Assembly (NCBI GenBank): GCA_035456105.1 | Contig: DATIDV010000041.1 | Span: forward strand, 27,219 to 91,218 | DNA: 64,000 nucleotides | Direction of reading: 5' to 3' | DNA from: Rhodocyclaceae bacterium | GTDB lineage: Bacteria; Pseudomonadota; Gammaproteobacteria; Burkholderiales; Rhodocyclaceae | Part shown: positions 1-64,000 of the stretch, piece after piece | Position numbering within the stretch: the first letter of the stretch is position 1 | Layout: every line of letters begins with the position of its first letter | The notes under the pieces: generated by a model | Told to the model about the DNA's origin: nothing | Database searches by the model: none | What the model saw: the letters and a program-made list of their open reading frames with translations, nothing else | Made by a program: the position numbers and the translations under genes

Positions 1-206
1 TCACCTTGCAGGAGCGGGAACAAGTACATACGCACGCACTCGAAGCAGAGTGGACGCAGCTGCAGCTGGAAAACAGTACGTGGGCTGCGCCGGTTCGCGT
101 CGAGAAGATTGCGCGCGAACGTCTCGCCATGCAGCACCCGTCGCATGAGGCCCTGGTGTCAGTCGAATCCTCGCAAGGCGTTTCTCGCCTGGAGATGCGG
201 CGATGA
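1..206 (+). CDS. ftsL: Cell division protein FtsL, C-terminal part (5' end outside the window)
   Basis: The ORF runs off the 5' edge. Its C-terminus (LQLENSTWAAPVRVEKIARERLAMQHP) is FtsL-like. The stop overlaps the ftsI start (ATGA at 203-206), and it sits first in the dcw gene order. Confidence 0.8.
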   Translation, partial: TLQEREQVHTHALEAEWTQLQLENSTWAAPVRVEKIARERLAMQHPSHEALVSVESSQGVSRLEMRR

Positions 207-1951
207 AAAAATCCTACACCTTCAACCACAATCCGCTGCTGTCGGAGCGCCTGCCATTGTGGCGGGCGCGTTTCGTTCTGGGACTGTTGCTGCTCGGGAT
301 GTGCGGACTTGTCGGACGTGCAGTGTGGCTGCAGGGGGTGAATCGCGATTTCCTGCAGGCCAAGGGCGAGTCGCGCTATGGCCGCACGCTGACGCTGACT
401 GCAACGCGCGGCAGAATACTCGATCGTCATGGCGAGCCTCTGGCCATGAGCACGCCGGTGAAGTCGGTCACGGCAATCCCCGATATGGCAACGCTGACGG
501 TGGGGCAGGTCGCGCAGCTGTCGAAAATTCTTGGCGTGCCGCTCGAGGACATCAATCGCAAGCTCGCCAGCAGCAAGGATTTCGTTTTCCTCAAGCGCGA
601 AGTGCCGCCAGATGTGGCTGGACGCGTAGCGGCATTGAAGTTGCCCGGCATTCACAGTGCGGACGAGTATCGTCGCTACTACCCCGTGGGCGACGTGACT
701 TCGCACGTGGTGGGCTTTACCAATGTCGACGACAAAGGCCAGGAAGGTATCGAGCTGGAGATGGAGTCGGCGCTTGTCGGCAAACCGGGTTCACGGCGCG
801 TCATCAAGGATCTTTACGGATCGATTGTGGAAGACGTGGAGTCGATTCGCCGTCCGCAGAACGGCAGCGACATCGTCCTCTCGCTTGATTCGAAGATTCA
901 GTATCTGGCCTTCAGCGCGCTGAAACAGGCCGTGGAGCGGACGCGTGCCAAGGCCGGCGCAGTCGTCGTGCTCGACGCCAAAACCGGCGAGGTGCTGGCA
1001 CTGGTCAACAACCCCACCTTCAATCCGAACAATCGCGTCAAGCTGACCGGCGAAATGCTGCGCAATCGCGTGTTTACCGACGTGTATGAGCCGGGTTCGA
1101 CAATGAAGCCGTTCATTGCCGGCATGGCACTCGAGTCGAACCGCTATCGGCCAACAACGATGATCGAAACCTCCGGCGGACAGATGACGCTGGATGGCGC
1201 GACCATTCACGACTCGCACGCGCACGGTGCGCTGAGCGTTGCGGAAGTCATCCAGAAATCGTCGAACGTCGGCGCCGCAAAAATCGCACTGACATTCCCG
1301 CCCGAACACATGTGGAAGCTGTATGACAGCCTTGGCTTCGGTCAGTCGCCACGCACCGGTTTCCCGGGCGAGGTGGGTGGGCGTTTGCGTCCCTACAAGA
1401 CGTGGCGACCGATCGAGCAGGCCACCATGGCGTTCGGACACGGGGTCTCCGTGACGCTGATGCAGATGGCGCATGCGTACATGGCGCTGGCGCGCGATGG
1501 CGAAATGATCCCGCTCTCGCTGACCCGAATGGACTCGGCGCCAATGCGCGGCCAGCAGGTGTTCAGCCCGGAAGTGACGCGGGAGGTTCGCAGCATGCTC
1601 GAAATGGTGGTGGCCGATGGCGGCACCGCTCCGCAGGCACGCATTCCCGGCTACCGCGTGGCGGGCAAGACGGGGACGGCACACAAGCTCGAAGGCGGGC
1701 GCTATGTGAACAAGTACGTCGCCTCGTTCATTGGCTTTGCGCCAGCGTCCGACCCACGTTTCGTGGTGGCCGTCATGATCGACGAACCCAGTGGCGCCAG
1801 CTATTACGGTGGCGATATTGCCGGCCCGGTATTCGCTCAGGTCATGAGTGGCTCGCTGCGTACGATGGGTGTCCGTCCTGATGCGCCCATCTTGCCGACA
1901 CAGGTTGCGCGGCAAACCGTGGCGCCCCTTCCTGCGCCGGAGAATATGTGA
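203..1951 (+). CDS. ftsI: Peptidoglycan D,D-transpeptidase FtsI (PBP3)
   Basis: 582 aa with an N-terminal TM helix. Penicillin-binding motifs are visible: STMK (EPGSTMKPF), SSN (KSSNVGA) and KTGT (AGKTGTAHK). It sits after ftsL. Confidence 0.95.
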   Translation: MKKSYTFNHNPLLSERLPLWRARFVLGLLLLGMCGLVGRAVWLQGVNRDFLQAKGESRYGRTLTLTATRGRILDRHGEPLAMSTPVKSVTAIPDMATLTVGQVAQLSKILGVPLEDINRKLASSKDFVFLKREVPPDVAGRVAALKLPGIHSADEYRRYYPVGDVTSHVVGFTNVDDKGQEGIELEMESALVGKPGSRRVIKDLYGSIVEDVESIRRPQNGSDIVLSLDSKIQYLAFSALKQAVERTRAKAGAVVVLDAKTGEVLALVNNPTFNPNNRVKLTGEMLRNRVFTDVYEPGSTMKPFIAGMALESNRYRPTTMIETSGGQMTLDGATIHDSHAHGALSVAEVIQKSSNVGAAKIALTFPPEHMWKLYDSLGFGQSPRTGFPGEVGGRLRPYKTWRPIEQATMAFGHGVSVTLMQMAHAYMALARDGEMIPLSLTRMDSAPMRGQQVFSPEVTREVRSMLEMVVADGGTAPQARIPGYRVAGKTGTAHKLEGGRYVNKYVASFIGFAPASDPRFVVAVMIDEPSGASYYGGDIAGPVFAQVMSGSLRTMGVRPDAPILPTQVARQTVAPLPAPENM

Positions 1952-1967
1952 TGGTGAGGACCCTGCC

Positions 1968-3494
1968 GTGACCACTCCTCTCGCCGCCGCCCTGCTGGCT
2001 TTGTTGCGCGCAGAGGGCATTGTGCCGAATCGCGTCTGTGCGGATTCACGTCGCGTGCAGCCGGGCGATATCTTTCTGGCATACCCGGGGCAGGCTAACG
2101 ACGGCCGCATGTTCATTGCTGACGCGATCACCAAGGGCGCGGCCGCAGTAGTGTGGGAGCGTGAAGGCTTCGAGTGGAGCGAACAGTTCAGCGTACCTAA
2201 TGTACCCGTGGATCAATTGCGCTGGCTCGCGGGCGACATTGCTGACGAGGTCTTCGCCCACCCATCCGAGTCGCTGTGGATGGTCGGCATCACCGGTACC
2301 AACGGCAAGACTTCCGTGTCGCAATGGCTGGCGCGTGCCTTCACCGATCTGGGCAAGCGCTGCGCCGTCATCGGTACGCTGGGCATGGGCTTTCCCGGCC
2401 GTCTCGATCCGAGCGTCAATACCACGCCGGATTCGATTGTCCTGCACGAACAACTCGCGCGCCTGAAAGCGGAAGGTGCCGAGGCGGTGACGATGGAGGT
2501 GTCGTCCATCGGGCTTGACCAGGGGCGCATCAATGGCTGCCGTCTCGATATTGCCGTGTTCACCAATCTGACGCGTGACCACCTCGACTACCACCACACC
2601 ATGGACGCCTACGCGGCGGCCAAGGCGCAGCTTTTCAATCAAGCCGGGCTGCGTTTCGCGGTGCTGAATTTTGACGACATCATGGGCGTCTCCCAGGCGC
2701 GCCGTCTCGAAGCGACTGGTGTTGAAGTGGTGGGCTACACGCTGATCCCCGACAACGTCGACGCTGCGCCAGCCAAGTATGTTCTGGTCGCAGAGCAGTT
2801 GCGCAATACTCCTACGGGCATGCGCTTTATCGTCTGCTGTAGCGGTCAGCGCGAAGAACTCGTGGTCGGCTTGGTCGGCCAGTTCAATATATCCAATCTT
2901 CTCGCCGTGATCGGCGTACTCATGGAATCGGGCTACAGCTTTGCACAAGCTGTCGATGCAGCCCGCCGTCTGACACCGCCAGAAGGCCGCATGCAGACCC
3001 TCGGCGGCGTCGGCGAACCGATGGTTGTCATTGATTACGCACACACTCCGGATGCGTTGGAACAGGCGATCCTTGCCCTGCGCCCGACCGCCCACTCGCG
3101 CGGCGGTCGTGTCATTTGTGTGTTCGGCTGTGGCGGTGATCGCGATCCGGGCAAGCGCTCGATGATGGGTGAGGTGGCTGTGCGGCTGGCGCATCAGGTC
3201 ATCATCACCAGCGACAACCCGCGCAGCGAAAGTCCCGAAAGCATTCTCGATGATATTGCCCGCGGCGCCCCGCAAGCGCAGCGCATCACGGATCGCGCGA
3301 CGGCTATTCGCGCAGCACTTTCCATCGCGCAGGATGATGACATTGTGCTGATTGCGGGCAAGGGTCACGAGACCTATCAGGAAGTCGGCGGAAGGCGCGA
3401 GCACTTCAGCGATGCCGAGCAGGCGCGTGCTGCGCTCAAAGCCTGGACCCAGACCAGAGCGGCCGGACATGTTGGCGGAGGACATGGCGCATGA
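1968..3494 (+). CDS. murE: UDP-N-acetylmuramoyl-L-alanyl-D-glutamate--2,6-diaminopimelate ligase MurE
   Basis: Contains the Mur ligase P-loop [10 protein letters not shown] and the DNPR motif (ITSDNPRSE). I chose the GTG start at 1968 because the upstream part of ORF 1848-3494 overlaps ftsI; the start is uncertain by a few codons. Confidence 0.92.
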   Translation: MTTPLAAALLALLRAEGIVPNRVCADSRRVQPGDIFLAYPGQANDGRMFIADAITKGAAAVVWEREGFEWSEQFSVPNVPVDQLRWLAGDIADEVFAHPSESLWMVGITGTNGKTSVSQWLARAFTDLGKRCAVIGTLGMGFPGRLDPSVNTTPDSIVLHEQLARLKAEGAEAVTMEVSSIGLDQGRINGCRLDIAVFTNLTRDHLDYHHTMDAYAAAKAQLFNQAGLRFAVLNFDDIMGVSQARRLEATGVEVVGYTLIPDNVDAAPAKYVLVAEQLRNTPTGMRFIVCCSGQREELVVGLVGQFNISNLLAVIGVLMESGYSFAQAVDAARRLTPPEGRMQTLGGVGEPMVVIDYAHTPDALEQAILALRPTAHSRGGRVICVFGCGGDRDPGKRSMMGEVAVRLAHQVIITSDNPRSESPESILDDIARGAPQAQRITDRATAIRAALSIAQDDDIVLIAGKGHETYQEVGGRREHFSDAEQARAALKAWTQTRAAGHVGGGHGA

Positions 3495-4870
3495 TGCGTT
3501 TGAACGAAGCAGCACAAGCCTGCGGTGGAGAACTCGCCGGCAACGATTGCGAATTCACGGCAGTCGGAACGGACACGCGTGCCGACCTGACGGGCGCCTT
3601 GTACATCGCCTTGCGCGGCGAGCGTTTTGACGGCAACGCCTTCGTGAAGGAGGCCGCCGCCGCGGGCGCAGTCGCCGCGCTGGTTGATAAACGTGAAACA
3701 GTGGTTGCGCCAGACGGCTTTCCGTTGATCCGCGTGGACGACACGCGCCTCGCGCTCGGGACGCTCAGCCAGCACTGGCGCCGCAAGTTCGACATTCCGG
3801 TGATTGGCGTGACCGGCAGCAACGGCAAGACCACGGTCAAGGAAATGTGCGCCGCCATTCTTTCGGCCTGGGCGCGTACGCAAGGGCTGAACCCGGCGAT
3901 GGCGGTGCTCGCTACGCAGGGCAATCTGAACAATGACATCGGTCTGCCGCAGATGTTGCTGCGCCTGCGCGATACACACAAGGCTGCAGTGTTCGAGATG
4001 GGCATGAACCATCCCGGCGAGATTGCCTATCTGGCGAACCTTGCCGAACCGACGGTTGCGGTCGTCAACAATGCACAACGCGCTCACCTCGAAGGCATGG
4101 GTGAAGTGTTCTCGGTCGCCCAAGAGAAGGGTCAGATCTACGGCGCGCTGGACGAGTCCGGCGTGGCCATCGTCAATGTGGATGATGCTCATGCCGCTTA
4201 CTGGCGGGACCTGAATGTAGAGCGCCGCGTGATCACCTTCGGCCTGAGCGTTGACGCCGATGTTTCCGCCGCACACAGCATGCTGGCGTTTGGCAGCAGC
4301 GTGACGCTCAGCGCATTTGGCGAGAAGCGCGACTTCCTGCTGTCCGTGCCCGGTCAGCACAATGTGCGCAATGCCGCGGCAGCCGCAGCGGCGGCCCTTG
4401 CTGCGGGCATATCACTGGATGTTGTCGTGCAGGGCCTTGCCGGCTACAACGGCACCAAGGGCCGCTTGCAGGTACGCCGCACGGCCGAAGGGGCTGTCGT
4501 ACTCGACGACACCTATAACGCCAATCCTGATTCCGTTCGCGCAGGCATCGATGTGCTGGCGGCAACGCCCGGCGGCAAGGTGCTGGTGCTGGGCGACATG
4601 GGTGAGATCGGCGACATCAGCGCGCAGTGCCATGACGAAGTCGGTGGTTACGCCAAGAGCCAGGGCATCGACCGTCTGCTGGCGCTTGGCGAACACAGCG
4701 CCGTGGCCGTGCGAAATTTTGGCAGCGGTGGTGAACATTTTGAAAACGTTGACGACCTTGTGTCTGCGCTGCGCGCCATGCTCGCGCCGGACATGGTGGT
4801 CCTCGTCAAGGGTTCGCGCTTCATGAAGATGGAGCGCGTGGTGCAAGCCATAGCGGAGAGCGAGAAATGA
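3491..4870 (+). CDS. murF: UDP-N-acetylmuramoyl-tripeptide--D-alanyl-D-alanine ligase MurF
   Basis: 459 aa with P-loop GVTGSNGKTT. The start overlaps the murE stop (ATGA), and the dcw position fits. Confidence 0.95.
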   Translation: MMRLNEAAQACGGELAGNDCEFTAVGTDTRADLTGALYIALRGERFDGNAFVKEAAAAGAVAALVDKRETVVAPDGFPLIRVDDTRLALGTLSQHWRRKFDIPVIGVTGSNGKTTVKEMCAAILSAWARTQGLNPAMAVLATQGNLNNDIGLPQMLLRLRDTHKAAVFEMGMNHPGEIAYLANLAEPTVAVVNNAQRAHLEGMGEVFSVAQEKGQIYGALDESGVAIVNVDDAHAAYWRDLNVERRVITFGLSVDADVSAAHSMLAFGSSVTLSAFGEKRDFLLSVPGQHNVRNAAAAAAAALAAGISLDVVVQGLAGYNGTKGRLQVRRTAEGAVVLDDTYNANPDSVRAGIDVLAATPGGKVLVLGDMGEIGDISAQCHDEVGGYAKSQGIDRLLALGEHSAVAVRNFGSGGEHFENVDDLVSALRAMLAPDMVVLVKGSRFMKMERVVQAIAESEK

Positions 4871-5027
4871 GTTTCCTGATACGAAACCTGCGCAGCAAGA
4901 CAGCGAGCCATCCGGCCATTCCGGACGTGGTGAGCACGGTGCTGCTGGATGTTCGCGCCTACGGCTTTTCCTCTGCAGTGTCTGCGCTCCTGCGCGACCT
5001 GCGTAACTAATTCATCGATCGAAAATA

Positions 5028-6113
5028 ATGCTGCTCGAACTCGCGCGCTGGCTCAGTCAGGACATCCGGGCCTTCAATGTCTTTAACTACATCACGCTGC
5101 GCGCGATGCTGGCGGCGCTGACGGCACTGGTCATCTCCTTCATCGCCGGCCCGCCGGTGATTCGCTGGCTGACAGCCAAGAAGATCGGTCAAGCGGTGCG
5201 CGACGACGGCCCGCAAACGCACCTCGTCAAGGCAGGCACGCCGACCATGGGTGGCGCGCTGATCCTGATTGCCATCGGCATCACCACGCTCCTGTGGGGC
5301 GACCTGAAGAATCGCTACATGTGGGTGGTGCTGCTTGTGACCCTGGGCTTTGGTGCTGTCGGTTGGGTTGATGACTGGCGCAAGGTCGTGCACCGCGACC
5401 CCAAAGGCCTTGCCAGCCGCTGGAAGTATTTGTGGACTTCCCTCATTGCCGGCGGGGCTGCGGTCTATCTGGCCTTTAACGGCAGCGAAGGACAGACCTA
5501 TCTGATCGTTCCCTTCTTCAAGACGATTGCATATCCGCTGGGGATGTTCGGTTTTGTCGCACTGACCTATTTCGTCATCAACGGGACCAGCCACGCTGTC
5601 AATCTCACAGACGGCCTCGATGGTCTGGCCATCATGCCGGCCGTGATGGTCTCGTCCGCGCTGGCGATCTTTGCCTACGTCGCCGGTAACAAGGTCTTCT
5701 CCGGTTATCTCGGGCTGCCGTATGTGCCGGGCGCCGGTGAGCTGGCCGTCTTCTGTGGCGCAATGGCCGGTGCGGGCCTCGGCTTCCTCTGGTTCAACAC
5801 CTATCCCGCTGAAGTGTTCATGGGTGACGTCGGAGCGCTGGCACTGGGTGCTGCACTCGGCACCGTGGCCGTGATCGTGCGCCAGGAGATCGTGCTGTTC
5901 ATCATGGGCGGCGTGTTCGTCGCCGAAACGATTTCCGTGATGTTGCAGGTCGGCTATTTCAAGTGGAGCGGTGGCAAGCGCATCTTCCGCATGGCGCCGC
6001 TGCACCACCACTACGAGCTCGGTGGATGGAAGGAAACCAAGGTGGTCGTGCGCTTCTGGATCATCACCATCATGCTTGTTCTATTCGGACTTTCAACCTT
6101 GAAGTTGCGCTGA
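5028..6113 (+). CDS. mraY: Phospho-N-acetylmuramoyl-pentapeptide transferase MraY
   Basis: 361 aa polytopic membrane protein. The N-terminus MLLELARWL and the [10 protein letters not shown] and [10 protein letters not shown] motifs are typical of MraY. Confidence 0.95.
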
Positions 6114-6163
6114 CAGCGCGAGGTCTTACCGGTTTAAAAGAAAAGTGAAAAACGCAACGCACC

Positions 6164-6185
6164 GCCCCTGACGCAAGTCAGGGGC
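6164..6185 (+). other. Perfect 9-bp stem / 4-nt loop hairpin in the mraY-murD spacer
   Basis: GCCCCTGAC-GCAA-GTCAGGGGC read directly from the sequence. No T-run follows, so it is not called a terminator. Confidence 0.6.
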
Positions 6186-6243
6186 GCAAGCGTTTCAAGC
6201 TTTCACGTCATGGCGCAGTTCTGCAAATAACGATTGTCGAGAG

Positions 6244-7632
6244 ATGTACGCAAACAAGCTCTGCCTCGTGCTGGGTCTCGGTGAAACAGGTTTGGCCATG
6301 GCGCAATGGCTGACACGCTGCGGCGCGAAGCTGCGGGTGGCCGATTCGCGTGCCTTGCCACCCGGTACGGACGATCTGCGTCGGCGCCTGCCGGATGCGG
6401 AGCTCATCTGTGGTCCGTTCGAGAATGCATTGCTCGAGGGTGTCGAGATTGTTGCGCTAAGTCCTGGTCTTGATCCGCGTGATCCACTGATTCAGGCGGC
6501 CCGCGCGCAAGGCATTCCCATTACCGGCGAGATTGAACTGTTCGCCGCGGCGCTGCAGCAACTCGGCTGGCGCAAGGATGCCAAAGTCATCGCCATCACC
6601 GGTACGAACGGCAAGACCACCACGACTGCACTGGTCGGCGCGCTATGCCGTGCTGCAGGGCGTGAAACGGCCGTGGCGGGCAATATCTCGCCTGCCGCGC
6701 TCGCCGAACTCATGCGCCGTTTTGATGAAAACAGCCGCCCCGATATCTGGGTTCTGGAGCTGTCGAGCTTCCAGCTCGAAACCACGCGCTCACTGAATGC
6801 CGATGCCGCAACCGTGCTCAACGTGACGGACGATCATCTCGATCGTCACGGAGACATGGACGCCTACGCGCAAACCAAGGCAGCAATCTTCGTGGGCGAG
6901 GGCGTGCAGGTGCTTAACGCCGACGACGAACGCGTCGCCGCCATGGCACTCGCCGATCGCAAGGTCGTGTGCTTCAGCCTTGGCGCGCCGGCGATGCAGG
7001 ACCAATACGGTCTGCGCAAGCTTGAAGGCGAGGCCTGGCTCTGCAAAGGAGAAGCGGGTCTACTGCGTCAGACCGACATGCAACTCGCAGGCCTGCACAA
7101 TGCCGCCAATGCGCTTGCCGCGCTGGCGCTGTGCGAGGCGATCGGCTTGCCACGCGCACCGCTGATCGAAGGCCTGAAGAAGTTCCGCGGCCTCGCGCAT
7201 CGCGTCGAACTGGTGGCACACCGTGAAGATGGCGTCGACTTTTACGATGACTCCAAAGGCACGAATGTCGGCGCTACCCTGGCCGCACTGCAAGGCCTTG
7301 GCCGCAAGGTCGTGCTGATCGCCGGTGGTGATGGCAAGGGCCAGGATTTTCGTCCGCTGACCGAGGCTTTTCGCGAGCATGCGCGCGGCGTCGTGTTGAT
7401 CGGCCGTGATGCGCAGCGCATCGAAGCCGAGACCGCCAGCAGCGGTGTCGCCATGTGGCATGTCGCCGATATGGATGCTGCTGTGCTCAAAGCGAATTCC
7501 GTGGCAGAGGCGGGCGATGCGGTGATGCTGTCGCCTGCCTGCGCCAGTCTCGACATGTACCGTAACTATGCTCACCGCGCGCAGGTGTTTTGCGATGCGG
7601 TCAATGCCCTGCCCGGAGTACGCGCAGCATGA
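6244..7632 (+). CDS. murD: UDP-N-acetylmuramoylalanine--D-glutamate ligase MurD
   Basis: 462 aa with an N-terminal Rossmann-like LVLGLGETG and Mur ligase P-loop [10 protein letters not shown]. The dcw position fits. Confidence 0.94.
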
Positions 7633-8879
7633 AAATGCCTTCCCTCATCGGCTCGCTATGGCCCCTCGCGCCGGGGCGTAGCAATTTCTCGATGCCGGGG
7701 CGGCACGGTCGACTCGGCGGCGCAGTGCAGCAGCAGCGCGAACTCGATCCGCTGGTCATCTGGTCGGCGATTGCGCTGCTGATTATCGGGCTGGTGATGG
7801 TCTATTCGTCGTCGATTGCTTACGCCGAGGGTAGCCGTGTGTCCGGGCACAACTCGACTTTCTTCCTGCTGCGACATGTGGTGTTTCTGACGGTGGGGGT
7901 TGTCGCCGGCATCATGGCCGTGCAGGTGCCTTTGAGTGGCTGGCAACGCGCGGCGCCATATCTGTTCATGGCCGGTGTAGTGCTGCTGGTCGCGGTGCTG
8001 ATTCCGCACGTCGGGCGTGAGGTGAACGGTTCGCGCCGCTGGCTGCCGCTGGGGCCGATCAACCTGCAACCGTCAGAGCTCATGAAGCTCTTCGCCGTGC
8101 TCTATGCAGCTGATTACACGGTGCGCAAGTTGCCGGAAATGAGCAGCAAGGGCGGCCTCATGCATGGTTTCAAGCGCGCTTTCCTGCCGATGGCTGCAGT
8201 GATCTTGTTCACTGGCTTTCTGCTGCTGCGCGAGCCCGACTTTGGCGCCTTCGTGGTTATCTGCACCATTGCCTTCGGCATCCTGTTTCTCGGGGGCCTC
8301 AATGCGCGCATCTTCGCGCTGCTATTCGTTGTGGCATTGGTGGGTTTCGTTTTGCTGATCTGGACGTCACCGTATCGCCGCGAGCGTCTCTTCAACTTCG
8401 TCGATCCGTGGCGCGATGCCTACGGCAGCGGCTATCAGCTGTCGCATGCGCTGATCGCGTTCGGGCGAGGCGAGTGGTTAGGCGTGGGGCTCGGTGCCAG
8501 CGTCGAAAAGCTCTTCTACCTGCCCGAAGCTCACACGGACTTCCTGCTCGCCGTGATCGCCGAAGAGCTGGGCTTTGCAGGGGTGCTGGCGGTGGTCGTG
8601 CTGTTCGGCATCCTCGTGCAACGCGCTTTCGCCATTGGTCGTCGCGCGCTGCTGCTGGAGCGCTATTACGGTGGCCTCGTTGCGCAAGGCATCGGCTTGT
8701 GGCTGGGCTTCCAGGGCCTCATCAACATGGGCGTGAACATGGGCCTGCTACCGACCAAGGGCCTGACCTTGCCGCTGATGAGTTTCGGCGGCTCTGGCAT
8801 CGTGGCGAACTGCATGGCTCTGGCGGTGCTACTGCGTATCGACTGGGAAAACAGACATGTCATGCGGGGTGTTGCATGA
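7629..8879 (+). CDS. ftsW: Peptidoglycan glycosyltransferase / lipid II flippase FtsW (SEDS family)
   Basis: Polytopic SEDS-type membrane protein ([33 protein letters not shown]). The ATG at 7629 overlaps the murD stop (ATGA); the longer ORF from 7590 overlaps murD. Confidence 0.93.
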
Positions 8880-9024
8880 CATATCTGTTTGGACGAAACG
8901 GCATAGCCGTGCAGTCAAAACTGATGCGGTGGAGTGCGGCTTGTCGCATGACACGTCTGTTTCGACGTAGCAGCTTGCTGCGTAGTCAGAACGTTGTGAA
9001 TCTCATGAGAGGAGTCGGGGGCTG

Positions 9025-10110
9025 ATGCCGACACTCATGGTCATGGCTGGCGGTACCGGCGGGCACATCTACCCGGGCATTGCTGTGGCTGACGCCATGC
9101 GCGATCGTGGCTGGAGCATCGTGTGGCTCGGCAACCCGGATGGCATGGAGGCACGTCTCGTACCGCAAAAGGGTTACGAGATGGCCTGGCTGAATTTCTC
9201 GGCACTGCGCGGCAAGGGTCTGCTGCGCAAGCTGATGCTGCCAGTCAATCTGCTGCGTGGTTTCTGGCAGGCTCTGCGGGCGATTCGCAAGACACGTCCC
9301 GACGTCGTGCTCGGCATGGGCGGTTATGTCACATTTCCCGGCGGCATGATGGCCGCCTTGCTGGCGCGTCCGCTGGTCGTGCATGAGCAAAACTCCGTTG
9401 CAGGTCTGTCGAATCGTGTGCTCGCCAGCGTAGCGACGCGCGTACTCAGCGGGTTTCCGGATGTCATGAAGGCCGCCGAGTGGATCGGTAATCCGGTACG
9501 CGCAGATATCGAGGCGATTGCAATGCCCGAAGAGCGCTTTGCCGGCCGGTCCGGGCCGTTGCGCGTGCTGGTAGTCGGTGGCTCGCTCGGTGCCCAAGCG
9601 CTCAACGAAGCGGTGCCCAGGGCGTTGGCCCTCATGCAGCTCGAGCAACGTCCCATCGTTGTCCACCAGTCCGGCGCAAAGCAGATCGATGCCTTGCGCG
9701 CAGCGTACGAACAGGCCGGTGTGCAGGGCGAACTCCTGCCCTTCATCGAAAACATGGCGGCGCGCTACGCGGAGGCCGATCTGGTGATCTGTCGCGCGGG
9801 CGCACTGACTGTCGCCGAGTTGGCGGCGGCGGGCGTCGCCAGCATCCTCGTGCCGTTTCCGCATGCGGTGGATGACCACCAGACGGGCAATGCACGCTTT
9901 CTCTCGGAGCGCGGCGCGGCCGATCTCGTTCCGCAGAACGATCTGACCCCGGCCTTGCTGGCTGACAAGCTCGGTGCGCTCGATCGGGAACGCCTGCTGT
10001 TCATGGCCTTGGCAGCGCGCAAATGTGCTCGCCGCAAGGTTGCCATGGCCGTCGCCGATGTCTGCGAGCGGCTCGCCAGCAAGCACGCAAACGCTGTGTC
10101 CAAGCCATGA
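9025..10110 (+). CDS. murG: UDP-N-acetylglucosamine--N-acetylmuramyl-(pentapeptide) pyrophosphoryl-undecaprenol GlcNAc transferase MurG
   Basis: 361 aa. The N-terminal [16 protein letters not shown] glycine loop and the C-terminal [16 protein letters not shown] are typical of MurG. Confidence 0.95.
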
Positions 10111-10345
10111 TGCAGCCATCGCGCGGCGCCAACCCGCATGTAGCCGTGGCTTTCAGCCCGACAGGCAGGCCGCTGGCCGGGGAGAGCCTTGCCGCAGGTA
10201 AGTCAAGACGTGTGTCGCAAGCGTGTTTCTGTAAGACTGCGCGGTTGTTCACGTGCGTCACCTTTTGCGAGATGCGCCACGGCAACGATTTTTCTGCACA
10301 GATTCAACGCTTTTTGCGCCAACAGGCGACGGTCTCAATGAAGGT

Positions 10346-11740
10346 ATGAAACACAAGGTCAAGAATATCCACTTCGTCGGTGTTGGCGGCTCGGGTATGA
10401 GCGGCATCGCCGAGGTGCTCAGCAATCTGGGCTTCTCGGTAAGCGGGTCCGACCTGGCCGAGAGCGCGACCACGCGTCGTCTGCAAGCGCAGGGCGTGAA
10501 AGTGATGATCGGCCATTCCGCCGACAATCTGCAGCAGGCCGATGCCATCGTGACCTCCACTGCTGTGCGTAGTGACAATCCGGAAGTGCTCGCCGCACGC
10601 GCCCGGCAGATTCCCGTCGTGCCACGTGCGCAGATGCTCGCCGAACTCATGCGTTTGAAGCAGGGCGTGGCGATTGCAGGCACACACGGCAAGACCACTA
10701 CGACCAGTCTCGTCACCAGCATCCTTGCCGAGGGCGGGCTGGACCCGACCTATGTGATTGGTGGCAAGCTCAATTCAGCGGGCGCCAATGCCAAGCTCGG
10801 CAGTGGTGATTTCCTCGTTGCCGAGGCCGACGAGTCGGATGCGTCCTTCCTGCTGCTGACGCCGGTGATCTCGGTCGTCACCAATATCGACGCCGACCAC
10901 ATGGAGACCTATGGACACGACTTCTCGCGTCTGCGTCAGGCCTTTGTCGAATTCCTGCAGCGCCTGCCGTTTTACGGCGTCGCCGTGCTGTGTGTGGATG
11001 ATCCGCACGTGCGCGAAATCATTCCCTTCGTGTCGAAGCAGATCGTGCGCTACGGCACTGATGAGTCGGCGCAAGTGCGCGCGGAAAACGTGCGTGCCGT
11101 GGGTGCGCAGATGCATTTTGATTGTGTACGCCGCAATGGCACCACATCGACGCTGCCGATCGTCCTGAATTCACCCGGGATGCATAACGTGCTCAATGCG
11201 CTCGCGGCCATTTCGGTGGCGACCGAACTGGGTGTCAGCGATGCGGCGATCCAGAAGGCGCTTGCCGAATTCCATGGTGTCGGGCGTCGTTTCCAGCGCT
11301 ACGGCGAAGTGGCACTCGCCACGGGTGGCGGTTTCACGCTGGTAGACGACTACGGCCACCATCCGGCCGAAATGGCAGCCACGCTTGCTGCGGCACGTGG
11401 GGCATTCCCGGGGCGGCGCCTGGTGCTGGCGTTTCAGCCGCATCGCTATACGCGGACACGCGACTGCTTCGAGGATTTCGTGCGCGTGCTTGGCACCGTC
11501 GACGCGCTGCTGCTCGCCGAGGTTTATGCCGCTGGCGAAACGCCGCTGGTGGCTGCCGACAGCCGCAGCCTGGCCCGCGCCTTGCGCGTGGCGGGCAAGA
11601 CTGAACCGCTGTTCGTGGAAGACATTGCCGACATGCCGGCGAGCATTCTCGAGAGTGCTCGAGATGGTGACGTGGTGCTGACGATGGGCGCGGGCTCGAT
11701 TGGTGCAGTGCCTTCAAAACTCGTGAGGAGCGATGAGTGA
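10346..11740 (+). CDS. murC: UDP-N-acetylmuramate--L-alanine ligase MurC
   Basis: Starts [25 protein letters not shown] and has P-loop [11 protein letters not shown] chose the ATG at 10346; the ORF part from 10253 has no homology-like content. The last codons lie inside repeat element A. Confidence 0.94.
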
Positions 11741-11858
11741 GGAGTGAAGAGCAAAAGCGGCGCAGTGCCGCCTGCCGCGTTCCCGCCATCGTTTTCCGTA
11801 AATTTGCGAAAGTTTCAAACCGTGACTGATTCACTCCTCACTCCTCACGCCTCACTCC
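11723..11858. repeat. Heptamer-based inverted-repeat element, copy A (murC/ddl junction)
   Basis: Left arm 11723-11751 is GTGAGGA GCGATGA GTGAGGA GTGAAGA. Right arm 11831-11858 is TCACTCC TCACTCC TCACGCC TCACTCC. The arms are largely complementary and separated by about 79 nt. Confidence 0.8.
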
Positions 11859-12772
11859 CGACTCAGCCCTTCGGCAAGGTAGCTGTGCTCATGGGCGGCA
11901 ACTCCGCCGAGCGCGAGATTTCACTGATCTCGGGCAAGGCCGTGCTCGCGGCTTTGCAGAGCAAGGGCGTCGACGCACATGCCTTCGATCCGGCTGAGCA
12001 TTCGATCTGGGATCTGAAGACGCAAGGTTTTGCGCGTGCTTTCATCGCCTTGCACGGACGCTTCGGTGAGGACGGTACCCTGCAGGGCGCGCTCGAAGCA
12101 CTCGGCATTCCCTACACCGGCAGTGGCGTGATGGCTTCCGCGCTGGCGATGGACAAGTGGCGCACCAAGCTTGTGTGGCTTGCCGCGGGCGTGCCGACGC
12201 CGCGCTTTCACATGCTCACGCCCGAAAGCGATTTTCAGTCCGTCATGCAGGACCTGGGCTTGCCGCTCATCGTCAAGCCGGCGCGTGAAGGCTCATCGAT
12301 TGGTGTCAGCAAGGTCAGCACGGCCGCCGAGTTCGCACCCGCATTCGAGGCGGCCTACAAGCTCGACCCACTCGTCATCGTCGAAGAGTTCGTGACCGGC
12401 TCGGAGATGACCGCAGCAGTGCTTGGCGACACCGCCTTGCCGCTGGTGCGCATCGAGCCAACGCAGGGCGAATACGATTACCAGAACAAATACTTCACCG
12501 ATTCGGTGAAATATCACTGCCCGGCCGGTATCGATGCAGCGCTCGAAGCTGCAATCCAGAAGGATGGCCTGCGCGCCTTCCAGGTCTTGGGGTGCAAGGG
12601 CTGGGCGCGTGCCGACGTGATCGTGCGTGCCGATGGCAGCTATGCCTTCCTGGAAATGAACACAGCACCCGGCATGACCGGCCATTCGCTGGTGCCGATG
12701 GCCGCGCGGGCGACCGGCATGAGCTTTGAAGATCTGTGCGTGAACATTCTCGAGAGGGCATCTTTTGGCTAA
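11822..12772 (+). CDS. ddl: D-alanine--D-alanine ligase
   Basis: Conserved core begins at GKVAVLMGGNSAEREISL and is ATP-grasp throughout. The start is uncertain: GTG 11822 (used here) or GTG 11744. Either way the N-terminus is encoded by the right arm of repeat A. Confidence 0.9.
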   Translation: MTDSLLTPHASLPTQPFGKVAVLMGGNSAEREISLISGKAVLAALQSKGVDAHAFDPAEHSIWDLKTQGFARAFIALHGRFGEDGTLQGALEALGIPYTGSGVMASALAMDKWRTKLVWLAAGVPTPRFHMLTPESDFQSVMQDLGLPLIVKPAREGSSIGVSKVSTAAEFAPAFEAAYKLDPLVIVEEFVTGSEMTAAVLGDTALPLVRIEPTQGEYDYQNKYFTDSVKYHCPAGIDAALEAAIQKDGLRAFQVLGCKGWARADVIVRADGSYAFLEMNTAPGMTGHSLVPMAARATGMSFEDLCVNILERASFG

Positions 12773-13631
12773 GGGCGTGCCCGCCTTCCAGAGCGCGTCG
12801 GCCGGCGACAAACCGGCAGGGCGTGCTGCCGCCAAAAACGCAGCGCAAAAGGGCGAGGGCGGTTTCTGGCATAGCGCCGAATGGATGAACCTGGTTTCAG
12901 ACATTCTGCTGCTGGTTGCCTCGGTGGTAATAGGGTATGCCGTCGTCAAGTCCGTACTGCACATGTCGCTGTTCGAATTGCGTCAGGTTGTCGTCACGAC
13001 GCCGCTCGGCCAGGTCACGGGGGCGCAACTCGAGTACGCGGCGGTCTCATCGATGCGTGGCAATTTCTTCACCGTTGATCTGGAGAAGGCGCGCGAGTCC
13101 TTCGAGAAGCTGCCCTGGGTTCGTCACGCACAGGTGCGTCGACGCTGGCCCGCGACCGTTGAGGTAAGCCTCGAAGAACAGGCGGCGGTGGCCTACTGGA
13201 AAATGCTCGATACGGGCGACATGCGCCTCGTCAATACGCATGGCGAAGTGTTTGACGCAGCCAGCAACGCAACGATGCCTGTGTTCAGCGGCCCGAGCGA
13301 ACGCGCCGGTGACATGCTGGACGCACAACAGCGCTGGGACGAGATGCTGCAACCGATTGGACGTCACATCGTCAGCATGAACCTCTCCCCGCGCAGTGCC
13401 TGGCAGCTGCATCTGGATGATGGGCTCGTGCTGGAGATGGGGCGGGACCAGACCAAGGCACCGGTCGATGATCGCCTGCGGAAATTCGTAGCGGCCTATC
13501 CGGCTGCGCAGGAAAAACTGCAACGTCGCTGGGCAGTCGCCGATCTGCGCTACCCCGCCGGCTTTGCAGTAAAAATGACAAATGAAAAAACTTCGCCAGA
13601 GAAGTCCAATAACGCCAAGGGCAAACAATGA
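12765..13631 (+). CDS. ftsQ: Cell division protein FtsQ
   Basis: Single TM helix (LVSDILLLVASVVIGYAVV) followed by a POTRA/FtsQ-type periplasmic domain. It sits between ddl and ftsA. The start is uncertain: TTG 12765 or ATG 12885. Confidence 0.85.
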   Translation: MAKGVPAFQSASAGDKPAGRAAAKNAAQKGEGGFWHSAEWMNLVSDILLLVASVVIGYAVVKSVLHMSLFELRQVVVTTPLGQVTGAQLEYAAVSSMRGNFFTVDLEKARESFEKLPWVRHAQVRRRWPATVEVSLEEQAAVAYWKMLDTGDMRLVNTHGEVFDAASNATMPVFSGPSERAGDMLDAQQRWDEMLQPIGRHIVSMNLSPRSAWQLHLDDGLVLEMGRDQTKAPVDDRLRKFVAAYPAAQEKLQRRWAVADLRYPAGFAVKMTNEKTSPEKSNNAKGKQ

Positions 13632-14857
13632 GCAGGGATAGCAAGAACCTCATCGTCGGACTCGACATCGGCACTTCCAAGATCACCGCCATGGTGGCCG
13701 AATTGCGCCCCGATGGCCGTGTCGAAGTCGTCGGTATCGCCACACAACCCTCGAGTGGTCTGAAGAAAGGTGTGGTGGTGAACATCGAGGCCACGGTCGA
13801 CGCCATTTCGCGTGCAGTGCAGGAAGTCGAGCTGATGGCCGACTGCAAGATTCACGACGTCTACACCGGCATCGCCGGCAGTCACATTCGCAGCTTCAAC
13901 TCCAACGGCATGGTGGCGATCAAGGACAAGGAAGTCTCGCCGCTGGATGTCGAGCGTGTCATCGACGTGGCACGCGCCATGCCGATCCCTGCCGACCAGC
14001 AGATCCTGCACATCCTTACGCAGGAATTCATCATCGACGGCCAGGACGGCGTGCGCGAGCCGATCGGTATGAGCGGCGTGAAACTCGAAGTGAAGGTGCA
14101 CATCATTACCGGCGCCGTGTCGGCTGCGCAGAACCTCATCAAGTGCGTGCGCCGCTGTGGTCTGGAAGTGTCAGACCTCGTGCTGCAGCCGTTGGCATCG
14201 AGTTTTGCGACGCTGTCTGAGGACGAGAAAGAGCTTGGCGTGTGTCTGGTTGACGTTGGTGGCGGGACCACCGATCTGGCGATTTTCACGCAGGGTGCAA
14301 TTCGCCACACGGCAGTGATTCCAATTGCAGGCGATCAGGTCACAAACGACATCGCCATGGCGCTTCGTACGCCCACGGCCGAAGCCGAGGAAATCAAGCT
14401 GAGCCACGGTATTGCCCTGCATAGCATGGTGGATCCGGCCGACGCCATTGAAGTGCCTAGCGTGGGTGATCGTGCGCCACGCAGGATGTCGCGATCGTCG
14501 CTGACTGACGTCATCGAGCCACGTGTTACCGAATTGTTCGAGCTTGTACAGGGTGAGCTGCGCCGCAGCGGTTATGAGGAGCTCTTGTCGTCCGGGCTGG
14601 TGCTGACCGGGGGCTCGGCAACGCTGGCCGGCATCTGTGAATTGGGTGAGGAAGTTTTCCATCTGCCCGTGCGCATCGGTACGCCGCAGTATCAGGGAAG
14701 TCTTGCCGATGTCATCTGCCACCCGCAATACGCCAACGTGATGGGTCTCGTGCTCGAAGGTGCGGCACAGCGTCGACGCGGCATGCAGGCGCGTGACGGA
14801 CAGAGTTTCAAGCAGGTTTTCCAGCGCATGAAATCGTGGTTCGAAAAAAACCTGTGA
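13628..14857 (+). CDS. ftsA: Cell division protein FtsA
   Basis: 409 aa actin-like ATPase (LIVGLDIGTSKI, DVGGGTTDLA). The start overlaps the ftsQ stop (ATGA). Confidence 0.96.
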   Translation: MSRDSKNLIVGLDIGTSKITAMVAELRPDGRVEVVGIATQPSSGLKKGVVVNIEATVDAISRAVQEVELMADCKIHDVYTGIAGSHIRSFNSNGMVAIKDKEVSPLDVERVIDVARAMPIPADQQILHILTQEFIIDGQDGVREPIGMSGVKLEVKVHIITGAVSAAQNLIKCVRRCGLEVSDLVLQPLASSFATLSEDEKELGVCLVDVGGGTTDLAIFTQGAIRHTAVIPIAGDQVTNDIAMALRTPTAEAEEIKLSHGIALHSMVDPADAIEVPSVGDRAPRRMSRSSLTDVIEPRVTELFELVQGELRRSGYEELLSSGLVLTGGSATLAGICELGEEVFHLPVRIGTPQYQGSLADVICHPQYANVMGLVLEGAAQRRRGMQARDGQSFKQVFQRMKSWFEKNL

Positions 14858-15045
14858 AATGTCATGCACTTGTGAATGCAGCGCTTATGCCGTTTGGCGA
14901 TGCCCAATAAAGCACGCATAAAAGCTTGTGTCCTGTAGGGCTATTTAGTAGTAAACTTCGCGCCACATACCATATCTAGGCGTTCCGGTAGTCCACCGCC
15001 GGGCTCCGATGAACTGTCTGGCGCATCAACAAAAGGAGTGCACGC

Positions 15046-16188
15046 ATGATCGAGATCGTTGAGAAGGAAACCAGCGGTACCGTCATCAAGGTCGTTGGTG
15101 TGGGTGGCGCGGGTGGTAATGCCGTCGATCACATGATCCGCGAAGGCGTCCAGGGCGTTGAGTTCGTTTGCGCCAACACTGACGCTCAGGCACTCAAACG
15201 CTCCCTCGCTGCGACCAAGATCCAGCTTGGTGGCACGGGCCTCGGCGCCGGTGCCAAGCCTGAAGCCGGCCGCGCTGCAGCGCTCGAAAATCGCGAACGC
15301 ATCGTCGAAGCACTCGACGGCGCACACATGGTGTTCATCACTGCCGGCATGGGTGGTGGTACTGGCACCGGCGCAGCGCCAGTGATCGCCGAGGTGGCTC
15401 GCGAGCTGGGCATCCTGACCGTCGCCGTCGTTACCAAGCCTTTCGATTTCGAGAACCGCATCCGCGTCGCAGATAGCGGTGTCGAAGAACTCTCGCGCCA
15501 CGTCGATTCGCTGATCGTTGTGCTCAACGACAAGTTGATGGAGGTCTATGGCGAGGAAGCGAGCTTCGTGGATTGCTTCCGCAACGCAGACGAAGTACTA
15601 CGCAAGGCCGTCGGCGGCATTGCTGAAATAATCAATGTGCCAGGCCTCGTCAATGTCGACTTCCAGGATGTGCGTACGCTGATGGCCGAAATGGGCCGCG
15701 CCATGATGGGCTCTGCTGAAGCTGCGGGGCTCGACCGCGCACGCATCGCCGCCGAGCAAGCTGCCAACAGCCCGTTGCTCGAAGGTGTCGAGCTCGAAGG
15801 CGCGCGTGGCGTGCTGATCAACATCACCGCCAGCCGCTCGCTGAAGATGGCCGAAGTGCGCGAAGCGGTGCAGACCGTGCGTGCTTTTGCGATGGAAGAC
15901 GCCAGCGTTTTTTACGGCACCGTGTTCGAAGAAAGCATGGAAGACCGTATCCGCGTCACCGTGCTGGCCACCGGCCTCGGTACGCGCCGCGCAGCCACCC
16001 GTCAGCAGCCCGTCATGCAGGTCATCAATCGTACGGGTACCGACAATATGGGCACAGAAGTGAACTACGGGGATCTGGATCTGCCTGCCGTTATTCGTCG
16101 CCCTGAGCGCCGCACGGTAGAAGCAATGAGCGCCAACGGTTTCGGTACCTATGACATTCCGGCTTTCCTTCGCAAGCAGGCCGACTGA
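15046..16188 (+). CDS. ftsZ: Cell division GTPase FtsZ
   Basis: 380 aa with the tubulin signature GGGTGTGAAP, the N-terminal VVGVGGAGGNAV motif and the C-terminal peptide DIPAFLRKQAD. An AAGGAG RBS precedes it. Confidence 0.98.
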   Translation: MIEIVEKETSGTVIKVVGVGGAGGNAVDHMIREGVQGVEFVCANTDAQALKRSLAATKIQLGGTGLGAGAKPEAGRAAALENRERIVEALDGAHMVFITAGMGGGTGTGAAPVIAEVARELGILTVAVVTKPFDFENRIRVADSGVEELSRHVDSLIVVLNDKLMEVYGEEASFVDCFRNADEVLRKAVGGIAEIINVPGLVNVDFQDVRTLMAEMGRAMMGSAEAAGLDRARIAAEQAANSPLLEGVELEGARGVLINITASRSLKMAEVREAVQTVRAFAMEDASVFYGTVFEESMEDRIRVTVLATGLGTRRAATRQQPVMQVINRTGTDNMGTEVNYGDLDLPAVIRRPERRTVEAMSANGFGTYDIPAFLRKQAD

Positions 16189-16232
16189 GCTAGCCAATTC
16201 GCCGTAGCCGCGAGATGTCTCGCGCAATCAAG

Positions 16233-16267
16233 AGGCCGCCGGGAACAAGGTTCTTTGCGGCCTTTTG
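16233..16267 (+). terminator. Putative rho-independent terminator after ftsZ
   Basis: AGGCCGC ... GCGGCCT stem with an inner GAAC/GTTC pairing, followed by TTTTGCTCATTTTT, about 45 nt after the ftsZ stop. Confidence 0.6.
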
Positions 16268-16441
16268 CTCATTTTTCGTCATGGCACAGGCGAGCATACA
16301 GGGTCAGAGTCAGTGAGTATTCTCAGGTCATCCCGGCAACATACTGTTACGTTGACCGGGATAATCGGCCGGAGCGTGGCGTGTATACTTGCTGCGGCAC
16401 AGAATGATTCCGTGCCTTTTCGTGAACTCCCAGGCAACTCC

Positions 16442-17362
16442 ATGATTCGTCAGCGAACGCTAAAATCAATCGTTAAGGCCACTGGCGTTGGCCTGCATAG
16501 CGGTACGCGCGTCGAGATGAGCCTGCGCCCCGCGGCGCCGGACACCGGCATCGTGTTCCGCCGCGTCGATCTGCAGCCGCCGGTGGATTTGCTGACTGAC
16601 CCATATTCGGTCGTCGACACGCGCTTGTGCTCTGGTTTGCAGCGCGGAGAAGCCAAGGTCGGTACGATCGAGCACCTCATGTCGGCGCTGGCAGGTCTGG
16701 GCATCGACAATTGTTACGTGGATGTCGATGCCGCTGAAATTCCGATTCTTGACGGTAGTGCTGCACCTTTCGTATTTCTGTTGCAATCGGCCGGTATCGA
16801 AGCTCAGAACGCGCCCAAGCGTTTCCTGCGTGTAAAGAAGCCGGTCGAGGTGCGGGAAGGCGACAAGTGGGTCAAGCTCTTGCCCTACGATGGCTTCAAA
16901 CTGACCTTTTCGATCCACTTCAATCATCCGGCCATCGACAGCACGCCGACTGAAGTCAGCGTCGATTTCGCGCACGATGTGTATGCGCGGGATGTGGCGC
17001 GCGCCCGTACCTTCGGTCAGATGCAGGATCTGGAAACCATGCTGAATGCCGGGCTGGCCATGGGTGGCAGTCTGGAAAATGCCATTGTCGTGGATGAGTA
17101 TCGCGTGTTGAACAGCGACGGGCTGCGCTACGCCGACGAATTCGTGAAGCACAAGGTGCTCGACGCGATTGGTGATCTTTACGTGGCGGGCAAACCGCTG
17201 CTGGCCGCCTATAGCGCGCACAAATCAGGCCATGCCTTGAATAATCAGCTATTGCGCGCATTGCTGGAGGATGAGACGGCGTGGGATATCGTCAGCTTCG
17301 AGGACGATGCGGCGATTCCAGAGAATCTGCGCGGGCAGTTCGCCCTGCAATTGGTGTCCTGA
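16442..17362 (+). CDS. lpxC: UDP-3-O-acyl-N-acetylglucosamine deacetylase LpxC
   Basis: Starts [24 protein letters not shown] and contains [14 protein letters not shown] and [10 protein letters not shown]. The ATG at 16442 gives 306 aa. Confidence 0.96.
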
Positions 17363-17369
17363 CGCCACC

Positions 17370-17558
17370 ATGCTCATCCTGCGCTTTGTCGGGCTGCTTC
17401 TGCTGGTGGCAATGGCGCTGTGTGTAGGAGCCGGTCTGCTGACCGGGCAAAAACACTACCTGCAATGGGCCAAGATGCTGTTGCGGGTTGGCGTGGCGGT
17501 GGGCGTGGTGTTCGTGGCGCTTCTGCTGCTGGAGCGCCTGATCGCACCGATGGTGTGA
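17370..17558 (+). CDS. Small hydrophobic membrane protein (62 aa), function unknown
   Basis: MLILRFVGLLLLVAMALCVGAGLL... contains two predicted TM helices and lies 8 nt after lpxC. No family recognised. Confidence 0.45.
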   Translation: MLILRFVGLLLLVAMALCVGAGLLTGQKHYLQWAKMLLRVGVAVGVVFVALLLLERLIAPMV

Positions 17559-17575
17559 GTTTTGTGTGAATTCGC

Positions 17576-18013
17576 TCAGCGTGACTGTTCACGCATGCGT
17601 TTCAAGGCAAGCGCCAGCGGGCTGTCTTTCTCCAGTTTCTCTTCCAGTTCCTTCAGGGCGTTCTTGCCCGACTCGCCGATCCGCCGCTCCTGCGTGGCGT
17701 ACAGCCCATGCCGTTCGCTGTTGTGAACGGCGCGGACCTTGACCCTGATTTCCTGCACCGGCTCGTTGAGCGCCAGCAAGTCGCTGCGTAGCGTTTCCAG
17801 ACTCATCTTGAGCCGTGCTGCCAGCGCAGGTGTGGCGGCGTGGAGGGTCAGGGTGCCGAGGTCGAAGTTGGCCACGCTGACGGCGCCATGCATATTGGCA
17901 GGCAGGCTAAGTTCTAGCTGGCGCTGCATGCGCACCAGCCGGGCGGCGTGATCCTGCAGGCGAGAAAGCGCGTCGGAGGCACCCAGAAAGCGCTGGAGAG
18001 GTGCGGCACACAT
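17576..18013 (-). CDS. DUF721 / DciA-like protein
   Basis: 145 aa, divergent from secA and convergent with lpxC. I recall DUF721 genes occupying this position in proteobacteria. The core (GTLTLHAATPALAARLKMSLETLRSDL) resembles the DUF721 fold region. Assignment is from memory of the family, not a search. Confidence 0.55.
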   Translation of the reverse strand: MCAAPLQRFLGASDALSRLQDHAARLVRMQRQLELSLPANMHGAVSVANFDLGTLTLHAATPALAARLKMSLETLRSDLLALNEPVQEIRVKVRAVHNSERHGLYATQERRIGESGKNALKELEEKLEKDSPLALALKRMREQSR

Positions 18014-18190
18014 GGGGAAAAGGGCGATCCCTTGTATTTATGAAATCTGCCCACATGCTACAGGAGCCCGACTATCGGCAGTGCCTGTCTTCGACCCCGC
18101 CTGTGTCAAAGGGTGAGCTTGTCAGCATGCTAGAATCGCGAACTTCGCGCCGAGTCCAGGCCGTTCCTACTTACTTTTTTCAATAAAAAC

Positions 18191-20914
18191 ATGATCCAAG
18201 GCCTGCTCAGAAAATTCTTCGGTAGTCGCAATGATCGTCTGGTCCGGCAGTACATCCAGAAGGTAGGTGCCATCAATGCGCTGGAAGCGCAGATGGCGGC
18301 CTTGTCGGATGGCGCTCTGCAGGCCAAGACGCAGGAGTTCCGCGATCGCCTGGCCAAGGGCGAGACGCTGGACGACTTGCTGCCCGAAGCTTTCGCCGTG
18401 GTGCGTGAAGCGGGCAAGCGTGTGCACGGCATGCGTCACTTCGACATGCAGATGGTGGGTGGCATGGTATTGCATGGCGGCAAGATCGCTGAAATGCGTA
18501 CCGGTGAAGGCAAGACGCTGACGGCGACTCTGCCTATCTATCTGAACGCGCTGTCCGGCAAGGGCGTGCATCTGGTGACGGTAAATGACTATCTGGCCTC
18601 GCGTGACGCGGACTGGATGGGCCGCATCTATAAGTTCCTCGGCCTGACGGTCGGCGTGAACCTGTCGCAGATGAGCCACGAGGACAAACAGGCCGCTTAT
18701 GCTGCCGACATCACCTACGGCACCAACAACGAATTCGGCTTCGATTACCTGCGCGACAACATGGTGTACACGAAGGAAGAGCGTGTGCAGCGTGGCCTGA
18801 ACTACGCGATCGTTGACGAAGTGGATTCGATCCTGATCGACGAGGCGCGTACGCCGCTGATCATCTCCGGCCAGGCAGAAGATCACACCGATCTGTACGT
18901 AAAAATGAATGCCGTGCCGCCACTGCTCTCGCTGCAGGAAGGCGAGGATGACAATGTCACGGTGCCGGGCGACTACACGCTGGATTTGAAGGGGCATCAG
19001 GTCTTGCTGACCGAGCAGGGCTACGACAAGGCCGAGGAAATCCTTGCGCGCATCGGTCTGCTCGCCGAAGGCAGCAGCCTGTATGACCCATCCAACATCC
19101 TGTTGATCCACCACATCTACGCTGCGCTGCGCGCCCACACGCTGTATCACAAGGATCAGCACTATGTGGTGCAGGACGGTGAAGTCATCATCGTCGACGA
19201 GTTTACCGGCCGCCTGATGGCGGGCCGTCGCTGGGGCGATGGTCTGCACCAAGCCGTGGAAGCGAAGGAAAACGCGTCGATTCGTGCCGAGAACCAGACG
19301 CTTGCATCGATCACCTTCCAGAATTATTTCCGCATGTACTCCAAGCTGGCCGGCATGACCGGTACGGCCGATACGGAAGCCTACGAGTTCCACCAGATCT
19401 ATGGTCTGGAAACGGTCGTGATTCCGACTCATCGCGACATGATTCGCAAGGATCAGAACGATCTGGTGTATCGCACGGCCAACGAGAAACATGCCGCCAT
19501 CATCGCGGACATCAAGGTGTGCCACGAGCGGGGGCAGCCGGTGCTGGTCGGTACGACGTCCATCGAGAACTCCGAGCTGCTGTCGGATTTGCTGACGAAA
19601 GAAAAGCTGCCACATCAGGTGCTCAACGCCAAGCAGCATGCGCGTGAAGCCGAGATCGTCGTACAGGCCGGGCGTCCCGGCGTGATCACGATCGCGACGA
19701 ACATGGCCGGTCGCGGTACCGACATTGTGTTGGGGGGCAACTTCGAGCGCGAGGCTGCATTGCTGCGTGAAGACCAAAGCATCTCGGACGCCGACAAGGA
19801 AGCCCGGATCGCCAAGATGCGGGGTGAGTGGAAGGCCTTGCACTCGATCGTGCTGGAAGCCGGCGGCCTGAAGATCATCGGTACCGAGCGTCACGAGTCA
19901 CGTCGTATCGACAACCAGTTGCGTGGCCGTTCCGGCCGTCAGGGCGACCCGGGCGAAAGCCGTTTCTATCTATCGCTCGAAGATCAGCTCATGAAGATCT
20001 TCGGCGGTGACCGTCTCAATATGATCATGCAGCGTCTCAAGATGCCCGAAGGCGAGGCCATCGAGCACAGCATGGTAACGCGTTCGCTGGAGTCGGCGCA
20101 GCGCAAGGTCGAGCAACGCAACTTCGACATGCGCAAGCAGCTGCTTGAATATGACGATGTCGCAAACGACCAACGCAAGGTGATCTATCAGCAGCGCAAC
20201 GAGTTGCTTGAGACCACGGATATTTCCGAGACCATCACTGCGATGCGTCAGGGCGTGCTGACGGATTTGTTCCGCAGCTTCGTGCCGGCCGAGTCGGTGG
20301 AAGAGCAGTGGGACATCGACGGTCTGCAGAAGGCGCTGGAGTCGGAATACAAGCTCAGCCTGCCGCTGACCGAGTGGTCGAAGGCTGAGAATCAACTGTC
20401 TGACGAAGACATCCTGACGCGCGTGATTGAAGCGTCCGACAAGGCCTATGCCGACAAGATTGCCGACGTGAACCTCGAGGCCTGGCAGGGCTTCGAGCGC
20501 AACGTCATGCTCAACAATCTGGATTCGCACTGGCGCGAGCATCTGGCTTCGCTCGATCACCTGCGTCAGGGCATTCACCTGCGTGGCTATGCGCAGAAGA
20601 ATCCGAAGCAGGAATACAAGCGCGAGGCGTTCGAGTTGTTCGAGGGCCTGCTCAACGCCGTGCGTGGTGATGTGACGCGCATGCTGGTAACGGTGCAGAT
20701 TCGTTCGGAAGAGCAGATCGAGCAGGCGGTCGAGGCGCATCCGGAGGTGGATAACGTCCAGTATCACCACGCTGACTATGACGAAGCGCTGGCCAGCGCT
20801 GCCACGGCCAAGCTGCAAATGCCGGAAGGGCAATACGCTCGTGTCGGACGCAACGATGCCTGCCCATGTGGATCGGGCAAGAAGTACAAGCATTGCCACG
20901 GCCAACTCGCTTGA
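18191..20914 (+). CDS. secA: Preprotein translocase ATPase SecA
   Basis: 907 aa with Walker [10 protein letters not shown], the [23 protein letters not shown] motif and the C-terminal zinc finger [14 protein letters not shown]. Confidence 0.98.
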
Positions 20915-20939
20915 TGCGGGATTGGCGTGATAGCGCCAA

Positions 20940-20963
20940 GGGCCGGGTTTCCGGCCCTTTTTT
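20940..20963 (+). terminator. Rho-independent terminator of secA
   Basis: GGGCCGG-GTTT-CCGGCCC followed by TTTTTT, 26 nt after the secA stop. Confidence 0.85.
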
Positions 20964-21138
20964 GTGGGCGCGGCAGAATATTTTGCGCAGTGCACAATAT
21001 TTTGCTGCGACAGGCTGGCAAGGCGTCTAAGCTACGTCTCGTGCCCAGCGTGATTTTTGGGCAAGCGGAAGAAGAGCATTGAAGGATCGGCAAGATCCTT
21101 CTGGGCGACAAGAGAACCGTTTGATTCCGGAGCACTGA

Positions 21139-23025
21139 ATGACTCAATCTGCTCACGAGCAGCAAACCATGCCAGCCTTGACGCTGGCAGCCTTGGGTGT
21201 GGTGTTTGGCGATATTGGCACCAGTCCACTGTATGCACTGAAAGAAGCTTTCTTCAGCGTCCACCATCCAATCCCGGCGGATGCAGCCAATGTTCTCGGC
21301 ATTCTGTCGCTGATCGTCTGGACGCTGCTGATCGTCGTTACGTTCAAGTATGTCGTTGTCGTGCTGCGCGCCGATAATCATGGCGAGGGCGGTGTCGTGG
21401 CGCTCATGGCGCGCGTGATCGAGCAGGCGCAGGACCGGCCAAAGAAAAAGCGCATTGCTATTGTCCTGGGGTTGTTCGGCGCCGCGCTTTTTTACGGCGA
21501 CGGCGTCATTACCCCGGCGATCTCCGTACTGTCGGCCGTAGAGGGGCTAGAGGTGGTGACGCCTGCCTTCAAGCCCTATGTCCTGCCCATTACGCTGGTC
21601 ATTCTCGTCTGTATTTTCCTCATCCAGCATCAGGGCACGGCGCGGGTGGGGCGCTATTTCGGGCCAATCGTTTCATCGTGGTTTGGCGCGCTGGCGCTGG
21701 TGGGGATTTACAACATCATTGGGCACCCGCAAGTGCTGGAAGCCTTGCTGCCGCACCATGCCCTGCGCTTTTTCCTGGATAACCCGAAGATGGGTTATTT
21801 CTCGCTGGGTGCAGTCATCCTGACGGTGACTGGCGGCGAGGCGCTGTATGCCGACATGGGGCACTTCGGCAAGAAACCCATTCGCATCGGCTGGCTGTTC
21901 ATTGTCCTGCCGGCCTTGTTGCTGAACTATTTTGGACAGGGGGCGATGGTCATCGTCAACCCGGCTGCAGCGGCCAATCCGTTCTTCATGTCGATTCCGA
22001 AGTGGGCTTTGATGCCCATGGTGCTGCTGGCGACCGCGGCCACGGTGATTGCCTCGCAGGCGCTCATCACCGGTGCCTTCTCCATGACGCGTGAGTTGAT
22101 CCAGCTGGGTTTCTGCCCACGCCTGACGGTCCGCCACACATCCGGCGCGCAGATGGGGCAGATCTATCTGCCCTTCATCAACTGGTTCCTGCTTGCCCTG
22201 GTCATCATCATCGTACTGGCCTTCAAAACCTCATCGAATCTGGCCGCCGCTTATGGCATTGCCGTGACGCTGACGATGCTCGTGACATCGGTGCTGGCCT
22301 TTTCCGTTGCACGTCGCGACTGGAACTGGCCGACCTGGCTGGCGATCCTGGTGTTTGTGCCGACCTTCATCGTCGAGTGGGCATTTCTCGGGGCCAACTC
22401 GACCAAGATCCCGGACGGCGGCTGGTTCCCGCTGGCGTTTGGCTGCGTCGTGCTCTTCCTGTTGATGACCTGGCGAACCGGGCGCGGTTTGTTGTCGGAT
22501 CGACTCAAGGCCGACCAGATCGAGCTCCTGCCTTTCGTGGCCATGCTTGCCACTGAGACCAGCATGCCACGCGTGCAACACAACGCCGTGTTTCTGTCGC
22601 CGCGCTATGACAGCGTGCCGAATGCACTGCTGCACAATATCAAGCACAACTTCGTGCTGCACGAGCAGACGATTCTTGTCAGTGTCACGTTCCTGCCGCT
22701 GCCGCGTGTGGCCGAGGGGCAGCGCGTGCTGGTCGAGCGCGTGGGCCACCAGTTCTATCGCGTGAAGGTGTTCTTCGGCTTCATGGAAGAACCGGACGTG
22801 CCTGCCGCGCTTGAATGGTGTGAGGAGCAGGGCCTGGAGATCGATCCGAATTCGGCGTCGTATTTCCTCAGCCGCGAAATCCTGCTGCCGACGCCGGGCG
22901 AGGGCATGGCCTTGTGGCGTGAGCGGATTTTCGAGTTCATGTTCCGCAATGCCTCCAGTGCCGCCAACTTCTTTAAATTGCCCGCCAACCGGGTGGTCGA
23001 GCTAGGTAGCCGCATCGTCATTTAG
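21139..23025 (+). CDS. kup: Potassium uptake protein Kup (KUP/HAK/KT family)
   Basis: 628 aa. The N-terminal LGVVFGDIGTSPLYALKE signature, 12-TM body and cytoplasmic C-domain fit Kup. Confidence 0.93.
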   Translation: MTQSAHEQQTMPALTLAALGVVFGDIGTSPLYALKEAFFSVHHPIPADAANVLGILSLIVWTLLIVVTFKYVVVVLRADNHGEGGVVALMARVIEQAQDRPKKKRIAIVLGLFGAALFYGDGVITPAISVLSAVEGLEVVTPAFKPYVLPITLVILVCIFLIQHQGTARVGRYFGPIVSSWFGALALVGIYNIIGHPQVLEALLPHHALRFFLDNPKMGYFSLGAVILTVTGGEALYADMGHFGKKPIRIGWLFIVLPALLLNYFGQGAMVIVNPAAAANPFFMSIPKWALMPMVLLATAATVIASQALITGAFSMTRELIQLGFCPRLTVRHTSGAQMGQIYLPFINWFLLALVIIIVLAFKTSSNLAAAYGIAVTLTMLVTSVLAFSVARRDWNWPTWLAILVFVPTFIVEWAFLGANSTKIPDGGWFPLAFGCVVLFLLMTWRTGRGLLSDRLKADQIELLPFVAMLATETSMPRVQHNAVFLSPRYDSVPNALLHNIKHNFVLHEQTILVSVTFLPLPRVAEGQRVLVERVGHQFYRVKVFFGFMEEPDVPAALEWCEEQGLEIDPNSASYFLSREILLPTPGEGMALWRERIFEFMFRNASSAANFFKLPANRVVELGSRIVI

Positions 23026-23177
23026 AAGCCGATTTTGCTGGGGCAGGTGGCTGTGCCAGCGGCCATCCCCACAGATCTGCCCTTGATGGTTTCCGCCTCA
23101 AGGCCCGTTGTCACCAACCGTTAACAATCCATGCCCGTGGAACGCTGGGCCAGGATTTCAACGAGACGGAGTGAGTA

Positions 23178-24608
23178 GTGGGACGATTGGGACTGCAAGG
23201 CTGGGTAGATCACATCCGCGACCAGGACATGCCGGCCTTCGGCCACACGGTCGACTCGGTGCTGGACATTACGTCTGACGAGAATGCCTCGATCACCATG
23301 CTGTCGCGCGTGATCCTGCAGGATGCAGCGCTCACCACCAAGGTTCTCAAGCTTTCCAATAGCGTCATCTTCAATCCTGCCCGCCAGCCGATCAGTACGA
23401 TCAGCCGTGCCGTGACGGTGCTTGGCTTCAATGTGCTCGGTCAGGTGGTGTTGTCGATCTGCCTGATCGACGCCTTTCTCGTCGGCGGCCTGCGTGGCCG
23501 CGTGGCTGCCGAAATGGCGCGTTGCTTCCATGCCGCCGTGCAGGCGCGTGGTGCAGCAGATGCGTGCGGCGTGGCGCAGATTGAGGAGGTCTTCATCGCG
23601 ACCCTGCTCGGGCGGGTGGGCGAAATGGCCTTCTGGTGCTTCGGCGGCGAAACGGCCATTGCGCTGGATCAGGCACTCATCGAGCAGCCTGACGAGCGCC
23701 CGGAAAATCTGCAGATGGATCTGTTGAGCTTTCGCCTGCGCTCCCTGACGGCATCTCTTGCGCGCGAGTGGCGTTTGGGCTCGCTGGTGGTTTCGGCGGC
23801 CGAACCGGCCGCATATCCAAGCCCCGCCGAAAAAGCCATTGTCATGGGACATCGTCTGGCGACAGCAGCAGAGAAGGGGTGGGAGTCGAGCGTTGCGACC
23901 AAAGCGCTCACGGCCTATGCCGAGATGTTGCAGAAACCGATGGATGAAGTCAGGGCGCTGGTCAGCAGCAACGCAGCCGAGGCTTCACGTGTCGCGGCGC
24001 AATTCGGGGCGACTGACGCGGCCCGTCTGATTCCTGTGCCCGACATGAGTGTGGCGGAGGCGGACATTGCGCGCGCGGCGGCGGCCCCGGAAGCCGACCC
24101 GATGCTGCAACTACGCATCCTGCGCGACCTGGCGATGATGCTGACCGGTAAGCCAAGCCTCAACGAGGTACTCAATCTGGTGCTGGAAGGCATCTACCGC
24201 GGCCTTGGCATGCACCGCGCGGTGTTCGCCATGCTCACGACTGACCGCACGACCCTGCAGGGCAAGGCCGGCTTGGGGCACGACGCGGAAGCGCTGGTGA
24301 AGCGTTTCCTGTTCAGACTCGACGGCGCCAAGGGCGAACTCATCAACGAAATCTTCACGCGCAACGAGGCTTTCTGGCTGCGCGAGCCTCTGCCACGTGG
24401 CATCAGCATTACCCGGTTTGAGAAGGTCATGGGTATTGGAGAGGGTTTCATTGCGCCGATTACGACGCATGGCCGTGCCATTGGCGTGTTCTTCGCCGAG
24501 TACGGGGCGCATCCGCCGGACGAAGATACCTGGCAGGGCTTCCAGCATTTCGTACAGCAGGCCAGCCTGTCGTTCGAACACGTTGCCACGCGCAGCCCCA
24601 AGCGCTGA
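23178..24608 (+). CDS. HDOD domain signalling protein with C-terminal GAF-like domain
   Basis: 476 aa from a GTG start. The N-terminal half resembles HDOD (ITMLSRVILQDAALTTKVLKLSNSVIFNPARQPISTISRAVTVLGF). The C-terminal ~150 aa is GAF-like. Confidence 0.7.
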   Translation: MGRLGLQGWVDHIRDQDMPAFGHTVDSVLDITSDENASITMLSRVILQDAALTTKVLKLSNSVIFNPARQPISTISRAVTVLGFNVLGQVVLSICLIDAFLVGGLRGRVAAEMARCFHAAVQARGAADACGVAQIEEVFIATLLGRVGEMAFWCFGGETAIALDQALIEQPDERPENLQMDLLSFRLRSLTASLAREWRLGSLVVSAAEPAAYPSPAEKAIVMGHRLATAAEKGWESSVATKALTAYAEMLQKPMDEVRALVSSNAAEASRVAAQFGATDAARLIPVPDMSVAEADIARAAAAPEADPMLQLRILRDLAMMLTGKPSLNEVLNLVLEGIYRGLGMHRAVFAMLTTDRTTLQGKAGLGHDAEALVKRFLFRLDGAKGELINEIFTRNEAFWLREPLPRGISITRFEKVMGIGEGFIAPITTHGRAIGVFFAEYGAHPPDEDTWQGFQHFVQQASLSFEHVATRSPKR

Positions 24609-24733
24609 GCGCGCATTTTCCTGACGTGGCGCATGGGTGGTGCGTCGGGACGCGTGAAAAGCCGTGTCGCACAGCACAAATCCCTTAGAATTCCGGGCTG
24701 CCTTTCTTTCCTTCCCGCGTTCCAAGGACTGCC

Positions 24734-25969
24734 ATGCCCGTCAATCTCCAGCCTCCCGTTGCCGATCAACTTCTCGCCGTCAAGGGCGTGCGTCTTGGTA
24801 CGGCAGAAGCCGCCATCCGCAAGCTCAATCGTCGCGACCTGACCCTGATCGAGCTGGCTGAAGGCAGTCGCGCGGCAGGCGTGTTCACACAGAACCGCTT
24901 CTGCGCCGCACCGGTGCAGGTATGCAAAACGCATCTCGCATTGACTGCGCCGCGCGCGCTGGTGATCAATACCGGCGTTGCCAACGCCGGTACCGGCGAG
25001 CAGGGAGTGGCCAACGCCAAGGCCAGTTGCCGCGCCGTCGCCAAAGAGCTGGGTGTGGCGGCTGAAACCGTGCTGCCGTTTTCGACAGGCGTGATCCTCG
25101 AACACCTGCCGGTCGACAAACTCGTTGCCGGTTTGCCTGCGGCGAAGGCCGCGCTGAAGGCCGATGGCTGGTACGAGGCCTGCCACGCCATCATGACCAC
25201 CGACACGCTGCCCAAGTGCGCATCGCGTCAGGTGAGCATCGGCGGCCAGACGGTGACCTTCACCGGCATGAGCAAGGGCGCCGGCATGATCCGCCCGAAC
25301 ATGGCGACCATGCTGGGCTATCTCGCCACCGATGCGAAGATCGCGCAGCCCTTGCTCGACAAGCTGGTGCGCGAAGCGGCCGATCTGTCCTTCAACAGCA
25401 TCACGGTCGATGGCGACACCTCGACCAATGACTCCTTCATCCTCATCGCCACCGGTCAGGTGGGCAACGAAATCGTTGATGAAGCTTCGAGCGAATTCCA
25501 GACCGTGCGCGCCGAAGTGATTGCCTTGTCGCAGTGGCTGGCGCAAGCCATCGTGCGTGACGGCGAAGGCGCGACCAAGTTCATGAGCATCGCGGTTGAA
25601 GGTGGCAAGGACCGCGACGAGTGCCGCCAGATCGCCTACGCCGTCGCGCATTCGCCGCTCGTCAAGACCGCCTTTTTCGCGTCGGACCCCAACCTCGGTC
25701 GTATCCTCGCCGCCATCGGTTATGCAGGTGTCAATGACCTCGACGTGAGTGCATTGCGCGTGTGGCTCGCTGCAGCGGGCGAAGAAGTGCTGGTTGCGGA
25801 GAAGGGTGGTCGCGCCGAAAGCTATGTGGAAGAGGCCGGCGCGCGCATCATGAAGAACGCCGAGATCACCATCCGCATCGACCTCGCACGCGGCGCAGCT
25901 GCAGCCACCGTGTGGACCTGCGATTTCTCGTATGACTACGTGAAGATCAACGCGGACTACAGATCGTGA
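24734..25969 (+). CDS. argJ: Bifunctional ornithine acetyltransferase / N-acetylglutamate synthase ArgJ
   Basis: 411 aa. The autoprocessing site region ([11 protein letters not shown]) and the C-terminal [17 protein letters not shown] are typical of ArgJ. Confidence 0.95.
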
Positions 25970-25975
25970 AATTCG

Positions 25976-26143
25976 GTGAGAAGTAAGTAGGGAGAGGACT
26001 GGAGGGGTACTCTCACCCTTTCGCGCGCCCCGAGTTCATCGGGCCGCGCTCAGGTCTGACGCTGGGGAACGGTTCCGCGAAGCAGCACTGCGTGCGGTGG
26101 CTCTGCTGTTTCTCCTCACTCAGACCTCCTCACCTGCCTCACC
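25976..26143. repeat. Heptamer-based inverted-repeat element, degenerate copy B (argJ/ygjV-like junction)
   Basis: Left arm GTGAGAA GTAAGTA GGGAGAG GACTGGA from 25976. Right arm CTCCTCAC TCAGAC CTCCTCAC CTGCCTCACC spans 26112-26143 and ends 3 nt before the next ATG. More degenerate than copies A, C and D. Confidence 0.5.
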
Positions 26144-26145
26144 GC

Positions 26146-26664
26146 ATGCATCACGATTTCTTCAGCATTGCCCAGCTCTTCGGCTACCTCACCTTCATTT
26201 TCGGTGTTGCCTGTTTCCTGCAGAAGAGCGATCAGCGTTTCCGCATATTGCTGTTGGGCCAGGCCACCAGTTACATGGTGCACTTCTGGCTGCTGGGAAA
26301 TCTGCCTGCGACAGGGAGTGCCGTCATGTCGATGACGCGTACGCTGGCCTCCTTCTGGACGCGTTCACGCTGGGTGGCCCTGTCCTTCGTCTCTGCGACC
26401 ATTGCGCTCGGCTGCTGGCTGGTCACGAGCTGGGCGGGTGTCTTGCCCGTCATCGGCACGTGCATCGGCACGGCCGCCGTGTTTCTTTTTTCTGGCATCA
26501 CCATGCGGTGGATGATGTTCGCCGCGACCTGTCTCTGGCTCCTGAACAACATCCTGTCAGGTTCGATTGGCGGCACGGCCCTCGAGGTCTGTGTTGGCCT
26601 CAGTAATCTCTACACGATCCGGCGTCTCTACCACGCCCGGTCCTGCGTCACGAAGGCTACATGA
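26146..26664 (+). CDS. YgjV-family inner membrane protein, tandem copy 1 of 3
   Basis: 172 aa. It resembles E. coli YgjV as I remember it (LPVIGT, GITMR, GSIGGT motifs). Copy 2 starts on its stop (ATGA). Confidence 0.8.
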   Translation: MHHDFFSIAQLFGYLTFIFGVACFLQKSDQRFRILLLGQATSYMVHFWLLGNLPATGSAVMSMTRTLASFWTRSRWVALSFVSATIALGCWLVTSWAGVLPVIGTCIGTAAVFLFSGITMRWMMFAATCLWLLNNILSGSIGGTALEVCVGLSNLYTIRRLYHARSCVTKAT

Positions 26665-27188
26665 TCGATTTCGCACACGTCTTCTCTGTTCCCCAGCTCG
26701 TCGGCTACGTCGCCTTTGTCCTCGGTGTCGCCTGCTTTTTGCAGAAAAATGACTTGCGTTTCAAGGTGCTGCTTGCCGCCGAAACCGCATGCTACGTGCT
26801 GCACTTCTGGTTGCTTGGCAACTATGCGGCCGTGGCTGGCGCCGGCGTGGCGACGCTGCGCACGGTGGTGTCGATCCGCTTACGCTCACGCCGGGTTGCA
26901 CTGTTCTTCATCGTGCTGACCCTGGTGCTGGGTGGCTGGCTCGTCGAAAGCTGGGCCGGCGTGCTGCCCATTCTGGCGTGCTGCGTCGGCACGGCGGCCG
27001 TGTTGCTGTTCCACGGCATCACCATGCGCCTGCTGATGCTCCTCGCATCCTTCATGTGGCTGGCCAACAACATTCTGTCGGGCTCCATTGGTGGCACGGC
27101 GCTGGAGGCCTGCATCGCGCTCAGCAACACGTATACGATCTGGCAACTGTGGCGCCGTCCGGCGCAACTCGAGCAGGCGACTTCGTGA
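26661..27188 (+). CDS. YgjV-family inner membrane protein, tandem copy 2 of 3
   Basis: 175 aa paralog of copy 1 (VGYVAFVLGVACFLQKNDLRFKVLL, LSGSIGGTALE). It has overlapping stop/start junctions on both sides. Confidence 0.8.
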   Translation: MIDFAHVFSVPQLVGYVAFVLGVACFLQKNDLRFKVLLAAETACYVLHFWLLGNYAAVAGAGVATLRTVVSIRLRSRRVALFFIVLTLVLGGWLVESWAGVLPILACCVGTAAVLLFHGITMRLLMLLASFMWLANNILSGSIGGTALEACIALSNTYTIWQLWRRPAQLEQATS

Positions 27189-27694
27189 TCGATAGCTGGT
27201 TCTCGCTGCCGCAGCTCTTCGGCTACCTCGCCTTTCTGTTTGGCGTGGCCTGCTTCCTGCAGAAGAGCGATCTGCGCTTCAAGGTCTTCATGACTCTTGA
27301 GTGCGTCAGCTATGTGATCCACTTTGCGTTGCTGGGCCACTACACCGCGGTGGCAAGTTCGGCAGTATCGATGGGGCGTTCGGCGGCCGCGATCCGTACG
27401 AAATCACCTTGGGTTGCGTTGTTTTTCGTGCTGCTGAGCCTGTCGTTGGGCGTGTGGCTGGCAAAGTCCTGGGTCGGCATGCTGCCCATCCTTGCGTCGT
27501 GCATCGGCACCACGGCGCTGTTCCTGCTGTCGGGTATCCGCATGCGCTTGATGATGCTGATCGGCACCGTGCTATGGCTCATCAACAACATCGCGGTGGG
27601 CTCGATCGGCGGCACCTTGCTGGAAGCGACCGTGGCAGCCACCAATGTGTTCACGATCTGGCGAATGGTGCGGCAGCAAACTGCGCAGGCCTGA
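27185..27694 (+). CDS. YgjV-family inner membrane protein, tandem copy 3 of 3
   Basis: 169 aa from the GTG at 27185, which overlaps the copy 2 stop (GTGA). Paralog (FGYLAFLFGVACFLQKSDLRFKVFM, AVGSIGGTLLE). The long ORF 26789-27694 is this gene plus an out-of-context upstream extension. Confidence 0.78.
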   Translation: MIDSWFSLPQLFGYLAFLFGVACFLQKSDLRFKVFMTLECVSYVIHFALLGHYTAVASSAVSMGRSAAAIRTKSPWVALFFVLLSLSLGVWLAKSWVGMLPILASCIGTTALFLLSGIRMRLMMLIGTVLWLINNIAVGSIGGTLLEATVAATNVFTIWRMVRQQTAQA

Positions 27695-27696
27695 AC

Positions 27697-28470
27697 TCAG
27701 CCTGCCGTCCAGCCGCCGTCGACATAGAGCACTTCGCCGGTCACGAACTCCGATCCCGCCGAGAGCAGGAATACGACCGGGGCGACCAGTTCGCTTTTCT
27801 CGCACAGGCGGCCTTTGGGAATGCGGCTGAGGACCCAGTTGCGGTGTGCGTCGTCGGTGAGCGAAGCGCGGTTGATGTCGGTGAGCGTGAAGATCGGCGC
27901 GATGGCATTCACGTTGACATTGTGTGGCGCGAGCTCCACCGCCAGCGACTTGGTGAAGGTATTGACCGCCCCTTTGCTGGCTGCGTACGCAGCATAACGG
28001 GCCTTGCCCTGCAGGCCGCGCACCGACGAGATGTTGACGATGCGTCCGGCGCCGCGCCCGACCATATGCTGGCCGAATACCTTGCAACAGGTCACCGAGC
28101 CCATGAGGTTGACGTCCAGCACGTGGCGGAAGTCTTTGAGGTCGAAATCGAACAGACCACTGATGTGCGTGATGCCCGCCATGTTGACGAGGCCGTCGAC
28201 GTGGCCGAAAGTTTCGATAGCGCGCTCGGCCACGGCGCTGACCTCATCTTCATTTGTCACGTTGGCAGGGACGAAGGCGCCGCTCAATCCCTTGTCGACA
28301 AAAATGGTGCTTGTCTCGACAAGTGACTCCGCCGAGCTGGCCGTGGCCACGACATGCGCGCCAAGTTCGCCGAGCGCGACGGCGACCTCCTGGCCAATGC
28401 CCCGGCTCGCGCCGGTAACGACGATGACCCGCTCGCGTACGCCGAACAGGCGCTCAAGGCTGTAATCCAT
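27697..28470 (-). CDS. Short-chain dehydrogenase/reductase (classical SDR)
   Basis: 257 aa with TGASRGIGQEVA cofactor motif, YAAYAASKGAV catalytic YxxxK and C-terminal VDGGWTAG. The stop lies 2 nt from the convergent YgjV copy 3 stop. Confidence 0.88.
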   Translation of the reverse strand: MDYSLERLFGVRERVIVVTGASRGIGQEVAVALGELGAHVVATASSAESLVETSTIFVDKGLSGAFVPANVTNEDEVSAVAERAIETFGHVDGLVNMAGITHISGLFDFDLKDFRHVLDVNLMGSVTCCKVFGQHMVGRGAGRIVNISSVRGLQGKARYAAYAASKGAVNTFTKSLAVELAPHNVNVNAIAPIFTLTDINRASLTDDAHRNWVLSRIPKGRLCEKSELVAPVVFLLSAGSEFVTGEVLYVDGGWTAG

Positions 28471-28517
28471 GGTGAGTCTCCTCGGTGGCCCGCGTCACCG
28501 CGGGCCGGGTGTGAGTC

Positions 28518-29546
28518 TCAGAGTGTGGCGTTGATCTTGAGGTGCAGCTCTGGCGACTCCGACAGTTCGCGCACGGCCTGGGGGATTTCGTCGAATGCGA
28601 TCACCTTGCTGATCACGTCGTCGGCGACCACAGTGCCGCTGGCCAGCAACTGCAAGGCCTCGCGGAACTCGCCCGCGCTGGTCCGGGAACCGCGGATGTC
28701 GATTTCCTTGAGCGTGATGAGATTGGTCGGCAGCGGCGTCTCCTGCTTGGGCCAGCCCGTAAAAGCGATGCGCCCCGCGAACGACACGTATTCGAGCGAA
28801 TCGCGGATCGCCTTGTTCGAGCCCGAGGCTTCGACCACGACCTCAGGCATGCGCCCCTTGGTGATTTCACGCAGGCGCGCGCGCACGTCTTCCTTGCTGG
28901 CATCGATGGTGTGCGGCACACCCTTGGCGCGCGCCGATGCGAGACGCGCCTCGACGATGTCGATGAGGATGGGATGCGCACCGTAGGTCCGCGCAGCGAG
29001 CGCCGCGAGCAGGCCGATGGCACCCGCCCCGATGATGGCGACATGCTCGCCGGCCTTCACTTGGGTGCGGTGCAGGGCGTGCAGCGCGATGGTTAGCGGT
29101 TCGGCCAGTGGTATATGCGCCGCAGAAAGGCCGGCCGGCACCTTGTGCAACAAATGAGCGGGGTGCGCGAAGACTTCACGCATGCCGCCGTCCACGTGCA
29201 CGCCGATGACCTTCAGGCTTTCGCAGCAGTTGGTGCGGCCGATGCTGCAGGGGTAGCAGTGCCCGCAGTAGATGTAGGGATCGACGATCACGCGATCGCC
29301 AACTTTGATGTCCGCGGGCAGGCCGGTGCCGCCTTCGATCAGCGTGCCGACGACCTCGTGGCCGATGATGCGCGGGTAAGTGACCAGTGGGTTGGCGCCG
29401 CGGTAGGCGCCGATATCCGAGCCGCAGATGCCGACGGATTCGACACGGATCAGCCCCTGGTCCGCCGCTTTCTGCGGCGTGGGCGTGCGCACCATGGCGA
29501 TCTTGCCGGGGGCTTCGAGGTAAATGGTATTGATGGTGTCAGTCAT
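28518..29546 (-). CDS. Zinc-dependent alcohol/polyol dehydrogenase (MDR family, sorbitol/idonate/threonine-DH-like)
   Basis: 342 aa from the ATG at 29546. It has GICGSD, GHEVVG, a structural-zinc Cys cluster (CGHCYPCSIGRTNCC) and a GAGAIGL NAD motif. Confidence 0.88.
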   Translation of the reverse strand: MTDTINTIYLEAPGKIAMVRTPTPQKAADQGLIRVESVGICGSDIGAYRGANPLVTYPRIIGHEVVGTLIEGGTGLPADIKVGDRVIVDPYIYCGHCYPCSIGRTNCCESLKVIGVHVDGGMREVFAHPAHLLHKVPAGLSAAHIPLAEPLTIALHALHRTQVKAGEHVAIIGAGAIGLLAALAARTYGAHPILIDIVEARLASARAKGVPHTIDASKEDVRARLREITKGRMPEVVVEASGSNKAIRDSLEYVSFAGRIAFTGWPKQETPLPTNLITLKEIDIRGSRTSAGEFREALQLLASGTVVADDVISKVIAFDEIPQAVRELSESPELHLKINATL

Positions 29547-29596
29547 GGGGAGTCCTGTCGCCGGGGCGCATTGCGTGAATGCGCCCCAGCACTGAG

Positions 29597-30604
29597 TTAC
29601 ATGGCGCAAATGCGCGCCCACACGTTTTCATCTACCGGGATGCCATTGGCGAGGTTGTCTTCGCGCGTGCGCTTTTCGATTTCGCCGGGATAGAAGATCT
29701 CGCTGCCGTCCGACACTTTCTCGGACGCCTTGAGGTCTTCGACGACCTCGTTGATCGACGACGAAATGAAGGCGTTGCCGGCAATGCCCTGAGCGTCAAT
29801 GGCGATCAGCACTTGCGACAGCGCGTATTCGTCCGAGCCCAGCTTGCCGACCTGCAGGACCGAGTTGCCGCCCGACAGCACTGTGGCGATCAGGTCCATG
29901 AGGATGGACAGGCTCGATCCCTTCCAGAAGCCGATGGGCAGTACCCGCCAGGTCTTCTCGATCTCGGCCGGGTCGCAGCTGATGTTGCCCTGCGTGTCAT
30001 AGCCGCCGGGGACGGGCAGCATCTGGCCCTTGAGCTTGCTGTCTTCCATCTTGCCGTAGGAGAACTGCGCCATCGCGAGGTCGGCCACCAGCGGACCTTC
30101 CTGGCGCGGCACGGCGAAGATCAGTGGGTTGTTGCCGATGCGACGATCACGCGCGCCCCAGGCCGGCATGTTCGGTTGCGTATTCGTCCAGCATATGCCG
30201 ACACAGCCGGCGTTGGCCGCTTGCCAGCCGAAGGTGCCACCGCGCATCCAGTGGTTGGTATTGCGCAAGGCCACGCAGCCGATGCCGTACTGGCGTGCCA
30301 GTTCGATGGCGCGGTCCATGGCGCGCTTGGCATTGAGGTTGCCCATGCCGAGCTTGCCGTCCCAGCGCTCGAAGGCGCCCGTGCCATCTACCTTGACGGC
30401 GGTGGCCTTGGGATCGATGTAGCCCTTGTCGATGTACTCGATGACGCGCGGGAAGCGCAGCACACCGTGCGAATAGATACCGTCGGCGCTGTTGTCGGCG
30501 AACAGGCGCCCCGACTCAGCGGCGGCCTCGGGCGAAAAACCCTTCTTGATGAGCACGCGGGTGAACTCTGCGGTCATGTCGTCAAAACTGATGCGTAGTG
30601 CCAT
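29597..30604 (-). CDS. Malate/L-lactate/L-sulfolactate dehydrogenase family (Ldh_2) oxidoreductase, YiaK (2,3-diketo-L-gulonate reductase)-like
   Basis: 335 aa from the ATG at 30604 with an AAGGAG RBS. DGIYSHGVLRFPR and NTNHWMRGG are typical of the Ldh_2/YiaK family. Substrate not determinable from sequence. Confidence 0.8.
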   Translation of the reverse strand: MALRISFDDMTAEFTRVLIKKGFSPEAAAESGRLFADNSADGIYSHGVLRFPRVIEYIDKGYIDPKATAVKVDGTGAFERWDGKLGMGNLNAKRAMDRAIELARQYGIGCVALRNTNHWMRGGTFGWQAANAGCVGICWTNTQPNMPAWGARDRRIGNNPLIFAVPRQEGPLVADLAMAQFSYGKMEDSKLKGQMLPVPGGYDTQGNISCDPAEIEKTWRVLPIGFWKGSSLSILMDLIATVLSGGNSVLQVGKLGSDEYALSQVLIAIDAQGIAGNAFISSSINEVVEDLKASEKVSDGSEIFYPGEIEKRTREDNLANGIPVDENVWARICAM

Positions 30605-30615
30605 GTTGGTGCTCC

Positions 30616-32177
<1,562 letters not shown>

Positions 32178-32293
32178 TCAAACCGTTGTCTGCAGTTGCC
32201 CTTGCGGCAGCGTATTCATGCGATGCGCGCCAGTAGTGCAGCGCGCGCATCGCCGGCGCAGCTGACGCACCGGCGGGTCTTGCATGACGCGGC

Positions 32294-33277
32294 TTAGCGC
32301 TGGGCGTCGATCTGCTTGGTGTAGTTGTCGCCGTACTGCTTGTTGAAGGTGTCCTTCACGCTCTTGGTGGCCTCCATGAAGGGCTTGGTGTCGAGGTTTT
32401 CCACCACCTGCATGCCGGACTTCTTCACACCATCGATGATGGTGCTCAGGTTCTGCGCATTGAGCTGGCGCTGGTACTGGGCTGCCTCACGTGCGGATTC
32501 GACGAGCGCCTTCTGCAGGTCGGGCGAGAGGGCATCGAACTTGGCCTTGTTCATCACCACGATCAGCGGGCTGTACGCGTGGCGTGTCAGGCTCAAGTGC
32601 TTCTGCACTTCGTAGAACTTGGTCGACCACAGCACACCGAGCGGATGCTCCTGCGCATCGACGGCCTTCGTTTCGAGTGCCGTGTAGAGTTCTGCGACAG
32701 GCATCGAGATCGGGTTGGCGCCGAGCAGGCGGAAGGCTTCGATGTTCATCGGGCTCGCGCTGGTGCGGATCTTCAGACCCTTCACGTCGGCAGGGGTGCT
32801 CACCGGATGCTTGGAGTTGGTGACGTTGCGCCAGCCGTTGTCCCAGAACGCCAGACCCTTCATGCCTTGCGCTTCGAGCGTGGCCAGCAACTCGTCACCG
32901 GTCTTGCCGTCGAGCACGCGTGCAACGTGGGCGTCATCCTTGAAGATGAAGGGCACGTCCAGGACGTTGAGCACCGGCACGAGGCCCGTGAAGTTGTTCG
33001 AGCCGGACATTTCGATGTCGATCGTGCCACCGCGCACGCCGTTGATGAGCGCCTGTGCGTTGCCCAGCGAGCTGTCGGGGAAAAGTTGCGCTTCCAGCTT
33101 GCCGCCGGTCTTGGCCTTGAGCAGTTCGTTGAACTTCTGCGCGGCGATGTGCTGCGAGTCGCTGCGCGGGGTCTCGTAGCCGAACTTCAGCTTGGTCTGT
33201 GCCTGGCTGGACAACGGCAGGACAGCAAGCAAACTTACGCACAGAGCGCTCAGAACCTGGGTACCTTTGACTTTCAT
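32294..33277 (-). CDS. TRAP transporter substrate-binding protein (DctP family)
   Basis: 327 aa with a signal peptide (LLAVLPLSSQA). The DctP-type body and its adjacency to the DctM/DctQ genes support the call. Confidence 0.9.
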   Translation of the reverse strand: MKVKGTQVLSALCVSLLAVLPLSSQAQTKLKFGYETPRSDSQHIAAQKFNELLKAKTGGKLEAQLFPDSSLGNAQALINGVRGGTIDIEMSGSNNFTGLVPVLNVLDVPFIFKDDAHVARVLDGKTGDELLATLEAQGMKGLAFWDNGWRNVTNSKHPVSTPADVKGLKIRTSASPMNIEAFRLLGANPISMPVAELYTALETKAVDAQEHPLGVLWSTKFYEVQKHLSLTRHAYSPLIVVMNKAKFDALSPDLQKALVESAREAAQYQRQLNAQNLSTIIDGVKKSGMQVVENLDTKPFMEATKSVKDTFNKQYGDNYTKQIDAQR

Positions 33278-33358
33278 TTTCCTGACTCCTTCTTGAGTAA
33301 TGCCAATTGCATGGATGATTGGTTGGAACTACCTTGGTTGGTTGGAACTACCCTGGCG

Positions 33359-34639
33359 CTAGCGCAACCAGGACGCAGGGATCGTGACGAGTTGCGGGAA
33401 GATGATCAGCAGGACCATGACCAGCGACTCGGCGACCAGGAAGGGCACCATGCCCTTGATGACGGTGTCGAGCTTGACGCGGGACACACTGGAAACCACG
33501 TTGAGGACCGTGCCCACCGGCGGCGTGATCAGGCCGATGGCGTTGTTCATCATGAACATGATCCCGAAGTAGTACGGATCGATACCGGCTTCCTTCACCA
33601 GCGGCATCAGCACCGGCGTGAGGATCAGCACCGTGGGTGCGAGGTCGAGCGCAGTGCCGACCACGAACACCAGGACCATCAGCATGAACATCAGCAGGAT
33701 GCGGTTGTCCATGAAGGGCTGCATGAGTTCGATGACCTGACCGGGGATGTCGGCCAGCGTGATCAGCCAGGCGCTCACCATCGAAGCAGCAACGATCAGC
33801 ATGATGGTGGCGGCGGTCTTCGCTGCAGCGAGGAAGATCGGCGGCAGGTCGCTGAACTTCAGCCCCTTGTAGACGAACACGCTCACCAGCAACGAATACA
33901 CGGCGGCGACGACGGCCGCTTCAGTGGGCGTGAAGGCGCCGGTCTTCATGCCGCCGATGATGATGACCGGAAGCACCAGGGCCCAGCCCGCACCGCGCAA
34001 GGCGCGCAACAGGACGCGAGCGTCAAACTTGGTTGCAGGGCGATCCTTGAAGTCCTTGCGGGCCGTGAGGTACCAGGTGAGGACCAGTGAGCCTGCCATC
34101 AACATGCCCGGGAACACGCCGGTGAAGAACAGCTTGGTCACCGACAACTGCGCGGCGACGCCGAACAGCACCAGCGGCATGGCCGGTGGCAGGATCGGTG
34201 CGATACAGCTAGCACCGGCGATCAGGCCCGCCGAACGCGGCACGTTGTAGCCGGCATTGCGCATCAGCGGAATGACGACTGCGGCCAGCGCGGCGGCGTC
34301 TGCCGCTGCCGAGCCCGAAATGGCCGCCAGCACCAGCGCGGCCATGATGGCCACGTAGCCGAGCCCGCCACGCACGTGGCCGACCAGGGCTTCTGCCACT
34401 TTCACGATCTGCGTCGACAGGCCGCCCTTGTTCATGATCTCGCCTGCGAGCATGAAGAACGGGATCGCCATCAGCGGGAAGTTGTCGGCGCCGGACAGAA
34501 GGTTCTGCGCGAGGATCTGCGCGTCGAAAGCGCCCTGGTGAACCATCAGCGCGACACCGCAGATGAGCAACGAGAAAGCGACTGGAACGCCAATCGCCAT
34601 GGCGCCGCACAGGGCAAGAACGAACACTGCAATAGTCAT
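33359..34639 (-). CDS. TRAP transporter large permease (DctM family)
   Basis: 426 aa polytopic membrane protein with a typical DctM N-terminus (GVPVAFSLL...FPLMAIPFFMLAGEIMN). Confidence 0.92.
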   Translation of the reverse strand: MTIAVFVLALCGAMAIGVPVAFSLLICGVALMVHQGAFDAQILAQNLLSGADNFPLMAIPFFMLAGEIMNKGGLSTQIVKVAEALVGHVRGGLGYVAIMAALVLAAISGSAAADAAALAAVVIPLMRNAGYNVPRSAGLIAGASCIAPILPPAMPLVLFGVAAQLSVTKLFFTGVFPGMLMAGSLVLTWYLTARKDFKDRPATKFDARVLLRALRGAGWALVLPVIIIGGMKTGAFTPTEAAVVAAVYSLLVSVFVYKGLKFSDLPPIFLAAAKTAATIMLIVAASMVSAWLITLADIPGQVIELMQPFMDNRILLMFMLMVLVFVVGTALDLAPTVLILTPVLMPLVKEAGIDPYYFGIMFMMNNAIGLITPPVGTVLNVVSSVSRVKLDTVIKGMVPFLVAESLVMVLLIIFPQLVTIPASWLR

Positions 34640-34658
34640 TTTGTTGTTCCTCGCTGCG

Positions 34659-35171
34659 TCAGAGTACGTCTTCGAAGTTCGAAGACAGCTCGGAGTCCTG
34701 CATCTTGCCGGTCAGCAAGCGGTACATGGAGTGCAGCAGCAGCAGGGCCATCCCGACGCCGCCGACGACGCCGCCGATGTACACGTAGCCATATGGCATG
34801 CCGGTGACCGGGGCCGCGTTGTGCAGGTTCATCACCACCAGCTTCCAGGTGCCCCAGATCATCATCAGGCAGCACAGGAAGGTCATCAGGTCACCGAGGA
34901 ACTTGCAGACACGCTGGGCTTTCATCGGCAGCTTCTCGGTGACCATGTGGACGCCGAGGTGAGCGTTGTCCTTCAGGGCCAGCACGGAGCCGACGAAGAC
35001 CACCCACACGAAGAGAAAGCGCGAGACCTCCTCTGAACTCAAAATGCTCGAGTTGAATACGTAGCGCAGGACTACGTTGCCAAACACCATCACCACCATG
35101 AGTGCCAGCATGGCTATGAGCAGCCATTCGAGCCCCCGATTCAAGCGCTTCAAGATCATCGTTATCTCCAT
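34659..35171 (-). CDS. TRAP transporter small permease (DctQ family)
   Basis: About 166-170 aa with 4 TM helices. The second ATG (35159, MILKRLNRG) has the better GGAGA RBS, so the start is uncertain by 4 codons. Confidence 0.88.
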   Translation of the reverse strand: MEITMILKRLNRGLEWLLIAMLALMVVMVFGNVVLRYVFNSSILSSEEVSRFLFVWVVFVGSVLALKDNAHLGVHMVTEKLPMKAQRVCKFLGDLMTFLCCLMMIWGTWKLVVMNLHNAAPVTGMPYGYVYIGGVVGGVGMALLLLHSMYRLLTGKMQDSELSSNFEDVL

Positions 35172-35225
35172 TGCTGATCAGGCCCATCTTTGATGACTGC
35201 CCTGATGCGTACGCGGCTTGTCGGT

Positions 35226-35250
35226 GGTCTGGTGGTCAGACCACTAGACC
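35226..35250. promoter_or_regulatory. 25-bp near-perfect palindrome, candidate GntR/FadR-type operator upstream of the TRAP operon
   Basis: GGTCTGGTGGTC-A-GACCACTAGACC has one mismatch, and its core TGGTCAGACCA is perfect. It lies about 55 bp upstream of the dctQ-like start and has the GT-N-AC architecture expected of FadR-subfamily operators. Confidence 0.5.
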
Positions 35251-35620
35251 GGTGCTGCAAAGTCTCTGCTGCTCGGCTCGGGTGGAACATCAGGGTCAAC
35301 CCGTGTTGGCAGCCAAACAACGGATATGTTTGCGACATGTCATGTTTCAGCTGCGGGACGGGAACTTCTGGATTTGCCTCGCACATCACGTGGACGCCCC
35401 AACAGGCTCGTAATCCATTGCGCGCCAACGCTTTCAAGCGTGCTTGCCCGTGCGCGCCAGAATTAATACCGAGGGCGCCAGAAGCCTTGTTTTGGCGTGG
35501 CGAAGGCATATTTGGTCAGGCGCGGCGCCTCTGCGTAACGAGCCTGTTCGCGGTCAATGGCCTGGCGCCTCGGGCGAGCATCGTGGTCCGCCAGTTGGGC
35601 AAGACGGAGATGACGGCCTG

Positions 35621-35630
35621 TGGTATACCG
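35621..35630. promoter_or_regulatory. Second candidate GntR-type half-palindrome (TGGTATACCG) upstream of the regulator gene
   Basis: It has a GGTATACC palindromic core about 50 nt upstream of the gntR-like ATG and shares the TGGT..ACC pattern with the 35226-35250 site. Confidence 0.35.
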
Positions 35631-35680
35631 GTCAGGCCAGCAGGCCGGGGCAAAAGGAGTCACTGCAACAGGGAACCGTG

Positions 35681-36382
35681 ATGGACATTGATTTACCCAC
35701 CCTGAAGGTGGAAAGGCTTTACCGGCAGATCTTCGCCGTACTCCAGCGTCATATTGAGCAAGGCGTCTTCAAGCCAGGCGAAGCCTTGCCTTCGGAGCGC
35801 GATCTATCAAAGAAGCTGGGTGTCAGTCGGTCGTCGGTTCGCGAAGCGCTCATCGCGCTCGAAATGCGGGGATGGGTCGAGATCCGTACCGGCCATGGTG
35901 TATTCGTCCGGACCAACCAGCCCGAGGCTGCAGCGGCCAATTCAGCCATCGAGGAAGGCGGTGTGGCCGATCTGCTCAAGGCGCGCGAATTTCTGGAAGG
36001 CGAGTTTTGCCTGCTTGCCGCCCGACATGCCACCGAAGCCCAGATGGATGCGCTGGAATCCATCGTCGCCTCCATGGAACTGCAGGAAACCGACAACGAA
36101 GAGTTCCACCTTGCCGATCGCAATTTCCATCTCAAGATTGCCGAGATGACAGGCAACCCCGTGTTGCACGATGTCATGCTGCAACTCTGGAGTCGCCGCT
36201 ACAGCCCGCTCTACAAACGTTTCGAAGATCACTACAACGAGCGCAACCTGGCGCCCGATCTGGCTCAGGACCATCGTGACATCTACGTTGCCTTGAGGAG
36301 CCGCGATGGAAATCGTGCGCGCGACCTTATGCGGGTCCACATGCAGCACGTGTACAAGAGCCTGTTTCGCTTGGCGCAGTGA
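35681..36382 (+). CDS. GntR-family transcriptional regulator, FadR subfamily (FCD ligand domain)
   Basis: 233 aa from the ATG at 35681. It has the winged-HTH PGEALPSERDLSKKLGVSRSSVREALIALEMRGWVEIRTGHGVFV and an all-helical C-domain. It is divergent from the TRAP operon. Confidence 0.88.
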   Translation: MDIDLPTLKVERLYRQIFAVLQRHIEQGVFKPGEALPSERDLSKKLGVSRSSVREALIALEMRGWVEIRTGHGVFVRTNQPEAAAANSAIEEGGVADLLKAREFLEGEFCLLAARHATEAQMDALESIVASMELQETDNEEFHLADRNFHLKIAEMTGNPVLHDVMLQLWSRRYSPLYKRFEDHYNERNLAPDLAQDHRDIYVALRSRDGNRARDLMRVHMQHVYKSLFRLAQ

Positions 36383-36479
36383 ACTGGCTGTGTAGTCGTG
36401 ATTAGCTTCGCCGCATGAACGGTCGGCCGCCAGAGGCTTCATTTGATCTGGGCGCGACCATCAGGACGTACCACATTTA

Positions 36480-36734
36480 CCTTGCAGGCCGCCCCTCAGA
36501 CGGGCGCTGCACTTTGTTGCGGCGCCAGGCTGGCTGTCGATGCGGCCGATCCTCGTGTCCTGCATCGGCGCGACCGCGGGGGCCGGTTTGTGGAGGGGCG
36601 ATAACACCCTGTCCGGCGCCATCTGCGGTACGGCGCTGGAGGTCGTGATCCTCACGACCAATATCTGGACTATCTACCGCACGCGCCGCGATCACCGGCG
36701 TGATGCGGACGTGGTGCCTGTGCCGGAGCCGTAA
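36480..36734 (+). pseudogene. Decayed fourth YgjV-family copy (N-terminally truncated, internal ~45-nt deletion)
   Basis: In one frame, ...RRALHFVAAPGWLSMRPILVSCIGATAGAGLWRGDNTLSGAICGTALEVVILTTNIWTIYR aligns by eye with RRVALFFIV..GGWLVESWAGVLPILACCVGTAA...NNILSGSIGGTALEACIALSNTYTIW of copy 2. The first ~85 codons and most of one TM helix are missing. Confidence 0.65.
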
Positions 36735-36740
36735 CGCGGC

Positions 36741-37121
36741 TCAGTGCAGGATGCGCGGTCCAGGCAGCAGGAACTCCGGAATCTCTGCCTCGAACCCCGT
36801 GCCATCTTCCGCCGTCATCTGATATGCACCGCGCATGGTGCCGACCGGCGTGGCGATCGAACAGCCACTGGTGTATTCGAAAGACTCCCCTGGCGCGATG
36901 AGCGGTTGCTCGCCGATCACGCCGACGCCGCGCACTTCCTGCACGCGACCTTCTGCATCGGTAATCAGCCAGTGGCGGCTGATCAGCTTGGCGGGTAGCG
37001 TGCCCTTGTTCTCGATACGGATCTGGTACGCGAATACAAAGCGGCCTTCATCGGGCTCCGACTGCTCTGCGATGAACTCTGCTGAGGTTTCGACGTGGAT
37101 GAGATACTTGGCGGGATTCAT
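36741..37121 (-). CDS. apaG: ApaG (DUF525) protein
   Basis: 126 aa. FVFAYQIRIENKGTLPAKLISRHWLITDAEGRVQEVRGVGVIGEQPLIAPGESFEYTS is typical of ApaG. It is divergent from rpe, as in other Burkholderiales. Confidence 0.9.
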   Translation of the reverse strand: MNPAKYLIHVETSAEFIAEQSEPDEGRFVFAYQIRIENKGTLPAKLISRHWLITDAEGRVQEVRGVGVIGEQPLIAPGESFEYTSGCSIATPVGTMRGAYQMTAEDGTGFEAEIPEFLLPGPRILH

Positions 37122-37340
37122 TGTTGCTCTGGCTGGGCTTGGTGCATCGAGTCAGTTATTTGACCCCAAGCCGATCGATGGGGTCCGGCAAATTGTCACG
37201 GTTTGGCAACGTATGCCCATCCGTTGCAAAAAATGACAAGCCCGGGCGCCGCCTGCAGACTCCTTGCTTCCAGCCACCCCGGATAATGGCGGGTGCTTGT
37301 ATCCTTGTATCGTCCCGCTCCTGCCTGAGAAAGCCGCACC

Positions 37341-38042
37341 ATGTCCGCTCCCCTGTACCGCATTGCGCCAAGCCTGCTCGCCGCCGATTTCGCCCGTCTT
37401 GGTGAAGAGGTCAACAACGTCATCGCCTCGGGTGCCGACTGGCTGCATTTCGATGTGATGGATAACCATTACGTCCCCAATCTCACCATCGGTCCGCTGG
37501 TGTGTCAGGCCATCCGTCCGCTGACTCAGGCGACCATCGACGTGCATCTGATGGTTGAGCCCGTCGACGCGCTGGTGCCGATGTTTGCCAAGGCGGGTGC
37601 CAACATCATCACCTTTCATCCGGAAGCGACGAAGCACGTGGACCGCACGCTGCAACTGATCCGTGATCAGGGCTGTCAGGCGGGTCTGGTGTTCAATCCT
37701 GCCACGCCGCTGGAATGGCTGGACCATGTCATGGACCGCATCGACCTGATCATGCTGATGTCCGTGAATCCAGGTTTTGGTGGACAGGGCTTCATCCCCT
37801 CGACCTTGCCGAAGCTGCGTCAGGCACGCGCGCGCCTCGATGCGTATGAACAGCAGACAGGCCGCCGCATCCTTCTGGAAATCGATGGTGGCGTGAAGGT
37901 CGACAACATCGCGGAGATTGCTGCTGCGGGCGCTGATACCTTCGTGGCGGGTTCCGCCGTGTTCGGTGCCGCAAGAGCCGAAGATCCGAATCGCTATGAC
38001 AGCGTGATCAAGGCCTTCCGCGATCAACTGAAGACAGTCTGA
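37341..38042 (+). CDS. rpe: Ribulose-phosphate 3-epimerase
   Basis: 233 aa with [31 protein letters not shown] and [10 protein letters not shown] motifs. Confidence 0.96.
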
Positions 38043-38741
38043 ATGTCGTCGTTCGCCAAGCTGCCGCAAGCCATCCTGTTTGATCTGGATGGCACTCTGG
38101 TCGATGCCAATCCCGACATTACGGAAGCGGCGCGGCGCATGCTCGCTGAACTTGGCGAACCTGCGCGCAGCGATGAGGAAGTCGGGCACTTCGTCGGCAA
38201 GGGTGTTGGCGTGTTCGTCGAGCGCGCACTCAATGTGGGTCGTCGTGCCCACAGTGAAAGCGAAATCGCCACGGCGCTGGAGCGCTTCATGGTCCATTAC
38301 GCCGCGGTCAATAGTCAGCAGGCGACGGTTTATCCGCAGGTGCGCGAGACGCTGGAAGTGTTGCGCGGGCGGGGCGTGCCGATGGCCTGCGTGACCAACA
38401 AGGCCGAGGTCTTCACCGTACCGCTCCTGCAGTCCTTGGGCCTTGCCGACTTCTTCGCCTGCATCGTCAGTGGCGACAGCTTGCCGCAAAAGAAACCTGA
38501 TCCCGAACCCCTGTTGCATGCCTGTCGCGAGCTGGGGGCGTCGCCTGCGCAGTCACTCATGGTCGGCGACTCAGCCAATGACGCACTCGCAGCACGTCGC
38601 GCGGGCGTCCCGGTGCTGCTCGTGACCTATGGCTACAGCGAAGGCATCGCCGTGGACAGCATTGATTGCGACGGGTTAATATCCTCGTTCGCTGATTTGC
38701 CGGATTTTCTGGCGTCCAGCCGATTCAGAGTGCCGAAATGA
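38043..38741 (+). CDS. gph: Phosphoglycolate phosphatase (HAD superfamily)
   Basis: 232 aa with HAD motif I (ILFDLDGTLVD) and motif IV (MVGDSANDALAARRAG). It sits immediately after rpe. Confidence 0.88.
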   Translation: MSSFAKLPQAILFDLDGTLVDANPDITEAARRMLAELGEPARSDEEVGHFVGKGVGVFVERALNVGRRAHSESEIATALERFMVHYAAVNSQQATVYPQVRETLEVLRGRGVPMACVTNKAEVFTVPLLQSLGLADFFACIVSGDSLPQKKPDPEPLLHACRELGASPAQSLMVGDSANDALAARRAGVPVLLVTYGYSEGIAVDSIDCDGLISSFADLPDFLASSRFRVPK

Positions 38742-38894
38742 AGACCCCAAGCCGCATCCTCGAGAAAGGGAATCGCCCGATCTGTGCCGTCGTCAAGCAC
38801 AGCGGGAGTTCGTGGCGTGTGCAGTAGGTAGTGCACAGCCAGGTCGCATGAGGTGCGATCTGATCTCGAAAACATGCAGCACCCCGGAGTCATC

Positions 38895-40370
38895 ATGACC
38901 GAAGCCGAATTCAAGGCATTGGCCGCGCAGGGCTACAACCGTATCCCCCTGACGCTGGACACCTTTGCCGATCTCGACACGCCGCTGTCGATCTATCTCA
39001 AACTCGCCAACGAAGCCAACACCTACCTGCTCGAGTCCGTGCAGGGGGGCGAGCGTTTTGGCCGCTACTCCATCATTGGCCTGCCGTCGAAAACCTCGTT
39101 GCGCGCAACGGGTTTTAAGACGGAAATCGTGACCGATGGCCGCGTCGTTGAAACGGCCGAAGGCAATCCGCTCGATTTCATCGCCGAATACCAGAAGCGT
39201 TTCAAGGTTGCGCTGCATCCCGGCCTGCCGCGTTTCTGTGGCGGCCTTGCAGGCTACTTTGGCTACGACGCCGTGCGTTACATTGAGCCCAAGCTGGCGG
39301 CGACGCAAAAGCCGGGTGGTATCGATACGCCCGACATCTTATTGTTGCAGACCGAAGAGCTGGTCGTCATCGACAACCTCAAGGGCCGCCTGAGCTTCAT
39401 CGTCTACGCTGACCCGACGCAACCTGAAGCCTACGACAAGGGCCAGCGTCGTCTGCAGGGCTTGCGTGAAGCGCTGAAGAAGAGCGTGACCGCGCCCGAG
39501 GTGCATCGCAGCGACACGCATCCGATCGTGCGCAGCTTCGACAAGGACGACTACATCGCCGCTGTGCTCAAGGCCAAGGAATACATTGCTGACGGCGACA
39601 TGATGCAGGTGCAGATTGGCCAGCGTCTGTCCAAGCGCTTCACCGAATCGCCGCTGAGCCTGTACCGCGCCCTGCGCACGCTTAACCCGTCGCCGTACAT
39701 GTACTTCTACAACCTCGGCGACTTCCATATCGTCGGCGCATCGCCGGAAATCCTGGTGCGTCAGGAGACGACACCGGACGGCCAGAAGATCACTATCCGC
39801 CCGCTCGCGGGCACACGTCCGCGCGGCGCCACGCCGGAACTCGACAAGGCTGCCGAAGTGGAACTGCTTGGTGACCCGAAAGAGCGCGCCGAGCACCTGA
39901 TGCTGATCGATCTCGCGCGCAATGACATCGGCCGCATCGCCAAGACCGGCAGCGTGAAGGTGACCGACGCGTTCGTGGTTGAACGCTACTCGCACGTCAT
40001 GCACATCGTCAGCAACGTCGAAGGCCTGCTGAAAGACGGCATGAGCAGTCTCGATGTGCTGCGCGCGACCTTCCCGGCCGGCACGCTGACCGGCGCGCCG
40101 AAAGTGCGTGCCATGGAAATCATCGACGAGCTGGAGCCTGTCAAGCGCGGCATCTACGGCGGCGCCTGCGGTTACCTGAGCTATGGCGGCGACATGGACG
40201 TGGCGATCGCCATCCGTACCGGCATCATCAAGGACCAGACGCTTTACGTGCAGGCCGCTGCTGGCGTCGTCGCCGATTCCGTGCCCGAACTTGAGTGGAA
40301 GGAAACGGAAGCGAAAGCCCGTGCGATGTTGCGTGCCGCCGAACTGGTGGAAGAAGGGTTCGAGGGCTAA
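38895..40370 (+). CDS. trpE: Anthranilate synthase component I
   Basis: 491 aa from the ATG at 38895 (MTEAEFKALAAQGYNRIPL) with a GGAG RBS. It has the LLESV motif and the chorismate-binding C-domain (GTLTGAPKVRAMEIIDELE). Confidence 0.95.
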   Translation: MTEAEFKALAAQGYNRIPLTLDTFADLDTPLSIYLKLANEANTYLLESVQGGERFGRYSIIGLPSKTSLRATGFKTEIVTDGRVVETAEGNPLDFIAEYQKRFKVALHPGLPRFCGGLAGYFGYDAVRYIEPKLAATQKPGGIDTPDILLLQTEELVVIDNLKGRLSFIVYADPTQPEAYDKGQRRLQGLREALKKSVTAPEVHRSDTHPIVRSFDKDDYIAAVLKAKEYIADGDMMQVQIGQRLSKRFTESPLSLYRALRTLNPSPYMYFYNLGDFHIVGASPEILVRQETTPDGQKITIRPLAGTRPRGATPELDKAAEVELLGDPKERAEHLMLIDLARNDIGRIAKTGSVKVTDAFVVERYSHVMHIVSNVEGLLKDGMSSLDVLRATFPAGTLTGAPKVRAMEIIDELEPVKRGIYGGACGYLSYGGDMDVAIAIRTGIIKDQTLYVQAAAGVVADSVPELEWKETEAKARAMLRAAELVEEGFEG

Positions 40371-40373
40371 ATC

Positions 40374-40943
40374 ATGATCTTGATGATCGACAACTACGAC
40401 AGCTTCACCTACAACCTCGTGCAGTACTTCGGTGAACTCGGTGCGGACATGCAGGTGGTGCGCAACGACCAGATCACGATTGAAGAGATCGAGAAACTCG
40501 CGCCCGAGAAAATCGTGATTTCGCCTGGCCCGTGCTCGCCGAACGAAGCCGGCATCTCCGTGCCGACGATCAAGCACTTCGCCGGCAAGCTGCCGATTCT
40601 CGGTGTATGCCTTGGGCATCAGAGTATCGGTGCGGCATTTGGTGGAAAAATCATCAGAGCCAAGCAGCTCATGCACGGCAAGACTTCGCCGATCGAGCAT
40701 GCGAACGTGGGCGTCTTCCACGGCTTGCCGCAACCCTTCACGGCGACGCGTTATCACTCGCTGGCGATCGAGCGCGAAAGCTGCCCGGACTGCCTCGAAG
40801 TGACGGCATGGACGGCTGACGGCGAGATCATGGGTGTGCGCCACAAGACGCTGGCCATCGAAGGCGTGCAGTTCCATCCCGAGTCGATCCTGACCGAGGG
40901 CGGGCACCACATGCTGAAGAACTTCCTCGACGCAAAGTACTGA
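40374..40943 (+). CDS. trpG: Anthranilate synthase component II (glutamine amidotransferase)
   Basis: 189 aa class-I GATase with GVCLGHQ active-site Cys and a HPES motif. Confidence 0.95.
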
Positions 40944-40947
40944 GATC

Positions 40948-41673
40948 GTGTCGGCGAAACTGGTGCTCGTCAGCGGCGGATCGCGAGGACTGGGCCAGGC
41001 GCTGTGTGCGGCTTACATGGCACTTGGTTACAAGGTCGTCGAGTTCTCACGCAGTGCGCCAGCGCCATATTCGGTCGCGACTGACTTCGCCGATCCCGAG
41101 CAGGCCGCGCGCGTTTTCGAAGACACGATGCGGCCACTGGCGGCAGAGAGCTGGGGCGAGATCGTGGTCATCCACAATGCCGGCGTGCTCGATCCCATCG
41201 GTGCCGTGACCAACAAACGAACCACGCAGGTGCTCGACAACATCAACACCAACATCACGGCGGCGATGCTGTTCCTGCGCGAAGCGATGCGCCAGTTCCA
41301 GTCGCATGCCTGCCGCAAGACGCTGGTGAATGTGTCGTCAGGCGCTGCGCGAAAAGGCTACGCCGGCTGGTCGCTGTATTGCGCGGGCAAGGCAGCGCTG
41401 GAGAACTTCGTGCGAGCCGTGGCGCTGGAGCAGGGGCAGGAGGCTTCGCCCTTTGTGGTCCTGAACGTCGATCCCGGTGTGATGGACACGGAGATGCAGG
41501 CGACGATCCGCGAGACTTCGGTCGAGGACTTCCCGGATGTCGATCGCTTCATCCAGCGCAAGCTGCTCGGCACTCTGCGCCCGGCGAAAGACATTGCTGC
41601 GGCCATCGTGCGGATTGTTGCCAGCGAGCAGGAGAGTGGCAGTAGAGTGGATGCCGCAGAGTTTCTGGCGTGA
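40948..41673 (+). CDS. Short-chain dehydrogenase/reductase (SDR) inserted in the trp cluster
   Basis: 241 aa from a GTG start, with SGGSRGLGQA cofactor motif and YCAGKAA catalytic YxxxK. Substrate unknown. Confidence 0.8.
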   Translation: MSAKLVLVSGGSRGLGQALCAAYMALGYKVVEFSRSAPAPYSVATDFADPEQAARVFEDTMRPLAAESWGEIVVIHNAGVLDPIGAVTNKRTTQVLDNINTNITAAMLFLREAMRQFQSHACRKTLVNVSSGAARKGYAGWSLYCAGKAALENFVRAVALEQGQEASPFVVLNVDPGVMDTEMQATIRETSVEDFPDVDRFIQRKLLGTLRPAKDIAAAIVRIVASEQESGSRVDAAEFLA

Positions 41674-41707
41674 TGCACTTCGTTTTCTGCTGAATCCGGA
41701 GCGTTGA

Positions 41708-42925
41708 ATGGACCCGTCCCTGATCCTGGTGGCCCTCGGCGCCATCGTCCTGTTGGCTTATCTGCTGGACTTCGTGGGGCGCCGCTTGCGTGTGCCCGCG
41801 GTGGTCCTGCTGATCTTCAGCGGCCTCGCGCTGCGTGCGCTCGTCGACTTCACCAGTGTGAAGCTCGATATTCCGCACGAGCTGTTGCCGGTGCTGGGTA
41901 CGATCGGTCTGATCCTGATCGTGCTCGAAGGGGCGCTCGACATTTCCCTGACGCGAGACCATCTCGGCCTCGTCGGGCGTACTGCATTGCTGGCTTTGCT
42001 CAGTATCGTGTGTACGGGCGGGCTCATTGCCGTGCTGCTGGCGGCTGCGTTCGAGGTGTCGGCCATACAGGCCATGCTGCTGGCAACACCGCTTGCCATC
42101 ATCAGCTCGGCCGTGGCGATTCCGGCGGCCTCGGCCCTGCCCCCGGAGCAGCGCGTATTCGTGGTGTACGAGAGTTCCCTGTCGGACATCATGGGCGTGA
42201 TCATTTTCTACGCGCTGCTGAGTTACAACGGGGATGTGGGTGAGTTGCTGATCTCGCAGCTTGGCGGAATTACGCTGTCGGTGGTGGTTGGCCTGGTCAT
42301 GGCGCTGGGAGTGTTCTGGATCATTCCGCGCATCGATCACCATGTGCGCGTGTTGCCCCTGATCTTCGGCATCGTGCTGTTATATGGGGTTGGCAAGATG
42401 ATGCACCTTGCGCCGCTGGTGATGGTGTTGTTGGTGGGCTTGCTGCTCAATAACAGTTTCCTCGTCGAGCGGATTACCTGCGGGCGATTGCGCGCGGTGG
42501 ATTCCTTCGACGCAGAGCTGGAGGGTTTCAAACACCTCACGGCGGAATTCACCTTTGTCGTGCGCAGCTTTTTTTTCGTGCTGCTGGGCTTCAGTACGAA
42601 ACTTTCGAATCTGGCCAATCCACTGGCCTGGGGCGTCGCAGCGGTTGTCATGTTGTGCTGCATACTGCCGCGCGTGCCACTGTTGCGTTGGGTGGCGGGG
42701 GTGCGCTCACGCGCATTGATATTTTTCGCACCGCGGGGTCTCATCACGGTGCTGCTGTTCATGAGTCTGCCCGACGAATATCGCCTGCCCGAGGTGCCGC
42801 CCGCGTCGGTTATGCTGGTCATCCTGATGTGGGCCTTGCTGCTGACTTATGGCAGCGTGCGTTTCAACGAAAAGCCGCGTGTGGACACCCTTCCCGCCAG
42901 TACGCCACCATCGCAGCTGCCGTGA
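41708..42925 (+). CDS. Cation:proton antiporter (Na+/H+ exchanger, CPA1-like) membrane protein
   Basis: 405 aa with about 11-12 TM helices. The N-terminus (ILVALGAIVLLAYLLDFVGRRLRVPAVVLLIFSGLAL) is typical of the sodium/hydrogen exchanger family. Confidence 0.7.
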   Translation: MDPSLILVALGAIVLLAYLLDFVGRRLRVPAVVLLIFSGLALRALVDFTSVKLDIPHELLPVLGTIGLILIVLEGALDISLTRDHLGLVGRTALLALLSIVCTGGLIAVLLAAAFEVSAIQAMLLATPLAIISSAVAIPAASALPPEQRVFVVYESSLSDIMGVIIFYALLSYNGDVGELLISQLGGITLSVVVGLVMALGVFWIIPRIDHHVRVLPLIFGIVLLYGVGKMMHLAPLVMVLLVGLLLNNSFLVERITCGRLRAVDSFDAELEGFKHLTAEFTFVVRSFFFVLLGFSTKLSNLANPLAWGVAAVVMLCCILPRVPLLRWVAGVRSRALIFFAPRGLITVLLFMSLPDEYRLPEVPPASVMLVILMWALLLTYGSVRFNEKPRVDTLPASTPPSQLP

Positions 42926-42958
42926 TTTTTCCAATACATTGATCCAGAGGACGAGCCT

Positions 42959-43981
42959 ATGACGCCGCAAGAAGCGCTTCAACGCACCATCGAACATCGC
43001 GAGATCTTCCATGACGAAATGGTGTCGCTGATGCGCCAGATCATGTCCGGCGAAGTGTCACCGGTGCTGATCGGTGCCATCCTGACCGGTTTGCGCGTGA
43101 AGAAGGAAACGATCGGCGAGATTGCTGCCGCAGCCAAGGTCATGCGCGAGCTGTCGACCAAGGTACCGGTGCAGGACCCGCTGAGTCTGGTAGACACCTG
43201 CGGCACCGGTGGCGATGGCTCGCATACCTTCAATATCTCGACGGCCTCCATGTTCGTTGCGGCCGCTGCGGGCGCCAAGGTGGCGAAGCACGGTGGCCGT
43301 GCATCGTCCTCGCTGTCGGGTTCGGCCGATGTGCTTGAAGCACTCGGCGCGAAGATCACACTCGCGCCCGAGCAGGTCGGCCAGTGTGTAGATGAAGTTG
43401 GCATCGGCTTCATGTTCGCCCCGAACCACCACAGCTCGATGAAGCATGCAGCACCCGTGCGCAAGGAACTCGGCGTGCGCACGATTTTCAATATCCTCGG
43501 CCCGCTGACCAACCCGGCCGGCGCGGCAAACCAGCTCATGGGCGTGTTTCATGCTGATCTGGTGGGCATCCAGGTGCGCGTGCTGGAGCGCCTCGGTTCG
43601 CGCAATGTGCTCATCGTGCACGGTATGGACGGGCTCGACGAGTTGTCGATCTCGGCACCGACCCTCGTTGGTGAATTGCGCGATGGCGAGGTGCGCGAAT
43701 ACCGCATCAGCCCGGAAGACGTGGGTCTGCCGATGCACGGCGCTTCGGCGCTCAAGGTGGCCAGCGTGGCCGAGTCTCGCGAGATGTTGCTTGCCGCGCT
43801 CGACGGCAGCAATGCAGCGGCGCGCGACATCGTGGCATTCAATGCCGGCGCCAGCCTGTATGTCAGTGGTGTGGCTCACAATATGCGTGTGGGTACCGCG
43901 ATGGCGCTGGAAGTGATTGCCAGCGGCGCCGCGCGCGCCAAACTGGACTCCTTTGTGGCGCACACGCAAGCAGCGGCTTGA
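42959..43981 (+). CDS. trpD: Anthranilate phosphoribosyltransferase
   Basis: 340 aa with [18 protein letters not shown] and KHGGRASSS motifs. Confidence 0.96.
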
Positions 43982-44023
43982 TTCATAGAGATACAAACGA
44001 GCTGCAAACGAACTGGAGTTGTA

Positions 44024-44854
44024 ATGTCGGACATCCTGCAGAAAATTCTCGCTACGAAGCGTGAGGAAATTGAAATCGCCGAACGCGCGCTGTCGCGTGA
44101 AGACATCGTCGAAGAGGCGCGCGATGGCGTGCCAACGCGCGATTTCGTCGGCGCCATACGCGCGAAGATTGTCGCCGGCCAGGCCGCAGTCATCGCCGAG
44201 GTGAAGAAGGCCAGCCCGTCGAAGGGCGTGCTGCGCGAGAATTTCGTGCCTGGCGAAATCGCGCAGTCTTACGAGCGAGGCGGCGCGGCCTGCCTGTCGG
44301 TGCTGACCGACAAACAGTACTTCCAGGGCGCGACGGAATATCTGCAACAGGCGCGCGAAGCCTGCTCGCTGCCAGTGCTGCGCAAGGACTTCATCATCGA
44401 TCCGTACCAGGTGTTCGAAGCACGCGCGATGGGTGCGGACTGCATCCTTCTCATTGTCGCGGCCTTCCTGCCGCCGGATGGCACGGTCAACAGTTCGACG
44501 ACGCGTTCGGCGCTGTCGCATCTTCTGGACCTGGAGCAATTGGCGCACGACCTTGGCATGGCCGTGCTGGTCGAAGTGCACAGTGCCGACGAACTCGACA
44601 TTGCCTTGCAGATGCACACGCCGCTGCTCGGCATCAACAATCGCAATCTGCGCACCTTCGAGGTGTCGCTGGACGTGACCCTGTCACAGCTCGCGCGCAT
44701 TCCTGAGGGGCGCATCGTCGTCACCGAGAGCGGCATTCTCGGCACGGTCGACGTGCAGCGCATGCGCGAACATCAGGTCAACGCCTTCCTCGTCGGCGAA
44801 GCCTTCATGCGCGCACCCGACCCCGGCGCACAACTGGCTGCCCTGTTCAGCTGA
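44024..44854 (+). CDS. trpC: Indole-3-glycerol phosphate synthase
   Basis: 276 aa with [24 protein letters not shown] and [12 protein letters not shown] motifs. It contains a ~14-16 aa insertion (see findings). Confidence 0.94.
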
Positions 44855-44866
44855 TAGCGGCGCACG

Positions 44867-47800
44867 ATGACCGGCACTGATCCAAAGCCGGCAAGAAAGC
44901 CCCTCTGGCGACGCCTTACGCGTCGCCTGTTGTGGGCTTTCGTCGTTTTGGGTGTCCTCGTCGGTGCCTTGCTCGGCGGCTTGTACTGGTCGCTGGGCAG
45001 CGAATCCGGCAGCCAGACGCTCATTGCGACGCTGTCGCGCTGGTCTGGCGGCATGCTGCAGATCGAAGGCTGGCAGGGGCGCGTTGTTGGCCCGGTGCAG
45101 ATGAAGCGTCTGCGGCTGCATCTCGCCGCCGTCGACATCGATGCTGAACGCATCACGCTCGACTGGCGTCCCGCTGCCTTGGCGCAAGGCTTGCTGAACA
45201 TCAACAATCTGCATGTGGGGCGGCTGGAAATCCGCACGCCGGTTTCGGACGAGCCTGCGACCATACCGACGAGCATCAGTCTGCCATTCAGACTGCATGT
45301 GGCGGCGCTCGATGTTGGCGTGCTGGCAGTCGGCGCGCGCGCCGCGAATGGGGCCGCTGTGGCACCGCCATACGTGCTGTTGAATGACGTGGCGGGCAGC
45401 GTGGACAGCGATGCGCAATCGCACCGCATCCATAGTCTGGCTTTAAGTCTGCCGGCGGGGCGCGTGACAGCCAAGGGCGAGATCAAGCTGCAGTCTCCCT
45501 ATGCATTGACCGCACAGGCTGCGTTTGCGGGCAAGCTGGCCGAGCACGCCGTGAATCTGGATGCGAAAGCAGATGGCTCGCTCGACAGGCTGACGCTGCA
45601 TCTGCTGGCCAGCGGGCAAGGCATATCGGGCACGGCGGATGCGGGGGTGCGGCCGTTTGCAGCGCTGCCCATCGAGCAGGCGCGCATTGCGTTGAAGGGT
45701 GTGGATCCGGCCGTGTTCCATCCCGACGCGCCGCATGCCTTGCTGGACGTGCTGGCCAATCTCACCCCAAGCCTGCCAGCTGCGAGCGGGCAGGGCGCAG
45801 CCGACACTTCGCCACAGCACTGGCAGATCAGCGGGCCGGTCGAAGTGCTCAACCGTCAGCCGGCGACGATCGATGCGGGCGGTGTGCCGGTGGAGCGCCT
45901 TGCTACCCAGTTGTCATGGGCGGCCGGCGCCTTGCAGCTTGATGACTTGCAGGTGTCACTGCCCGGGCATGGGCGCATCGACGGCAAGCTGCAATGGCAG
46001 ACTCTGGCGGCGAATCCCGTCGGTCGCATCGAGACCGAGCTGACCATACAGGGGCTGGATCCGGCGCGCCTGCATACCAAGATGCGGGCGATGCAGATTG
46101 CCGGCAAGATCAGCGGCAAGAGCGTGCCCGAGGAGGGCAAAGTTGTTGGCAACTTAGGAGGTAACTCAGGTGGCAAAAACACGTCACAGATGCAGACCTT
46201 CCGCATCGATCTTGCTTCGGGCATCTATCACCTCGTGGCTCAGGGCGCACAGCGTGGCGGCGCGCTTGAACTGCAACAGGCAGCGTTGACGGCAGGCAAG
46301 GCCAGCGTCGAAGCGAGTGGCCGCTGGCAGTGGCAGGTGGCGCCGGGTGCGGCGGACACGCAGGCCTTTAGTGCTAAGGGCCGCCTGCAGGCATTTGATC
46401 CGCATGCTTTCGTGGCGACTGCGCCGCCGGGTAATCTCAACGCGGACTTTTCGCTCGATGGCGTGCTGCAGCCAGCGTGGCGCGCGAACATGGCGCTGGA
46501 TATCGCCAACAGCAGTCTTGACCGCTTTCCGCTGCAAGGACATGCGCGCCTGATCGCAGAGCCAGGTCGTGCGCATGACACTGACATCGCACTCGATGTC
46601 CTTGGCAATCACCTGAAACTGACCGGTGCGATCGGTCGTGCAGATGATCGCCTGCAAGTCCTGGTCGATGCCACGCAGCTCGGGCGTCTGCAGGACGGGC
46701 TACACGGCAAGCTCACGGTACAGGGCTCGGTTGGCGGCTCGTTACAGGAGCCTTTCATGGCGCTTAGCGCGCAAGCCGAGGGCCTTGGCATGGATGGCGC
46801 GGCAAATCTTGAATCCCTGCAGGCGAAGCTGCAGCTTGAGGCCGGCGCTAAGGGCGCTGTGGACGGGCGTGTCGATCTCAAGGGTTTGCGCGTGGGGAAC
46901 GATGCAACCGAGCCGCAGGTGCGTCATGCCGCCCTCGTGATCGGCGGGCGCCGCGATGCGCACACCGTGCACCTGGATGCCGGCCTGCTGAAGGAGCAGG
47001 GCTTGAGCCTGACGGCTGAAGGCGGCTGGCATGCGCCGCCAGCCCGTGCGAGCAATGCGGCCGGCAATGCTGCCGGTGCCTGGCAGGGGCGCCTGACGCA
47101 GCTGGTCGCAACGGGGCCGCTGGCGCTGCGTCTGAAGAGCCCGGCTGATATCAGCGTTGCGCCACAACGCGTGGCTTTGGGCGAGGCACTATTTGAGGCC
47201 GACAATGGCAGTGTGGTGCTCAGTACGACGGAATGGACGCCGCTGCGCAGCGTGGCGCGTGGTCATATGTCGGGGCTGCAGATCGGTTTTGCCGTCGATG
47301 AGTATCAGCGCACCGTCATGCGCGGCAAGAGTCTGCAACTCGGTGCGGTGTGGGACGTGACGCTGGCTGAACGCGCCAACGGGCTGGTGCGTGTGTTCCG
47401 CGAAGGTGGCGACTTCATCCTGCAGGGCGACTCTCCGGTGGCACTCGGGCTGGAGACGCTGGAGCTCAATCTCGCGGCGCAGGAGGATCGCCTGGCGCTG
47501 TCGGGGCTAGTCAACGGTAAGCGTGTCGGCGCCATCAATTTCGCGGGGACGGCGCTGGCGCGGCGGCAGGGTACCCATATCAGCCTCGATCCCGACGCAG
47601 TGCTGACTGGCGTCGGGCATGTCGAGGTGCCGGCGCTGGACTGGCTTGGTCCGGTGATCGATCAGAACCTGCGCACGGGGGGCAGCTTTGTCGGTGATTT
47701 CAACATCCTCGGCACGGCTACCCGACCGCAGAGCAGCGGGCATATCCTCGGCAGCAAGCTGTTCATTGCGCTGGCCGACCAGGGTTTGCGTTTGCGTGAT

Positions 47801-48988
47801 GGCATCGTGGATCTGAATTTCGACGCCGCGCGCGTCAGTCTCAGCAAGCTCGACTTCCGGGCCGAGCGCAGCCTGGCGGCGCCCGATTCGCGTTTGCGCG
47901 TGCTGAACTTGCCGGGCGCCGAGGGCGGCGCGGCGAAAGATGATTCCGGGCGCATCAGTGGCAGCGGCGGCGTCGACCTCAAGACGGGGCTGGGGGCGTT
48001 CGAGCTGTTGGTCGACCATGTGCCCATCCTGCAGCGCGCCGATCAGTGGGCGCTAGTGTCTGGCACGGTTGGCATTGCCAGCGGCTGGGAGCACATGGAT
48101 ATAAATGCGAAGCTCCGCGCCGATGCGGGTTTTTTCGGGGTGCCGAAATCCGGTGCGCCGTCGCTGGGCGACGATGTGCTGGTGCGTGGGCGGCAGACCA
48201 AACCGCCGCAGCGCATGCGCGTCAATCTCGACGTCGACTTCGATTTCGGCCGCAACTTCATCGTCAAGGCCTGGGGCATCGACACCTGGCTTGACGGCCA
48301 GCTGCGTGTGCAACTCGCACAGGGCCAGCAGCCGCGCGCCACCGGTGCCTTGCGCACCCGCGAAGGTGTTTTCGAAGCCTACGGACAGAATCTGGCGATC
48401 GATCGCGGCCTGATCAATTTCTCGGGCCCGCTGGACAATCCCGCACTCAATGTTGTGGCTGTTCGCAAGAATCTGGCCGTGGAAGCTGGCGTCGAAGTCA
48501 CTGGCCTCGCCAGGCAACCACGCGCGCGCCTGGTGTCTGACCCGGAGGTGCCGGATAGCGAAAAGCTGTCATGGATTCTGCTGGGCCGCGCCAGCGACGC
48601 GGAGGGCGGCGATGCGGGGCTGCTGATTGCCGCGGCCTCCGCAGCGTTCAGTGGAGAAGGGCCCGCCATTACGACGCGCGTGGCGAACACTTTTGGTTTT
48701 GACGACGTCTCACTAGGGCAGGGCGGCATGTCGAGCCGCCCCGTGCAGAGCCGCGTGGCGAGCAATTCCACGGGGTCCAGCAGCACCGCAGCCGGCTCCG
48801 TCAACGGTCAGGTGATTTCACTCGGCAAGCACTTGTCGGCGCAAGCCTATCTGGCGCTTGAGCAGAATCTGGAGGGGACCGAGAGCATCGTCAAGCTCAC
48901 CTACAGGCTCACCCGCTATCTGTCTGTCATTGCACGCGGGGGCACCGACAATTCTCTGGATCTGAACTACAGCATATCGTTTCAGTGA
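44867..48988 (+). CDS. tamB: Translocation and assembly module protein TamB (DUF490 C-terminus)
   Basis: 1373 aa with a single N-terminal TM anchor (LLWAFVVLGVLVGALLGGLYW) and a long beta-rich body. The C-terminal DUF490-type region is GLINFSGPLDNPALNVVAVRK...SWILLGRA...LNYSISFQ. It starts 12 nt after trpC. Confidence 0.85.
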   Translation: MTGTDPKPARKPLWRRLTRRLLWAFVVLGVLVGALLGGLYWSLGSESGSQTLIATLSRWSGGMLQIEGWQGRVVGPVQMKRLRLHLAAVDIDAERITLDWRPAALAQGLLNINNLHVGRLEIRTPVSDEPATIPTSISLPFRLHVAALDVGVLAVGARAANGAAVAPPYVLLNDVAGSVDSDAQSHRIHSLALSLPAGRVTAKGEIKLQSPYALTAQAAFAGKLAEHAVNLDAKADGSLDRLTLHLLASGQGISGTADAGVRPFAALPIEQARIALKGVDPAVFHPDAPHALLDVLANLTPSLPAASGQGAADTSPQHWQISGPVEVLNRQPATIDAGGVPVERLATQLSWAAGALQLDDLQVSLPGHGRIDGKLQWQTLAANPVGRIETELTIQGLDPARLHTKMRAMQIAGKISGKSVPEEGKVVGNLGGNSGGKNTSQMQTFRIDLASGIYHLVAQGAQRGGALELQQAALTAGKASVEASGRWQWQVAPGAADTQAFSAKGRLQAFDPHAFVATAPPGNLNADFSLDGVLQPAWRANMALDIANSSLDRFPLQGHARLIAEPGRAHDTDIALDVLGNHLKLTGAIGRADDRLQVLVDATQLGRLQDGLHGKLTVQGSVGGSLQEPFMALSAQAEGLGMDGAANLESLQAKLQLEAGAKGAVDGRVDLKGLRVGNDATEPQVRHAALVIGGRRDAHTVHLDAGLLKEQGLSLTAEGGWHAPPARASNAAGNAAGAWQGRLTQLVATGPLALRLKSPADISVAPQRVALGEALFEADNGSVVLSTTEWTPLRSVARGHMSGLQIGFAVDEYQRTVMRGKSLQLGAVWDVTLAERANGLVRVFREGGDFILQGDSPVALGLETLELNLAAQEDRLALSGLVNGKRVGAINFAGTALARRQGTHISLDPDAVLTGVGHVEVPALDWLGPVIDQNLRTGGSFVGDFNILGTATRPQSSGHILGSKLFIALADQGLRLRDGIVDLNFDAARVSLSKLDFRAERSLAAPDSRLRVLNLPGAEGGAAKDDSGRISGSGGVDLKTGLGAFELLVDHVPILQRADQWALVSGTVGIASGWEHMDINAKLRADAGFFGVPKSGAPSLGDDVLVRGRQTKPPQRMRVNLDVDFDFGRNFIVKAWGIDTWLDGQLRVQLAQGQQPRATGALRTREGVFEAYGQNLAIDRGLINFSGPLDNPALNVVAVRKNLAVEAGVEVTGLARQPRARLVSDPEVPDSEKLSWILLGRASDAEGGDAGLLIAAASAAFSGEGPAITTRVANTFGFDDVSLGQGGMSSRPVQSRVASNSTGSSSTAAGSVNGQVISLGKHLSAQAYLALEQNLEGTESIVKLTYRLTRYLSVIARGGTDNSLDLNYSISFQ

Positions 48989-49014
48989 GTTCGCCCAAGT
49001 GAGCGGCGCGCGCG

Positions 49015-51087
49015 TTATTTCAGGAACTGCGATTCATCCGATTGCTTTGGCAGTTGTGCACGTCTGGATATGCGCTTCGTGACGTCTTGCTGCCACACCA
49101 CGTCATCGTCCACCGCGTATAGCCAGCAGGCCTCGCCGAGGCGTTCGCAATAACTCAGGGCGTCTTCCATGGCGGCAGCGCCCAGCCAGTAGCGTCCGAA
49201 GCCTTCGCGCGTGACTAGAAAAGCGCGTGGCGCGGGCTTCTCCAGAAAGGCGCGATAAGTCGTCAGCTGATCTTGCGGCAAAGGTACAGCGGCCAGATCC
49301 TTCACATCAGCAAAACCGCTGGCATTGGGGCGAAGGCGCATGTCTCCGCTGTCAGCACCATCCGTGTTTGTTGGCGACAGTGCTGCCGATGGCGCGCCCT
49401 GCAGGGCCCAGACGACGCGGTCATCCACCGCATACAGATAGCAGGGGCGGCCGCGCGACAGCACCAGGCAATGGGCCAGTGCATCGGCTGACGCGTTTGC
49501 GCCGATCTTGCTCGACCAGGCTGCGAGGTCACTACCATTGGGGCCGATCGCAAATGCACGCGGACGCCTGGATGTGTTGAGAAAGCGCTCGTAGCCGACT
49601 CGCCCCGCAGCATCGAGCAGTGGTACGTCCTGGACCCGGTTCAGGCGTGGATCCGTCGTGTTGTCCAGTGCTGGCTGTGGTGAATGGGTGGCTGTTTCCG
49701 GATCCCAGACGACGGCGTCATCCACGGCATACAGGGCGCAAGGGACGGCAAGAGTCGAACAGGTTCTCAGTGCTTCCGCGGCGGCGTTGCTGCCGGATCG
49801 GTATGACCACTTAGTGGAGCCCGGGCCGATGGCAAATGCGCGCGGACGCAACGGTGTGTTCAGGAAGCGCTGATAGCCCGTGCGCCCCGCATTGTCAATG
49901 AAGGGCACGTCGGCCACCCGGTACAGGCGTGGATCGACGTCGCTGGCAGGTTTTTCGGCGTCCACTGCAAGTGGTGCATCCGAGACCGCAATGCCCAGTC
50001 CGAGATTCGCAGGGAGTGATTTTCTGTCGGGTAGCAACTGCAGGCCATTCAAGCGCTTGTTACGGATTTCACCAAGCGTGGCACTTTGCCAGAGGGTACG
50101 CTCGGCCGAGAAAGGGTGGCGCTGGGCGAGGCCGCCGTTGGTCTTGCTGGTCAGGTTGCTGGCCAGGCGACGCCAGATGTCGCTTGCGCGCTCGCCATCG
50201 AATCCGGCAAGCACCGCGATATAAGCGCCCAGATAGTCAGCCGCGCGCTCTTCCGTCGCCGGGTATTGCAATTCAGCCTTGTCTCCAGATTTGAGAGCTG
50301 CGGCCGGCCCGCCGGCGAGGGCAAAGATGCTGTGGGCGACGCCATGTGCCAGAACGAGCGCCAGCTCGTCATCGTTGCCGATGAAACGCAGCATGCCCGT
50401 GCTGACCGACATCGCGCCATTCGAGACCTCTGCGATTAGCGCGTCATTGCGCAGCAGGTACGGGACCTCTTTGCAGATCAGTTGAGCCTTGGCTCTGACT
50501 GTCTGTACCTTCTCGGCCGAAACAAGTGTCAGCACGAAAGACCGGTTTTCAGCCAACGTGTTCCCTGGTCTGTTGAGCACCCAGCTGGCATGCATTGTTT
50601 TGCCGGTAGCGGTGTCGGTCAAAGCCTGCAGTCGATCGCCAGCGCGTGCACCGGCCTGGCGAAATGGACTGAACGTCGGGACGTCCAGAAAGACTGGATA
50701 CGGCGTTGCATTCGTATCCAGCGCTTCAAGAAATCCCTTGCGCAAGTCCTCCGGCAAATCCTGACTGGCAATGGGGGGGGCGCCAAGACTCCAGCCGCGA
50801 TTCTGCAGACAATAAGGGCTCGCTGCCCGTTGTATCGCGAACGCGACGCGCTCAAGACGTGCCCGGTCGGCAAGATACAGGCGCGTTTCGTAGATGCGCT
50901 GGACGCGTGCTTCAACCTCGATGCGCGCAGTGGTCGAGGAGGACGGTGTATCCACAGCATGCGCCGTGCACGACAGTGCTGAGACGAGTGTTGCAGTCAC
51001 CAGTCGGCGCAAGCGGGGCTTGAGCGCATTTGTGACGCTACATATGGCCCAGGCCGGAATTTCAATAATTTGCACTGCTTTGCTCAC
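49015..51087 (-). CDS. Secreted M48-like pseudo-peptidase with PDZ-like segment and three C-terminal Cys-pair repeat modules (paralog 1)
   Basis: 690 aa with a signal peptide (RLRRLVTATLVSALSCTAHA). It has HGVAH in place of HEXXH and EERAADYLGAYIAVLAGFD resembling the M48 third-ligand region. Three ~75-aa modules end in C..(6-7)..C.LYAVDD.VVW. The GTG start at 51087 is uncertain; an internal TTG is possible. Confidence 0.7.
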   Translation of the reverse strand: MSKAVQIIEIPAWAICSVTNALKPRLRRLVTATLVSALSCTAHAVDTPSSSTTARIEVEARVQRIYETRLYLADRARLERVAFAIQRAASPYCLQNRGWSLGAPPIASQDLPEDLRKGFLEALDTNATPYPVFLDVPTFSPFRQAGARAGDRLQALTDTATGKTMHASWVLNRPGNTLAENRSFVLTLVSAEKVQTVRAKAQLICKEVPYLLRNDALIAEVSNGAMSVSTGMLRFIGNDDELALVLAHGVAHSIFALAGGPAAALKSGDKAELQYPATEERAADYLGAYIAVLAGFDGERASDIWRRLASNLTSKTNGGLAQRHPFSAERTLWQSATLGEIRNKRLNGLQLLPDRKSLPANLGLGIAVSDAPLAVDAEKPASDVDPRLYRVADVPFIDNAGRTGYQRFLNTPLRPRAFAIGPGSTKWSYRSGSNAAAEALRTCSTLAVPCALYAVDDAVVWDPETATHSPQPALDNTTDPRLNRVQDVPLLDAAGRVGYERFLNTSRRPRAFAIGPNGSDLAAWSSKIGANASADALAHCLVLSRGRPCYLYAVDDRVVWALQGAPSAALSPTNTDGADSGDMRLRPNASGFADVKDLAAVPLPQDQLTTYRAFLEKPAPRAFLVTREGFGRYWLGAAAMEDALSYCERLGEACWLYAVDDDVVWQQDVTKRISRRAQLPKQSDESQFLK

Positions 51088-51304
51088 AGCATTGGCTTCG
51101 CATTATTGCTTGTCTGTGCGGCCTCAAGGTGGGTGACTCCCTCAAGGATCTGTTGGCGCCGTATTGTAGCCGCCTGGTCGAACCACGGGCTTAAACATGG
51201 CCTGGAATCCGTGACCTCCTTCAGTTTCGTGCGCAACGGTGGCGATGCAAGCGTGTGAGACTGGGCAGAGGCGCCCATTGCGGTCCGGTCATGGCCCGGA
51301 AATG

Positions 51305-51331
51305 AAAAAGGCACTTGTAAGTGCCTTTTTT
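51305..51331 (-). terminator. Rho-independent (bidirectional-looking) terminator after the Gly/Asp-tail gene
   Basis: AAAAAGGCACTT-GT-AAGTGCCTTTTTT. On the minus strand the stem is followed by a T-run, 30 nt after the stop at 51361. Confidence 0.85.
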
Positions 51332-51360
51332 GCTCGTTAGCGGGGTGCAATCAGGGGGCA

Positions 51361-51630
51361 TCAGCTGTCGCCGCCGCCATCGCCGCCATCTCCACCTCCG
51401 CCATCTCCACCGTCGCCGCCATCTCCTCCGCCGTCACCGTCGCCTCCTCCGCCGTCGCCTCCACCATCTCCGCCATCGCCATCACCTCCATCGTCAGCGA
51501 GAGCGAAGCCTTTTCTTCCAAAGAGCTGATTGCGGCGAACGCCACGAATGTTCAGTGCAAGCGACCAGTTTGTCGGCGCATCCTCTTCTGAGGTTTCGTT
51601 AGGTTCATTCACTTCAGAATTCTTGCTCAT
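51361..51630 (-). CDS. Small protein (89 aa): hydrophilic N-terminal 45 aa plus a 44-residue C-terminal tail of only Gly/Asp (terminal Ser)
   Basis: The ATG at 51630 is preceded by GGAGGG at 8-nt spacing, and a strong terminator lies 30 nt after the stop. The sequence is MSKNSEVNEPNETSEEDAPTNWSLALNIRGVRRNQLFGRKGFALA followed by DDGGDGDGGDGGGDGGGGDGDGGGDGGDGGDGGGGDGGDGGGDS. No family recognised. Confidence 0.6.
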   Translation of the reverse strand: MSKNSEVNEPNETSEEDAPTNWSLALNIRGVRRNQLFGRKGFALADDGGDGDGGDGGGDGGGGDGDGGGDGGDGGDGGGGDGGDGGGDS

Positions 51631-51753
51631 TGGTATTCCCTCCATAAGAGAAACAACAGGTGCCATTTACGGGCAGTTCTTCGATTACCCTATTTACATA
51701 CTACAGCCGATAAGGCTGACGGGTGTTTTTTCCACGACCCAGCGGGGCAAGAT

Positions 51754-53538
51754 TCAGTTTTCGAGGAAGCCCGATTCGTCGTTTCTTGTCGGCAGCTGGC
51801 TGCTGTGCGAAATCCGCTTGTTCGCATCCTTGCTCCAGACCACTTCGTTATTGACTGCGTATAGCCAGCACGGGGCATCAATGCGCGCGCAATGCGCCAA
51901 TGCATCATGCATGGCGGTCGGGCCTATCCAGTACAGACCCTTGCCATCCTGCGTAATCAGAAAGGCTCGCGGTGAGGGTTTCTCCAGGAAGGCCTGATAT
52001 ATGGGCAGCCTGTCGGCCGAGAGTGGCACGGCTGTCAGATCATTGATTTCGGCAAATCCTGTGCCTTTGGGTTGGCCAAGCAGTTCGCTTGACTTGCGGT
52101 TCGCAATGGACTGTGGCTGATCGAGCGCTGTCGCCGGATTCCAGACCACCTTGTCGTCGACCGCATAGAGGTAGCACGGGCCGCGCGCGAATACTGAGCA
52201 GTGTTCAAGAGCGTCGGCCGCTGCGTTCGTGCCGAACTTGAGGGACCAAGCGCCACGCCCTGTCTTGGCTGGGCCAAGGGCAAATGCACGTGGCCGTAGC
52301 GGGCTATCCAGAAACCGCTGGTAAGCCGCTATTCCCTCGTTGTCGATGAATGGAAGATTCGTAAACATACGCAGGCGCGGGTCATCCTTGGCGGCTTGGG
52401 CGTTGTGCTCGCTGTCGTTTTGAGGAAGGGCGGAGCCTGCGCGGAAATCTGTTTCTGAAAACGCCAGGGAGAAAAGACGATCCGGTATCTGTCGTTCGCC
52501 GGCCTGCGCTTGACGAAGGATGTCATTACTCACTACCTGAATTTGCACGCCACGGGAGGGGGAGAGAGGATGCCGCGCAGAAAAGCTGTCCTTGCCGTGG
52601 CTCGCGGGAATGCTGGCGATACGTCTCCAGACGTTTCGGGCTCGCATGATATCGAAGTGTGCTGCGATGAGCAGGTAGGCTCCCAGATAGTCAGCCGCTT
52701 CTTCGTCTGCCGAAGAAAATCGCTCCGGCGTTTTGCTGGTCGAGTGGCTGGACCTGGATGCACGGGCAAAACGCAGTTGGTCATGGATGAGTTCATTGGC
52801 GATCAGATAGGCCAGTTCGTCATCATTGGCTACGAATCGCAGAACGCCCTGGCTCAGATGCAAAACGCCTGAATCAACTTGCGCGACTAGATTGCTTGTT
52901 CTCAGAAACTGAAGCCGTACGTCACAAACAAGCTGCGGTAGCGTCTTGAGCGATACCTTGAGGTCGCCCCGCTGAACCTCCACTTCAACGGCTTCATTCA
53001 GTATGAAGGTGCTTGTCGGGCGATTCAGCGTCCAGCCGGGCGATGGTCGTTTTCCGGTCGCCCGATCAGTCATCTGTAGCAGGACGTCGCCTGGCTGAAT
53101 ACCTGCTTTCGCCGCGGGGCTATCCAAGGCGATATTCAGGAAGCGAGGCAACTTGCTGGTGGGTGATGGCGGCTGATCCGCAAAGCCTTCACGCAAGTCT
53201 TGCGGAAGGGCCTCCATCGCAAACGGGGGGATTCCCAAACTGAATTTTCGTTGTTGAACGCAATACGGCGCACCTGCCTTGATCACCGCATAGGTCACTC
53301 TTTCGGCACGTTGCAGATCGGCGAGGTAGGCGTCGGTTGCAAACTGCTGTTGCGCGCGCGCTTCGCCGGCGAGTTGTTCGTAGTCTGGTGTGGGCTGGCC
53401 CGCCGCGCTGGCGATACGGTCGGAGAGGCCCGTAGCGGACACTATCGCGCACGCTACGAAACGAAGTAGCCAGAGCCTTTTGGCAAGGGTGGCCACCTGT
53501 CGTGTCGTGTTGCCGATTCGTGGCATGCGTCTATTCAC
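51754..53538 (-). CDS. Secreted M48-like pseudo-peptidase with PDZ-like segment and two C-terminal Cys-pair repeat modules (paralog 2)
   Basis: 594 aa, colinear with paralog 1 over the first ~385 residues. It has NELIH in place of HEXXH at the same positions (248-252), a PDZ-like SPAAKAGIQPGDVLLQM, and EEAADYLGAYLLIAAHFD. Two modules end in C......C.LYAV[DN][DN].VVW. Confidence 0.7.
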   Translation of the reverse strand: MNRRMPRIGNTTRQVATLAKRLWLLRFVACAIVSATGLSDRIASAAGQPTPDYEQLAGEARAQQQFATDAYLADLQRAERVTYAVIKAGAPYCVQQRKFSLGIPPFAMEALPQDLREGFADQPPSPTSKLPRFLNIALDSPAAKAGIQPGDVLLQMTDRATGKRPSPGWTLNRPTSTFILNEAVEVEVQRGDLKVSLKTLPQLVCDVRLQFLRTSNLVAQVDSGVLHLSQGVLRFVANDDELAYLIANELIHDQLRFARASRSSHSTSKTPERFSSADEEAADYLGAYLLIAAHFDIMRARNVWRRIASIPASHGKDSFSARHPLSPSRGVQIQVVSNDILRQAQAGERQIPDRLFSLAFSETDFRAGSALPQNDSEHNAQAAKDDPRLRMFTNLPFIDNEGIAAYQRFLDSPLRPRAFALGPAKTGRGAWSLKFGTNAAADALEHCSVFARGPCYLYAVDDKVVWNPATALDQPQSIANRKSSELLGQPKGTGFAEINDLTAVPLSADRLPIYQAFLEKPSPRAFLITQDGKGLYWIGPTAMHDALAHCARIDAPCWLYAVNNEVVWSKDANKRISHSSQLPTRNDESGFLEN

Positions 53539-53748
53539 AGGCTGTACTCAAGGCGTCTCTGATGCGTGGAGTGCATGCAGAGTTCGCGCGGGCAACGTGA
53601 GTAATGGGCGCGCCGCCACTCCTGCGTTGCCTTGGGGCGACCGCGATCATGGCCGAAGTGCGGCCGCGCAATACTGGCGCGATCTTGTCACGCGGTCTGG
53701 GGATCGACAAGCGTGACCAAAGGGCGGTTTTCCCCTGAGTTTCGCGGT

Positions 53749-54405
53749 TCAGTTGCTCGCGACTTCGCCTTTGGCGTGCAACACGCTTTGCACCAGCTCG
53801 GCGAGCGAGTCCGCTTCCATCTTTTCCATGACGCGGGCACGGTGCACTTCCACCGTTTTGATCGAGATGCCCAACTCGTCGGCGATTTGCTTGTTGAGGC
53901 GGCCGGCGACGATCAGCTCCAGCACCTCGCGTTCGCGTGGTGTGAGTTGTTCGATATGGCGCAAGGCGTCCGCGCCCTGGCGGCGATGCTGGTGCTGGGT
54001 GCGGTCGCGTGCGAGGCATTGCTCGATGAGGTTGAGCATGTCCTGGTCATGGAAGGGTTTTTCGATGAAGTCGAAAGCGCCTTTCTTCAACGCGGTGACG
54101 GCCATCGGCACGTCGCCATGGCCGGTAATGAAGATCACGGGCAGGGTCGAGTGCTGGCTATTGAGCTTCTCGTGCAGCTCGAGCCCACTCATGCCCGGCA
54201 TGCGAATGTCGAGGATCAGGCAGCCGCGCAGGGTGGGCGTCCACACCTCGAGGAAGGCTTCGGCGGAGGGATAGGAGGCGACCTTGAGGCCGGTGGATTC
54301 AAGGAGCCAGACGAGGGAGTCGCGCAGCGCATCGTCATCGTCGATGATGTGCACGAGTTGATCGGCAGACTGGCTTTCAGGAGACGGTGACGGATTGAGG
54401 CTCAA
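53749..54405 (-). CDS. Two-component response regulator, FixJ/NarL (LuxR-type HTH) family
   Basis: REC domain (HIIDDDDALRDSL...LILDIRMPGMSGLEL...KKGAFDFIEKP) plus LuxR HTH (LTPREREVLELIVAGRLNKQIADELGISIKTVEVHR). The start is uncertain: TTG 54405 with a GGAGA RBS (overlaps the kinase end) or a downstream GTG. Confidence 0.88.
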   Translation of the reverse strand: MSLNPSPSPESQSADQLVHIIDDDDALRDSLVWLLESTGLKVASYPSAEAFLEVWTPTLRGCLILDIRMPGMSGLELHEKLNSQHSTLPVIFITGHGDVPMAVTALKKGAFDFIEKPFHDQDMLNLIEQCLARDRTQHQHRRQGADALRHIEQLTPREREVLELIVAGRLNKQIADELGISIKTVEVHRARVMEKMEADSLAELVQSVLHAKGEVASN

Positions 54406-56521
54406 GGCTGTTCTCCAGAGGCAAAGTGAATTTGAAGATACTCCCACCCATGGGGTTTGGGTCAACCCACAAGCGGCCATTGTGAAATTCGATGATGGAA
54501 CGACAGATATTCAGGCCCATGCCCATGCCTTCGGCTTTGGTGCTGAAGAAGGCAGAGAAGAGTTTCTCGCGGTCTGTCTCGCCGATGCCGTGACCCAGGT
54601 CGGTGACCGAGACTTCGATCAAGTCATCGAGCTGGCGCGCCGCGACGACGACTACGCGGCGCTCCGGCGGCTGGCCGATCTCCGCCTCGGCAGCATTCTT
54701 GACGAGGTTGAGCAGAACCTGTTCGATCATGATGCGATCGGCATAGACACTGGGCAAGCCCGGCGCGATGTGCGATTCGATCTTGATGCCAAGGCGTTGT
54801 GCTTCGATTTCAGCAATGCCCAGCGCATCCTCTGCGATTTCCGTCAGGGCTACGTCATTGCGTTTGGGCTCGCTCTTACGCACGAAGTCGCGCACGCGGC
54901 GTACGATGTGGCCGGCCCGTGCCGCCTGAGCGTTGGCTTTCTCCATGGCGTTGAGAATATCGTCATGCTTGTACTCGCCACTCTTTAGGCGATTGACGCA
55001 GCCCTTGGCGTAGTTGGCGATGGCAGACAGAGGCTGGTTCAGTTCGTGGGCCAGGGTCGAGGCCATCTCACCCATGGTGATCAGGCGTGAGGTGCGAGCC
55101 AGTCGTGCTTCCTGTTCGCGATTGAGTTCTTCGACGTGCTTCAGTTCGGAGATGTCGGTAGCCACGGCGAGGCGCACGACGCGACCGTCGACCCACAGCG
55201 TGGCGCGCTCGCGCAAGTGGAACCAGTGGCCGGTGATGGGGTGCTGCAGCTCGCCGTCGAAGAGTTCTCGCGGCAATTGAGCCGGATCGAGATTGCGCGG
55301 ATCGACGAGGTAGTCGCCCATTTCCGGCCGCGGAATGGCGAGACCGTCGTGACCTACCAGGGCGCTGCTACCGTCGCGACGCAGGAAAGCGCGGTTGGCA
55401 TACAGCACTTCATCGTCGGCCGCATCGACCACGTAGACAGCGGCGTCCAGACCATCCAGCACGGCGGTGAAACGTTCGTAGGCAGCTTCGAGGTCGCCGC
55501 GAACACGTCGTGATTCAGTGATGTCGGTCAGTGCCGACATCCAGCCTGTCTGCACACCGTTGGCATCGACAAGAGGTGATTCGTGCAGGCGCACGTCCAG
55601 CGTGCTTCCGTCCGGGCGCTGGATGCGCGCGTCAAAACCTTCTTTCGGCGCCTTGCCGGACAGGCACAGCGCAAGGTTGTGCCAGTTGGTGGCGTACTCG
55701 TTTTCCGGCCAGTAGGCGAATGGAGGCTCAGAGCCCACCAGTTCCTCGGTTTTGCGACCAGTGATTTCGCAGAACGCATGGTTGACGTAGATCGTGCGGC
55801 CGCGCAGGTCGATGGCGCGCAAGCCAGTGGAGACGGACTCTTCCATGGCCTTGCGAAAGGCTGTCTCGGCACGCAACGCGTCTTCCGAAACCCGGCGATC
55901 CGACACATCGTGGGCGACGGCAAATACTAGCCGATCGTCCTTCACGGGGTTGGCGCTCCATGACAGCCATTTGTAGCTGCCGTCACCACAGCGGCAGCGC
56001 ACCTCGAAATTGCAGGCCTTGCCTTCGGCGAGGCTCGCCAGGGCCGTCAGCACAATGTGCACGTCGTCGGGGTGAATCAGGTCTGTGATGGTTTTTTCTG
56101 GCAGGTGGTCGGGGCGCTGCCCCAAAACATTCAGAAAGGCCGGATTGGCGCGCTTGACCGTGCCGTCCATGCCGAGCACGCACAGCAGGTCGAGCGACAA
56201 GGCAAAGATCTGGTCGCGCTCGCCGGCGATGATCTCCATGCGCTGGTGCTGCTCGCGTGCCGTCCACAGACTCCAGGAGGCGACGGCGAGCAGGGCGACG
56301 ATGAGCAGGGTGGACAAGGCATCGACGCTGGTCGCTGCCGGGTTACCAATGGAGCGATTGGCGATCCAGATGAGCCCTATGAGGGTTGCGATGCCGATGA
56401 TGACCAGCGCGAAGGAGGGCGCGCGGGCCTCACGTGGTGACGACGCTGAGGTGTGCGGATCCATGGGGGCCAGACTTTCGACGGTGCTTGATTGTCTGTG
56501 CTGCATCTGCGCGGACGGCAT
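54377..56521 (-). CDS. Membrane-anchored multi-PAS sensor histidine kinase
   Basis: 714 aa with two N-terminal TM helices and several PAS-like segments. It has a HisKA H-box (MASTLAHELNQPLSAI) and HATPase N/G boxes (LLNLVKNAAEA, DLGHGI, GMGMGLNICRSI). Confidence 0.9.
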   Translation of the reverse strand: MPSAQMQHRQSSTVESLAPMDPHTSASSPREARAPSFALVIIGIATLIGLIWIANRSIGNPAATSVDALSTLLIVALLAVASWSLWTAREQHQRMEIIAGERDQIFALSLDLLCVLGMDGTVKRANPAFLNVLGQRPDHLPEKTITDLIHPDDVHIVLTALASLAEGKACNFEVRCRCGDGSYKWLSWSANPVKDDRLVFAVAHDVSDRRVSEDALRAETAFRKAMEESVSTGLRAIDLRGRTIYVNHAFCEITGRKTEELVGSEPPFAYWPENEYATNWHNLALCLSGKAPKEGFDARIQRPDGSTLDVRLHESPLVDANGVQTGWMSALTDITESRRVRGDLEAAYERFTAVLDGLDAAVYVVDAADDEVLYANRAFLRRDGSSALVGHDGLAIPRPEMGDYLVDPRNLDPAQLPRELFDGELQHPITGHWFHLRERATLWVDGRVVRLAVATDISELKHVEELNREQEARLARTSRLITMGEMASTLAHELNQPLSAIANYAKGCVNRLKSGEYKHDDILNAMEKANAQAARAGHIVRRVRDFVRKSEPKRNDVALTEIAEDALGIAEIEAQRLGIKIESHIAPGLPSVYADRIMIEQVLLNLVKNAAEAEIGQPPERRVVVVAARQLDDLIEVSVTDLGHGIGETDREKLFSAFFSTKAEGMGMGLNICRSIIEFHNGRLWVDPNPMGGSIFKFTLPLENSLEPQSVTVS

Positions 56522-57021
56522 TGGGTCAAACCCTCACGATACAACATGGTAATCACGCCGCATCTACTTTCGGTATGCATGCGGGGAATTCATAAGAGCG
56601 CAATGCGATCAAGGCAGCTACGCTCTAGTTTGACCTTCTTATTGCAATGTTGCGTTGCAACATATTGTTTTCTAAAAGAAAAGATCAAAATGCCTGATTG
56701 ATCCATAGGCGCTTTTTTGTTGCATAGCGTGGGGTCGTGTTTTATATTGTGAAATCGCTGTGTTCTGACAGCAGGTAGAAGAGTTGACGGATGTAACGAG
56801 TTCGGCCGACGGGCGGTGGCAAAAGCCTGAGCGGCCGAATTTGTGTGTCCGGGCCAGAGGAATTCGCAAGTCCTGTGTGTCTGTTGGCAGATATAGACAT
56901 GACACGCAATCAGGTAGTGCCCCTGTCCGGTTCGCGTGACCCGCAGCCGACGACAACCGCAAACCGTTCGTGATACCCCCATCGGAACGGTTTGATCAAC
57001 GCCCATAAGAGGAGAAGCAAG

Positions 57022-59694
57022 ATGGCAGAGATGCCCCACGTGCTCCTGCAGTCCGATCCGGACGCGCGCGAGACACAGGAATGGCTGGAAGCCCTGAACG
57101 CAGTGATCGCACAGGAAGGGCCCGACCGGGCGCACTACCTGATCGAGCGCCTCATCGAGGCGGCACGCGAAGATGGTATTGATCTGCCGTACAGCGCGAC
57201 CACTGCCTACCTCAACACGATTCCGTCCGACCAGCAGCCCAAGTATCCGGGCGACCCGGCCATCGAGGAGCGTATCCAGGCCTACCTGCGCTGGAACGCC
57301 ATGGCCATGGTGGTGCGTGCCAACAAGCACACCAATGTCGGCGGTCACATTGCTTCCTACGCCTCGTCAGCGACTCTCTATGACGTAGGCTTCAACTGGT
57401 TCTGGAACGCGCCGCACAGCGAGCATGGCGGCGATCTGATCTTCTTCCAAGGCCACTCGATTCCCGGTGTCTACGCGCGTGCTTTCCTGCTCGGTCGTCT
57501 GACCGAAGAACAACTCGACAACTTCCGTCAGGAAGCTGGCGGCAAGGGCTTGTCGTCCTACCCGCACCCGTGGCTGATGCCTGACTTCTGGCAGTTCCCG
57601 ACCGTGTCGATGGGGCTGGCACCGTTGCAAGCCATCTATCAGGCGCGCTTCATGAAGTACCTGCAGGCACGTGGCCTGGCGAAGACCGACAACCGCAAGG
57701 TCTGGGCCTTCATGGGCGACGGTGAAATGGACGAAGTCGAATCGCGTGGCGCGATCGGTGTGGGTGGTCGCGAGAAGCTCGACAACCTCGTCTTCATCAT
57801 CAACTGTAACCTGCAGCGTCTCGACGGTCCGGTGCGCGGCAATGGCAAGATCATCCAGGAACTCGAATCCGAATTCCGCGGGGCCGGCTGGAACGTCATC
57901 AAGCTGATCTGGGGTACGCATTGGGATGCGCTGTTCGCACGCGACACCCAAGGCCTCATGAAGAAGCGCATGCTCGAACTGGTCGATGGCGATTACCAGA
58001 CCTTCAAGGCGAAGGACGGCGCCTACGTTCGCGCAAACTTCTTCAATACGCCTGAACTGCAGGCGCTGGTTGCCGATTGGACGGACGATGATATCTGGCG
58101 TCTGAATCGTGGCGGCCATGACATGTTCAAGATCTATACGGCATACAAGGCTGCGACCGAGCACAAGGGCCAGCCGACACTGATTCTGGCGAAGACCATC
58201 AAGGGCTTCGGCATGGGCGAGTCGGGCGAAGCGCAGAACACCAGCCACCAGACCAAGAAAATGTCGGGGGACGCGCTGCGTTCGATGCGCGACCGCTTCG
58301 CGATCCCGGTTGCGGACGACAAGCTCGCCGAGATGCCTTTCATCAAATTCGCAGAGGGCTCGCCTGAGCTCGAATACATGCGCAAGCGTCGCATGGATCT
58401 CGGCGGCTATCTGCCAGCGCGTCGCATGAAGAGCGACAGCCTGCCTGTGCCCGCGCTGTCTGCTTTCGACGCCTTGCTCAAAGCGTCTGGCGAAGGCCGC
58501 GAAATTTCGACGACGCAAGCCATCGTGCGCATGTTCAACATCCTGCTCAAGGACAAGGCAATCGGTAAGCACGTGGTGCCTATCGTGGTCGATGAGTCGC
58601 GCACCTTCGGTATGGAAGGCATGTTCCGCCAGTACGGCATCTGGAACCAGCAAGGTCAGCAGTACGTTCCGCAGGATCATGACCAGCTCATGTTCTACAA
58701 GGAAACGGTTGACGGCCAGATCATGCAGGACGGTATCAACGAAGCCGGTGCGATGGCTGACTGGATCGCCGCCGCAACGAGTTACTCGGTGCACGGCGTG
58801 CCGATGATTCCGTTCTACATCTTCTACTCGATGTTCGGTCTGCAGCGCACGATGGACCTGTGCTGGGCGGCTGGCGACTCGCGCGCTCGCGGCTTCCTGA
58901 TCGGCGGTACGGCAGGTCGCACCACGCTGAACGGTGAAGGCTTGCAGCACGAAGATGGTCACTCGCACGTGCTGGCCCATACGATTCCTAACTGCGTGTC
59001 ATACGATCCGACCTTCTCGTTTGAAGCCGCTGTGATCTTTCAGGACGGTCTGCGCCGCATGTATGCGGAACAGGAGGATGTGTATTACTACATCACCGTC
59101 ATGAACGAGAACTACGAGCATCCAGAGATGCCTGCCGGTGCAGAAGCCGACATCATCAAGGGTCTCTACAAACTCAAGGATGGCGCCAAGTCGAAGGGCC
59201 CGCGCGTGCAGCTCGTCGGTTCCGGAACGATCTTCCGCGAAGTCATCGCAGCAGCCGAACTGCTCAAGAGCGACTGGGGTGTCGAGGCTGACATCTGGGG
59301 AGCACCGAGCTTTAACGAATTGGCGCGTGACGGTCAGGACGTGCAGCGTTGGAACATGCTGCATCCTTTGGAAGAAAAGCGCGTCTCGCATGTCGAGGCC
59401 AAGTTCAAGGGCTCGCAAGGCCCGGTCATCGTCGCCACCGACTACATCCGTCTGTATGCCGAACAGATTCGTCCGTTCGTGCCGAACAAGTACGTCGTGC
59501 TCGGCACCGATGGTTTTGGTCGCTCGGATACACGTGAAGCGCTGCGTAATCACTTCGAAGTCGATCGTCGCTGGGTCGTTGTCGCGGCGCTGTCGGCCCT
59601 GGCTGAAGAAGGCAAGGTTGACCGTGAAAAAGTGGCTGCCGCGCTCGTCAAGTACGAGCTCGATCCAAACAAGCCGAATCCCATGACTGTGTGA
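57022..59694 (+). CDS. aceE: Pyruvate dehydrogenase E1 component (homodimeric type)
   Basis: 890 aa from the ATG at 57022 with an AGAGGAGA RBS. Typical AceE N-terminus (DPDARETQEWLEALNAVI) and a ThDP-binding GDGEMDE motif. Confidence 0.97.
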   Translation: MAEMPHVLLQSDPDARETQEWLEALNAVIAQEGPDRAHYLIERLIEAAREDGIDLPYSATTAYLNTIPSDQQPKYPGDPAIEERIQAYLRWNAMAMVVRANKHTNVGGHIASYASSATLYDVGFNWFWNAPHSEHGGDLIFFQGHSIPGVYARAFLLGRLTEEQLDNFRQEAGGKGLSSYPHPWLMPDFWQFPTVSMGLAPLQAIYQARFMKYLQARGLAKTDNRKVWAFMGDGEMDEVESRGAIGVGGREKLDNLVFIINCNLQRLDGPVRGNGKIIQELESEFRGAGWNVIKLIWGTHWDALFARDTQGLMKKRMLELVDGDYQTFKAKDGAYVRANFFNTPELQALVADWTDDDIWRLNRGGHDMFKIYTAYKAATEHKGQPTLILAKTIKGFGMGESGEAQNTSHQTKKMSGDALRSMRDRFAIPVADDKLAEMPFIKFAEGSPELEYMRKRRMDLGGYLPARRMKSDSLPVPALSAFDALLKASGEGREISTTQAIVRMFNILLKDKAIGKHVVPIVVDESRTFGMEGMFRQYGIWNQQGQQYVPQDHDQLMFYKETVDGQIMQDGINEAGAMADWIAAATSYSVHGVPMIPFYIFYSMFGLQRTMDLCWAAGDSRARGFLIGGTAGRTTLNGEGLQHEDGHSHVLAHTIPNCVSYDPTFSFEAAVIFQDGLRRMYAEQEDVYYYITVMNENYEHPEMPAGAEADIIKGLYKLKDGAKSKGPRVQLVGSGTIFREVIAAAELLKSDWGVEADIWGAPSFNELARDGQDVQRWNMLHPLEEKRVSHVEAKFKGSQGPVIVATDYIRLYAEQIRPFVPNKYVVLGTDGFGRSDTREALRNHFEVDRRWVVVAALSALAEEGKVDREKVAAALVKYELDPNKPNPMTV

Positions 59695-59780
59695 TGAGTG
59701 ATGAGGGAGGAGTGATGAGTACGGTAGGCGCAGCCGACCGGAAATTTCAACTCCTCACTCCTGACTCCTGACTCCTCACT
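59691..59780. repeat. Heptamer-based inverted-repeat element, copy C (aceE/aceF junction)
   Basis: Left arm GTGATGA GTGATGA GGGAGGA GTGATGA (59691-59720, contains the aceE stop), then a 30-nt spacer. Right arm CTCCTCA CTCCTGA CTCCTGA CTCCTCA (59751-59780) ends 11 nt before the aceF ATG. About 23 of 29 positions are complementary by eye. Confidence 0.85.
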
Positions 59781-59791
59781 AGGAATAAAAA

Positions 59792-61450
59792 ATGAGCCAA
59801 CTCATCGAAGTGAAAGTCCCCGACATCGGCGACTTCAAGGACGTGCCTGTCATTGATGTCTTCGTTAAGGCCGGTGACACCATCAAGGCTGACGACGCGC
59901 TGATGACCCTGGAAACCGACAAGGCGACCATGGATGTGCCTAGCCCGGCAGCGGGCGTGGTCAAGGAAGTGAAAATCAAGGTCGGCGACCGCCTCAGCGA
60001 AGGCGCACTGGTCCTGTTGCTGGAAGCCAGCGACGCTGTTGCTGCTCCGGCTGCGGCTCCCGCACCTGCGGCCGCAGCGCCTGCACCAGCCCCGGCCGCC
60101 GCCGCACCGGCACCTGTCGCAGCGCCTGCGCCAGCTGCGGGTCCGGCTGGTCTGGTTGAGTTGAAGGTGCCGGACATTGGCGACTTCAAGGATGTCCCCG
60201 TCATCGAAGTGTTCGTGAAAGTCGGCGACACCATCGCCGTCGACGCGCCACTCGTTGCGCTGGAATCCGACAAGGCCACCATGGAAGTGCCTGCCTCAAG
60301 CGGTGGCGTCGTCAAGGAGATCAAGGTCAAGGTGGGCGACCGCGTCGGCGAAGGTGCTGTCGTGGTGGTGGTCGAGGCAGCTGGTTCTGCCCCCGCGGCT
60401 GCCGCGCCGGCTCCAGCCGCAGCGCCCGCACCTGCCGCGGTGGCTGCTCCTGCCCCGACACCCGCGCCTGTAGTGGCAAGCGCGCCGGCAGCTCCGGTTG
60501 CGACCGCTGTAGCCGGCAAGGCACACGCCAGTCCGTCCGTGCGCCGTTTTGCACGCGAGCTCGGCGTCGATGTTGCGCTCGTGCCGGGCTCTGGTCCGAA
60601 GGGCCGCATCCTCGCTGAAGACGTGCAGAACTTCGTCAAGGGCGTCATGGCGCAAGTCGCTTCCGGCGGGCTGCAGCAGACTCCGGCTGGCACGCCAGCC
60701 GGAGGCAATCTCGGTGGTCTTACCGTGCTGCCATGGCCAAAGGTGGATTTCACCAAGTTCGGTCCGGTCGAGTCGAAGCCGCTGTCGCGTATCGCCAAGA
60801 TCAGTGGCGCCAATCTGCATCGCAATTGGGTTGTGATCCCGCACGTCACCAATCATGACGAATGCGATATTACCGACCTCGAAGCCTTCCGCGTGCAGAT
60901 GAACAAGGAGCTGGAAAAGAGCGGTGCCAAGCTCACCATGCTGGCGTTCATGATCAAGGCTGCGGTCGCTACGCTGAAGCAGTTCCCTGGCTTCAATGCC
61001 TCGCTGGATGGCGAAAACATCATTCTCAAGCAGTACTACCACATCGGTTTTGCGGCAGACACGCCGAACGGTCTGGTCGTGCCGGTGATTCGTGACGCTG
61101 ACAAGAAGGGCGTCATCGAGATCGCCAAGGAGATGGGTGACCTCGCCAAGCTCGCACGTGACGGCAAACTCAAGCCCGATCAGATGCAGGGCGGTTGCTT
61201 CTCCATCAGCTCGCTCGGTGGTATCGGTGGCACGTACTTCACGCCGATCATCAACGCGCCTGAAGTGGCCATCATGGGCGTCTGCAAGTCTGCGATCAAG
61301 CCCGTCTGGGACGGCAAGGCCTTCGTGCCTCGCCTGATGCTGCCACTGTCGCTGTCGTGGGATCACCGCGTCATCGACGGCGCTGCTGCCGCACGCTTCA
61401 ATGCGTACTTCGGCAGCGTGCTGCAGGACTTCCGTCGCGTACTGCTCTAA
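59792..61450 (+). CDS. aceF: Dihydrolipoamide acetyltransferase (PDH E2) with two lipoyl domains
   Basis: 552 aa with two lipoyl domains (ETDKATMDVP and ESDKATMEVP) and Ala/Pro linkers. It also has a peripheral subunit-binding domain (ASPSVRRFARELGVD) and a catalytic DHRVIDGA motif. Confidence 0.97.
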   Translation: MSQLIEVKVPDIGDFKDVPVIDVFVKAGDTIKADDALMTLETDKATMDVPSPAAGVVKEVKIKVGDRLSEGALVLLLEASDAVAAPAAAPAPAAAAPAPAPAAAAPAPVAAPAPAAGPAGLVELKVPDIGDFKDVPVIEVFVKVGDTIAVDAPLVALESDKATMEVPASSGGVVKEIKVKVGDRVGEGAVVVVVEAAGSAPAAAAPAPAAAPAPAAVAAPAPTPAPVVASAPAAPVATAVAGKAHASPSVRRFARELGVDVALVPGSGPKGRILAEDVQNFVKGVMAQVASGGLQQTPAGTPAGGNLGGLTVLPWPKVDFTKFGPVESKPLSRIAKISGANLHRNWVVIPHVTNHDECDITDLEAFRVQMNKELEKSGAKLTMLAFMIKAAVATLKQFPGFNASLDGENIILKQYYHIGFAADTPNGLVVPVIRDADKKGVIEIAKEMGDLAKLARDGKLKPDQMQGGCFSISSLGGIGGTYFTPIINAPEVAIMGVCKSAIKPVWDGKAFVPRLMLPLSLSWDHRVIDGAAAARFNAYFGSVLQDFRRVLL

Positions 61451-61454
61451 GACA

Positions 61455-61539
61455 GGGAGGAGTGAGGAGTCTGGAGTGAGGAGTAAGCCCACAAGCTGGG
61501 ACGCTTTTTCTCCTTTCTCCTCACCCATGACTCCTTACT
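61455..61539. repeat. Heptamer-based inverted-repeat element, copy D (aceF / HslV-like gene junction)
   Basis: Left arm GGGAGGA GTGAGGA GTCTGGA GTGAGGA GTAAG (61455-61487). Right arm TCCTTTC TCCTCAC CCATGAC TCCTTAC (61511-61538). It begins 5 nt after the aceF stop and ends 9 nt before the next ATG. Confidence 0.8.
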
Positions 61540-61547
61540 GAATACAC

Positions 61548-62129
61548 ATGACCACACTCACCGTCGTCCGCAAAAACGGTTCAGTCGCGATCGCCGCCGA
61601 TGGTCTGACGACCTTCGGTGATACGCGCCTGCCTGCGGGCTACAAGCGTGATCATGACAAGATCCTGCATCTGGCGGATTCATGGATCGGTGTGTGTGGC
61701 AGCTCGGCGCATCACCTCGTGCTGGCCAGTGCGTTTCATGAGTTGGGCGATGTGCATCTGCGCAGTCGTGCCGAGGTGTATGACACCTTTCGCCGCCTGC
61801 ACCCGATTCTCAAGGAACACGCCTTCCTCAATACCAAGGAAGGCGAGGACGATCCGTATGAGTCGTCGCAGATCACTTGTCTGATTGCAAATGCCAGCGG
61901 CATCTATGGCGTGTATTCGTATCGTGAAGTGTTTGCCTACGACCGCTTCTGGTCGGCGGGGTCGGGTCGTGATTTCGCTTTAGGGGCAATGTTCACGGCC
62001 TACAACTCGCAACTGTCTGCGGAAGAGATTGCAAAAGTCGGCGTGCGCGCGGGCATGGAGTTTGATACCTCGTCGGCCGGGCCGATCGACGCGTATTCGG
62101 TGTCGCTGCATGTGCCAGCTGTTGAATGA
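61548..62129 (+). CDS. HslV/proteasome beta-subunit-like Ntn hydrolase (betaproteobacterial proteasome homologue-like), no adjacent ATPase
   Basis: 193 aa. The N-terminus MTTLTVVRKNGSVAIAADG aligns by eye with E. coli HslV [19 protein letters not shown]. Thr2, Asp18 and a Lys in DKILHL (versus KKVRRL) are retained, and a GSG motif (SAGSGRDFALGA) is present. Confidence 0.75.
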   Translation: MTTLTVVRKNGSVAIAADGLTTFGDTRLPAGYKRDHDKILHLADSWIGVCGSSAHHLVLASAFHELGDVHLRSRAEVYDTFRRLHPILKEHAFLNTKEGEDDPYESSQITCLIANASGIYGVYSYREVFAYDRFWSAGSGRDFALGAMFTAYNSQLSAEEIAKVGVRAGMEFDTSSAGPIDAYSVSLHVPAVE

Positions 62130-62190
62130 TCAGATTGAAGCATTGCGGGATTGCTGCAATCCCGCGAATGAGTGAAAACAAGGAAAAACC

Positions 62191-63975
62191 ATGAGCCAAC
62201 TCGTTGAAGTGAAAGTCCCCGATATCGGCGATTTCAAGGATGTGCCGGTCATCGAAGTGTTCGTCAAGGTTGGCGACGCGATCAAGCTGGATGATCCCAT
62301 CGCAGCGCTCGAGTCCGACAAGGCCACGATGGAAGTGCCTTCGACGGCTGCCGGCGTGATCAAGGAAGTTCTTGTCGTAGTCGGTCAGCGCGTTGGCGAA
62401 GGCGCCGTGTTGCTGAAGGTAGAAGCCTCCGCTGGCGCGCCTGCGCCGGCTGCTGCGCCGAAGGCACCGGCACCGGCCGCAGCGCCCGCTCCCGCAGCGA
62501 CGCCCGTACCTGTCGCCGGTAGCTACAGCGGTGCGGTCGATATCGAATGCGACATGCTCGTGCTCGGAGCCGGCCCTGGCGGTTACTCCGCGGCCTTCCG
62601 CTCTGCCGATCTGGGCATGAAGACTGTGCTCGTCGAGCGCTATGCAACGCTCGGCGGTGTGTGTCTGAATGTCGGCTGCATTCCTTCCAAGGCACTGCTG
62701 CATGTCGCAGCTGTCATGGACGAGGCTTCACACTTCGCCGACGTGGGCGTGGCATTCGCTGCACCCAAGATCGATCTCGATCAGTTGCGCAAGCACAAGG
62801 AAAAGGTTGTCGGCAAGTTGACGACCGGCCTCACCGGTATGGCCAAGATGCGCAAGGTGGAAGTCGTGCGCGGCTATGGCAACTTCCTCGATGCCAATCA
62901 CGTGGAGGTAGAACTGACCACCGGCGAAACCGGCCAGGAGCGCACCGGCACAAAGAAGATCGTCAAATTCCAGAAGGCCATCATTGCCGCCGGCTCGCAA
63001 GCAATCAAGCTGCCATTCTTCCCGGTAGATCCGCGCATTGTTGATTCGACCGGCGCGCTCGAGCTGCGCCAGATTCCGAAGCGCATGCTGGTCGTTGGCG
63101 GCGGCATCATCGGTCTGGAAATGGCCACGGTTTACTCCTCGCTCGGCGCGCGCATCGACGTCGTCGAAATGATGGACGGCCTGATGGCCGGCGCCGACAA
63201 GGATCTGGTCAAGGTCTGGGAAAAGCAGAACTTGCACCGCTTCGACAAGATCATGCTGAAGACCAAGACGGTCGGCGCGACGGCGCGTGAAGACGGCATC
63301 CTCGTCAAGTTCGAGGCTGAAGGCGGCGCCATCGAAGAGCAGAAGTACGACCTCGTGCTGGTCGCTGTCGGCCGCAGCCCGAATGGCAAGAAGCTCAATG
63401 CAGACAAGGCTGGAATTGCCGTGACCGATCGTGGCTTCATCAATGTCAACAATCAGCAGCGCACCAATGTGCCGAACATCTTCGCCATCGGCGACATCGT
63501 CGGTCAGCCGATGCTGGCACACAAGGGCGTGCATGAAGGCCACGTGGCGGCTGAAGCGGCGTTCGGCGAGAAGTCCTTCTTCGATGCCAAGCTGATTCCG
63601 TCGGTGGCTTACACCGAGCCGGAAGTGGCTTGGGCGGGTGTCACCGAAGCGGAAGCCAAGGCCAAGGGCATCAAGTTCGGCGTTGGCAAGTTCCCGTGGG
63701 CGGCGTCTGGCCGTGCAATCGCGAACGGTGCCGAGTACGGCTTCACCAAGCTGATTTTCGACGAAGAAACGCATCGCATCATCGGTGGCGCCATCGTCGG
63801 CCCGAATGCCGGCGACATGATCGGCGAAGTGGCGCTGGCCATCGAGATGGGTTGCGATGCCACCGATATCGGCAAGACGATCCACCCGCACCCGACACTG
63901 GGCGAATCTATCGGCATGGCGGCCGAAGTGTACGAAGGTCATTGCACCGACCTGCCGCCAATCAAGAAGAAGTAA
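62191..63975 (+). CDS. lpdA: Dihydrolipoyl dehydrogenase (E3) with N-terminal lipoyl domain
   Basis: 594 aa with an N-terminal lipoyl domain (ESDKATMEVP) and Ala/Pro linker. It has FAD motif GAGPGGY, redox-active GGVCLNVGCIPSK, and a C-terminal HPHPTLGE dimerisation/active-site His. Confidence 0.97.
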   Translation: MSQLVEVKVPDIGDFKDVPVIEVFVKVGDAIKLDDPIAALESDKATMEVPSTAAGVIKEVLVVVGQRVGEGAVLLKVEASAGAPAPAAAPKAPAPAAAPAPAATPVPVAGSYSGAVDIECDMLVLGAGPGGYSAAFRSADLGMKTVLVERYATLGGVCLNVGCIPSKALLHVAAVMDEASHFADVGVAFAAPKIDLDQLRKHKEKVVGKLTTGLTGMAKMRKVEVVRGYGNFLDANHVEVELTTGETGQERTGTKKIVKFQKAIIAAGSQAIKLPFFPVDPRIVDSTGALELRQIPKRMLVVGGGIIGLEMATVYSSLGARIDVVEMMDGLMAGADKDLVKVWEKQNLHRFDKIMLKTKTVGATAREDGILVKFEAEGGAIEEQKYDLVLVAVGRSPNGKKLNADKAGIAVTDRGFINVNNQQRTNVPNIFAIGDIVGQPMLAHKGVHEGHVAAEAAFGEKSFFDAKLIPSVAYTEPEVAWAGVTEAEAKAKGIKFGVGKFPWAASGRAIANGAEYGFTKLIFDEETHRIIGGAIVGPNAGDMIGEVALAIEMGCDATDIGKTIHPHPTLGESIGMAAEVYEGHCTDLPPIKKK

Positions 63976-64000
63976 GCAGCAGCATCGTCACAAACAACAA

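Follow-up and report, generated by a model that had tools for sequence, protein, structure and literature searches.

A Gly/Asp-rich putative substrate for aspartate modification lies between two predicted pseudo-peptidase paralogs in a Rhodocyclaceae genome

The window, a 64,000-nucleotide stretch of a Rhodocyclaceae bacterium contig, contains a minus-strand block in which a small Gly/Asp-rich gene (S) is located between two large genes (A and B). The reading that we favor, with somewhat better than even confidence, is that S encodes a SmaA-like substrate relocated between two pseudo-peptidase paralogs. SmaA, SmaO, and SmaX constitute an Asp-to-aminomalonate RiPP pathway (Kim et al., JACS 2025, PMC12186529). 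A SmaO-like Fe(II)/2-oxoglutarate Asp β-hydroxylase, encoded at the nadA locus elsewhere, would hydroxylate Asp-Gly sites of S, and a SmaX-like atypical single-iron HD-domain oxygenase (DUF6817) would then convert the β-hydroxy-Asp to aminomalonate. With many of the approximately 12 Asp-Gly sites modified, S would become a polyanionic peptide with a high density of chelating groups. The tandem paralogs A and B would have a binding or scaffold role in the envelope rather than act as proteases, the zinc site having decayed differently in each. The block would thus represent two different things that have become neighbors; the conserved neighborhood is real, and a single machine is a separate claim. 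The argument is carried by results established here: how the genes are organized and their products fold, how the motifs have decayed, and how the genes are distributed, both in synteny and in complementary fashion.

The features of the block are listed in Table 1, where the lengths of A and B are those from the starts used by gene callers in the public collection. The open reading frames on the minus strand reach further, to a GTG at 53538 for A (51754..53538, 594 aa) and to 51087 for B (49015..51087, 690 aa), in agreement with the first reading of the sequence. The same is true of the bracketing of the 89-codon gene by A and B, and of the shared orientation of all three genes with the upstream PAS kinase and FixJ-type regulator. 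The convergent tamB ends at 48988, 26 nt from the stop of B, and the flanks of the block are trpC (IGPS) and aceE, which leaves it between core genes as previously described. The nearest relatives are Rhodocyclales (Uliginosibacterium), not the Oxalobacteraceae or Burkholderiaceae that had been suggested for comparison.

Table 1. Features of the A-S-B block and its two-component neighbors
Feature	Position	Strand	Remarks
Gene A	51754..53526	minus	590 aa from ATG at 53526
Gene B	49015..51075	minus	686 aa from GTG at 51075
Gene S	51361..51630	minus	89 codons / 89 aa, between A and B
PAS/PAS/HisKA/HATPase kinase	54377-56521	minus	Pfam matches; upstream of A, co-oriented
Receiver + GerE/LuxR-type (FixJ-type) regulator	53749-~54405	minus	Pfam matches; upstream of A, co-oriented
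Two-component pair, whole	53749..56521	minus	kinase + regulator
A protein, domains			signal peptide, N-terminal helices, inserted PDZ (aa 125-197), M48-like core (aa 198-345)
A protein, C-terminal part			Cys-pair repeats (aa 383-462 and 486-565), conserved tail (aa 566-590)
Degenerate zinc-binding motif of A	52783..52800	minus	ANELIH vs xHExxH of M48 peptidases
Degenerate zinc-binding motif of B	50332..50349	minus	AHGVAH; catalytic Glu replaced by Gly
S upstream region	51638..51701	minus	alignment of A-stop to S-start
Upstream motif GTATGTAAAT	51692-51701	minus	conserved in close triad loci
Upstream element TGTTGTTTCT	51648-51657	minus	conserved in close triad loci
RBS GGAGGG	51638-51643	minus	8 nt ahead of S ATG
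Intrinsic-terminator-like hairpin	51301..51330	minus	A-tract, GGCACU-UACA-AGUGCC, U-tract

BLASTP aligns A and B over 564 columns, of which 38% are identical (E 1e-109); the paralogous region is longer than the approximately 385 residues noticed earlier. The product of gene B has one C-terminal repeat more than that of A, making three Cys-pair repeats followed by the same tail; all but one of the 19 family members conserve this tail (KRIS..QLP...(D/E)ES.FL). Both N-termini, read directly, contain hydrophobic signal-peptide-like segments (e.g., ...LVSALSCTAHA/VDT in B), and from these, together with the paired Cys residues, we surmise that the proteins are periplasmic. The AlphaFold2 model of A (pLDDT 76.5) matched BepA, 3c37, and HtrA PDZ domains in Foldseek, the family profile retrieved 3c37 (E 7e-10) and BepA (E 1e-4) from the PDB, and B scored 22.4 bits against Pfam Peptidase_M48, above the cutoff of 20.3. 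The suspected PDZ-like stretch gave weak Pfam matches (PDZ_6 and PDZ_2, below gathering thresholds), and its predicted fold resembles the PDZ domains of HtrA1/2/3, DegS, AlgW, and DegP (Foldseek probability 1.0), although here it is joined to an M48-type and not a trypsin-type core. On these models and profiles, A and B are predicted to be very rare periplasmic M48 metallopeptidase-fold proteins with an inserted HtrA-type PDZ domain; the family is tiny, with 22 matches in 5.8 billion clusters. The earlier note could not assign the block to any known system; Pfam searches and structure prediction, which it recommended, place A and B in the M48 fold, and S can be connected with the SmaO/SmaX Asp-to-aminomalonate pathway.

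The periplasmic BepA/M48 peptidases (PDB 6ait, 3c37) share with A and B a catalytic domain homologous in fold and sequence; the homology takes in the active-site and ExxAD helices. Unlike them, A and B lack TPR repeats, carry the PDZ domain ahead of the core β-sheet, and end in two to three Cys-pair repeats plus the conserved tail. Each of these disulfide-containing repeats has a single Cys pair and a helix-beta-beta-helix-beta order, and a confident model (pLDDT 90.5) found no match in the PDB. DUF4189 proteins (XAC2611/Tpf, Rv1813c) are likewise small, secreted, Cys-containing alpha/beta modules, and some A/B repeats gave marginal Pfam matches to this family, all scoring under the Pfam cutoff; the single Cys pair and the order of elements set the repeats apart.

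In A the HExxH motif reads NELIH; in B it reads HGVAH. HMM alignment pairs the family "anelah" with AHEINH of 3c37, which puts Asn at the position of the first His in A; NExxH is present at this column in 15 of the 19 family members. Orthologs of B read NELAH, NEIAH, TELAN, NAIAH, and NELAR, and HELAH is retained in the distant member P0019. Because the motif is degenerate, A and B are probably non-catalytic, and they are most likely envelope binding or scaffold proteins (pseudo-peptidases). The label "scaffold-like" given to them earlier is in keeping with this degenerate active site.

The S protein begins with an acidic N-terminus and the conserved leader-like motif TNWSLALNIRGVRRNQL; a short linker joins these to a tail of 44 residues, composed entirely of 14 Asp, 29 Gly, and one Ser. 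Gly is the next residue after 12 of the 14 tail Asp. Across at least nine homologs the family motif (NWSLAL.IR..RR) has invariant W, S, L, A, R, and R and is accompanied by the (G/D)n tail, while many synonymous changes occur in the invariant NWSLAL codons. The region does hold imperfect tandem DNA repeats, other frames are open across it (51321-51602 on the plus strand, 51351-51545 on the minus strand), and public annotations of two relatives call the wrong frame, so that a GC-rich repeat open by chance might be considered. This is extremely improbable and effectively refuted, since the reading frame of S is kept at 10 loci, where it has an RBS and a terminator, its N-terminal motif is invariant and free of repeats, and its codons vary synonymously; the alternative frames are not conserved as proteins. 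S is, by these signs of purifying selection, a real gene, as the earlier note had supposed.

Alignment of the regions between the A stop and the S start in the window, L001, L007, and L011 (loci are numbered with the prefix L) reveals two conserved elements and a conserved RBS, which together are candidates for a promoter and 5′ UTR belonging to S. Approximately 30 nt past the S stop, before gene B, lies the terminator-like hairpin (RNA fold -15.5 kcal/mol, z -5.6). Counterparts with different stem sequences occur 3′ of S in L001, L005, L006, L007, L008, and L011. With an RBS, an upstream motif, and a terminator to itself, S is most simply read as a transcription unit separate from A and B.

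In relatives with a single large protein the gene order is nadA-S-[Fe/2OG oxygenase]-[DUF6817]. Genes for 2OG-FeII_Oxy_3 and DUF6817 proteins (Pfam E 1.8e-23 for the latter) come immediately after S, in the same orientation, in L008/L009, L015, and L017, and in L010 this arrangement could be followed up to the contig end. SmaO and SmaX act on Asp within a DGDG core, first forming Hya and from it Ama, and a Gly following the Asp is essential; HHpred matches of SmaX are to DUF6817 and HD_4 (PMC12186529). In the DUF6817 family examined here H44, H68 (within "CHS," not "HD"), and N149 are invariant at a spacing of 24/81, compared with 24/80 for His39/His63/Asn143 of SmaX. This His/His/Asn pattern, without the HD aspartate, is one of the points in which the pair beside S matches SmaO/SmaX at the sequence level. 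By analogy with SmaA, a ribosomal peptide with Asp in a Gly-rich "DG" core, S is most likely a multi-site substrate that would be modified in the same manner. It differs from SmaA in having 10-14 candidate sites instead of two and a different leader (NWSLAL.IR..RR). The GG-motif leader and the PCAT transporter of the published stand-alone SmaO/SmaX clusters are both missing here, and S is found with neither an ATP-grasp nor any other class-defining enzyme. Furthermore, the S gene of the window is unlinked from the enzymes, being placed between two periplasmic proteins. SmaO/SmaX homologs are absent from the 64-kb window (tblastn); by its nearest sequenced relative, the window organism presumably encodes them elsewhere in its genome.

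The recommended neighborhood comparison found the A-S-B triad as a recurring arrangement in six Uliginosibacterium-like (Rhodocyclales) contigs, complete in the window, L001, L005, and L007 and partial in L006 and L011. At every locus with known upstream DNA the kinase/regulator pair precedes the large-protein gene. In L002 and L004, from two related genomes, the large protein occupies the same chromosomal position alone, without a small ORF, and S is found elsewhere, directly upstream of the Fe/2OG oxygenase and DUF6817 genes. In U. sediminicola and the MAG RYN_555 the kinase/regulator locus has one large protein, and S is at nadA. Conversely, U. silvisoli H3 carries S in the triad and has nadA-smaO-smaX with only a 60-nt gap and no S; its enzyme pair is VVD49_01550 together with the gene upstream of it. 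The placement of S is therefore complementary across genomes, at the nadA locus or in the triad. All triads may stem from one relocation event. In it, an ancestor of the U. silvisoli-like lineage would have transferred the S cassette out of nadA-S-smaO-smaX to the intergenic stretch between A and B.

The earlier note took the three genes as one functional unit. In such a unit S, whether modified or not, would be exported and then bound, processed, or presented in the periplasm by an A/B hetero-complex, the whole being controlled by the kinase/regulator pair; the PDZ domains could recognize the C-terminal GGGDS found in most triad-type S proteins, or S carboxylates could complete half-empty metal sites. 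The conserved neighborhood speaks for this, as do the constant placement of the kinase/regulator pair ahead of the large-protein gene and the presence of S in all three checkable genomes bearing an A/B-family protein (3/3), and because the order is kept across A proteins only 47-71% identical, selection for co-location is possible. We nevertheless consider the proposal unlikely. S carries neither an export signal of the Sec, Tat, or lipoprotein type nor a GG-leader, transporter genes are absent from its vicinity, the terminator parts it from B and the promoter-like motif parts it from A, and the large protein of L002 and L004 stands without adjacent S; if the triads do have a single origin, their conservation is weak evidence for functional coupling. 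Quite unlikely, in turn, is a model in which A is an active non-canonical metalloprotease with an Asn/His/Glu metal site and B its inactive regulatory paralog, serving BepA-like envelope quality control beside tamB. BepA is the closest characterized structure, and in the A clade the motif Glu and second His are kept in 7/8 members along with the downstream ExxAD Glu, while the motif of the B clade decays freely; residual or altered catalysis in A is therefore possible, and a metal might conceivably still be bound through its Asn. Against this, we know of no characterized zincin that works with Asn replacing the first His, the third-ligand Glu is gone as well from P0017 and P0018, which are single-copy members, and the TPR domain of BepA is missing. 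As for tamB, which the earlier note suggested might travel with the block, it is the convergent neighbor in 7/8 loci but is absent beside L004.

The modified-substrate reading of S has also to be set against an improbable alternative, that S is an unmodified, intrinsically disordered acidic protein (a cytoplasmic buffer for Ca2+ or other divalent metals, or an entropic or DNA-mimic tail) whose adjacency to the oxygenase is coincidental. The Asp content of the tail would permit cation binding from composition alone. In Viridibacterium curvum, as in U. silvisoli, nadA-smaO-smaX is retained with no S adjacent; going by V. curvum, the SmaO/SmaX-like pair may have another substrate. However, S-smaO-smaX adjacency occurs in at least three distinct lineages, the tail is made of exactly the Asp-Gly unit that SmaO requires, and a simple polyanion would need no conserved leader-like motif. 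In L008 S and the oxygenase gene have a terminator between them, which might be taken to separate the two. Terminators behind the precursor gene are, however, usual in peptide-modification clusters such as lantibiotic operons.

The ORF list contains two minus-strand reading frames of 594 and 690 aa with a small ORF between them, as the earlier note had described; the corresponding genes are here termed A and B (large, secreted proteins) and S (the small gene with a Gly/Asp tail). In a BLASTP alignment spanning 564 columns A and B are 38% identical (E 1e-109), which bears out their paralogy, and the extra length of B relative to A is due to one more C-terminal repeat. S has 89 codons, with the ATG at 51630 being the best start (GGAGGG 8 nt upstream) and the stop at 51361. 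The end of tamB lies at 48988, leaving 26 nt to the stop of B, and a PAS kinase and a receiver/GerE regulator are indeed found upstream of the triad on the same strand. All that the note states as fact was borne out except its taxonomic guess, the closest relatives being Uliginosibacterium (Rhodocyclales, Zoogloeaceae) and Rhodocyclales MAGs.

The genes are arranged as aceE and, divergent from it, PAS kinase, FixJ-type regulator, A, S and B, which converge on tamB and trpC. This full order from aceE to trpC is found in the window, in Uliginosibacterium silvisoli H3 (L001) and in related loci L005 and L007, and in part in L006 and L011. In two other loci the large protein has no adjacent S: at the same position MAG RYN_555 (L002) carries only a B-type protein, with no room for S, and U. 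sediminicola (L004) a single 553-aa family member. Both of these genomes have S elsewhere, in a block in which glnA is divergent from rhodanese, nadA, S, a 2OG-FeII_Oxy_3 protein and a DUF6817 protein. The nadA-S-oxygenase-DUF6817 order is that of L008/L009 and L015, of L010 up to the contig end, and of a metagenome example (L017); in L008 the SmaO-like and SmaX-like genes span 10332-11566. In U. silvisoli H3, which possesses the triad, a gap of 60 nt separates nadA from the oxygenase-DUF6817 pair (the gene upstream of VVD49_01550 and VVD49_01550 itself), with no S there; metagenome contig L016 has the same S-less arrangement, and at this locus Viridibacterium curvum likewise has nadA-oxygenase-DUF6817 with no S adjoining. 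Since S is located either at nadA or in the triad, depending on the genome, it occupies one of two alternative sites. The block itself, glnA divergent from rhodanese, nadA, (S), Fe/2OG oxygenase and DUF6817, is kept in Uliginosibacterium, Viridibacterium and Rhodocyclales MAGs. Between these loci the oxygenase is 75-87% identical and its DUF6817 partner is less conserved (60-68%).

Coordinates of the A-S-B genes, of related loci and of the domains of A
Feature	Location	Basis or remark
A	window 51754-53526 (-)	ORF 51754..53538
B	window 49015-51075 (-)	ORF 49015..51087
S	window 51361-51630 (-)	
HGVAH site of B	window 50332-50349	
S-to-B intergenic stretch	window 51088-51300	alignable with L011
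ORF in S-to-B intergenic region	window 51084-51350 (-)	88 codons
ORF overlapping G/D-coding repeat	window 51321-51602 (+)	opposite strand
ORF overlapping G/D-coding repeat	window 51351-51545 (-)	other frame
Kinase/regulator ORF overlap	window 54377-54480	
Wrong-frame annotation of S region	L001 12041-12331	GenBank, U. silvisoli H3
Wrong-frame annotation of S region	L007 11897-12094	JGI metagenome
nadA-oxygenase-DUF6817 block	L008 8796-11566	
nadA-oxygenase-DUF6817 block	L014 4206-6609	
nadA-oxygenase-DUF6817 block	L015 3830-6624	
nadA-oxygenase-DUF6817 block	L045 4073-6576	
A, signal peptide, then long N-terminal helix		AF2 model + coordinates
A, PDZ	aa 125-197	AF2 model/Foldseek
A, M48 sheet + active-site helix + ExxAD helix	aa 198-345	AF2 model
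A, disordered linker, repeat 1, repeat 2, tail		AF2 model

Protein searches and six-frame reading of related loci reveal that S homologs have three parts in common: an acidic N-terminus, an invariant core (N/D)W(S/A)LA(L/M).(I/V)R..R(R/S), and a tail of Gly and Asp with some Ser. S is a real gene, and its invariant codons vary synonymously between loci. The 44-residue tail of the window S consists of 14 Asp, 29 Gly and one Ser; 12 of the 14 Asp residues have Gly directly after them and 11 lie in GDG, with homologs being similar. RTX calcium-binding repeats, which are defined by a GGxGxDxUx nonapeptide with a hydrophobic position and by a C-terminal T1SS signal, were rejected: the tail is built solely from G, D and S, without a fixed 9-residue period and without any hydrophobic residue. 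Sec, Tat and double-glycine leader readings were also rejected: an RR is present, but the NQLFGRKGFALADD that follows it contains no hydrophobic stretch of 12-20 residues, and a double-glycine motif is absent. An exhaustive HMMER search over 1.84 billion representatives returned only seven matches, and a scan of 185,579 species genomes gave two loci with a pattern which, being derived from a five-sequence alignment, would miss variants such as NWALAM. The 344-aa protein P0062 (S-profile HMMER, E 3.7e-4) was rejected as an S homolog and treated as a chance match because it has a low-complexity G/D run without an S-like leader. Annotations of U. silvisoli H3 (the gene flanked by VVD49_10215 and VVD49_10205) and of metagenome locus L007 place the S region in an incorrect frame; the resulting products are Met/Ala/Val-rich, and the correct frame of S is both open and conserved. 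As a result of such miscalling in public records the family is under-represented in protein databases and invisible to protein-based mining.

Downstream of each S gene, no more than about 30 nt away, lies a hairpin made up of an A-tract, a GC-stem and a U-tract (-15 to -19 kcal/mol; z-scores -2.8 to -5.6). The stems vary in sequence by locus, and the hairpin is kept even where the oxygenase gene comes next. A consensus promoter/terminator scan missed this terminator, which was confirmed by RNA folding. Upstream of the S ATG the close triad loci have in common GTATGTAAAT and TGTTGTTTCT...GGGGGAA; a sigma-54 promoter at TGGCAC (51661-51666) was rejected on the basis of incorrect GG/GC spacing. 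With its own downstream hairpin and these common upstream motifs, S looks like a self-contained cassette and not the middle cistron of an operon. Peptide-modification clusters, too, usually have a terminator after the precursor gene. The intergenic stretch between S and B is still alignable with the sequence downstream of S in L011 (CATTTCCGGGCCA...GCCTCT.CCCA), and may mark B's own promoter or a regulatory site.

Protein hydrolysates have long been seen to contain aminomalonate (Ama) of no known origin. The pathway in which Asp of the precursor SmaA is converted to Ama, with the Fe/2OG oxygenase SmaO and SmaX, was not described until 2025, and then for a pair of Asp residues in a single RiPP (PMC12186529). 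SmaX, an atypical single-iron HD-domain enzyme with HHpred matches only to DUF6817 and HD_4, cleaves hydroxy-Asp (Hya) to Ama (PMC12186529), and the failure of GDA to act as substrate indicates that Gly directly after Asp is essential (PMC12186529; Kim et al., JACS 2025). In many predicted precursors the Asp residues lie in Gly-rich stretches, fused SmaO-SmaX proteins exist, and the published stand-alone SmaO/SmaX clusters feature a double-glycine leader and a PCAT exporter (PMC12186529).

The window S has a core of the SmaA type, with Asp in a Gly-rich context and Gly after Asp. SmaA-type gene adjacency is absent in the window and present for the S orthologs of L008/L009, L015 and L017; tblastn detected no SmaO/SmaX homologs in the window or the triad loci, and the nearest sequenced relative carries the oxygenase and DUF6817 pair at its nadA locus, without S. 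The DUF6817 protein encoded beside S orthologs (not a window gene) combines a match to PF20680 (E 1.8e-23) with a putative His/His/Asn iron site of the SmaX type: in these proteins H44, H68 (within CHS, an HD dyad lacking its Asp) and N149 are invariant, with a spacing of 24/81 versus 24/80 for His39/His63/Asn143 of SmaX, residue correspondence being by spacing alone. The profile of these DUF6817 proteins makes weak contact with SpoT/RelA HD domains, and the neighboring oxygenase is a weak match to the protein prolyl-hydroxylase structure 4iw3. P0060, a 342-aa fusion of a 2OG-FeII oxygenase domain to DUF6817, matches the layout of the SmaO-SmaX fusions (PMC12186529). No long G/D-tail ORF was found at the distant SmaX-like metagenome loci L018-L044.

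The likeness to the SmaA pathway lies in the Gly-rich Asp core of S and in the genes that adjoin S orthologs, one for an oxygenase and one for a DUF6817 protein of SmaX-like His/His/Asn spacing. As to differences, S has a different leader lacking a GG motif (LSxxELxxIxGG-like) and is accompanied by no PCAT or other transporter in any S locus and by no class-defining enzyme. Given the DUF6817/SmaX match, S looks like a multi-site SmaA analogue with a predicted Hya/Ama content, and would be a variant of a system type that has only lately come to light. Should S prove to be a substrate, no earlier candidate would have had a whole 40-residue tail (10-14 sites) converted; the system would also be a minimal one of precursor and two enzymes with no exporter, which would point towards a role within the cell and not towards an antibiotic.

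The A/B family is tiny (22 matching clusters among 5.8 billion), several of the clusters being A+B pairs on one contig. Single-sequence Pfam/NCBIfam matches are weak, comprising Peptidase_M48 on B (PF01435, 22.4 bits vs a cutoff of 20.3), a PDZ match in A, and DUF4189 below its threshold. A profile of 19 family members revealed 3c37 (E 7e-10) and BepA (E 1e-4) in the PDB, and Foldseek analysis of the AlphaFold2 model of A (mean pLDDT 76.5, core >85) gave 6ait (BepA) and 3c37 with probability 1.0, so that homology to the M48 (gluzincin) catalytic domain is found in both sequence and fold. The PDZ-like stretch pointed out earlier has an HtrA-type PDZ fold in A, matching the PDZ domains of HtrA1/2/3, DegS, AlgW and DegP (Foldseek probability 1.0), with the Pfam PDZ_6 and PDZ_2 matches falling under the gathering score.

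The HExxH motif is missing from both proteins (NELIH in A, HGVAH in B). HMM alignment places the family's ANELAH on AHEINH of 3c37; the first His position is Asn in 15 of the 19 family members, and HELAH is kept only in the distant member P0019. Within the B clade the Glu or the second His is also gone in half of the members. A putative third zinc ligand, the Glu of the ExxAD helix, is present in A (EEAADYLG) and B (EERAADYLG) of the window, gone in the single-copy members P0017 and P0018, and Asp in P0015. From this decay of the HExxH site across the family we infer that these proteins are pseudo-peptidases or, at best in the case of A, very atypical enzymes. The window B is the sole family member with HGVAH, a motif that retains the two His but has lost the catalytic Glu, and its orthologs carry N at the first His position; judging by the alignment, the active site of the B clade is drifting separately in each lineage. 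BepA, which is BAM-associated, joins its M48 domain to TPRs, whereas the C-terminus of A/B is made up of Cys-pair repeats; equivalence with BepA was rejected on the lack of TPR and on NCBIfam NF052400 (20.4 bits vs a cutoff of 570). An anti-phage defense role was also rejected, there being zero PADLOC matches for A, B and S. In A and B an M48 fold whose active site has decayed, a PDZ inserted into it and a repeat domain without a solved relative come together as a new and very rare form of M48/PDZ protein.

The repeat is approximately 90 residues long, with one Cys pair per copy and the invariant pattern P..Y..L..PR..G..AL..C.......C..Y. Its model is confident (pLDDT 90.5), and Foldseek revealed no PDB neighbor for the fold (best E 1.4). 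Identity with DUF4189 (PF13827) was rejected: the best scores, at 15.5-19.6 bits, fall short of the cutoff of 25, no more than 5 of the 27 repeats reach that family at E<=1, the Cys pattern is wrong and no fold match was obtained. Fusions of the A/B repeat to other domains, namely a trypsin-like protease (P0020), an alpha/beta-hydrolase (P0021) and an N-domain of no known kind (P0022), also occur, and it therefore behaves as a portable periplasmic module, one which looks to be attached to hydrolases. P0020 is of the S1C type and ends in three repeat copies and a related RIPQL tail; P0021, of the S9/S15 type, and P0022 likewise end in the repeat.

On balance we somewhat favor the reading that two unrelated items became neighbors, one a peptide gene of the SmaA type and the other a periplasmic PDZ protein that derives from M48 and has been duplicated. 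The complementary placement of S at its two sites is good evidence for a functional tie between S and the oxygenase pair. The earlier note had proposed one functional unit, and what stands of this is that the triad persists across lineages and that each of the three genomes open to checking carries S along with the A/B family. We nevertheless regard a true A-S-B unit as unlikely, the placement of S being only weak evidence that it acts with A/B since a single relocation event could account for every triad, S is without an export signal, and A/B-family proteins occur with no S adjoining; the self-contained appearance of the S cassette also speaks against it.

It seems distinctly improbable that the three genes form a new envelope system, in which an exported poly-aminomalonate peptide derived from S is captured by the A/B pseudo-peptidases. 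In such a system O2- and Fe(II)-dependent SmaO/SmaX could make S a poly(Gly/aminomalonate) or poly(Gly/hydroxy-Asp) chelator, and the modified S could then exit the cytoplasm and be captured or presented by a heteromeric A/B pair. The incomplete metal sites or PDZ domains of A/B would bind the carboxylates or the C-terminus of S, and the FixL/FixJ-like sensor would control the whole. If true, this would be a ribosomally made, Gla-like device for metal (Ca/Fe) handling or signaling.

Two further ORFs overlap the G/D-coding repeat, one His/Arg/Leu-rich on the opposite strand and the other Met/Ala/Glu-rich in a different frame; both are by-products of the GGN/GAY repeat, with no conservation at the protein level. 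The ORF inside the S-to-B intergenic region is probably spurious. Upstream of the triad the kinase and regulator ORFs overlap, and the start of the 218-aa regulator in relatives lies 29 nt ahead of the kinase stop, an overlap suggestive of translational coupling between the two. The gap between the regulator and A is about 220 nt.

Follow-up and report, generated by a model that had tools for sequence, protein, structure and literature searches.

A small open reading frame (ORF) of 89 codons lies on the minus strand of the window, which is the whole 64-kb stretch of Rhodocyclaceae DNA analysed here, between two genes on the same strand that encode M48/PDZ-like pseudo-peptidases. The features of this locus are listed in Table 1. 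The sequence-only reading had singled out this ORF as a separately terminated gene with a tail of only Gly and Asp (plus a terminal Ser), and we therefore first verified each element. The observation held in every item that was checked. The two flanking proteins are paralogues with 38% identity, and in both the HExxH motif is broken. An upstream in-frame ATG at 51666, which would give a 101-aa form, has no counterpart in the homologues.

Table 1. Coordinates of the features at the small ORF locus (positions in the window; all on the minus strand).
Position	Feature	Details
51361..51630	Small ORF, Gly/Asp-tailed small protein	89 codons plus stop; ATG at 51630, TGA at 51363-51361
51638..51643	Shine-Dalgarno sequence	GGAGGG, 7 nt before the ATG
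51496..51630	Leader part	Codons 1-45; acidic, disordered N-terminus followed by a predicted helix at residues 22-43
51544..51570	Family signature	NWSLALNIR, with W22, L24 and R29; R32 lies three codons downstream of this span
51364..51495	Core/tail	44 codons: 29 Gly, 14 Asp and a terminal Ser; 12 Asp followed by Gly, 11 Asp in GDG context
51305..51331	Intrinsic terminator	11-bp hairpin AAAAAGGCACUUACAAGUGCCUUUUU plus U-run, 29 nt after the stop codon
51690..51705	Upstream box	GTAGTATGTAAATA; may be a promoter element, low confidence
51754..53538	Upstream neighbour	594-aa 'up-type' M48/PDZ-like pseudo-peptidase; NELIH in place of HExxH; N-terminal hydrophobic signal-like segment; equals P0090 (VLC92_17490, 100% identity)
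49015..51087	Downstream neighbour	690-aa 'dn-type' paralogue; HGVAH in place of HExxH; one extra Cys-containing DUF4189-like repeat; weak BepA-type M48 hit; P0103 (VLC92_17480)
53749..56521	Two-component system	GerE/LuxR-type response regulator (53749-54480) and PAS histidine kinase (54377-56521); possible regulators, context only

The terminator hairpin folds at -15.5 kcal/mol (z = -4.4), and none of 200 shuffled sequences folded as well, although a simple terminator scanner did not flag it. The same scan found no sigma-70 consensus match upstream, and reading of the upstream DNA by eye gave only poor GG-N10-GC fits to a sigma-54 promoter, which was therefore dropped. The upstream box, TTGTATGTAAA(T/G), is conserved only in the window and its two closest relatives, L006 and L014 (loci other than the window are referred to by such numbers; L014 is from the cultured isolate Uliginosibacterium sp. 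H3). An Rfam scan of positions 50900-52000 found no RNA family.

To test whether the ORF is a gene, we searched for homologues. A first search returned six proteins (P0001-P0006, E-values 9e-16 to 2e-4), and an exhaustive profile search of 1.84 billion representatives found only 6 true members (E-values 2e-21 to 3e-8). In total, nine loci from Rhodocyclaceae genomes and metagenomes, including the window, keep this frame. GGAG/GGGAG/GGGGGA-type Shine-Dalgarno sites lie at the same distance in L006, L014, L001, L007, L004, L009 and L010, while L003 has a weaker GGAAAG. An oriented terminator accompanies the gene in the complete loci; equivalent hairpins with different stem sequences follow the stop in L014, L006, L003, L001, L004 and L009. 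The motif [ND]W[SN]L[AL][LM]x[IV]R..R is shared by all nine loci, and W22, L24, R29 and R32 are invariant in the 8-sequence protein alignment, which was too divergent for pattern building. A scan of GTDB representative genomes refound only the RYN_555 MAG, but the pattern used was too strict to catch the H3 variant NWSLALHIR. Two scans of JGI metagenomes found no member, the second giving only a chance hit in gcvP.

The sequence-only reading had named frame conservation among relatives, and conservation of the His/Arg-rich frame on the opposite strand, as points that could overturn the gene, and both came out in its favour. Gly/Asp-type DNA is open in five of the six frames by composition alone, with stops in the tail only in the +3 frame, but every frame other than that of the small ORF has stops in the leader part in several loci. 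No other frame, including the His/Arg-rich one, is open in all nine loci. Moreover, synonymous change (pS) exceeded non-synonymous change (pN) in all 36 leader comparisons, with a ratio of about 0.09 for L001 against L007. No Pfam (E ≤ 1), NCBIfam or PADLOC family matched the window protein; P0003 likewise gave no family in NCBIfam and PADLOC, and P0056, scanned against NCBIfam only, gave none. The NCBI annotation of Uliginosibacterium sp. H3 chose the wrong frame and the window's ORF is absent from protein collections. The gene is thus either missed or called in the wrong frame, which leaves the family invisible in protein databases.

The predicted protein has two parts. An AlphaFold2 model showed a single helix at residues 22-43 (mean pLDDT 85 for residues 21-30), which carries the signature NWSLALNIRxxRR, and disorder elsewhere. 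By direct reading of the nine leaders, the RR is followed by polar or charged residues without any hydrophobic stretch, and we found neither a Sec/Tat-type signal nor a transmembrane segment. The leader-core junction always has a small residue or Met immediately before the first tail residue, which is Asp in all nine tails as delimited here. The tails are 19-44 residues long in the eight complete genes (the contig of L007 ends inside the ORF), and together the nine tails hold 292 residues: 190 Gly, 87 Asp, 14 Ser and 1 Thr. Of the 87 Asp, 74 are followed by Gly. Glu, Asn and Ala never occur, even though 22% of single-base changes to an Asp codon would give Glu. A run of 43 Gly/Asp residues, as in the window, is far beyond chance, and it is the only run of this kind in any frame of the window; more to the point, the same architecture recurs in the eight other loci. 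Tandem Repeats Finder reported only imperfect periodicities of 12-42 nt at 65-86% match, and all four Gly codons are used in the family's tails. The tract is therefore not a simple DNA repeat, and its strict composition points to selection on the protein rather than on the DNA.

Next, we compared the gene neighbourhoods. In seven of the nine loci the small ORF directly follows the orthologue of the upstream pseudo-peptidase gene, and it persists where the flanking proteins have diverged to 40-60% identity. The adjacency also holds in L009, where the second paralogue and TamB are missing and the next gene, trpC, is convergent. The two-component system is syntenic with this block in L003 and L014. 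L001 and L007 lack the M48-like neighbours. In two Rhodocyclales MAGs (L001/L002) the gene lies 100 nt upstream, on the same strand, of a 2OG-FeII_Oxy_3 oxygenase gene that overlaps a DUF6817 gene by 4 nt, and L007 shows the same nadA-to-small-ORF arrangement before its contig ends. In relatives that lack the small ORF at this site only nadA's own terminator occupies it, which makes the juxtaposition a specific event. This cis linkage nevertheless rests on one lineage, namely two related MAGs from one study, and the oxygenase/DUF6817 pair occupies a conserved position after nadA in several Rhodocyclaceae whether or not the small ORF is there, so that it may have another substrate. A link between the pair and nadA through free Asp chemistry was set aside because nadA has its own terminator before the oxygenase gene. 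No transporter, immunity gene, protease or other maturase is conserved around any of the nine loci, and no transporter, ATP-grasp or protease gene lies within 10 kb on either side in L001 or in the M48-type loci.

The pair appears to be of the SmaO/SmaX type, which was shown in 2025 to convert Asp in GDG motifs to beta-hydroxy-Asp and then to aminomalonate (Kim et al., JACS 2025, PMC12186529). The DUF6817 protein matched PF20680 with E = 2e-23. In the numbering of P0070, the DUF6817 protein VLC92_13300, residues H35, H44, H68, T73, N149 and Q153 are invariant and R109 is nearly so, and their spacing reproduces that of SmaX H31/H39/H63/T68/R104/N143/Q147 apart from two single-residue offsets. 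An AlphaFold2 model (pLDDT 90) predicted an HD-superfamily fold, and the oxygenase keeps its HxD...H motif. The correspondence to SmaO and SmaX thus rests on Pfam membership and on residue spacing taken from the paper. A PDB sequence search gave one marginal hit for the enzymes, a putative hydroxylase (9blq), and nothing for DUF6817. Searching the window by tblastn with the L001 oxygenase, DUF6817, nadA and SLT genes found no homologue. However, P0070 shares the locus-tag prefix VLC92 with the genes flanking the small ORF, and an overlapping Fe/2OG partner gene beside it, seen in L013, encodes a protein 80% identical to the L001 copy. Subject to correct binning of this MAG, the pair is therefore encoded in the same genome on another contig. 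Uliginosibacterium sp. H3 (L011 and L014) also has both the small ORF and the pair. No other Gly/Asp ORF was found near the enzyme pairs in L011, L012 or L013.

Taken together, these data show, with little room for doubt, that the ORF is a genuine, independently terminated gene for an 89-aa cytoplasmic small protein with a conserved leader and a Gly/Asp core. What this protein is for is inferred from sequence and context alone, and we give the following reading a probability of roughly 0.45. The protein would be a leader-plus-core precursor, in which the Fe(II)/2-oxoglutarate oxygenase converts core Asp residues to beta-hydroxy-Asp and the DUF6817 single-iron HD-type oxygenase oxidatively cleaves these to aminomalonate. 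The product, for which both modification and metal binding are inferred and no modification has been observed, would carry up to about a dozen malonate-type side chains and would be a dense, polyanionic chelator of Ca2+ or other metals. In this genome the modification would act in trans. The absence of Glu and Asn from the tails is consistent with this view, since SmaO accepts only Asp and needs Gly after it (PMC12186529), and the authors of that study noted that many putative precursors next to such pairs have Asp in Gly-rich regions. On the other hand, in seven of nine loci the gene is not next to the enzymes, and co-occurrence of the three rare families could simply reflect one small clade. 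More speculatively, the leader helix would be the enzyme recognition element; export, leader removal and any link to the pseudo-peptidases likewise remain at the level of speculation.

The interpretation offered in the sequence-only reading was thus partly supported. Its claims of a real, separately terminated cistron, of a product without signal peptide or transmembrane helix and of a product not recognisable as a described family held, and its suggestion of a leader-plus-core precursor became the best reading. Its suggestion that the product serves as a substrate for the neighbours was not supported: the paralogues appear to be periplasmic, are catalytically dead in every copy and are absent from L001 and L007, and they are thus unlikely to be the processing enzymes. 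Its suggestion of a length-variable, slippage-prone tract held for the variation in length only.

If the main reading is correct, it would bear on the origin of aminomalonate, which has been detected in protein hydrolysates but has remained largely unexplained. The only defined enzymatic route in peptides, SmaO/SmaX, was reported on a peptide with two sites, whereas this conserved protein offers 6-14 ideal GDG sites next to, or in the same genome as, such a pair, and would show what the chemistry is used for in nature. It would also define a precursor class with no other maturase. The idea involves three small genes, and a cultured host exists. A bolder and rather doubtful extension, which our data do not rule out, is that the pair is the sole, class-defining maturase of a new kind of ribosomal product of roughly 90 aa. 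Its tail would be converted at about a dozen sites into poly-aminomalonate or poly-beta-hydroxy-Asp, giving a genetically encoded, Gla-like polychelator for Ca2+, Fe or other metals. Made in trans from a gene kept next to periplasmic M48/PDZ pseudo-peptidases, it would be linked to envelope biology and would be the first dedicated natural aminomalonate-rich protein.

Among the alternatives, an unmodified, intrinsically disordered acidic protein is possible but less likely. Its helix would dock on a partner and its tail would act as a polyanionic or Ca2+-binding flexible arm, with a function tied to the two-component system and pseudo-peptidase block, that is, to envelope or outer-membrane biogenesis next to TamB. 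The adjacency in seven of nine loci, the model of one helix plus disorder and the lack of a modifying enzyme near most loci are in agreement with this. However, the pseudo-peptidases have signal-like N-termini whereas the small protein has none, which would place them in different compartments, and a generic polyanion should tolerate Glu. The gene also exists without these neighbours, and shared synteny within one clade could explain the adjacency. Binding of the C-terminus by a PDZ domain was judged unlikely, because the compartments differ and the C-termini (-DS, -GG, -GT, -GS) are unlike classical hydrophobic PDZ ligands. A precursor of a different peptide, such as a microcin-like Gly-rich toxin or a substrate of another modification or export system, with a merely coincidental adjacency to the pair, seems unlikely. 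The leader-plus-core architecture, strong ribosome-binding site and own terminator are typical of precursor genes, but no conserved maturation or immunity genes accompany it and the core lacks the Ser/Cys or other residues used by the known Gly-rich microcins. A regulatory leader ORF, in which ribosome stalling at Gly/Asp codons would control the terminator that follows by 15-35 nt and hence the downstream gene, is very unlikely. Although a gene on the same strand follows in most loci, the downstream genes differ between contexts, the convergent trpC in L009 leaves nothing to regulate, the folds showed only the terminator with no evident antiterminator pairing, and the leader's amino-acid sequence is under purifying selection. 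Finally, the possibility that the ORF is a fortuitously open GC-rich repeat, or that the real gene lies in another frame or strand, is effectively refuted by the frame, leader and codon data above.

Compared with known systems, amino-acid biosynthesis attenuator leader peptides (trpL, hisL and similar) are also short ORFs enriched in particular codons and followed by an intrinsic terminator, but the present ORF is 3-6 times longer and has a conserved N-terminal protein sequence. RTX/hemolysin-type nonapeptide repeats (GGxGxDxUx) are likewise Gly- and Asp-rich and associated with Ca2+ binding. Here, however, there was no Pfam HemolysinCabind hit, no hydrophobic position, no regular 9-residue period (the 27-nt period had only 70% matches) and no T1SS context, and the tail is predicted to be disordered. 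The microcin B17 precursor McbA and other Gly-rich class I/IIb microcin precursors share a small ribosomal precursor with an N-terminal leader and a very Gly-rich core, but microcin cores depend on Ser and Cys (azoles) or on a Ser-rich C-terminus for siderophore attachment, and their maturase and export genes are clustered; here the only partner residue is Asp, and no such genes are present. The 24 'unclassified' RiPP clusters with SmaO-SmaX pairs noted in PMC12186529 resemble the present case in that the pair could itself be the class-defining enzyme set and in that the precursors have Asp in Gly-rich regions, but they were defined by a GG-motif precursor and a PCAT, neither of which is present here. 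The closest system is the SmaA/SmaO/SmaX graspetide cluster (group 18). The leader of the small protein is unrelated to that of SmaA and shows no LSxxELxxIxGG-type double-glycine motif, there is no ATP-grasp enzyme or PCAT exporter, the enzymes are not adjacent in the window, and the core has 6-14 candidate Asp sites instead of 2 and consists of little but Gly and Asp. What the two have in common is the leader-plus-core layout, the substrate motif of Asp flanked by Gly (DGDG/GDG), and an Fe(II)/2OG oxygenase paired with a DUF6817 HD-type protein with the His/His/Asn site, adjacent to the homologous small ORF in L001/L002 and present in this genome.

We first re-examined the minus-strand ORF and found it to be exactly as the sequence-only reading had described it. 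The ORF comprises 89 codons, and a GGAGGG sequence ends 7 nt upstream of its ATG. The tail of 44 residues holds 29 Gly, 14 Asp and 1 Ser, and it is the only Gly/Asp run in any frame of the window. Downstream of the TGA stop an 11-bp hairpin plus U-run folds at -15.5 kcal/mol, with z = -4.4 against shuffles, although a simple terminator scanner did not flag it. Tandem Repeats Finder reported only imperfect periodicities (65-86% matches), and all four Gly codons are used in the tails of the family, so the tract is not a DNA microsatellite. The interpretation that accompanied the observation was partly supported: of the possibilities raised there, a leader-plus-core precursor is the one that fits best (see below). 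Coordinates of all features are collected in the table.

Coordinates of the small ORF, its flanking features and the related loci
Sequence	Feature	Coordinates	Strand
Window	Small ORF with Gly/Asp tail (ATG at 51630, TGA at 51363-51361)	51630-51361	-
Window	Terminator hairpin plus U-run	51331-51305	-
Window	Leader-core junction (codons 42-46)	about 51493-51507	
Window	Upstream boxes	about 51690-51705 and 51644-51660	-
Window	Upstream M48/PDZ-like neighbour ('up-type')	51754-53538	-
Window	Downstream M48/PDZ-like paralogue	49015-51087	-
L014 (Uliginosibacterium sp. H3, JAYXHS010000002.1)	Conserved small ORF, 85 aa	9914-10171	
L014	Annotated wrong-frame gene VVD49_10210	10041-10331	
L001 (Rhodocyclales MAG)	Fe(II)/2OG oxygenase and DUF6817 pair	10332-11566	
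L011 (Uliginosibacterium sp. H3)	Fe(II)/2OG oxygenase and DUF6817 pair	5366-6609	
L012 (Rhodocyclaceae)	Fe(II)/2OG oxygenase and DUF6817 pair	5261-6576	
L013 (contig of the window's MAG)	Fe(II)/2OG oxygenase and DUF6817 pair	515-1752	
L013	2OG oxygenase alone	515-1141	
L015 (JGI contig Ga0163148_10000038)	Chance pattern match in gcvP	5991-6095	

To determine whether the gene is conserved, we searched 5.8 billion proteins, which returned six true homologues of 60-93 aa with E-values of 9e-16 to 2e-4. An exhaustive profile search of 1.84 billion cluster representatives added only one more (P0056). Reading the DNA of a syntenic locus in the isolate Uliginosibacterium sp. H3 revealed a further, unannotated copy (L014). 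This makes nine distinct loci, counting the window. A loosened DNA pattern for the family hit only a glycine dehydrogenase (gcvP) gene in JGI contig L015, which is a chance match and not a family member. The nine loci share a leader of 39-47 aa with the signature [ND]W[SN]L[AL][LM]x[IV]R..R and a tail of Gly and Asp, which is 19-44 residues long in the eight complete genes. A Shine-Dalgarno site lies 6-9 nt before the aligned ATG, that of locus L003 being a weaker GGAAAG. In all seven complete loci that were folded, a terminator hairpin lies within about 35 nt of the stop, with stem sequences that differ between loci. In contrast, the boxes TTGTATGTAAA(T/G) and GTTGTTTCTTATGG(A/G)GG upstream of the small ORF are conserved only in the three closest relatives (window, L006 and L014), and no sigma-70 consensus match was found.

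Coding in this frame is supported by three further results. Conservation of the frame among relatives, rather than of the opposite-strand His/Arg-rich frame, had been named beforehand as a test, and only this frame is open in all nine loci; each other frame, including the His/Arg-rich one, has stops in the leader in several loci. Synonymous differences exceeded non-synonymous differences in all 36 pairwise leader comparisons (for L001 against L007, pS 0.71 and pN 0.17). Finally, AlphaFold2 predicted one helix at residues 22-43, with pLDDT about 85 at the motif, and disorder elsewhere.

Next, we analyzed the composition of the tails. Across the nine loci the 292 tail residues are 190 Gly, 87 Asp, 14 Ser and 1 Thr, without any Glu, Asn, Ala, Val or Arg. 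This is unusual, since between the more distant loci about 40-55% of non-synonymous leader sites differ (pN 0.26-0.56 across all pairs except the two sister MAGs), and since 22% of single-base changes to Asp codons would give Glu. Of the 87 Asp, 74 are followed by Gly. The requirement is therefore for Asp specifically, in a Gly context, and not just for negative charge. In all nine loci the tail begins directly after a small residue or Met (...ALA/DD, SLA/DG, AYA/DG, LGA/DG, SSM/DG, FSA/DD, GMA/DG), which may represent a processing or recognition site, and five of the eight complete genes end in -DS.

The gene occurs in two genomic contexts. In the window, L003, L004/L005, L006, L009, L010 and L014 it directly follows the orthologue of the up-type M48/PDZ-like protein. 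Usually the second paralogue and a convergent TamB come after it, while a PAS kinase with a GerE-type regulator comes before it; in L009 the second paralogue and TamB are missing and the next gene is a convergent trpC. The two flanking proteins of the window are 38% identical paralogues that give weak Peptidase_M48, PDZ and DUF4189 signals. Every M48-like copy, in the window and in L003, L004, L006 and L009, has a degenerate HExxH of the type NExxH, HGxxH, HQxxH, NExxR or NAxxH (NELIH, HGVAH, NEFIH, NELAR, NEIAH, HQLAH, NAIAH), so these proteins are probably pseudo-peptidases. They have signal-like N-termini and two or three Cys-containing DUF4189-like C-terminal repeats, one gives a weak BepA-type hit, and they sit next to TamB. 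The second context was observed in two Rhodocyclales MAGs (the RYN MAGs, loci L001/L002 and L007). In L001/L002 the order is nadA, small ORF plus terminator, a 2OG-FeII_Oxy_3 gene 100 nt downstream, and a DUF6817 gene that overlaps it by 4 nt. L007 has the same nadA-to-sORF arrangement, but its contig ends inside the ORF.

A full-text literature search for DUF6817 identified the study of Kim et al., JACS 2025 (PMC12186529). In that work SmaO, an Fe(II)/2OG oxygenase, beta-hydroxylates Asp in the DGDG motif of a RiPP precursor; it accepts only Asp, and the Gly after it is essential. SmaX, whose only HHpred matches were DUF6817 and HD_4, is a single-iron HD-type enzyme that cleaves beta-hydroxy-Asp to aminomalonate. 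The authors note that many putative precursors next to such pairs have Asp in Gly-rich regions, and that some pairs occur as fusion proteins. We found such a natural fusion of 2OG-FeII_Oxy_3 and DUF6817 domains in P0089 (342 aa, on an ENA contig of 21 kb). The Gly/Asp tail is in effect a concatenation of the SmaO recognition motif.

We then asked whether the Rhodocyclaceae pair is of the SmaO/SmaX type, a comparison that rests on Pfam membership and on the residue spacing published for SmaX rather than on a direct alignment with SmaO or SmaX. The DUF6817 proteins match PF20680 with E = 2e-23. An alignment of 27 homologues has invariant H35, H44, H68, T73, N149 and Q153 and nearly invariant R109 (numbering of P0070, a DUF6817 protein). 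Their spacing reproduces that of SmaX H31, H39, H63, T68, R104, N143 and Q147, apart from two single-residue offsets. The AlphaFold2 model has pLDDT 90 and a predicted HD-superfamily fold, with small alarmone hydrolases and Mesh1 as its best PDB matches (TM about 0.55), which is in agreement with the HD_4 relationship. The oxygenase keeps HxD...H and is 70-87% identical among these genomes. The copy on L013 gave a sub-threshold match to the NCBIfam FlmC-family 2OG-Fe(II) oxygenase (57 bits against a cut-off of 240) and to CRISPR-associated 2OG models in PADLOC, and its only PDB sequence hit was a 'putative hydroxylase', 9blq, at E = 0.006.

Subject to correct binning of the MAG, the window's genome also has the pair. 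The upstream neighbour of the small ORF is 100% identical to VLC92_17490 and the downstream neighbour is VLC92_17480, both from a Rhodocyclaceae MAG. A DUF6817 protein with the same locus-tag prefix, VLC92_13300 (P0070), is 62% identical to the L001 enzyme. An exact-match contig (L013) shows the C-terminus of nadA, a terminator, the 2OG gene (80% identical to the L001 copy) and DUF6817, in this order. The isolate Uliginosibacterium sp. H3 likewise has both loci (L011 with the pair, L014 with the small ORF). The enzymes are therefore present in trans, while they are not in the 64 kb window.

Taken together, the analysis shows with high confidence that this is a real gene, whereas the modification of its product is inferred from sequence and genomic context alone. 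In the reading that we tentatively favour, at a probability of about 0.45, the Gly/Asp core is a substrate whose Asp residues would be converted to aminomalonate or hydroxy-Asp. This is supported by the chemical match between the tail and SmaO specificity, the Asp-not-Glu constraint and the leader-plus-core layout. It is further supported by the position of the small ORF in the RYN MAGs, precisely where relatives have only nadA's terminator before the 2OG gene, a specific juxtaposition with a very low prior probability. This juxtaposition is, however, a single evolutionary event. The pair keeps a conserved position just after nadA in several Rhodocyclaceae regardless of the small ORF, separated from nadA in L011 and L013 by nadA's own terminator, and may therefore serve another substrate. 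In addition, seven of nine loci instead keep the small ORF beside a pseudo-peptidase, and no exporter, protease or double-glycine leader is present. All three families are confined to one small clade, so their co-occurrence is weak evidence.

The strongest alternative, which we consider possible but less likely, is an unmodified disordered acidic protein that works with the M48/PDZ block. This would explain the commoner synteny, but it conflicts with the apparent difference in compartment, the non-canonical C-termini and the exclusion of Glu. Another kind of peptide precursor seems unlikely, since no supporting genes are conserved around the loci. An attenuator leader ORF is very improbable, as it is contradicted by the convergent gene in L009 and the purifying selection on the leader. 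Non-coding DNA or a gene in another frame is rejected by the conservation of frame, leader and expression signals described here.

The family has no Pfam, NCBIfam or PADLOC model, and only seven members other than the window and H3 copies could be found in 15 billion proteins and two DNA collections. It is absent from, or mis-framed in, public annotation. The H3 gene VVD49_10210 (WP_327599075.1, 'Secreted protein' in UniRef) is a wrong-frame ORF (LLTAVAGMVEGMVE...) that runs over the Gly/Asp tract and the terminator. The conserved small ORF of H3 is not in any protein collection, and neither is the window's ORF in its 89-aa or 101-aa form. No follow-up on poly-GDG precursors was found in the literature searched. 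Asp-to-aminomalonate conversion by an oxygenase and DUF6817 pair is already known from the Sma system. Relative to that system, the arrangement described here has a new leader and a core that would be all substrate, it has no other maturase or exporter, and it is encoded in trans in most genomes.
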